A stretch of DNA of 64,000 nucleotides from Rhina ancylostomus (Eukaryota): NCBI GenBank assembly GCA_030265395.1, contig JARFYF010000063.1:43092702-43156701 (forward strand), read 5' to 3'. The notes under the pieces are model-generated. The model made no database searches, was not told where the DNA came from, and saw only the letters and a list, made by a program, of their open reading frames with translations. This document shows, in pieces, positions 1 through 64,000 of the stretch (positions within the stretch are counted from its first letter, which is position 1; each line of letters starts with the position of its first letter). The position numbers were made by a program, and so were the translations under genes.

Positions 1-254
1 ACAAAAATGTAGCCATTAGAATGAGGGCCACATTAGGTACATTTTCTTCCCCTCTCCCTGAAGATTTGTATATTGCTTTTTGCCTCCACGGTCCAATTTC
101 ACTCTCCAGATAAACTTAAAATTTGTACATAGATTCTTACCAACATGGTCCATTTTCAATCTTCGGATAAACTGGGAAATGGCTTGGGTGACTGCTATAG
201 TACTGAATGTGGCCTGCATAAAGCAACACCAAGAGAACCTCACAACTAGATCCG

Positions 255-534
255 CAGGAAGAAGGAGAAAGAGACGGGGAGCAAGTTACCTGAAATTGGA
301 GAATTCAATATTCATGCCGTTAGGTTGTAGACTACCCAGGCAGAATATAAGGTGCTATTCTTCCAGTTTGCGTTCGGCCTCTCCCTAGCAGTGGAGGAGG
401 CTGAGGATGGACAGGTCGGTGTGGGACTGGGAAGGAGAATTAAAATGGATTGCAACCAGCAACTCCAGGTGGCCATGGAGGACAAACCATGGGTGCTCTG
501 CAAAGCAGTTGCCCAGTCTGCATTTGGTCTCACT
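255..534 (-). mobile_element. Penelope-like retroelement fragment (C-terminus of GIY-YIG endonuclease, degenerate)
   Basis: Minus strand reads ETKCRLGNCFAEH...HFNSPSQSHTDLSIL...KLEE*HLIFCLGSLQPNGMNIEFSNFR*; similar to 22315-22475 and 26317-26540. Confidence 0.8.
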
Positions 535-2564
535 GGTAAGACCTGTGATGGTCTTGGAATAACAAGAAGATTAAATCAGGGAACTATGTGACATGGTAAA
601 AAGACAGTCACCTTAAGGATTGTTGTGGTCTCACTAGAGGCTATGTGGACAAAAATATTCTGGAAAATATCTTGGTGATTTTGTTTCCCAACTTCTGAGG
701 TACAAGAAAGAGGTGCAGAGAAATTTAGGCAGGGCAAGAAAGTTTATTTACTCAGGACAAAATTTAAAAGTACTTAAAAATATAAAAGTCTCAGGTATGG
801 TATTTATTTGACAGCACTGCTTGTCTTTATTTCTGGGTAATTCAGGGAAGGATATTTGTTTTCTTCAATGCACTTCAACAGGTGTTGCAGGAGAGACATA
901 CTAAATAATTGTATGTGAATTTCTGATTGAATGGGCCTGAAAATCTGAATGGACTTTGTAATTCAGGATTCTCTTATGTCCTTATATTAAATGCAAGGGA
1001 CTTTGAGATATTTGTTCACAAAATAGAAAGTGAATTTCTTATTGAAATTGAATGATGGTCCAACATACCATCCACAACTTGAATTTATACAGAATCAGCT
1101 GTTCCAGAGAGAACCACTGGCTAACAGCACTGCCTAGGTCAGCAAATACCTAATTTCTACAGTTGCTGGATGGAAGTATGGAATACGCTGGAGATTGGTT
1201 TCTGGCGCATCTGACCTCCTGCTCTGCCACTGGATTCATTATTGAGTCCAGAGTGTGGTGGGGGGAACTCAACTGTGATGAATTGAGGGGTTGGAGACTA
1301 TTCATATTTTGCGCCTCAGCTCAATGTCAGCCATGTTGTAAGACTCTTTTACTATGGATTGAGATAGTAAAGGTAAGTGTTTTTTTAATGTAATTAATGT
1401 TAATATTCTTGATTAATTATATTCAATTAAATATGTTTTAAGTAAATGAAATAATTTTTAAAGACATTAATTATTTAATATTGGTGGTTAGTATGACCAC
1501 AGAGATTGTTGTAGGGTTGTGGATGAGGCAACTGTGTTTTTTAGGTTGGGACAAATCTGACTCAGTGTTTCATTGGAGTCTTATAAAATATTTCCACATT
1601 TGAAAAGATTAGGCTGAGAAATCAAAGAGGAATGTTTTAAGGGGCCTAAAGCTTCTGAGCTTGAATCCTTTGTAGTTGATGGTATTCCCAACCATAAAAA
1701 TTCTGCTTCCCCTAGAATTGGAGGAGTGCAGATAATTCAGAGCGTTCTGAGGTTGGACGAGATTTCAGAAATAGTGATGAAGTCAGGGAAGGATTTATAA
1801 TCAAGGATGAATATTCTAAAATCAAGTTTTTGCTCTTCTGGAGCCAACATATGTCATCATGCACGGGATGTGCCAGTTAGGTTATGGATAAACCTTAGTT
1901 GCAGAGTGTGGAAGAGGAGGGTCTAATCAGAAGTGCAAAGAATAGGCAAGCCTGGAGGCAACAGAAGTGTGATTGAGGGTTTCATCAGGTGAGATGAAGT
2001 AGAAGTTCAGGTGGAAGTGCAATTGTCTTCTCTTGAAGGAAAGGTGAATGTTAAAGCCCTGGCTTCAATGAGAGGATTGCGCCAGGAATTTTGAAAATCC
2101 TGTTGATGTTTAATTTGGTTCATTGTCATTACTGTCTCCCTGAATCAAGAGTGTGCCGGAGCACCCTAATACATAGTGATTTGATATACAGACTGCCAAA
2201 TATATGGTCAAAACAATGATGTGGATGCTGTAATCTCAGATCTGAGTGCTTCTCCAGTCTTGTAATTGCATGCCAGTGAACACTTCCAATAAATAAGGCT
2301 AGGTGCAAATTGTTAAATATTTCTGTTTTTGTCAGTAGGAGAATGTGGAGATTTGTGGTTATTGTAAACCTCACTGCATTTTGACTTGCCTTCAGAAAAA
2401 CCTTATTTGTAGAATTGGAGGCAAATTCCAGACAGAATATCAGCCATGTAGATAAAAGAGAATCTGACTGGAATAACATACAGTATACTTACAGTCATTG
2501 GCTGGTTCTCTGAATTAGGCCACCACTATTTTAAATAGGAGAATGTGCCCACTCAGAGTCTTGG

Positions 2565-2770
2565 ACACAAGCAGGCCCTTTGCCTGACCAACTCCATGCC
2601 AACCATAAAGCTCTTTCATGCTAATCTTGCAGTGGTCCCATTTTATTCTCCCCATATTTCCATCAAACCTTCCCCCAGATTCTACCATTTAGCAACTCAC
2701 TATTTTTGGGATGTAGGATAAAACCAGAGCACCTAGAAGAAACCTACACAATCTCAGGGAGAACACAGTC
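2565..2770 (-). mobile_element. V-SINE fragment
   Basis: Reverse complement of the V-domain (TTTGGGATGTAGGATAAAACCAGAGCACCTAGAAGAAACC) and of the tail (CAGGCCCTTT). Confidence 0.55.
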
Positions 2771-5286
2771 TTTTTATTCTCACCAGATCTTACACAAAAC
2801 ACGATATACTGTATATCACATGCCATTTAATCACTACTTAAAGGAAAACCCAGCCTTTCCAATGCAGACCCCATTTCTCTCTGGACCAATTAGTTCAACA
2901 ATTAATTGTTGCCTCCAGACATTATCTGTGCAAGTCATTGAGCTGAACTTTAACTCTCAAAAATACATGAGTTGGTATTGTGTGAGAGATTAAGGTTCAA
3001 AAAGTCTGATGCAGAAAAAGAACCAATCGAGGACATAGCCATTTCTGATTTAAATGGAAATCAATCTACTTGCAGGTAGATGTTATAAATATAACAAGAA
3101 AACTGCCTGCCTTAATTTTAACACTTATGTTGTCATGTTTCCCAGTGCTTGGGAAATTTGGCAACAGAAATGAGTTAAAAACCACCTTCACCCACACAGT
3201 TTTTTTTCAGGACTCCTAGTTCCAAGAATATGTACAAAGTGTTTTCAAATTGAATAAAGTGACTACATTACAACAAGGTGTAGAACAAATTTGTTCTAGT
3301 CTTGTCTATGCACAGAAAATGACACCACTGTATGTATTGCCATCATTTATCCAACATCAGTGTTCCAACCTAAGTTGTCAAAGCTACTATCTTTACAGAA
3401 GCTAGATAAATGATACAATTTTTTAAGACTACTATGCAAATAATGAGAAGAGTATTTAGGATCTTTATAAAGATTTTAGTGTTATGTCACAGCCATGGAA
3501 AACTTAGTTGTACATTCAAATTTTGTTAAGACATTCATTAATACATTCCTAGAAATAACATTAACTTAGAGGCTCAATCTTAGTTGCAGAGTATGCACAA
3601 GTGGAACCCTGTGGAGCTCCAGAAAGATGAAACCATTTGATTCTAATGATTTAGAGCATGAGGTTACTTTGGAGAGCAGTAAATTACTTCTCCATTTTTC
3701 TCAGAGGAAGAGTGAAGGTTTAGGAATATTTAAAGCAAAGTTTTCCTTAGGAATTGCATCAGCTGTTAGCTACTGCATACAATGGTTATTTGCCACATAG
3801 AAGAATTAATTATTGTACAATACATCCAGGTCAAGCAAGGATGCAGCTATTGATTATGTAATGATTAATAAAGATTGAAATACATTAGCATGTCTTTATC
3901 CTGAAAGGACATTAGATTTTTACCTGGCCATGACAAGAGTTAATGTTTTTCCATTGTATGGATTGATCCTCAAGTAAAATCATTACTGAGCACCATTTAG
4001 CAATTGGCATGTATTTCTGTGTTTTTTCATGCCAAATTGGTTTATAAGCAGGTGTGAAGATGATTACTTGAGATCATCTTCAATGTAGCAATATTGATCA
4101 TTTTGATGAAAAGGGATTGATCCAAATCATTAACCCTGTTTCTATTTTCACAAATATTGCTGACCAGCTAAGTTTTTCTAGCATTTTCTATTTATTTTTC
4201 AAAGTTCCAGTATCTGCAGTATTTTGTGTTTGGAAGCTTTTCAAAACAAAGCTCAGAATAATAAGTGCTTATGCTCTTCCTGCAGGAAGATTACCCAGAG
4301 CATCTCACAGGAATACATTAAACCAAAAAGTGATACCAAGACAAAACAGAGATTAGAGCAGGTGATGCTGGAGCATAGAGCTAAATTTTAGGTAGAGTTT
4401 TAAATGAAGAGAAACAGATAGAAGACATAGAGGCATACAGAAGCTCTAGAGCCTTAAAAATAGCTGAAGATACAGCTAGTGGTGATGGGATGAAGGAAGC
4501 GACAAATGAACAAGAATCCAGAGCTGGAGGAACATAGGGCACCTTGAGGGTTGGATGAGGTTACAGAAGAGGGAGAATCAAAATCATGGAGAAGTTTCAA
4601 TGTGGAGGCAGGAATTTTAAAATTGAGATATAAGCAGACCAGGACCCACGTAAACAGGAATAATGATTCAGCAGGACTCAATAAATTATAATATGGCATG
4701 AGAGACTTGGATAAGTTCAGGTTTACAAAGGGTGGGAAGTCATCCAGTAAACAATTAGGATAATCTGAAAGTAATAAAAATACGGATGAAGAATTCCGCT
4801 TCAGGGGTACACATAAGTTCATAAACTCCCAGCTACTTTAATACAACTTTAGTGTACTTTTTATCATGGAGGTTGAATTAATAAATGAACGAGGAAGAAT
4901 GTTGAACTGCCGGACTTTGATATGTTCATACTTGTGCTTTGAAAGAAGTTCATTCTTCACATGGCAGTCTCCTTGCAGTCTGCTTTTTGTTCCACTTTCT
5001 TACCTTGCATAGCTTGGTCCTTAGTGTCTTACCTTTTCAAGCTCCTAAAGTTGCTTGCGTACTGTGGTTATAATATCAAAGTATGCAGTAAACGAAGGCT
5101 TTATGTGGGGAGATTATCTGTTCGTACAGAATTAAATAATATTGAACAGATAGNNNNNNNNNNNNNNNNNNNNNNNNNNNNNNNNNNNNNNNNNNNNNNN
5201 NNNNNNNNNNNNNNNNNNNNNNNNNNNNNNNNNNNNNNNNNNNNNNNNNNNNNNNNNNNNNNNNNNNNNNATATAATGCTTTGTAG

Positions 5287-33188
<27,902 letters not shown>

Positions 33189-33982
33189 TAATTCTGCTGT
33201 GAAATACTGCAGTTAGAAACTCTTCAATTTGCCTTGAGTCAAAAACAGATTTATAATTATCTGTTGGCAATTTGTTTCATACTTTTATTTGTAATAATTA
33301 CATTGTTAAGAAAGTGATATAGCTCAGTATAAATTCAAAACTTGAATCAAAAATAATTTAAGTTCTGTATATGAAACTATTTAAGCCAGCTTCTCTGCCA
33401 ATACATTGGGGAGTTAGAATGGCCTTCATTAATCTGTGCTTTATCTGGGCTTTAAACTTGCTTAAGTTTCCAGCTTTCTGCTACTAGCTTTTGAAAAAAT
33501 GATATATTTAAAGGCTGATTGCAGACTTCCCTCCCCCACCCGAGTTCATGATCTTTCCACACTTCTGTTGGATTCACTGTTTATATTTAGGAGCAGAAAA
33601 GCTTAACATTGTATAAGCGTGTGACAGATGCAAAAAGGGATCGAAATGATGCTGATTTTCAGAAGCAAAAAAAAGCCAAAGAAATGTCTCAGATTTATCC
33701 ACACAGATGTAACCATTTCTGTATGGCCCTGAAGCTTAATAAGTCTTTGAAGCCTAACATCTGAAATCACTCATGATCGACAAATGAAATAATGTACTTT
33801 TCACTACAGTTTGTAGTTGTATTTAAGGGTGTAATGGAGTATGTATGTATTTCATTAAATGATGTTTGAGTTTGCAGTGTCTATTGACACTGCATTACGA
33901 GTATTGTGTTTTGGTGTAAAACCTATGCAGAATTACAAGCTTTGTGAAGATTATTTTGAAATCCTTAAGACCTAAAATTTGA

Positions 33983-33988
33983 AATAAA
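33983..33988 (+). promoter_or_regulatory. Candidate SHCBP1L polyadenylation signal AATAAA
   Basis: First canonical AATAAA noticed about 800 nt after the stop; AT-rich context makes it uncertain. Confidence 0.3.
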
Positions 33989-36819
33989 TCTGCATCAAGC
34001 TAAGTTTAATTGATTTAAAGCTGCCTGATTATATCTATTACTTTTCACACTTAAAAATGCAAGCTACCATAACTGACCAACAGCAGTGATGTTTGAATTC
34101 ACACAATAACTGTTTCTGTAATATCACAGATACACCACAAATGTCAAATGAAACTTAATGATATGAATCCCAGTTTAGAAGAACAAATTTCTCTTAACTC
34201 CTCTGGTAAGAACTGGGCAGTGGTTCCCACTCTTGACTGAATATTACAAAACACATCTGCAGCAGATACTACAGATGATGCCCAGTTTAGCTGAAGATTA
34301 CAATTTCATCATTTTGTTGGCTGTTCATTACCAATTCAATTAAACAAGAACCTTCGTGGAATCTTAAATTAGAGAAGACAAACTACACATCTGCTTAGTT
34401 TACTTAAACAGGATCGAATTATCAGAACATTGTGTATGTCTGTTTCAAAAGTCACTACTCAACCTCTTCAATAAAACTGCTTCAACATCTAATAACTTAT
34501 CAAACTTATGCAGAGCATATTGTCCCTCAGACAGTCCAATTCGTCTATTTTTCTATCCCGCATAATGTTAACTTTGAATCCATCAATGCAGTCCTATTCA
34601 CCTTACAGAGTACATGTTTATTGAAATTAACCCATTCACCCCAAATCCCATCATTGGTAGCAGAAATATCATTTGCTCAGACCACACTTTATGAAATTTA
34701 TTTAATTCTTCACCCCACTCTAAAGACATCAAGTACTGCAAGAGTGTCTGATATAGTTGAGAGTAAAATTCTGCATTTGTTTCTCAAATTATAATTGAAT
34801 GGAAACAAAGATCTATCATGAAGTGATTAACCACCCTTCTGATTAAGAAAGATGGGTTTGGACGGCGGTGGCGGGGGGAAACCATGGAATTATAAGCCCG
34901 TTAGTTACTAGAATCTATAAACGTGGATCAAATAACTAATGAGTACCTTGAAAATTTTCAGTCATTCATTCAATGTGGCTTAAGATTGATGGGTTTCTAC
35001 CTACCCTGTTAAGTTTGCCATGATACAAAGCTGTAAACACTATAAAAGTTAGAATCATAAAGACATAGAAAAATGTTAAGTGCTTGGCAAAATTGTGGCA
35101 AATAAACTTCAGTTTACATAATTCTCGGGTTATCTAGAAGGATAACTTGTTTCTAAATGGTGAAAAGTTGGATGTTGTTGCCATCCAGGGAGACTTGGAA
35201 ATTTACACATGGATGGATCATTAATATGTCAAAATTGGTACAGAAAATAATCAGAAAGGTTATTAAAGTAAGAAACTGCNNNNNNNNNNNNNNNNNNNNN
35301 NNNNNNNNNNNNNNNNNNNNNNNNNNNNNNNNNNNNNNNNNNNNNNNNNNNNNNNNNNNNNNNNNNNNNNNNNNNNNNNTATTGGAAATCCATATACATA
35401 AGCTCTTCCTTTCATCATCTACTAGAATCAAAATATCTCTAGGTCTATGCTTCTCAGAACATAGAGACCCACTTCACTGTGTCTACCCTGATAACTTTGA
35501 TGCTGCAAACAGGAAAGTAAAGCTGTGGCTTTACTTACCTTTTCCAATTCATCACTATCACCCACCTTTAAGGGAAACCAAAATTTATTGTCGACCAGAA
35601 GGTCAACATAGAATATACAAAGTCAAAAAAAAAGAACGCATTGTCTTCTACTGAACCTCTCAAATACACATCATTATCCTCTGCTCGCTACGGCAATGAT
35701 CACAAATCATTTAGGGTCCATACACTAGAATGCCTGGATATTTCCTTCAAACAACTTTTTACTCTGAAGAGTGTCCATATGCTCAGTTGCCTTCATAAGT
35801 AATATTCTATTTTTATTATCTCTTCCATCCCAAAGCTAAACATCACTAGCTAGGCACATTGATTCCCCTGCAGATGTACATCTGCTTAGTGATCATGCCA
35901 AATTTAATTCTGACTGTTCCATGCTTCTAGGTATAATCAGCAAACATGTAATTTGTTCTTCAAACCTAAATATAGATCATTAATGAAATGATAACAGCAA
36001 AGGACCCAAAAACAACCCCTGCATGACTCCACTGATGACCCATTCTGAACCAGGTCCAATCAATATACTAACACTTTTGCCTACAGGAAGCTTTCAGCCC
36101 TGTAGCACTTATTGCCATCAATACCTGAGATTTCAGTCTTCAAGTGGTAAATTTTACGTTAATTAGAATTTCCAAAGCAATCTTTTAGAAAATATCCTTT
36201 AGGTTTCCCTTCAACCATCACTTTGGTGATTCAAAAAAAAACATAATTAGTAACACATTTTTTGCAGTAACGATGGGTGTCCCTGATATATCTGCTCACA
36301 CTCGACGATGGCTTTCTGACTTATTCAAAACTATTTTTCCAATGGCACAACTCAGCAGTGGGTTAAATAGATTTTAATAGTTCTCAACTCTTGGACATGT
36401 GAAATACTTAAGAGCCAATTAATACCTTTGAAGTGCAATCATTAATTTAGTGCAGGAAAATGCAGGTTTCTTTGTGTATAACATGGCCACAAAATCACCA
36501 TTGAAATTCAGAATGAGGAATAAACATTGGCCAAGATAGTAGTGCAAGTGAAAGAACGGAATGCTTACCATATTCCCTTGACTCACTGGCACAGGACTTT
36601 TCACCAGCTAAGTGAATGACTGCAGTAATCTGCAGTTTACAAAACCCATTTATTTTAATCGGAGGTAATAAATTGTCAATGACAATCCTTCCCCTCTTTG
36701 AACTCCTTTCTATAAACTTGTAGCAACATGCTCTTCTGTTGAATTGATCTAAAAATAATAAGCATTAAAGGAGTTTGTTTTCATTTTACTAGGTCTCATT
36801 AATGTTTTTAATGTATTTC

Positions 36820-36857
36820 TTTATTAGGCTAACACAAATCTTTTTCCAACTTTTATT
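36820..36857 (-). promoter_or_regulatory. Candidate DHX9 polyadenylation signals (AATAAA at 36852-36857 and 36820-36825; another at 36649-36654)
   Basis: TTTATT on plus, about 300-340 nt past the DHX9 stop; no transcript evidence. Confidence 0.5.
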
Positions 36858-37162
36858 TCTTCTGCAATACAATGAAAATATGAAGACATTCAAACTTAGC
36901 CATAAGCTCTAAACTTCAATGTGCTTGGAAATTTTAAGTTGGTATTTTAGATATGACACAAGTATATGCCTTCGCTGTAAGATTGCACTTGAAAATGCAC
37001 ACCAAGTATATAAAATATTTGCATCATAACAAATGAAACTAATCACAACATTTGCAATGTACATGCACTGTTGTTTTACTTAACATAATTAATACACAGC
37101 TATGTAACTATCAATGCATACAAGTTGTGCATAAATGCAACTTTTGGTCATCTGCATTTTTT

Positions 37163-38183
37163 CTAGAATACACCTTTGTCTTCATATCCTCCATATCCAC
37201 CACCACCCTGGTTACCACCATACCCACCACCACCTCGGTTACCACCGTATCCACCACCACCCTGGTTACCACTGTACCCACCACCACCCCGGTTACCACC
37301 ATATCCACCACCATCCTGGTTACCACCATATCCACCACCACCCCGGTTACCACCATATCCACCACCACCCTGGTTACCACCATATCCACCACCATCCCGG
37401 TTACCACCATATCCACCACCACCCCGGTTACCACCATATCCACCACCATCCTGGTTACCACTGTATCCACCACCCTGGTTATCACTGTATCTGCCACCAT
37501 CCTGGTTACCACCATATCCACCACCACCCTGATTATTACTGTATCCACCGCCACTCTGGTTACCACCGTACCCACCACCACCCCGGTTACTACCATATCC
37601 ACCACTACTCTGGTTACCACCATACCCACCACCACTCCGGTTATCACCATATCCACCACCACCCCGGTTACCTCCATATCCACCACCACCCTGGTTATCA
37701 CCATATCCACCACTACTCTGGTTACCACCGTACCCACCACCACTCTGGTTATCACTGTATCCACCACCACCCCGGTTACCACCATATCCACCACTACCAC
37801 TATGAGTATCATCACTATTATCACCACCACTCTGGTGGCCACTGTATCCTCCACCTTGATAAGCACCATATCCTCCCCTTCCACCTCTATTTTGGTAGCC
37901 ACCATATCCTCCACCTCCACCACCACTTTGGTAGCCACTGTATCGTTCACCACCACCACTTTGATAGTTGCGGTATCCACCACCTTGGTAATTTCCACCA
38001 CCACCTCCTCCTCTCCCTCCTCCAAAATATCCAGAACTGTAACTGCTACGGGAGCCACTGTAACCATTTCCTCTTCCATAACCACCTCCTCCCCTATAAC
38101 CTGAGCCACGACCACTCCCTCTTCCACCAAATCCTTGATTGTCATAACGTGCCATCTTGGGGGGACGAGGACCATCACCAAAC
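37163..38183 (-). CDS. DHX9: DHX9 last coding exon: nuclear transport motif plus expanded RGG/Gly-Tyr low-complexity tail
   Basis: tacag|G then [14 protein letters not shown]; TAG at 37163-37165; 1021 bp, phase consistent. Confidence 0.95.
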
Positions 38184-41100
38184 CTGTAGAAATAAAATGT
38201 AAATTTCATTAGTTAAATTAATAGCATGGAAAAATTATGAAGGCTAATGAGTTGGTAGGTAATTTTTCTAATTTATATTCTTCTATATCCACTCCAAGGT
38301 ACACCATTCAATCACATCTCTAGGTTGCTGAGAAACAAAAGTGCCACGAATAAGTTGTCATTGTACTGCCATTCTATTACTCATGTAGAAGCTCATCACA
38401 ACCAAAAAATTCAAAAACCTAACCATTAGTTTAGCTTTCCTGTTAACTTCTGCGTACAAATTCCAGAATGTATTTACAACTTCAAATTAATTTTGCTAAC
38501 TAAGCAACAATGAACAAAGTTGGCTGCAACCTGAACTTAAATTCCGGATTGAATGTTTTTGGTTGGACTCATTGGAAGGAATTACAAGGAACTGAGAACA
38601 TCACTGGTGCGGCTGGAGAAGACTCTTAACCACTCTGGTATTTGATATTAATCACAAGTGAAAACAGATTAACAAATCTCTGATGTTGAAATAACCAACA
38701 TTTACCAAACACATTTTGTTAATTTTCAGGACAATTTAGGAACTATTTTATCAATTTGGAGATCGGGAAGCTCCAAATGACTTACTTTGTCCCCAGTTCC
38801 CCCCNNNNNNNNNNCCCCCAACCAAAAACAAATTCTTAATTTTCCTTCTCTGCTTCATCTTCTAAAATTGACAAGCTAAATAATCGCAAAGCAAAAAACA
38901 CAAGTATTAGTGCCTGCCCAAGCAGCCACTCTTCAATAAGAATGTTCAGACAGAAAAATGATAGGGTGTTTGAAGTACATGTAACACGCTATGCTTGTTT
39001 TTTTTTCATACAACATCCACATACAGGATGGCAAAAACAGAAGTGTAACTTATCCAGCTTAAGTGTACAGGTGAAAAAGGTTTATTTGGACATATTACAC
39101 AGTGCTCATGGCAGGTATTGGGGAAGTTTCAGCTGCCTTCAATTAGGATGTCAGGACCACAAAGATGATTTGTTTTAGGATGTTACGGTAGCGCAGTGGG
39201 TAGTGCTACTGCCTTACTACTCCAGCGACCTGAGTCTGATCCTGTTCTTAGGTGCTGACTGTGTGGAATTTGCACAAGGTCCCTGTGACTGCATGGGTTT
39301 CCCCAGGTGCCCTACATTCCTCCCACATCCAAAAGATATGCTGGTTGATAGGTTAGCAGGCTAATGTGTCTGTGAATGGGAAGAAAATTGGGTGGAGCTG
39401 ATGGGAGTGTGAAAGAGGATAGGTTGCAAGGAAGTAAGTTGGGTATTGAGATTGCTCTGTGAGCCGGCATCAACTCAGTGGGAAAAACGCCTCTTGATAC
39501 ATCATAAGAAAACATGAGAAATAATATGAGAAAAAAATCCCTGCTCATTATTTGGAGAGAAGCATTACTGTGTCACATCAGATGTATGAAAAATACTGGA
39601 CAATACCATTATTCCACCCTAGATGGAGTTTCCCCATGCTTGAAGTGGTACAAGTAGGTAGGTGTACAACTGGTAACGCCAGTTTCTGGGGTGGTGGTGG
39701 TGTGGGTTATTGCACCACCCCACTTGGGAGGATATTTGCATGCTAGTTGGTTGGTAAATAACATAAATGGTGTCCCTCTTTGCACAGCTTTCTGAGAGCC
39801 TTTCTGAAAGCTTTACATTGAAGTACTAGAATTCATATCGATCAGATCATAAATTCTAATTTATGAAAACACTGGAACTTCACATTACTGCACTCATTAA
39901 GTATTCTGAAAACCTTAAATGTAGCTCACCTTGTGTTTGCCATAAGATTAATGCCCGCTGCCCCAGGTTTTGAAATATGCCGAATCACATTCAGCAACCG
40001 CTCATGTGTGGGATCCAGTTGCCGTATGAATTCAGGATCCTTAGCAACTTCGACAACCAGTGCCTCCATTCCTGCACGCAAAGCAACAATTGCAGCTGCT
40101 GCATAGTGTGGCATCTTCAACTTTATCCTACGAGGCAAAAATTACTATAAGAATTTNNNNNNNNNNAAGAATTTAAAGCAACCAACATGAAACGGATCGG
40201 AATGGTATGGGTTGCCCTGCAGCTGTCATCCTAGAATCAATAACAGCCAAGAAATAAAATCATACAACAGCAACTAACCACATGCATTGACTGATCAGAA
40301 ACATCTCTTGCTGCATAAACAAAGCTAGAGAACTATTGCTTTACTGCCTTTCTGAGATGGCTACACTACATGTAGATTTTTAGAGTAAAACATGGTTAAC
40401 AAATTAATAAAGCTCTACAATTTGCAATGTAACATTTTAGCATCTTCAGATATTTAGCTGATAAGGTGAGTATCTCATTACATACTGGATAAAATTCAAA
40501 GCTCCACTTTATAATCACTGAATATAAATATCTCAGTACAGAGCAAACTGTACAAAAAAAGGCCCAGATATAAGATTATTCAATTGAAAAATTGGCATCA
40601 AACCAAGGTAAAAGAGAGGCACAAGCAGGAAATGCAGTTAAATATATGATGTAAATGGACTTTTAGAAGTTGTTTGATAAAGTGCTACATAATTGGCTTA
40701 TCAAAAAATTTGAAGCCCATGGCAGAACAGGAGCAGTGGCAGTGTGGATAAAATATGGCCCAAGTAATTAGGAACAGAGTCTTGTGGTAAACAGCATTGT
40801 TTCGATGAGTGATTGGTACTGTGACAACAACAGATATTTAATAGATTCAGACAATATATATCAATATTAATTCTGAAATCTGCAAAAACATAGAACTTGA
40901 AAGTGTTGTGAACTGTGATGAGGATAGTAATTGACTTCAACAGACTGGTTAGTGGAACAGTTGGACACAGAACAAATAAAGCTTATTTCAGGAAAAATAC
41001 AAACTATTTCATTTCCATGAGAAGAATGAGGAGAGCCACCAGAGGGCACAATTCTAAGATACAGGAACCAAAAGATTTGGGAAAATACATGCATAAATCA

Positions 41101-44100
41101 AAGAAAGTTAAAGTAAATTGGGCAGATTAAGAAAGTGATTAAAAAGAGCATATAGGACCCTGGTAAAAGAAACTTGAGCAAAGAAATCAAAATGAACTTT
41201 CATAAAACGTTGGTTTGGCTGCAAATGGTGCATTGTGTCCAGATCTGGACAGTTTAAAAGAAGAGTTGAAGGCCTTAGAATGGGTGCAGAGAGGATTTAC
41301 AGAGTGTGATTCCCAGGGATGAGTTACATGGATAGACTAGAGAAGACGGAGTCATTATCCTTGGAACAGAGGAAGCTGAGAGGAAGTCTAGTTGAGGTGT
41401 TTAAACGTATGATGGGTCTAACAATACTTGGACGGAAACTGTTTCAACTAATAGAGAATGAAATTGTTGGCAAAAGAGCTAAAGGTGATATGAGACACAA
41501 CTTTAACAGTGAGTGGTTTGAGTTAGGAATGCATTGCCAGGGGTGACTGTGGAAGCATGTTCATTTACAGCATTCAAAAGAGAGCTGAATGAGTATTTGA
41601 AAGGAAAGAATTTGCAGGGCGACAGGGAGAGGACAGTGGAATGACCAACTATAATGCTCTTATATAAAGCTGGTTAGGAACTTCAGTGGCCTTCTTCAAT
41701 GTTTTAACTGGCAATATACATATTTTGTCACAATACAAAAATCTGTCCTTATTCCAAGCTATGTTTTCTTATTTGTAATAAAAAGAATTAAGTTAACAAG
41801 AACAATCAATTCAATATCATCTTTCTGAGACAGAAAATACCTAAACAAGTGAGAGAAATACACATAATACTTCACCAAATTTTTCAGGAAACAACATATA
41901 GGCTATGTCACAATTTTAAATTATTAATCACAAAGTTCTTCATCCCACTCCTTCAATATAATTCAACAGTACCAAATGTTATCTTCATCTTGTTGAATTA
42001 TAGCAATTTGAAGAAAATTTAAAATTTGCAGATAATGGAAATCAAAACCAAAGACAGAAAATACTGGAAACACTGAGTCAAGAAAGAGAAATAGAGTTAA
42101 CCATTTGGGGAAACTGGGAGGGCTGTCTCAAGAACAAGTCAAAAACACAACCTGGCATTGTCTCACTGAAATTTATACCATCCATCTATGCCCTTATTGC
42201 CTTCTCCTGCGCAAAGGAATGCATGGGAACGCTATCACTCTCCACTGGATGCAATCCTATCTTGGAAAGGGTTCATCCTTTCTGGGTCTCAATACTGGAA
42301 CTCAATAACATAATTGGGAGTAATTTCACCACTCAGTTGAAGTTAGTAACTTGCGATCACCTCAAGGGCAACTGGGATGTGCAAAAAATATTGCTGAGAT
42401 CAGCAGCAATGCTCATATCTTGAAAATAACTGGAAAAACTGTAAATAACATTCCTTCAAATAACAGGTTGACATAATTCACAAACACCAATTTGATATTA
42501 ATATTCAACTGAGATAAAGTGAAAGGACTGTGCAGATTCAAAGTTTCTTACCATTCATCCATCAAAATAATTTCACCATTTCCTGTCACCTTCTTTGAAC
42601 CATAAAAGAGCAGCTGGAGTGGACTAACTAAAGTCATCGCCTTTGCAGATACAGCACGAGTTCTGATCTGGAGAAGAAATAATCAATTACTTACCCCTGA
42701 GTAATCTGACAAATCTGTTGATTTTTCCAAACACATTTTTATTCAAAAACATTACCACAGTAAAATTGTTAAAAGAAAAGTCATTGTGGCTGAGTAACAC
42801 TGCCCACAAATACCGTTTCTGGGGTTACAAATTAAGACCAGGTATTGAATGCAGATCTTTCCAGGCACCCCAGTTTCAAGGTCCACTAACTTTTATGAGA
42901 CAGCAAGGAATTCACAAATATTGTTCTAAAACAATTAATTTTATTCACATTCTCTGCTTCTTCATTTTGGATTAGCTTGTACTTAACATTCATAGAACTT
43001 TTGCATTAAACTACATAATTGGATCCAATTAAGCTTGCAATTCAACTTGGCAAAGGATCAAAAAACCATTCTGACTTTAGTGTCTGAAGCTGAAAGGACT
43101 GAAATCAAATCGGGAAAACAATCTCCCCTGAGGTGTTCAATTTAAAATAAAACTAACTTCAAATTTTATTCAATATGCATAGCAACCAGTTAATTGATTT
43201 TACTAAATTAAAAATCTCTCAATCTAAGTGTTTTAACAGTTCCTGCACAGGACATCCTGTTGCATTTCAGTCATTTGGCTCAATGGTTGAATTAATGTGT
43301 TCAAATTACTTCAGTTTTAACTGCTCTACATTCCCCGAGGATCAATGCATTCTCGGGGAAAAGGAGCTACTGAACATGATCATGAATCCATGCATATCAA
43401 ATTGACCATTCCATACTCAATAAATTTAGCTTTTTGAATTATATCTTACCTCAGTTTGATGGGAATCAGAATTAGATAATAGCTGGGGATTGTGATTAAA
43501 GAGAAAAGGTTGGAAAGGAGAGAACAAAGTAGAAATAAATACAGCTCCCTATGTGTTTTCAAGTTGTCTCAAATATTCGCAAAAGGAACTATGAGGAATA
43601 TGGCAGCAGTGAATTTGAATGTAAGATTATGATCTGTGTCCAAAATAGCTATTCATCTTGCTCTGGACAATGAGAAATGTGCAGCTGTATGTTACTCACC
43701 TTTTCCCCAAACACAAAGAATGGAGAAGGATATTTTGAATCTTGATTGCTGAAAGGACAATTGACAGAAGACTTATGGATAAGTGCATTACGCCCCTCTG
43801 TTGTTAATATTTTCCGTTTTTCCTTGTGGTAGCAGACATTGGGATACAGTCCAAAGCACAAAAGCGAAATAACCAGATCAAGATTGTTATCTGGTCCAGT
43901 ATTGTTAAATACCTGCGTCATTAGACATTCTATTTAGAAGGAAAGGGAGAAAATATTGCTCAATATCAAATCATACTTGTTTAAAAACCAAATATTCCAT
44001 CCAAATTAATATCAAATCAACAAACACATCAGCTGGCATGAACCAGGGTCGAAATCACAATATAAAGGGTCTGCCATTCAGGACCACGATGAAAAGAAAT

Positions 44101-47100
44101 TTCTTCAGCTAGAGGGTAGTGAACCTTGGCAATTCTCTTCAGAAGACTCACTCATTGAGTATATTCAAGAGATAGATTTTTGAATATTAAGTGAATCAAA
44201 GAATGTAGAGCTCATATAAGAAAGTTGCACTGAGGAAGAAGATTAGCCTGAAAGGATGATGTAAGAAGAGTTAATGATTAAAAGGAAGCTGAAAAAATAT
44301 CCAAAGGGAAAATATTGTTCTGCTGCAAGGGAAACAAAACATATGGCTCCCTCAATATTCTTATAACATATTGGCATAAAATTAATAGACAAAAACTGAC
44401 ACACTTTGAGTTTTAAGATTCAATGATTTCTGTAAGAATGAGCATTGTCTGATAGGGTGAAGGCGTTCACGCAGTGTTCACCGACAGTGCACTCTAGCAA
44501 GACTATTGTTTAAATAAAGCAAGAGATTGTTTCCACACAATGAGCAATTATGTTATTATGTCTATGATTCCTGATTTTTTTCAAAAATGTCTTTTGTATG
44601 AGCACCAGCTACAATGAATAAACAACCGAGGGACAGTGTGCATGAACTGAAAAGGACCTTTGTTTTTGATGTCAAAAGTAACAAGCTACATTTAATAGTT
44701 ACATAAACACGCATTACAATTGAGATTTTAAAAGGTTAAAAAAATATAAGTTTACCTTCAGGGAATCCAGAGTTGATGAGGATGTCCTTCAGCTGAACCT
44801 TAGCTTCCCATGTCATCCGTAAAGTCGCCATGTTTAACCTTTTATGCTCACAAAATCTGATTTCTGCATCTTCCCCTCCCATTCTAGAAAACAAAAAATA
44901 TAAATGCTCAAATGAAGTTAACTTTCCAGAATTACAACAATACAAAAATGGAAATACAGTTTGGTGATTATCTATTTCCCTGGCATACCTTGCATCATCC
45001 CAGGCTTGAAAAACTGAAAGTAGAGCCACATGATCTGAAAATCTTGTTCCTGAAAAATTCCTGTGCACGTAGCCAAGACGTTTGCCTTCATTAATAAAAG
45101 GCTCTGGAAAACAGGTAGCAGCTGATATGGTGCACACGGCATCACCAACACTGCAAAAAACAAAAACAACCCACTGTAAAATTTTCATTGATTTTCCAAC
45201 TTCATTCATAACTGAAGACATTATAAAATATTGAATGACAAAATTGCCACACTTGGAACATTCAAAGGCATTCAAACAAAATAATAAGCATTTCAACAAG
45301 CAGATTTCCCAACCTAATGCTTACCAAGCTGAATCACTAGTTCAATGCCAAACCCTTCATCCACAGATAATATTAAAACACAACAAACTCCAACTTCAAA
45401 TCTAACTGATTTTTGCTGCAACAAAAGATGACTTGAATAGAAATTTATTTTGTAATTTATGTCTCACATTTGGAGAATTTGAAGAATCGAGAAGTTATAT
45501 CCCTGAATTTTCTTGACCTTACACAAAATACCTCAAAAAGAGGTTTTGTGCTCCCACATAATCCTACCATTTTCCTTACCATTTTAAGGTTAATTTTTCT
45601 GTTGGAATTTTGAGCTCAGAGCTTTGAACCCTGGATGCAGCTAACTTGCATCAAACCTTGTTATCACAACACTTACACCACCACCAACCACCAGCTCTCC
45701 TCCCTGTTAGCTGATAGGAGGNNNNNNNNNNNNNNNNGGGCATGACAAACCATTTTGCCCATGGGGGCTTCCCTCTGGCAGGATTGAGTAGAGTTGGAGA
45801 ACATCTGGCATTCAGCTTCTTAACTACCTTGCGGTGCATTAATGCCCAATAACTACACATTCATATTTAACTTTTGGTCATTTGGAGCATTTTGTTGCCT
45901 ATCTGGAATTTGCATACAATTATGAAAGGAAGCTTGAGAAATGTAAGCATGTTAGGACAATATCAAAAACCAATTTAACTCAAGATTATTGAATGAACAG
46001 AATAAAGGGGGCAGAGTGCATAACATTATGTTTTTATATCTTGTCTAACACTTTCTTTGAACTGATAATCTCACAATGAATAGAAATTAATTTAACATGG
46101 AACCAATGAACATGTTACAGACACATGACCACAGTAATGTACAGATTAATGTAACATTAAAAATGCCAGAACTCCCAGTCACCAGTCATTGCTTCCACTT
46201 TGTGAGAGCAAGAGCTACATAAACAGAAACTGATTATGTGTTAAAAATATAGCAAAGACTTTTGTATGTCAGGTCTAAGAAGACTTCATATAGTTTGGAT
46301 CTGACCTAAGATCTCAAGCTGCATAAATAAGTTTAACTTCTAGAAATTGTTCTATTGTAAACTACTATGTAGGACACTCAGAGATTTTAGGTCAGGAAGA
46401 GCCTTTCTCTTACAGATACCAGATAACATCTCAAAACAACAGGCTTACATTTGAATATCCTTAACGTCAACCATAATGAAAGCAAAATAAATTTGCAATC
46501 TATGGTCAAAGAAGCCACCTATTAATACACAGCACAGTTTTGTTTCAGTAACCAGTTTCACAGTTCCTCATATGGCACAATATTGCATGCAACAGGATAC
46601 GTGCTGTTCTTCACAGAAGTATGCACTAAGTGTTCCAAATTCCAAATCCTGGGACCAAAGAAGTACTACATTGCATTTTATTGAATACAGTCTTTTATAA
46701 TCACTGCTTTGACTTACTGGAAAATGCAGCCCATAATCATCATTTTGCCTAGACGTGGTTCAATAGGAAGTCGAGCCAAGATGCGGCCCAGTGGAGTCAA
46801 CTCATCATTGGTATCCAAAGCATCAAGTTCTGTGAAAGAGAATAAATTTTATTAAAATCACACTGATATTACGTGTGAACAAACTGCATTTTGTACCGAG
46901 GTATCATTGGTATGATCTGAGAACAATTTATCTGCTGGGAAGAGATTTGTAGGGCAATGAACCAGCAACATACTGTCACTTGCAGATTTACAAAATCATT
47001 ATTTCTATAGAATCCAGTCTTTCTCCCCCCCCCCACCGGTTCAGATTTTTGAAACACTAAGTAGAAAATTTGAAACTTGCTCCGCATTTGTATGCAGGAT

Positions 47101-50100
47101 GCCTCTCAGGTTGGAATAATTTAAACAAGAGGGTACAATGACATAGACCTTCTGCCACACAACTCCAGCATCCCAGCTTGGATCCTGACGTCAGAGAAAC
47201 AAAGGACTGCAGATGCTGGAATCTAGATGAAAAAATAATAAGACGCTGGAGGACTCAGCAGGTCAGGCAGCATCCGTTGGGTCCTGAAGAAGGGTTCCGA
47301 CCCAACATTGACCATCTGCTTTTCTCCACGGATGCTTCCTGACCTGCTGAGTCCCTCCAGAATCTTATTGTTTTTTGACCCTGACATCAGGTGCAGTCTG
47401 GGAAAAGTCTGCATATTCTCCCCATGACATGAGTTTCCCCAGATGCTCCAATTTCCTCCTATATCCTAAATACTTGCTGATAGGTTAACTGGCCACTATA
47501 AAATTACCACTATTGTCAGTGGGGGAAGGAGAAGCAGAGGGGACTTTATTGGCACACGAGAGAGAATAGGTTACAAGTAAATGTGGGAGAAACAGAACTG
47601 ATGGGAATGGTCTGAGAGCTGGTACAACCTAAATGGGCCAAATGGCTTCCTCCTTTGTCACACGGGGATACAATTAGTGATCATAAAAATAAAAAAGGTA
47701 TTGTAACACATCAGTATTAAAATTAGTCATACTTCATAAGAGCCAGTCAAGCTTTCATAAAAATTCCATGAAGGACTTCTGTACTTTGCTGCATTATTGC
47801 CATGATACGAAAGCCACCTGGCCCCTCAAGCCTGCCCTGTTGTTCAATATAGTCAAGGCTGATCTACCCTTGGTCACAATTCCTCTTCTGCACCAGTTCC
47901 ATAAAGCCCTCAATCATTCAAAAATTTATCTATCTTCTCTTTAAACACCTCCAAAGTTCTAGTCTCCTTAGCCCTCTTAGGAAGAGGAATCTAGAGATTC
48001 GCTACACTCTGCAAGAAATTCCTACAGCCCTCAATTTTGAAGGACAAGCATTATCTGGTAACCCTCTCACTTGTAAAAAAAAATCTCAACATTGGGCATG
48101 GCCTCACAGGATCTTTTTATATTTCAAAAAGATCACCCTCATTCTTCTAAACTGCAAGGAATGCAACTATCGGTGGCAATAACAACACTCTCATCCCAGA
48201 AATTAGTGCAGTGATTATCTTCTGGACTGACTCCAATGCCATTATACGCTCTCTTAAATAAGGCGACCAAACCTGAATGCTGTACTCCAGATGTAACCTC
48301 ACCAATACCCTAAGTATAACAAAACTTATCTCTTCCTCCAATCTACTTATCATAGATATGCTATTTACCTTCCTAACTACTTGCTGCACCTGTATGCACA
48401 ACACTTCGATCCCTCTGTACTCGTCCCTCTCCATCTCAATAATGCTCTGCCTTTTGATTTTTCCTGTGTGACCTCACAATTGTCTACATTAAACTCCATT
48501 TGCCATGTTTTCCTACATACTCACCCTGTCTATATTCTGTTGCAGAATCCAAATATCCCCAATGTAGCATGGCCTCCTATCTATTTTTGCACCATCAATA
48601 AACTTAGAATCCTTAACAAGACCCCTTCCTCTTAGTTGTGAACATTGGGGAGGTGATGGCACAGTGGTATTAACACTAGATTAATAATCTAGATACCCAG
48701 TGCAAAGTTCTGGGGACCTGGGTTCGAATCCCACCACGGCAGATAGTGATAAAAATTCAAATTCTGGGATTAAAATGTCAAGTGATGATCGTGAAAACCA
48801 TTGTCAATTGTTGTAAAGACCTATCTGGTTCACTACTGTCCTGGAGGGAAGGGAAATCTGCCATCCTTACATGGTCTGGCCTACATGCAACTTCAGATCC
48901 ACAGCAATGTGGTTGACTCTGAACTGCCCTCTGAAATGGTCTAGTAAGCCATTCAGTTGTAATAAATGACTAAAAAGCCACAAGGAAATAAAACCAGACA
49001 TATCACCTAGAATCAACCTGGGCACCGGAAATGGCAACAGCAAAAATTGCTGTACCTGTATGCACAACACTTCGATCCCTCTGTACTCCCTGTAAAGTCC
49101 TCCTTAGCAACATCTGAGGGCTTGTGCCAAAATTGCAAGAGCTATCTCACAAACTAGTCAACAACAGTCTAGCTGTCTCACAGACTAGTCAATGATACTC
49201 ACACAGAATTAGACCTTACAGTCAATGTCCAGACGCCATCCCTGGGCATGTCCTGTCCCACCAGCAGGATAAACCCAGCAGAGGCAGTGCAGTCAGGAGG
49301 GAACTGCCCTGGGAGTCCTCGACAATGATTCTAGATCCCATGAACTCTCATGGCATTAGGTTAAAACTTGGGCAAGGAAACCTTCTGCTGACTACCACCT
49401 ACCATCTCCTTTTGTCGATGAATTAATGCTACTCCATATAGAAAACCACTTGGAGAAAGCACTGAGAATGACAAAGGTGTGGAATGTACTCTGGGTGGGG
49501 GATGCAACATCCATCAAGAGTGGCTCAGTAGCACCAGTACTGACTGAGCAACAAAAGGCACTACTGCTAGATTGGGTCTGCGGCAGGTGGTGAGGGAACA
49601 AACGTGAGCGAAAATCCTACGTGATCTCGTTCTCACCNNNNNNNNNNNNNNNNNNNNNNNNNNNNNNNNNNNNNNNNNNNNNNNNNNNNNNNNNNNNNNN
49701 NNNNNNNNNNNNNNNNNNNNNNNNNNNNNNNNNNNNNCCAATGTACCTGATGCAGATGGATCTGTCCACGACAGTATCAGTAGGAGTGACCACGGTACAG
49801 TCCTTGTGGATAGGAAATCCCATCTTCACAGTGAAAATTCACTTCATCGTGTCATGTGACACTACCATGCAATAAATGGGGCAGACCGTGAACAGATCTA
49901 GCAGTTCGGGACTGGGCAAATTGAGACACTGTAGGCAATTAGCACAAGCAGCAGAGCTAAACTCAACCACAATCAGCAACCTCATGGTCCAGCATAATCC
50001 CTGCTCTACCATCAAACCAGGAGATCAACCCTGCTTCAATGAAGACTGCAGGAGGGTATGCCAGGAGCAGTACCAGGCATACCTCAGAATGAGAAATAAA

Positions 50101-53100
50101 CCTGGAGAAGCTACAAGACAGGACTACCTGCATGCCAATCAACATAAAAAGCGGGTAATAGACAAAGTGATCCCACAACCAATGGATCAGACCTAAGCTC
50201 TGCAGTCCTGCCACATCCAGTTCCAAATGATGGTGGACAATTCAACAACTTACTGGAAGAGCAGGCTCCACAAGTATTCCCATTCTCAATGATGGGGGAG
50301 CCCAGACCATCAGTGCAAAAGAGAAAGTTGAAGCATTTGCAAGAATCTTCATCCAGATCAATCTTGACTGATCTTGATCTCCTTCAGTAGGATCCCCAGC
50401 ATGGTGGGTACCAGCCTTCAACCAATTTGATTCGCTTCATGTGAAGCCGCTAAAGGTATTGCATACTGCAAAGGTTATGGGCCCTGACAACATTCCAGCA
50501 ATAGTACTGAACTTGCCGAGCACTTGGCCGAGCTCTTTCAGTACTGTGACAACTACCTTACAATGTGGAAAATTGCCTGGGTATGACCTATCCACAAGAA
50601 GCAGGACAAATCCAACCCNNNNNNNNNNCCCGGCCAGTTACTGCCCCATTAGTCTACTCTCAATTATCGGCAAAGTGACGGAAGGGATAATCAATGGTGC
50701 TATCAAGCAGCAACAATCTGCTCACAGAAGCTGAGTTTGGCTTCCGCCAAAGCCACTCAGCCCCTGACCCCATTACACCTTGGACAAAAGAGCTGAACTC
50801 CAGATGTGAAGTGAAAGTAACTGCCTTTGACATCAAGGTAGCATTTGATCGAGAATGGAATCAAGAAACCCTGGCTAAACTGGAGTTGATGGGAATCAAT
50901 GGGTAAACCCTCCACTGGCTGGAATCGTACCAAGCACANNNNNNNNNNNNNNNNNNNNNNNNNNNNNNNNCTCAGCCATGGGACATTTCTGCAGGAGTTC
51001 CTCAGGGTAGTATCCTGGGCCCAACCATCTTCAACTGCTTCATCAATTACCTTCCTTCAATTGCAAGGTCAGAAGTAGGGATGTTCTCTGATAATTGCAC
51101 AATCCTCAGATAATGAAGCAGTCCATAACTAAGTGCAGCAAGAACTGGACAATATCCAGGCTTGGGCTGCTAGGCGGCAAGTAACATTTGCACCAAACAG
51201 GTGCCTGGCAATAACAATATCCAACAAGAGAAAATCCAGCCATCACCACCTGAAATTCAGTTTTTACCATGACCATCACTGAATCCCCCACTATTAATTT
51301 CCTGGGGGTTACCATTGATCAGAAGCTGCAGTAGCCATATACACAATGTGGCTACAAGAGCAGGTCAGAGGCTTGGAATCCTGTAGTGAGTAACTCACCT
51401 CCTAACTCTCCAAAGCCTGTCCACTATCTACAAGGCTCAAGTCCAGCAGTGGATGGAATATTTTCCATTTGCCCAGATAAGTACAGTTTCAAGAATACTC
51501 AAGAAGCTCAACACCATATAAGGCGTGGCAGCTGACTTGATAGGCATCCCATCCACAACCACTCACTCCACCACCGATACACAGTAGCAGCAGTTAGTAC
51601 CATCTACAGGATGCACTGCAGCAACTCATCAAGACTCATAGGATAGCACCTTCCAAGCCCATGACCTCTACCAGCTAGGAGGACGTGGGCAGCAAAAGCA
51701 TGGGACACTACCAAATGGAAGTTGCACTCCAACACACCATCCAGACATGGAAATATATCGTCATTCCTTCATCATTTCTGGGTCAAAATCCTGGAACTCT
51801 CTCCCTAACAGCATTGTGGGTATACCCACACTTCAAGGATTGCAACAGTTCAAGGTGGCAGTTCATCACCACCTTCTCCAGGGCAAATAGGGATGGGCAA
51901 TTAAATACTGGCTCAGCCTGTAAAACCAAGATCTGTTGAATAATATTTTAAAAAAGTGGTAAATACTTTAGAACCAAGAACTGATTTTCATGGCATTCCA
52001 CTAATTACATCCGTTCAGCCTGAAAACTATCAATTTATTCTGACACTGCTTTCTCAATGATTACCAGTCTTCAGTGCACATTAACATGTTCCACCCTCCC
52101 CCATACGATGAGTTCATCTTGTGCACCAGCCTTTTGTGTTGCACTTTATCAAATGCTGCCTGAAAATCCAAAAACACTACATCTGCATGTTTTCCTCTAT
52201 TTATTGACTGCTTGTTACACCGTGAATAAACTCTAGCAAATTAGTCAAACGTGAATTTCCTTTCAAAAACCACGTTGACTTGGTTTGATCGTAATAAGCT
52301 TCTCTAAATGAATAGTTAGTTTCTTCCAGAATTTTCACAACAACAGATAGTTAATTGGCCCACTGTTTCCTTCTTGGAGAAAGCCATCACATTCATAGTT
52401 TCCAAATACACAGATATACTTCTGGAAATCAGCGAATTTTGAAATACTTCAACCAATTACTGTGTTAAATCTACAGCCCACATCCTTCAGAACCCTAGGA
52501 ATAATACAATCCCCTCACTGTTTCCAATATCTTGAACCTCGTGATAGGGATTAGAATCATAGAGAGATAGAGCATGGAAGCAGGCCCTTCACCTACTGAG
52601 CCCATGCTAAACATCAAGCATCCATTTTTACATCAGTCCTACTCTCACCCATCTGACTCCCATCAACCCCCTACCTCAAAGATCCTGCCGCTAATCTACA
52701 CACTATAAGCAATTTAAAGCAGCTACTTAATCTACAAACCTATGCCTTTGGGACATCGCTTGCTATAATTTCTTCCATTCTATTTGAAACCAACCCATCT
52801 TTTATCTGTGGGATGTTTCCAGTGTCCTCACTAATAATGATGCAAAGCTCTGATTTAAGTTAATTGCCTTTTCCTTGTTCCCAGTATTAATTCCCTCATT
52901 TTGCCCTTCAGTGATCTTGCATTAACCTAAGCCACCCTCTTCCTCTTTTCTATGTCCATAGAAGTTCCTGCTGATAATGACTTGCCAGTTTTCTCTTGTA
53001 ATCAATTTCTCCCACCTTTTGCTGCTGATTCCTGAAATATCCCCAGTCCTTTGGTCTATTACCAGCTTCAGCCACTTAGCATTCTCTAGTTTTTGACTTA

Positions 53101-56100
53101 ATATTTTCCTTGACCTCCTCGGTTAACTATGGATGGTTCATCTTTCCCATTTGTCCCTGTTTCAAGTCAGTAATACATCCTAATTAGAATTATGGTCAAA
53201 GGCTGAAGAACACTATAGTTTGGTTGAATGAAAAATTAAATCAGTACTGAGATTAATCCAACTGCTCCATTAATTTAAATTCCAGTGCTTCAATATGACC
53301 ACCTAAGACTCTTGCAAATGTCTACAGATATACACTGGAGAGCATTCCGACAGGTTGCATCACCGCTTGGTATGGAGGCTCCAATTTGCAGGATCGAAAG
53401 AGGCTGCAGAGGGTTGTAGACTCAGCCAGCTCTATCACAGGCACAACCCTCCCCACCATCGAGGATATCTTCAAGATGCGGTGCTTCAAGAAGGCGGCAT
53501 CCATCATCCAGGACCCTCACCATCCAGGACATGGCCTTTTCTCATTACTACCATCAGGGAGGAGGTACAGGAACATGAAAACCCACACTCAATGCTTTAG
53601 TTTTTTTCCCTCTGCCATTAGCTTTCTGAATGGTCCATGAACCCATGAATACTATCACATTATTCCTCTTTTGCATCATTTATTTATTTTTGTAACTTAT
53701 TTTGCACTGAACTGTGGCGCAAAAGAACAAATTTCACAACCTATATCAGTGATAATAAATGATTCTGACAACTTAAAAGAGAATGGAATCTCACAATACA
53801 AACCACAATGGGAGTGTATGTATCTTAATTTGCTTTCAAACATTTCCTATTCAAATTAGCATAATCTTAAATAAAATTCTTCAGTAATTTAGTGCAAGGT
53901 AGTTTCGCCCTTTAGGGACTTTACAGTTTATCAATTTTTTGTTAATCTATAAAGTAGCTGAGTGATCATGTAATCAGGATTCACCTCGCAAAGTGTGCTC
54001 TGCCTCAATAACTGCATCCAGTGGTGGGGGTTNNNNNNNNNNNNNNNNNNNNNNNNNNNNNNNNNNNNNNNNNNNNNNNNNNNNNNNNNNNNNNNNNNNN
54101 NNNNNNNNNNNNNNNNNNNNNNNNNNNNNNNNTTCAATAGCTTTAGCCAAAAATGGTCCAATTCCTCCCAGACGAAGAAGTTTGATGCTCAGAGCCACTT
54201 CATGAAGAGGTGTGCGGAATATCTCAGGAGTCATGTGGGTCTCAAGTCTGAGAGTAGATGAACTTAGATTGTTAATGAAACACCACCAAAATCAAACATT
54301 ATCCAGAAGTGTATCTTTTCCATAACAAGTTTATAACTAACTCTGCAAATTTTAAACCAATTTCAACCATTTTAAAATTTGATTACAAACCTATTGAAGA
54401 TGACAGCTCAGTGACTACACTGCAAGACAAACTACTTACAAATGGATCTGCTCATGCTGAACCTTAAAGGTCTATTATTTCATTCATACCTCTCAAATCG
54501 CGCCCTGCTGCAGAGATGGAAGCAGAAGCCAGGTCGGACACGACCTGCTCTACCCCGTCGCTGCTCCAAATTGGTCTTGGAAGCCCACACTGTGGCGTAA
54601 TTGGTCATGTTGTTGTGAGATGTGAACAGCTTCATTTTCTGTCTGAAAAATACATTCAAATAAAGTGTAGAGCTCAGCAGTTAACCAATTCAAACTTGTT
54701 AATGAAATGAGATTTCTGAACATTTATTTTAGTAGGCCACAGGCACGAGGCCATGTTGATTTCTTGAGCAATAAAATTAAGTTGCATAAACAACTGAACA
54801 AAATCACATCATTGATCAACTAATTATAAATTCTTCACAAATTAAAAAAAACTTGTCTATCCAACACACCAACTTTAATTATGTATTAAAGTTCTGGTGG
54901 GCCACAACTATTGGTAAGACTTAATGCTAAATTATGGTTTTGTTCAGGGTAAGCTCCCTTCTATTGAATTACTGGGCTGTTGAAAGAGAGATCCATACTG
55001 TCGCTGATGTTCTTTGGTGGTACTCTGACAGAATGGGGGTAGAGGTTAGGTCCCAACCTCCTTGGAATAAGCAGTTTGACTGTCTGAAGTAACATTTCTT
55101 GACCTTTGGGTGCCAAGACACAGATTCTATCACAATCAATGTAAAGAGAATTACTCTGGATATTGTCTTTCATGAATTATTGCTTTCTGAAGACTTTTCT
55201 CTCTCTACCCTGACTTTCTGCCAAAATGTTATCCACAATATCCAAAATGATTTTCTCCACACTCTGACAGAAAAACCTTCAGTTTCCTGTCTAGACCAAG
55301 ACCTTCTATTTTGCATCCCATTACAAAATGAGGGATCAATCATTCACGCCAGATGGAAAAAAAATTTCCTGACCCAGAGGTCATTGAATCTTTGGATTTC
55401 TTTACACAAGAGGGCTAAGGAGGCTCAGTACCCAAATACATTCAAGACAGAGATCAGAAAATATTAAGAGAATCACGGGATATAAGGTAAGCACAAATGA
55501 GGAAAGAAATCAGCTACGATCTTACTGAAAAACAGAGCAGGCTCAAGTGGCCGAATAGCTTGCTCCTTCTTCTATTTATTATTTCTTTTATGTGCTAGTA
55601 GAAATATCCAGATATTCATTGTTAGCTGGTCCATATCTCTCTCCTCCAAAAACATGGCCATTAATTTCTTATTGTTGGCTGCAATGCACAAACTAGATAA
55701 TGTATTTGCTTTTCAAAAATCATTTTGTATTTTGCAAAAATCATCCCAGAACCAGTATAAGGAAATTCTGAAATATTAAAGTTGTCATATACATATGAGC
55801 TTAAGCATTAAATTCATTTAATAATTGTAAATCCATATTTTGCTTCAAAATCAAGGTGTTTAAGTAATCACTTACTTGCATGAATCAATGACATAAACCA
55901 CATCATTAATGGTAATACTGGTTTCTGCAATGTTTGTGGCCAAAATGACCTGGTGGTAAAGAATTAAAACAGGGATCATTGCTCATATACTCAATTATTA
56001 TCACAGAATTCCACATTGCTGAACATTTCTTGCAAAGATGGTGCCTAAACTTCATGCATCTTGCAGATTTTAGCCAGAACAATCTGCTCTGGCTACTCTC

Positions 56101-59100
56101 AAAATACAAAGTGTGTTTGCAAAACATGGAGTAGGCATTGTATTTTCCTTCCCCACCCATCCTTCCTTATCCTATTTCACCTCCTCCATGATCAAGTTNN
56201 NNNNNNNNNNNNNNNNNNNNNNNNNNNNNNNNNNNNNNNNNNNNNNNNNNNNNNNNNNNNNNNNNNNNNNNNNNNNNNNNNNNNNNNNNNNNNNNNNNCA
56301 TGATCAAGTTTCTTTCAAATTTGCAGTTATACTCTAAATATAACTTTGTCAACCGATTGTGTAAATTTAATTTCTGCTTTAAATTCACCCTCAGATCTAA
56401 ATTAGAGTTCACAATCTAACCTTTCTGACTCCTGGTGGTACAGGATCAAACACCCTGCGTTGTTCCTCCCTTGGAATCTGCGAATGTAATGGCAGAATTC
56501 TGTATTTATGGCTTCCTGTTAAGTAAAGGAAAGGTTTCAATGCTTCAATAAAATACTTCAATACTCCTCAATAAAAACATATTCTAACATTAAAAGGAAC
56601 TGTTCTGTAAAACACTGAAGTATAGCAACTTCAGTTCTCATAATATTAACATTAAGGTTTTGTAGTTTACATATACAGTTTAAATATTCACCCAATATTG
56701 AAGACTAAGTTAAAACTTGGAAACTTCCTTAATGTTACAATGGTGTACAGGTTATGGTACCAGACGATTAATTTACACAAGCATATTCTTGTGCTGTGAA
56801 ATTCAATGATTCTAACATCAAAAACTGTCAAAAAATATAAAATTGATTCAACAAATTAAGTCACGGGGACGTGGGAGATGGGCAGTCACATACTCAATCA
56901 CCCTTCCGTACAGGTAAACTGGAAGATCCTGGTCATTTTTGGATACCATAACTGAGGTACTATGCACTTGCTGGCATTGCTGCACTGGATTTAAGGAGGT
57001 GAAACATGACCCATAATTTCTATTATATGACCCATAATCCCTAATCACAATCCACCTGGAAGAATGCAACATGGCAGGCCATCAGCTATCCCTTAATTTG
57101 AATTCCTAAAACATACTATCTGTTTATTAACACTTGTGTTGCTGGTGGGAACTTACTATGCAGAAATTAACTGCTGAATTTTCTGCAACATAAAACCTCA
57201 AATAGTACTTGGCTGTTGTAAAGTGCTTTGGAACAGCCTGAGATATGACAAGCACTTTGAAATGTTACTTACTTTTACCATTCTGGGTCAGAGCAGCATT
57301 ATTGCTCAGATTGCATTTGAAAACACATGATTCTTTGATACGGACATTTGAAAAGCATTTTCCACTCCCAAGTGCCAAAATGACTACCCATACCAGGTAT
57401 GGCCCAGGTTTGTTCTCTTATCCCTCATGGTAACTGATCTTGTTTAAGATACAATTTCTTTTATTATTGTTTATTTGCCCATCTCTAATTGATCTTATGA
57501 CGAAATGCTCTTGAGAAGTGGTAGCAAGCTACCTTCTTAATCCAGTGCAAACTTTCTGATGAAGGTAATCTGAAAAGTGCTGTTGGGTTGCAAGTTTCAG
57601 GAATAGACATGATAATGAAGAAGGACCAGGGATATATTTCCAAAGTCAGTATGGTGTGCAACTTGGAGAAGAGCCTGCAGTTGGTGGTGTTCGCATGCAC
57701 CTGAAGATGTCATTATTGGCTTCAATGCCTGACAGACATAAGGTGAAAGTCATCTAAGATTCCTGTTCGAATCACGATCCAGCAAGAAGAATGTGACAAT
57801 CTGCAAACACTCATACAATTTCACAAGGGTTTGAATCTGGGAATGGAAAAGTATAATAAATGGGAGTAAACATCAAAATAAAAGAAAGAAACTGCCTCAA
57901 TAAAATAAAAGAAAAACGGAGACACATTAAACCTGGGAATATAATGGAAGCAATCTTGACCTAAAACCCTGAAAGTTTCTTTATGTTTAATCAGTAGAAA
58001 CTTAGAACAAAGTTAAGTCTTTCTTTTGTGTGATACAAGAAAGGAAGCAAGATGGTTCAAATGAACAACTCTCTCCTCCTATCTGGCAAGTTGAGATACT
58101 ATGGACAACAGGAAAACAACAATTACTCTCAAACTACGTGTCATAAAAGTGCAAATGAGAATGAAAAGCAGTACTTAGAGATCAGCAAAACAGGTTGCAT
58201 AAGAGTAAGACAAACACGAACCAAAGTAAGAATTCATTTCCAGATGTCTTTGCATGGCAAAAATCAAGTTCCATCCAGGCAAGAAAACAAGAACTGCCCC
58301 ATCGACATCCAATGTTTCAATATACTTGAGTAACGCTTCTATCAGTTCAAATGGGGTCTCCTTTTCACTCATCTGCGCCATAGCACGTTTGGTTTCTGGC
58401 CCATAATCATCACCACATATATTGTTGCAGTTAACCTGTAACAATGCAGACATTATTACAATTCAACAAACCTGACTACAAAATGATCAAACATTAATTA
58501 TTTCAGACCAGATCCACATCCAGTGATCTGTTCATGTCCTGTTCTGTTCTGTTTTGGTACATTGTAAAATCACCATCAACTATATCTTCCCATTAAAGTC
58601 AGCTCTTCATAACAGTTCAAATTTCATTAACATGTTTTTTCAGCAATCTAACCTGTATTATCTTGTCAGTCAGGGAGCTTTGTTTCTTTAGCCCAACGCC
58701 CACCTGGCTATAACACTAATACTCTAGAGAGAACTCATTGTGCTCAGCAGAACAATAACCTTTTTACCACTGTCCCGGATCTAGATAGGTCAGGTGCTCA
58801 TCAGACAAATTAACCGAATCTTCAGGTAGCCCTAGCAGCTGTATATAATATTGAGAGCCACACTGCCTGGAAGTTCACCAAATTTAGTTGGCTATTTTAC
58901 AAGGACAAATCAAAAATATAACAGCAAGTAGATTCAAAGAACTGTGTCTTGTAATTTGGTTTTAATCCTACAAACCTTGTTCAATTTTAAAAAAATAGAA
59001 ATCCATCTACTGTTTACTGACCAAATGCTGGTTTTAGAGAACATTGTGGAGTTTGATCTTGAAAACTTAAATATCCTCAATGAAATTCCAGATCTGTTTA

Positions 59101-62100
59101 TACCTCCTCATCATCACCGCCACCTTCTTCATCTTTGTCTTTTTTCTTCTTGTCTCTTGGAGGAGGAACAAACTGAGTCATCTGGATACAATCTTCTAAG
59201 AAATATTCTGGAAATAAGCAACAATGGTTCTTTAAGTACTAAATTCAAAGCAGAATGACCACAAAGTTGCGAAGTAATTTGAAATCCAAAAAGGCAGGCA
59301 ACAGAGTTGAACAATGGTAAAAATCTGAAAGTGAGGTTTAGGCTGATTGAATTCAAATACAGACAATTCCTATAATTCTTAAATTTTATCAGTAAGGATA
59401 ACCTTCCACAAGAGAATTTTATAAAACTTGTGCATATTACAAAATATATGATTGCACAACAGAACTTCAAAAAGATATGGTTATTATCTTTTACCAAATG
59501 AGTAAAGCTATTTCTGACAAGCGTTCAACATCAAAGCAGGAGCATATGGTACAGGTCTTTTCTACTATATAATTAAAAGTATACATGCACGCATCCTGAC
59601 ACAATGTCAGCATTTGGAAAAATGTTGTAACCTATCATTAAAGATGTAATAACATAACACCTTGAAATGAGTAATAAGACTGAGCAGAGTCAATATTGAT
59701 TTCCAAAAGAAAAATGTTTTGAATAATCCACTGAGGTTCTTTGAGGATGTGATGAGTAGAATAGTTAAGGGACAACAAGTGAATGTAGTGTTTTTGGATT
59801 TTTTCAAGGCTTTGATAAAATTCCACAGAGGAGGAAGGTCACCAAGATTAGAGCACATGGAATTAGGGATAATATACTGATATGGATTAAGAATTAGTTA
59901 TCAGACAAAAAGCAGAGTGAAAATTAAAAGATCCTTCTGAGGCTGCCAGTCTGCAAGAAGTGGGTATTGTCAGGATTGGTGCTTGCCCCAAACTATTCAC
60001 AATATATAGCTGGATATTAAGGAAATCAAGGGATATGATGATATTGCAGGAAATGACACTGAGGTAGATGGTCAGCCATGAGTTTGATTAATGATAGAGC
60101 AGGCCTAAAGCATGGAATCTTCTATTTCTTACATTCCAATGGAAGCCACAATCTTGCTCTAACTGCTGCTCTTGCAAACGAGAATGAGATGTATTCAGCT
60201 CTACTGAAATAGGGAGAGATGGTGACCTTGCTTATGTGATTGAGCATAATAGACAGGATAACGTCATAAGTATTTCCAGCTCCAGCCTTTAAAAATCAGA
60301 TGCATAGAATCTATTCATCACTCTGGCAGCCATAGGAAACATAGAAAATAAGAATCGGAACAGGCCATTCGGCCTTTTAGGCTCAAAGGGTTATATACAC
60401 TGCAAAGGGTTATATATCCTGTTTCTCATAACCAAAGCCAACCTGTTCAAGATCCAACCCAACAAATCAGATAGCTGTAACAATTTAACTATGCTACCTG
60501 AATGTGTGAAATTCTTTAAGTGATCAATAAGGGAGTGTCTAAAACCCAGAATAAGAGTCTGATAATAAGAGGTCAGCCAATTAGGGCTGAGTTGAGAAGC
60601 TAACTCATTTTCTCATAAAATTCTCTTTAAATTATTGAACATATCTCTCTGTTAACTAAAATAACATGCATAATTAGGATATGATTTAAATTATACATAA
60701 ACTATTAAAAAAAGTACAAAATTGCAGCAATTCTTATATACCTTGAACAGGGAATGTTCTTCCATGCACTTCAATTATTGGACAGTTAAAAAAGTACTCT
60801 CTGAACATAGTAGTGTCAATGGTGGCAGACATGAGAATAACATGGATATCAGGGTATGTCTGGACAACATCACGTAAAACCACAAGAAGAAAATCAGTCT
60901 GAAAGAGAATTATGGATAATTTTGATTTACTCTAACAAACAGTTCAATATAAAGACTTTTAAATTTTGAAAAAGAATCACTGAAGACATTATGCTTAATT
61001 ACATTGAACCTGTGTTGAGGCAGATATTGGACACACTCAGAAACATATTATGCACACGTATTTCTGCCCCGTGAGAAATACAGAGGGAAAATGCTAAACT
61101 ATTTATGGAAGTGTCTGCAATCAAGTCGCAATCGCTTATGGAGTCTTGAAATTCAATCCACAGATAAATCCCAAACAACTGTCGAGTGAAAGTGGATTTG
61201 GGCAGTTCAGCTTCATATTAAGACCAATTTCTCACTATGTCTTAAAGACAAAACGCTCGTAGTTTATACACTTTGACAAAGAAAACTTGTAAAATGTAGA
61301 ACAAGCTCCATTATCCACATTACTGTGGAGATTGATGGATAATTGACAGACCCCAGATTTCGATCTTGCACATTTTCCACCATAATATAATGTAGATTTA
61401 CAAAAAAAAAGTGAGCATCAACATCAAAGTGCTTTCAGGCTGAGGGAAATTTATGGTTTGAGATTGGCACATTGTATAATAAAGCAATCTTACATACAAG
61501 CTTCTACAGCTAAACTCTAAGCTCACGAGCAATCAACAAACAGCGAAATATAAGTATTACTTCAAGATTACATCAACCTTGCCCTCTACAACAATGAGAA
61601 AGCTAGCAAAGACAAAGGGATAGACACTAAAAGCAATACTGGTGGTTTCTGAAATCAAAGGAGTATCTGCAAAACAAAATGCTATTCTGGCAAATGATAT
61701 AAACATGATAGGAAAGCAAACAGGAATGGTGACAATGGATGCATACACTTTCTTGGTACATAACGTAAATTGCAAGGTAACTAAGAGGAAAGAAAAAATA
61801 AATGCCTCTGGGGAAAAAGTAAATGTACATAAAGAATATCATTATTGAACAGAGCCATAACTGAATGTCAGATACTCACATTAATATCTCTCTCATGAAT
61901 TTCATCCACAATTACATGACTTATACCACGAAGGCCAGCCTCTAACTTCCTCAGCAATACACCTGAAAAAATATAAATGTCATCATTTTTACTTAGCACA
62001 AAACATTATGTTTGATGTCTATAGTTGATCTTTGGGCTGACTGCATAGTTTGATCCTGACCCAGTTAGTCATGTAATTTTAGTTATCTCCATACAGGCTG

Positions 62101-64000
62101 TCCCCGGCTAACAAACAGGTTCCATTTTTATAGACGTTCTTAAGTCAATATTATCCATACATCGGAAAATACACAAAAATCACTCAATACAGTAGCCGTA
62201 CCTCCACAGTATTGTAATGAATACCATAAAAAGCACTTGAGATTGATAGAAATGAGCAATTGCTAAAAGTAAAAAAAGAGAAGAGTCTATTTCTGCCATT
62301 CACAGAAAAGAACGTATATACATTAATCAAACTTTTGAATTCAATAATATTACTGGAGCTCATATGTATGTACAGGTGTCCATAATTCAGGCATTTCTAA
62401 CCTGGGGACGGCCTGCATTGCACAAGGTCTCTTGACAACTGCGATAATATATGCATGACCACATACCCTTGCCACTCTACTAACTTTCAAAGGCCCACCA
62501 CGTTGAAATGTGCAAGATACTCCTGCTGTGATAAAACATCACCAGCTTTCAAAGGCAGAACACTTCCCAGATACCAGACTACTGTGAATTTTCAAGTAGG
62601 CCAAATAGAGATTACTGGCAGCCAGAATAAAACAAAAGTCAACCAATCATTATCCTTTAGCTGAGTAGTTAAAAAGATAGACAATAATAGTTATTGAAGT
62701 GTCCCTAATGGACTTCTCATTTCTTCAAGTCTTCGTTCCTGATCTGTAGATAAACTGCTTTCAGGTTCACCGGCTGGAAAGGAGTGCCATCCAGTACTGT
62801 CACACAGAGAGGACACATAAAGGGCTCTAAAATTAAACATGATAAATTGCCAGGCACAGAAATAAACATTCCAGGCATTTCAAAGATGCAGAAGTTCTGA
62901 TGAACAGCAAATATAAGCATTTGGAAAGGCACAATTTAATTAAGGTTAGTCACCATTAATTTATTACAGGAAGTTCATAGTTGACTGAATTCTTTCAAGG
63001 AACAGAAGGGAAGGTCAAAGATGTGATGCATTTCATGTAGCTCACATGAATTAGAACAGTAAAACCATTTGGGATCCAATGAAGAATGGCAAGTTGTACA
63101 AAATATTGGTTCAGTGACAGGAATCAAAGCGTAATGGCCAACAGGAATGTTATCGACAAGAAAGCTGTGTGTAGTGGAGTTCCACTGAGCTCAGTATGGG
63201 TCTCTTGCCTTTCATTTGTAATTATTGATAATTTGGACAAATGCAGGGTAAGGGTCGAGTGCCAGAGTTGACAGTGTGGATGATAGTGAGGAAGAAAGTT
63301 CCAGACTGCAGAAGATATCAATGACGAGATGTCTACAAAAGTGGCAAACAAAATTGAATTCAGAGAACCAATCTAAGAAAGAGAAGACCATTGATCTACC
63401 ATTCAATGAGATCATGGCTGAAATAAGCCCCACTTTCATGTACCAGCTCCATCTCACAATTTCCATAATATTTAAACAACGATTNNNNNNNNNNNNNNNN
63501 NNNNNNNNNNNNNNNNNNNNNNNNNNNNNNNNNNNNNCCACCACCCCCCCCCCCCCCCCCACCACCCAGTGAACACATTCCTTCTCAGCTCAACCCTAGT
63601 CTTAATTTGAGACTGAGTAGCTCAGTCAGAGAACAAGCTTGGATATTGTGATTTGGAACAATCCCAATCAAAACCAAGCTTCAATAAAATTTGCTTCCCC
63701 ATCAACACTCCCAACCAAGTGTGCCATTCCAGCTCCTGAGGTACTAACATCTTTAACAAGACTTACACCATCCCTCCCTTTCAAATCATAAAGAGTAAAA
63801 TAAAAGCAAGAACAACATTTTCCATAAGGATGGTTAATTTTACTGCAATTCAGTTGTCAGACAAATACTAACCTACAGTACAGAACATTATACTGCCATG
63901 TGGTCTTGGCAATATGGATTCAAATCGAACACTGTAACCACAGCTCTTGCCCAGCTCTTCTCCTCGTTCACAACCAACACGCTCTGCAACTGACACAGCA
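37163..64000 (-). CDS. DHX9: ATP-dependent RNA helicase A (DExH-box helicase 9), 3' part of gene (16 coding exons; continues past the window end)
   Basis: Spliced minus-strand exons give DEIH (motif II), SAT (III), LPGW (IV), TNIAETSIT (V), QRRGRAGR (VI), HA2 and OB-fold segments, the [13 protein letters not shown] nuclear-transport motif and a Gly/Tyr/Arg tail. All junctions are GT-AG and in phase. Confidence 0.97.
37196..37786 (-). repeat. Coding minisatellite: 22 units of 27 bp (one 24 bp) encoding Y[GS][GDSN]N[QR][GSD]GGG
   Basis: Counted from the translation; plus-strand unit resembles CCACCACCACCCYGGTTACCACCATAT. Confidence 0.95.
39187..39510 (+). mobile_element. tRNA-derived V-SINE (HE1-like)
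   Basis: A-box GGTAGCGCAGTGG; TGTGTGGAATTTGCAC...GGGTTTCCCCAGGTGC..TTCCTCCCACATCCAAAAGA. Confidence 0.75.
39930..40127 (-). CDS. DHX9: DHX9 exon ([12 protein letters not shown]...GINLMANTR)
   Basis: tcgtag|G...AG|gtgagc; 198 bp. Confidence 0.95.
40610..41700 (+). mobile_element. Degraded CR1 LINE
   Basis: GACTTTTAGAAG..TTTGATAAAGTG; ORF remnant [23 protein letters not shown]. Confidence 0.7.
42552..42667 (-). CDS. DHX9: DHX9 exon ([39 protein letters not shown])
   Basis: tccag|ATC...TG|gtaaga; 116 bp. Confidence 0.95.
43700..43929 (-). CDS. DHX9: DHX9 exon, OB-fold region (CLMTQVF...PFFVFGEK)
   Basis: aaatag|AA...AAG|gtgagt; 230 bp. Confidence 0.96.
44756..44883 (-). CDS. DHX9: DHX9 exon ([16 protein letters not shown]...NSGFPE)
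   Basis: ttctag|A...GAAG|gtaaac; 128 bp. Confidence 0.96.
44989..45150 (-). CDS. DHX9: DHX9 exon ([18 protein letters not shown]...FQAWDDAR)
   Basis: ttgcag|T...AG|gtatgc; 162 bp. Confidence 0.96.
46718..46829 (-). CDS. DHX9: DHX9 exon, HA2 ([36 protein letters not shown])
   Basis: tcacag|AA...CA|gtaagt; 112 bp. Confidence 0.96.
47135..47670 (+). mobile_element. tRNA-derived V-SINE (HE1-like), interrupted by the PLE insertion
   Basis: V-domain-like GCATATTCTCCCCATGAC..GTTTCCCCAGATGCTCCAATTTCCTCC; CR1-type tail GGGCCAAATGGCTTCCT. Confidence 0.65.
47195..47376. mobile_element. Short Penelope-derived fold-back insertion with hammerhead remnant and 14-bp TSD, nested in a V-SINE
   Basis: TSD GATCCTGACGTCAG (47181-47194) and GACCCTGACATCAG (47377-47390); inverted arms of about 47 bp; GGTCCTGAAGAAGGG..CCC at 47280. 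Confidence 0.85.
47790..48640 (-). mobile_element. CR1 LINE 3' part
   Basis: Minus ORF 48147..48434 [24 protein letters not shown]. Confidence 0.75.
48647..51935 (+). mobile_element. Near full-length degenerate non-LTR retrotransposon (CR1/L2/Jockey-group RT) with tRNA-like 5' head
   Basis: A-box 48657-48667, B-box GGTTCGAATCC 48721-48731; GRSDH-like EN end; [57 protein letters not shown]; tail AGGGCAAATAGGGATGGGCAATTAAAT. Confidence 0.85.
52555..52755 (-). mobile_element. SINE 3' part (V-SINE-like), nested in degraded CR1 sequence
   Basis: ATCATAGAGAGATAGAGCATGGAAGCAGGCCCTTC...CTACACACTA..CTTTGGGA. Confidence 0.5.
53292..53768 (+). mobile_element. Rex1/Babar-type LINE 3' end
   Basis: [51 protein letters not shown]; ends GTGATAATAAATGATTCTGA. 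Confidence 0.8.
53985..54247 (-). CDS. DHX9: DHX9 exon ([11 protein letters not shown]...[18 protein letters not shown]), split by a spurious 100-N gap
   Basis: ctcag|A...CGAG|gtgaat; removing the Ns and a 2-bp overlap gives 161 bp in the correct phase. Confidence 0.93.
54490..54642 (-). CDS. DHX9: DHX9 exon, motif VI ([11 protein letters not shown]...[24 protein letters not shown])
   Basis: tttcag|A...GAGAG|gtatga; 153 bp. Confidence 0.96.
55876..55949 (-). CDS. DHX9: DHX9 exon, motif V ([24 protein letters not shown])
   Basis: accag|GTC...AA|gtaagt; 74 bp. Confidence 0.96.
56421..56515 (-). CDS. DHX9: DHX9 exon ([31 protein letters not shown])
   Basis: aacag|GA...AAG|gttaga; 95 bp. Confidence 0.96.
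57130..57275 (+). mobile_element. Deu-domain SINE (SacSINE1/AmnSINE1-like) 3' fragment
   Basis: TTGCTGGTGGGAACTT..TGCAGAAATTAACTGC..GTAAAGTGCTTTGG..CCTGAG..GCACTTTGAAATG resembles the recalled DeuSINE tail. Confidence 0.4.
57470..57705 (-). mobile_element. 3' tail fragment of the same LINE family (another at 42200-42425, +)
   Basis: ATTTGCCCATCTCTAATTG..CTTGAGAAGTGG..TATATTTCCAAAGTCAGTATGGTGTGCAACTTGGAG. Confidence 0.55.
58222..58435 (-). CDS. DHX9: DHX9 exon (VNCNNICG...VFLPGWNL...MNSYF)
   Basis: tacag|GTT...TTTG|gttcgt; inside ORF 58175..58453. Confidence 0.95.
59104..59207 (-). CDS. DHX9: DHX9 exon ([34 protein letters not shown])
   Basis: ttccag|AA...GAG|gtataa; 104 bp. Confidence 0.95.
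59625..60135 (+). mobile_element. Degraded CR1 LINE fragment with 3' tail
   Basis: TTCTTTGAGGATGTGA..TTGGATTTTTTCAAGGCTTTGATAA; GATGGTCAGCCATGA..GAGCAGGC. Confidence 0.65.
60742..60898 (-). CDS. DHX9: DHX9 exon with SAT motif ([10 protein letters not shown]...GRTFPVQ)
   Basis: ttcag|ACT...CAAG|gtatat; 157 bp. Confidence 0.96.
61880..61962 (-). CDS. DHX9: DHX9 exon with DEIH motif ([27 protein letters not shown])
   Basis: tttcag|GT...AAT|gtgagt; 83 bp. Confidence 0.96.
62094..62415. mobile_element. Tigger/pogo-like MITE
   Basis: TIRs CAGGCTGTCCCCGGCTAACAAA and reverse complement CAGGCCGTCCCCAGGTTAGAAA (17/22); TA on the left, CA on the right. Confidence 0.7.
62960..63365 (+). mobile_element. 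Degraded CR1 LINE RT fragment
   Basis: SGVPLSSV (GVPQGSV-like) and flanking CR1-like sequence. Confidence 0.5.
63873..64000 (-). CDS. DHX9: DHX9 exon, partial (AVSVAERV...[22 protein letters not shown])
   Basis: Runs off the window; donor G|gttagt on minus. Confidence 0.95.

Follow-up and report, generated by a model that had tools for sequence, protein, structure and literature searches.

A fold-back insert in a DHX9 intron of Rhina ancylostomus is a dead stub of a Penelope-like element and may record the start of its RNA and the priming of its inverted arm

What is the short inverted structure that interrupts a SINE in an intron of DHX9, and what set the edge that it shares with a second copy nearby? 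Both copies lie in the window, the 64,000-nucleotide stretch of Rhina ancylostomus DNA analyzed here. The insert at 47181-47390 is a real, common and dead stub of a Penelope-type retrotransposon inside an older SINE, and the locus itself is one among tens of thousands of dead insertions. It is bounded by a 14-bp target site duplication (TSD) at 47181-47194 and 47377-47390, identical at 12 of 14 positions as the initial annotation had read it, and the 182 bp between the TSD copies hold two arms alone and no open reading frame (ORF). Element coordinates are counted backward from the 3′ end, which is -1. The short arm (47193-47277, minus strand) spans about -86 to -1, includes a 33-nt tail (about 47194-47225) and is 86% identical to the 3′ 87 nt of the second copy, at 19355; the final two bases of the element are shared with the end of the left TSD (47193-47194). 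The long arm (47281-47376, plus strand) spans -133 to -37, lacks the tail and begins where helix I of a hammerhead motif has its 5′ edge. Sense sequence at 47280-47375 is 86% identical to 19378-19475. The two arms and the match to 19378 had been placed correctly, except that the antisense arm begins at 47193, not 47195, and that the G at 47280 lies outside the family sequence, where the base is A in 54 of 59 copies. This G is part of a 2-3 nt arm junction (47278-47280) that would be compatible with a GG microhomology with the short arm. The arms align over 49 columns and the region folds at -97.4 kcal/mol (z -9.5; 0 of 200 shuffles as stable), in agreement with the stem described initially.

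The long arm carries the remnant of a minimal type I hammerhead (47281-47312, plus strand, by the motif definition of PMC4209133), with a CUGAAGA box located by motif inspection at 47284-47290 and a predicted cut between 47309 and 47310. Its GAAA box is not intact in this copy; the break in the core that had been noticed is a 2-nt deletion in the sense arm. The second copy (19342-19527, plus strand) shows a perfect 13-bp TSD (19342-19354 and 19515-19527), an inverted arm covering -57 to -33 (19355-19378, minus relative to the long arm) and a long arm with the tail that covers -133 to -1 (19379-19514, plus strand). The mirror geometry attributed to the pair was confirmed, the tail being on the inverted short arm at 47181, and the alignments support the view that one family inserted twice, independently. 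The palindromic two-base helix III of the 19355 copy shows CpG decay at 19406-19407, and that ribozyme is probably inactive as well. Among Logan contigs, the right junction of the 47181 insert was bridged with 0 differences in run X1 and with 19 differences over 593 nt in another organism, X2, and in two more organisms contigs share the left flank together with 22 nt of the arm, too little to reach the bridging threshold. These contigs indicate that the insertion is old and that assembly error does not explain its outer ends; a contig bridging the central arm-arm junction was not found among the Logan contigs listed.

The host sequence is a tRNA-type SINE of a dispersed family, with a B box in its head and a conserved central stretch visible in the alignment. 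The motif definition of the B box is our assumption, and the V-SINE label is one that we presume by resemblance. Alignment with 19 relatives placed its 5′ part, up to the B-box-like stretch, at 47120-47180 (left edge approximate) and its 3′ part at 47391-47660 (right edge approximate), both on the plus strand. When the insert and one TSD copy were removed, as the initial annotation had suggested, a contiguous SINE was restored: the host aligned without a gap at the insertion point to the 19 relatives, most of which are continuous there. Since the insert is nested inside the SINE it is the younger of the two, as had been supposed. The SINE lies within DHX9, which is encoded on the minus strand: exon 43652-43933 matches RNA helicase A (E 2e-45); a splice acceptor lies at 46830, and the exon just downstream of the host intron (46718-46829, minus strand) has a translation that we take to be DHX9. 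The placement in a DHX9 intron was therefore correct. The insertion site comprises the B-box-like stretch and the bases right after it. This setting looks incidental, with the landing in the B box apparently due to chance. Targeting of V-SINEs or B boxes was rejected, as a SINE match was present in 1 of 158 3′ flanks (3′ flanks only), that of the 47181 copy itself, in line with the 1.4% share of SINE bases in the census DNA (11,423 of 822,124). Two further stubs, L012 and L026, have 5′ flanks that look SINE-like by eye and were missed by the 3′-flank test. The idea that the hairpin is tied to DHX9 function was abandoned, as nothing supported it. A second copy of the host SINE family, more diverged (67% identity), was seen at 39206-39361.

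By homology, the insert derives from a Neptune-type EN+ Penelope-like retrotransposon (PLE), of which it represents the 3′ end (pLTR). Most relatives extend upstream past the boundary of the 47181 and 19355 copies. The longest stretch shared by two copies, about 1.6 kb, covers the end of an ORF that in long copies encodes a C-X4-C-X2-C linker and a GIY-YIG/CCHH-type nuclease. Homologues of the ORF-end peptide are proteins of 889-924 aa with a reverse transcriptase (RT) and a GIY-YIG domain, and full-length ones matched RVT_1 (E 1e-9 and 6e-9) and, at the C-terminus, GIY-YIG (E 5e-4 and 3e-4). Own-genome relatives of the ORF of copy L141 matched RVT_1 below the cut-off (E 2e-6, 28 vs 29.6 bits). 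Pfam returned no GIY-YIG match for the own-genome nuclease peptides, and a PDB search with the RT peptide gave no match. The nuclease peptide aligned to homologues whose own Pfam GIY-YIG matches are below the cut-off (E 3e-4 to 2e-3), with CxxC and two His visible. The family thus combines the features of EN+ PLEs: an RT upstream of the pLTR, a C-terminal GIY-YIG nuclease with the CCHH motif and a hammerhead in the pLTR, together with the optional tail and inverted 5′-truncated copy (second arm at -30 to -39 in 18 of 27 fold-backs). A CX2-5CxxC linker between RT and nuclease characterizes Neptune and also Nematis (PMC8557442), and the C-X4-C-X2-C found here occupies that position. Neptune is preferred because the vertebrates sampled in a preprint on retrozymes held only Neptune and Poseidon (bioRxiv 10.64898/2026.07.22.740005); judged by the linker motif, the clade is Neptune-type. 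The genome would hold about 35,000 copies, a figure derived from 16 young-family arms in 97 stretches totalling about 0.84 Mb, 95 of them evenly spaced and 2 flanking the window. More diverged, older-looking fragments of PLE tails were seen in the window at 25807-25939, 24878-24960, 21765-21834, 4160-4227 and 25565-25610, and these are probably older subfamilies.

Insertions of EN+ PLEs are described as carrying an inverted 5′-truncated pLTR and a one-sided tail of 30-40 bp (PMC8557442; Adineta Pen2a, PMC3846280), and by analogy the 47181 structure is this pattern. A separate "hammerhead fold-back element", as first annotated, is therefore not what the locus holds; what landed there is a truncated PLE, and both its inverted copy and its tail at one end were already known features. 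The structure resembles those of EN+ PLEs and Adineta Pen2a in the head-to-head inverted truncated copy, the tail at one end, the TSD, the pLTR hammerhead and the TATA/Inr-like motifs of the pLTR. It differs from what is described of them in that the insert has only two arms, 182 bp and no ORF, in that the tail can sit on the shorter arm, and in the TSDs, which are 8-10 bp in Adineta and 12-16 bp here. For a PLE of the anole, two RT start sites bracketing the tail, cleavage and extension of both strands and a predicted protein dimer have been described (PMC11167929), and the second-arm ends at -30 to -39 and at -1 match both the 30-40 bp tail and these two start sites. This Anolis element (PAc, in vitro) is also like ours in that cleavage by its ribozyme is dispensable, but it belongs to the Poseidon clade and has no linker zinc finger, and neither fold-back products nor a transcription-start boundary is derived in the available part of that paper (PMC11167929).

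To determine how often the family is found in fold-back form, how long its TSDs are and where its junctions lie, as the initial annotation had proposed, we searched the genome for exact matches to the 3′ 40-mer and examined the first 100 of the 895 obtained, chosen regardless of the 5′ side. Clear fold-backs numbered 27 and 42 copies were scored as single, at least 3 of which carry long inverted arms; the other 31 were cut by N gaps of the assembly, by which long copies are perhaps depleted and the edge described below sharpened. A TSD exceeding the 99% null accompanied 14 of the 27 fold-backs, with a length of 12-16 bp in 13 of them, and 6 of the 42 single copies. The longer arm ended at -120 to -146 in 21 of the 27 fold-backs, and the second arm at -30 to -39 in 18 and at -1 in 2. 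Among one-tailed fold-backs, the tail-less arm reaches further 5′ in 15 of 25, as in the 47181 copy. All 27 junction pairs were different, from which it follows that fold-backs are made anew each time and that there is no master fold-back. A self-copying fold-back family or MITE was rejected on the same count, the shared junction and symmetric termini being absent and the ends asymmetric. The two arms were concordant in subfamily in 6/6 and 25/25 cases (by eye; p 1e-6), which could reflect different periods of activity. Divergence between arms equals that between copies (0.133 in both), and private mutations common to both arms showed no excess. In the sample of 100 (L191-L290), 15 of the 31 gap-cut copies stop at -74 to -84. 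Three copies (L192, L205 and L238) have a short tail arm and a long inverted arm that runs into the ORF end, with far ends in N gaps. At the 3′ junctions of 158 copies, the bases after the terminal CTC lean toward T, A and G (105, 76 and 59 of 158), a lean that reflects either a continuation of the element or a weak preference in targeting or priming.

The hammerhead core occupies -130 to -107, with helix I formed by -133 to -131 paired with -102 to -100 (definition of PMC4209133). Helix I is 3 bp long in the majority of the family. The motif was assigned by inspection and from the literature; Rfam at gathering thresholds gave no match in the whole window, a strict regular expression found 10 motifs only, and helix I covariation yielded nothing useful, just CpG decay. 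The likeness to the minimal hammerheads of metazoan PLEs (PMC4209133) extends to the CUGANGA and GAAA boxes, the extra base before helix II and the palindromic two-base helix III, but the 3-bp helix I and the loss of the GAAA box at 47181 depart from those described. Paired hammerhead motifs on opposite strands are also mentioned for metazoan PLEs in that source.

The shared 5′ boundary at the hammerhead is statistically real in this genome, as the initial annotation had implied. In the 100-copy sample, 11 of 36 arms at risk have their 5′ end in -129 to -139 (0.032 vs 0.0054 per nt, p 9e-6), and in a second set of 28 copies, from which one duplicate locus and the 47181 copy had been dropped, 6 of 21 do (p 7e-4). 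A 0.9-Mb census of all subfamilies showed that about 25 of 56 copies reaching the front of the hammerhead lose family sequence right there, a split made by eye with about 5 ambiguous cases, and the TSD abuts this front in 8 of these approximately 25. Among the 5′ ends with unrelated flanks listed from the Logan contigs of run X1, which are independent of the assembly, -133 has the best support (41 contigs). These counts, which come from samples of 100, 28 and 56 copies and a contig table, place the boundary at -133/-134, the 5′ edge of helix I. A pile of loose ends at -118 in the contig table was discarded, as a mismatch at -119 is private to the reference copy.

The boundary coincides with promoter-like motifs. 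TATAWAW and TCAKTY, which we take to be promoter consensus motifs, each occur once in the 386-nt tail, the former at -165 and the latter with its A at -134, where it reads TCA(+1)GTC; the spacing between them is 31 nt, so that the TATA stands at -31. Because of this coincidence, -133/-134 is likely the start of the element RNA, transcribed by Pol II from a TATA and an initiator. In older-family copies, a TATA is present 24-29 nt upstream in 7 of 18 and absent at that distance in 11 of 18. A cap-derived extra G was not seen at the boundary in the census or the contigs, in which the commonest first foreign base is T, and no RNA dataset was listed among those containing the 47181 locus. Predicted folds gave the hammerhead helices in an RNA starting at -134 and, with upstream bases added, a hairpin that hides the core. 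The pile-up at -134 yields an exact and cheap prediction of where the RNA starts and of what products would form in vitro.

Could the boundary have arisen without an RNA end? RT might have stalled in the folded or protein-bound hammerhead, with junctions picked by inverted microhomologies, among them helix II. The 5′ ends are indeed spread over several bases (-116 to -146), and two copies, L200 and L259, join at the 7-nt inverted pair -139/-130, which is the longest short-range inverted repeat of the region; the anole ribozyme, moreover, is protein-assisted (PMC11167929). Single copies nonetheless stop at the same place though they need no arm-to-arm pairing, RT, which enters the structure from the 3′ side (-100), should stall there rather than at the far edge, and the hairpin differs in older families that have the boundary in common. 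We regard this explanation as unlikely. That the boundary is a 3′ splice site like the one of D. virilis Penelope, acting through copies of spliced RNA or through RT stalled at the splicing complex, appears improbable. The letters at the boundary also read as a pyrimidine tract and a CAG splice acceptor (-135 to -133), conserved in old and young families, and the D. virilis intron ends at the 5′ end of helix I (PMC4209133). The absence of exon sequence counts against splicing: there is none between the boundary and the TSD in the 8 abutting copies, nor between the boundary and the second arm, and the gaps at the joints are only 0-5 nt in 18 of 27 fold-backs. Furthermore, none of the 15 joints listed out of 41, in contigs of another organism whose RNA status is a guess, ends at -132, and PLEs are reported to keep introns (PMC2377424). 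D. virilis Penelope itself is described as having a TATA-less internal promoter, with a start 46 nt upstream of the intron (PMC2377424).

The long arm of the 47181 copy is without the tail and the short arm without the hammerhead, so each holds sequence absent from the other and neither is a DNA copy of the other; both would therefore come from the RNA of the element, with one anchored at either side of the TSD. We infer the transcription start, the priming from two sides and the joining step, and consider the whole on balance probable. A PLE protein likely nicked both strands about 14 bp apart, and each nick likely primed reverse transcription from one of two fixed sites on the RNA. The first cDNA would start at the end of the tail (-1) and stop at about -86. 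The second would start 33-37 nt inside and likely run off at the RNA 5′ end, -133/-134, a likely Pol II start that would make the hammerhead the first part of the RNA. Joining of the two cDNAs at their ends would then likely proceed via 1-3 nt of microhomology.

Self-priming (snap-back) of a single strand, or a self-copying mini-family, is a very doubtful source of the second arm. It was proposed for Adineta Penelope on an antisense template (PMC3846280), and it is compatible with the 19355-type geometry, in which the short arm is nested in the long one with the tail (in 11 of 27 fold-backs the arm with the tail is the one that extends further). A tail on the shorter arm, however, rules out simple snap-back copying for the 47181 type (15 of 25), in which each arm has sequence that the other lacks; the 27 junction pairs all differ, and the second arm has its end at a fixed position of the element, next to the TSD. 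A protein with cleavage and extension of both strands and a predicted dimer form fits better than the self-priming proposed in PMC3846280. Self-cleavage of the hammerhead as the origin of the shared end, the "ribozyme-defined" boundary of the initial annotation, has the coincidence with the ribozyme edge in its favor but is scarcely credible and, for the family at 47181, is refuted by both end samples, given that cleavage is predicted to leave 5′ ends 30 nt 3′ of the boundary, at -102, that each sample has 1 end in -99 to -105, at or below background, and that the anole element needs no cleavage and has no reads ending at the cut (PMC11167929).

The two-nick explanation can be extended to the PLE cycle, an extension to which we would give slightly less than an even chance. 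Stubs of this kind, in their thousands, would be a fossil record of this cycle, in which the RNA starts at the first base of the hammerhead by means of the TATA and initiator, the ribozyme folds only in that RNA, and the inverted pLTR arises by twin priming. According to the predicted folds, upstream bases in read-through RNA would pair with and mask the ribozyme core, and one protein dimer would prime two overlapping cDNAs, one per nicked strand, on the sense RNA. If this is true, the canonical inverted pLTR arises by twin priming and not by self-priming. In L1 twin priming, a second nick primes a second cDNA and an inversion between TSDs results; L1 arms are not known to overlap, whereas here both arms copy the same 25-90 nt and begin at fixed sites. 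The geometry of the 47181 copy bears on how inverted pLTRs and the tail arise and on what PLE hammerheads do. A literature search that reached few subscription journals and no Repbase/Dfam notes or supplements turned up neither the transcription-start nor the twin-priming reading in print. Non-LTR retrozymes are likewise short, non-coding, PLE-derived and equipped with a type I hammerhead, but those described are head-to-tail tandems (bioRxiv 10.64898/2026.07.22.740005), while the stubs are head-to-head products of single events in which the upstream promoter motif is absent. A retrozyme identity was rejected, as the arms are head-to-head with one core and not tandem units each with a hammerhead.

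Some minor observations were made on the family and the window. Copies L200, L259 and L028 have junctions at or beside the 7-nt inverted pair flanking -133 to -130, in both mirror forms. The ORF stop region at about -410 resembles a strong splice donor in L241, L020 and L230; with the acceptor-like -133 it could define an intron of about 280 nt, of which the joined form was not seen. About 1.1 kb of the window (37043-38212) is open in several frames on both strands and has no Pfam match; it is probably a simple or tandem repeat. A weak RVT_1 match (E 0.004) at 52064-52240 is likely a LINE fragment.
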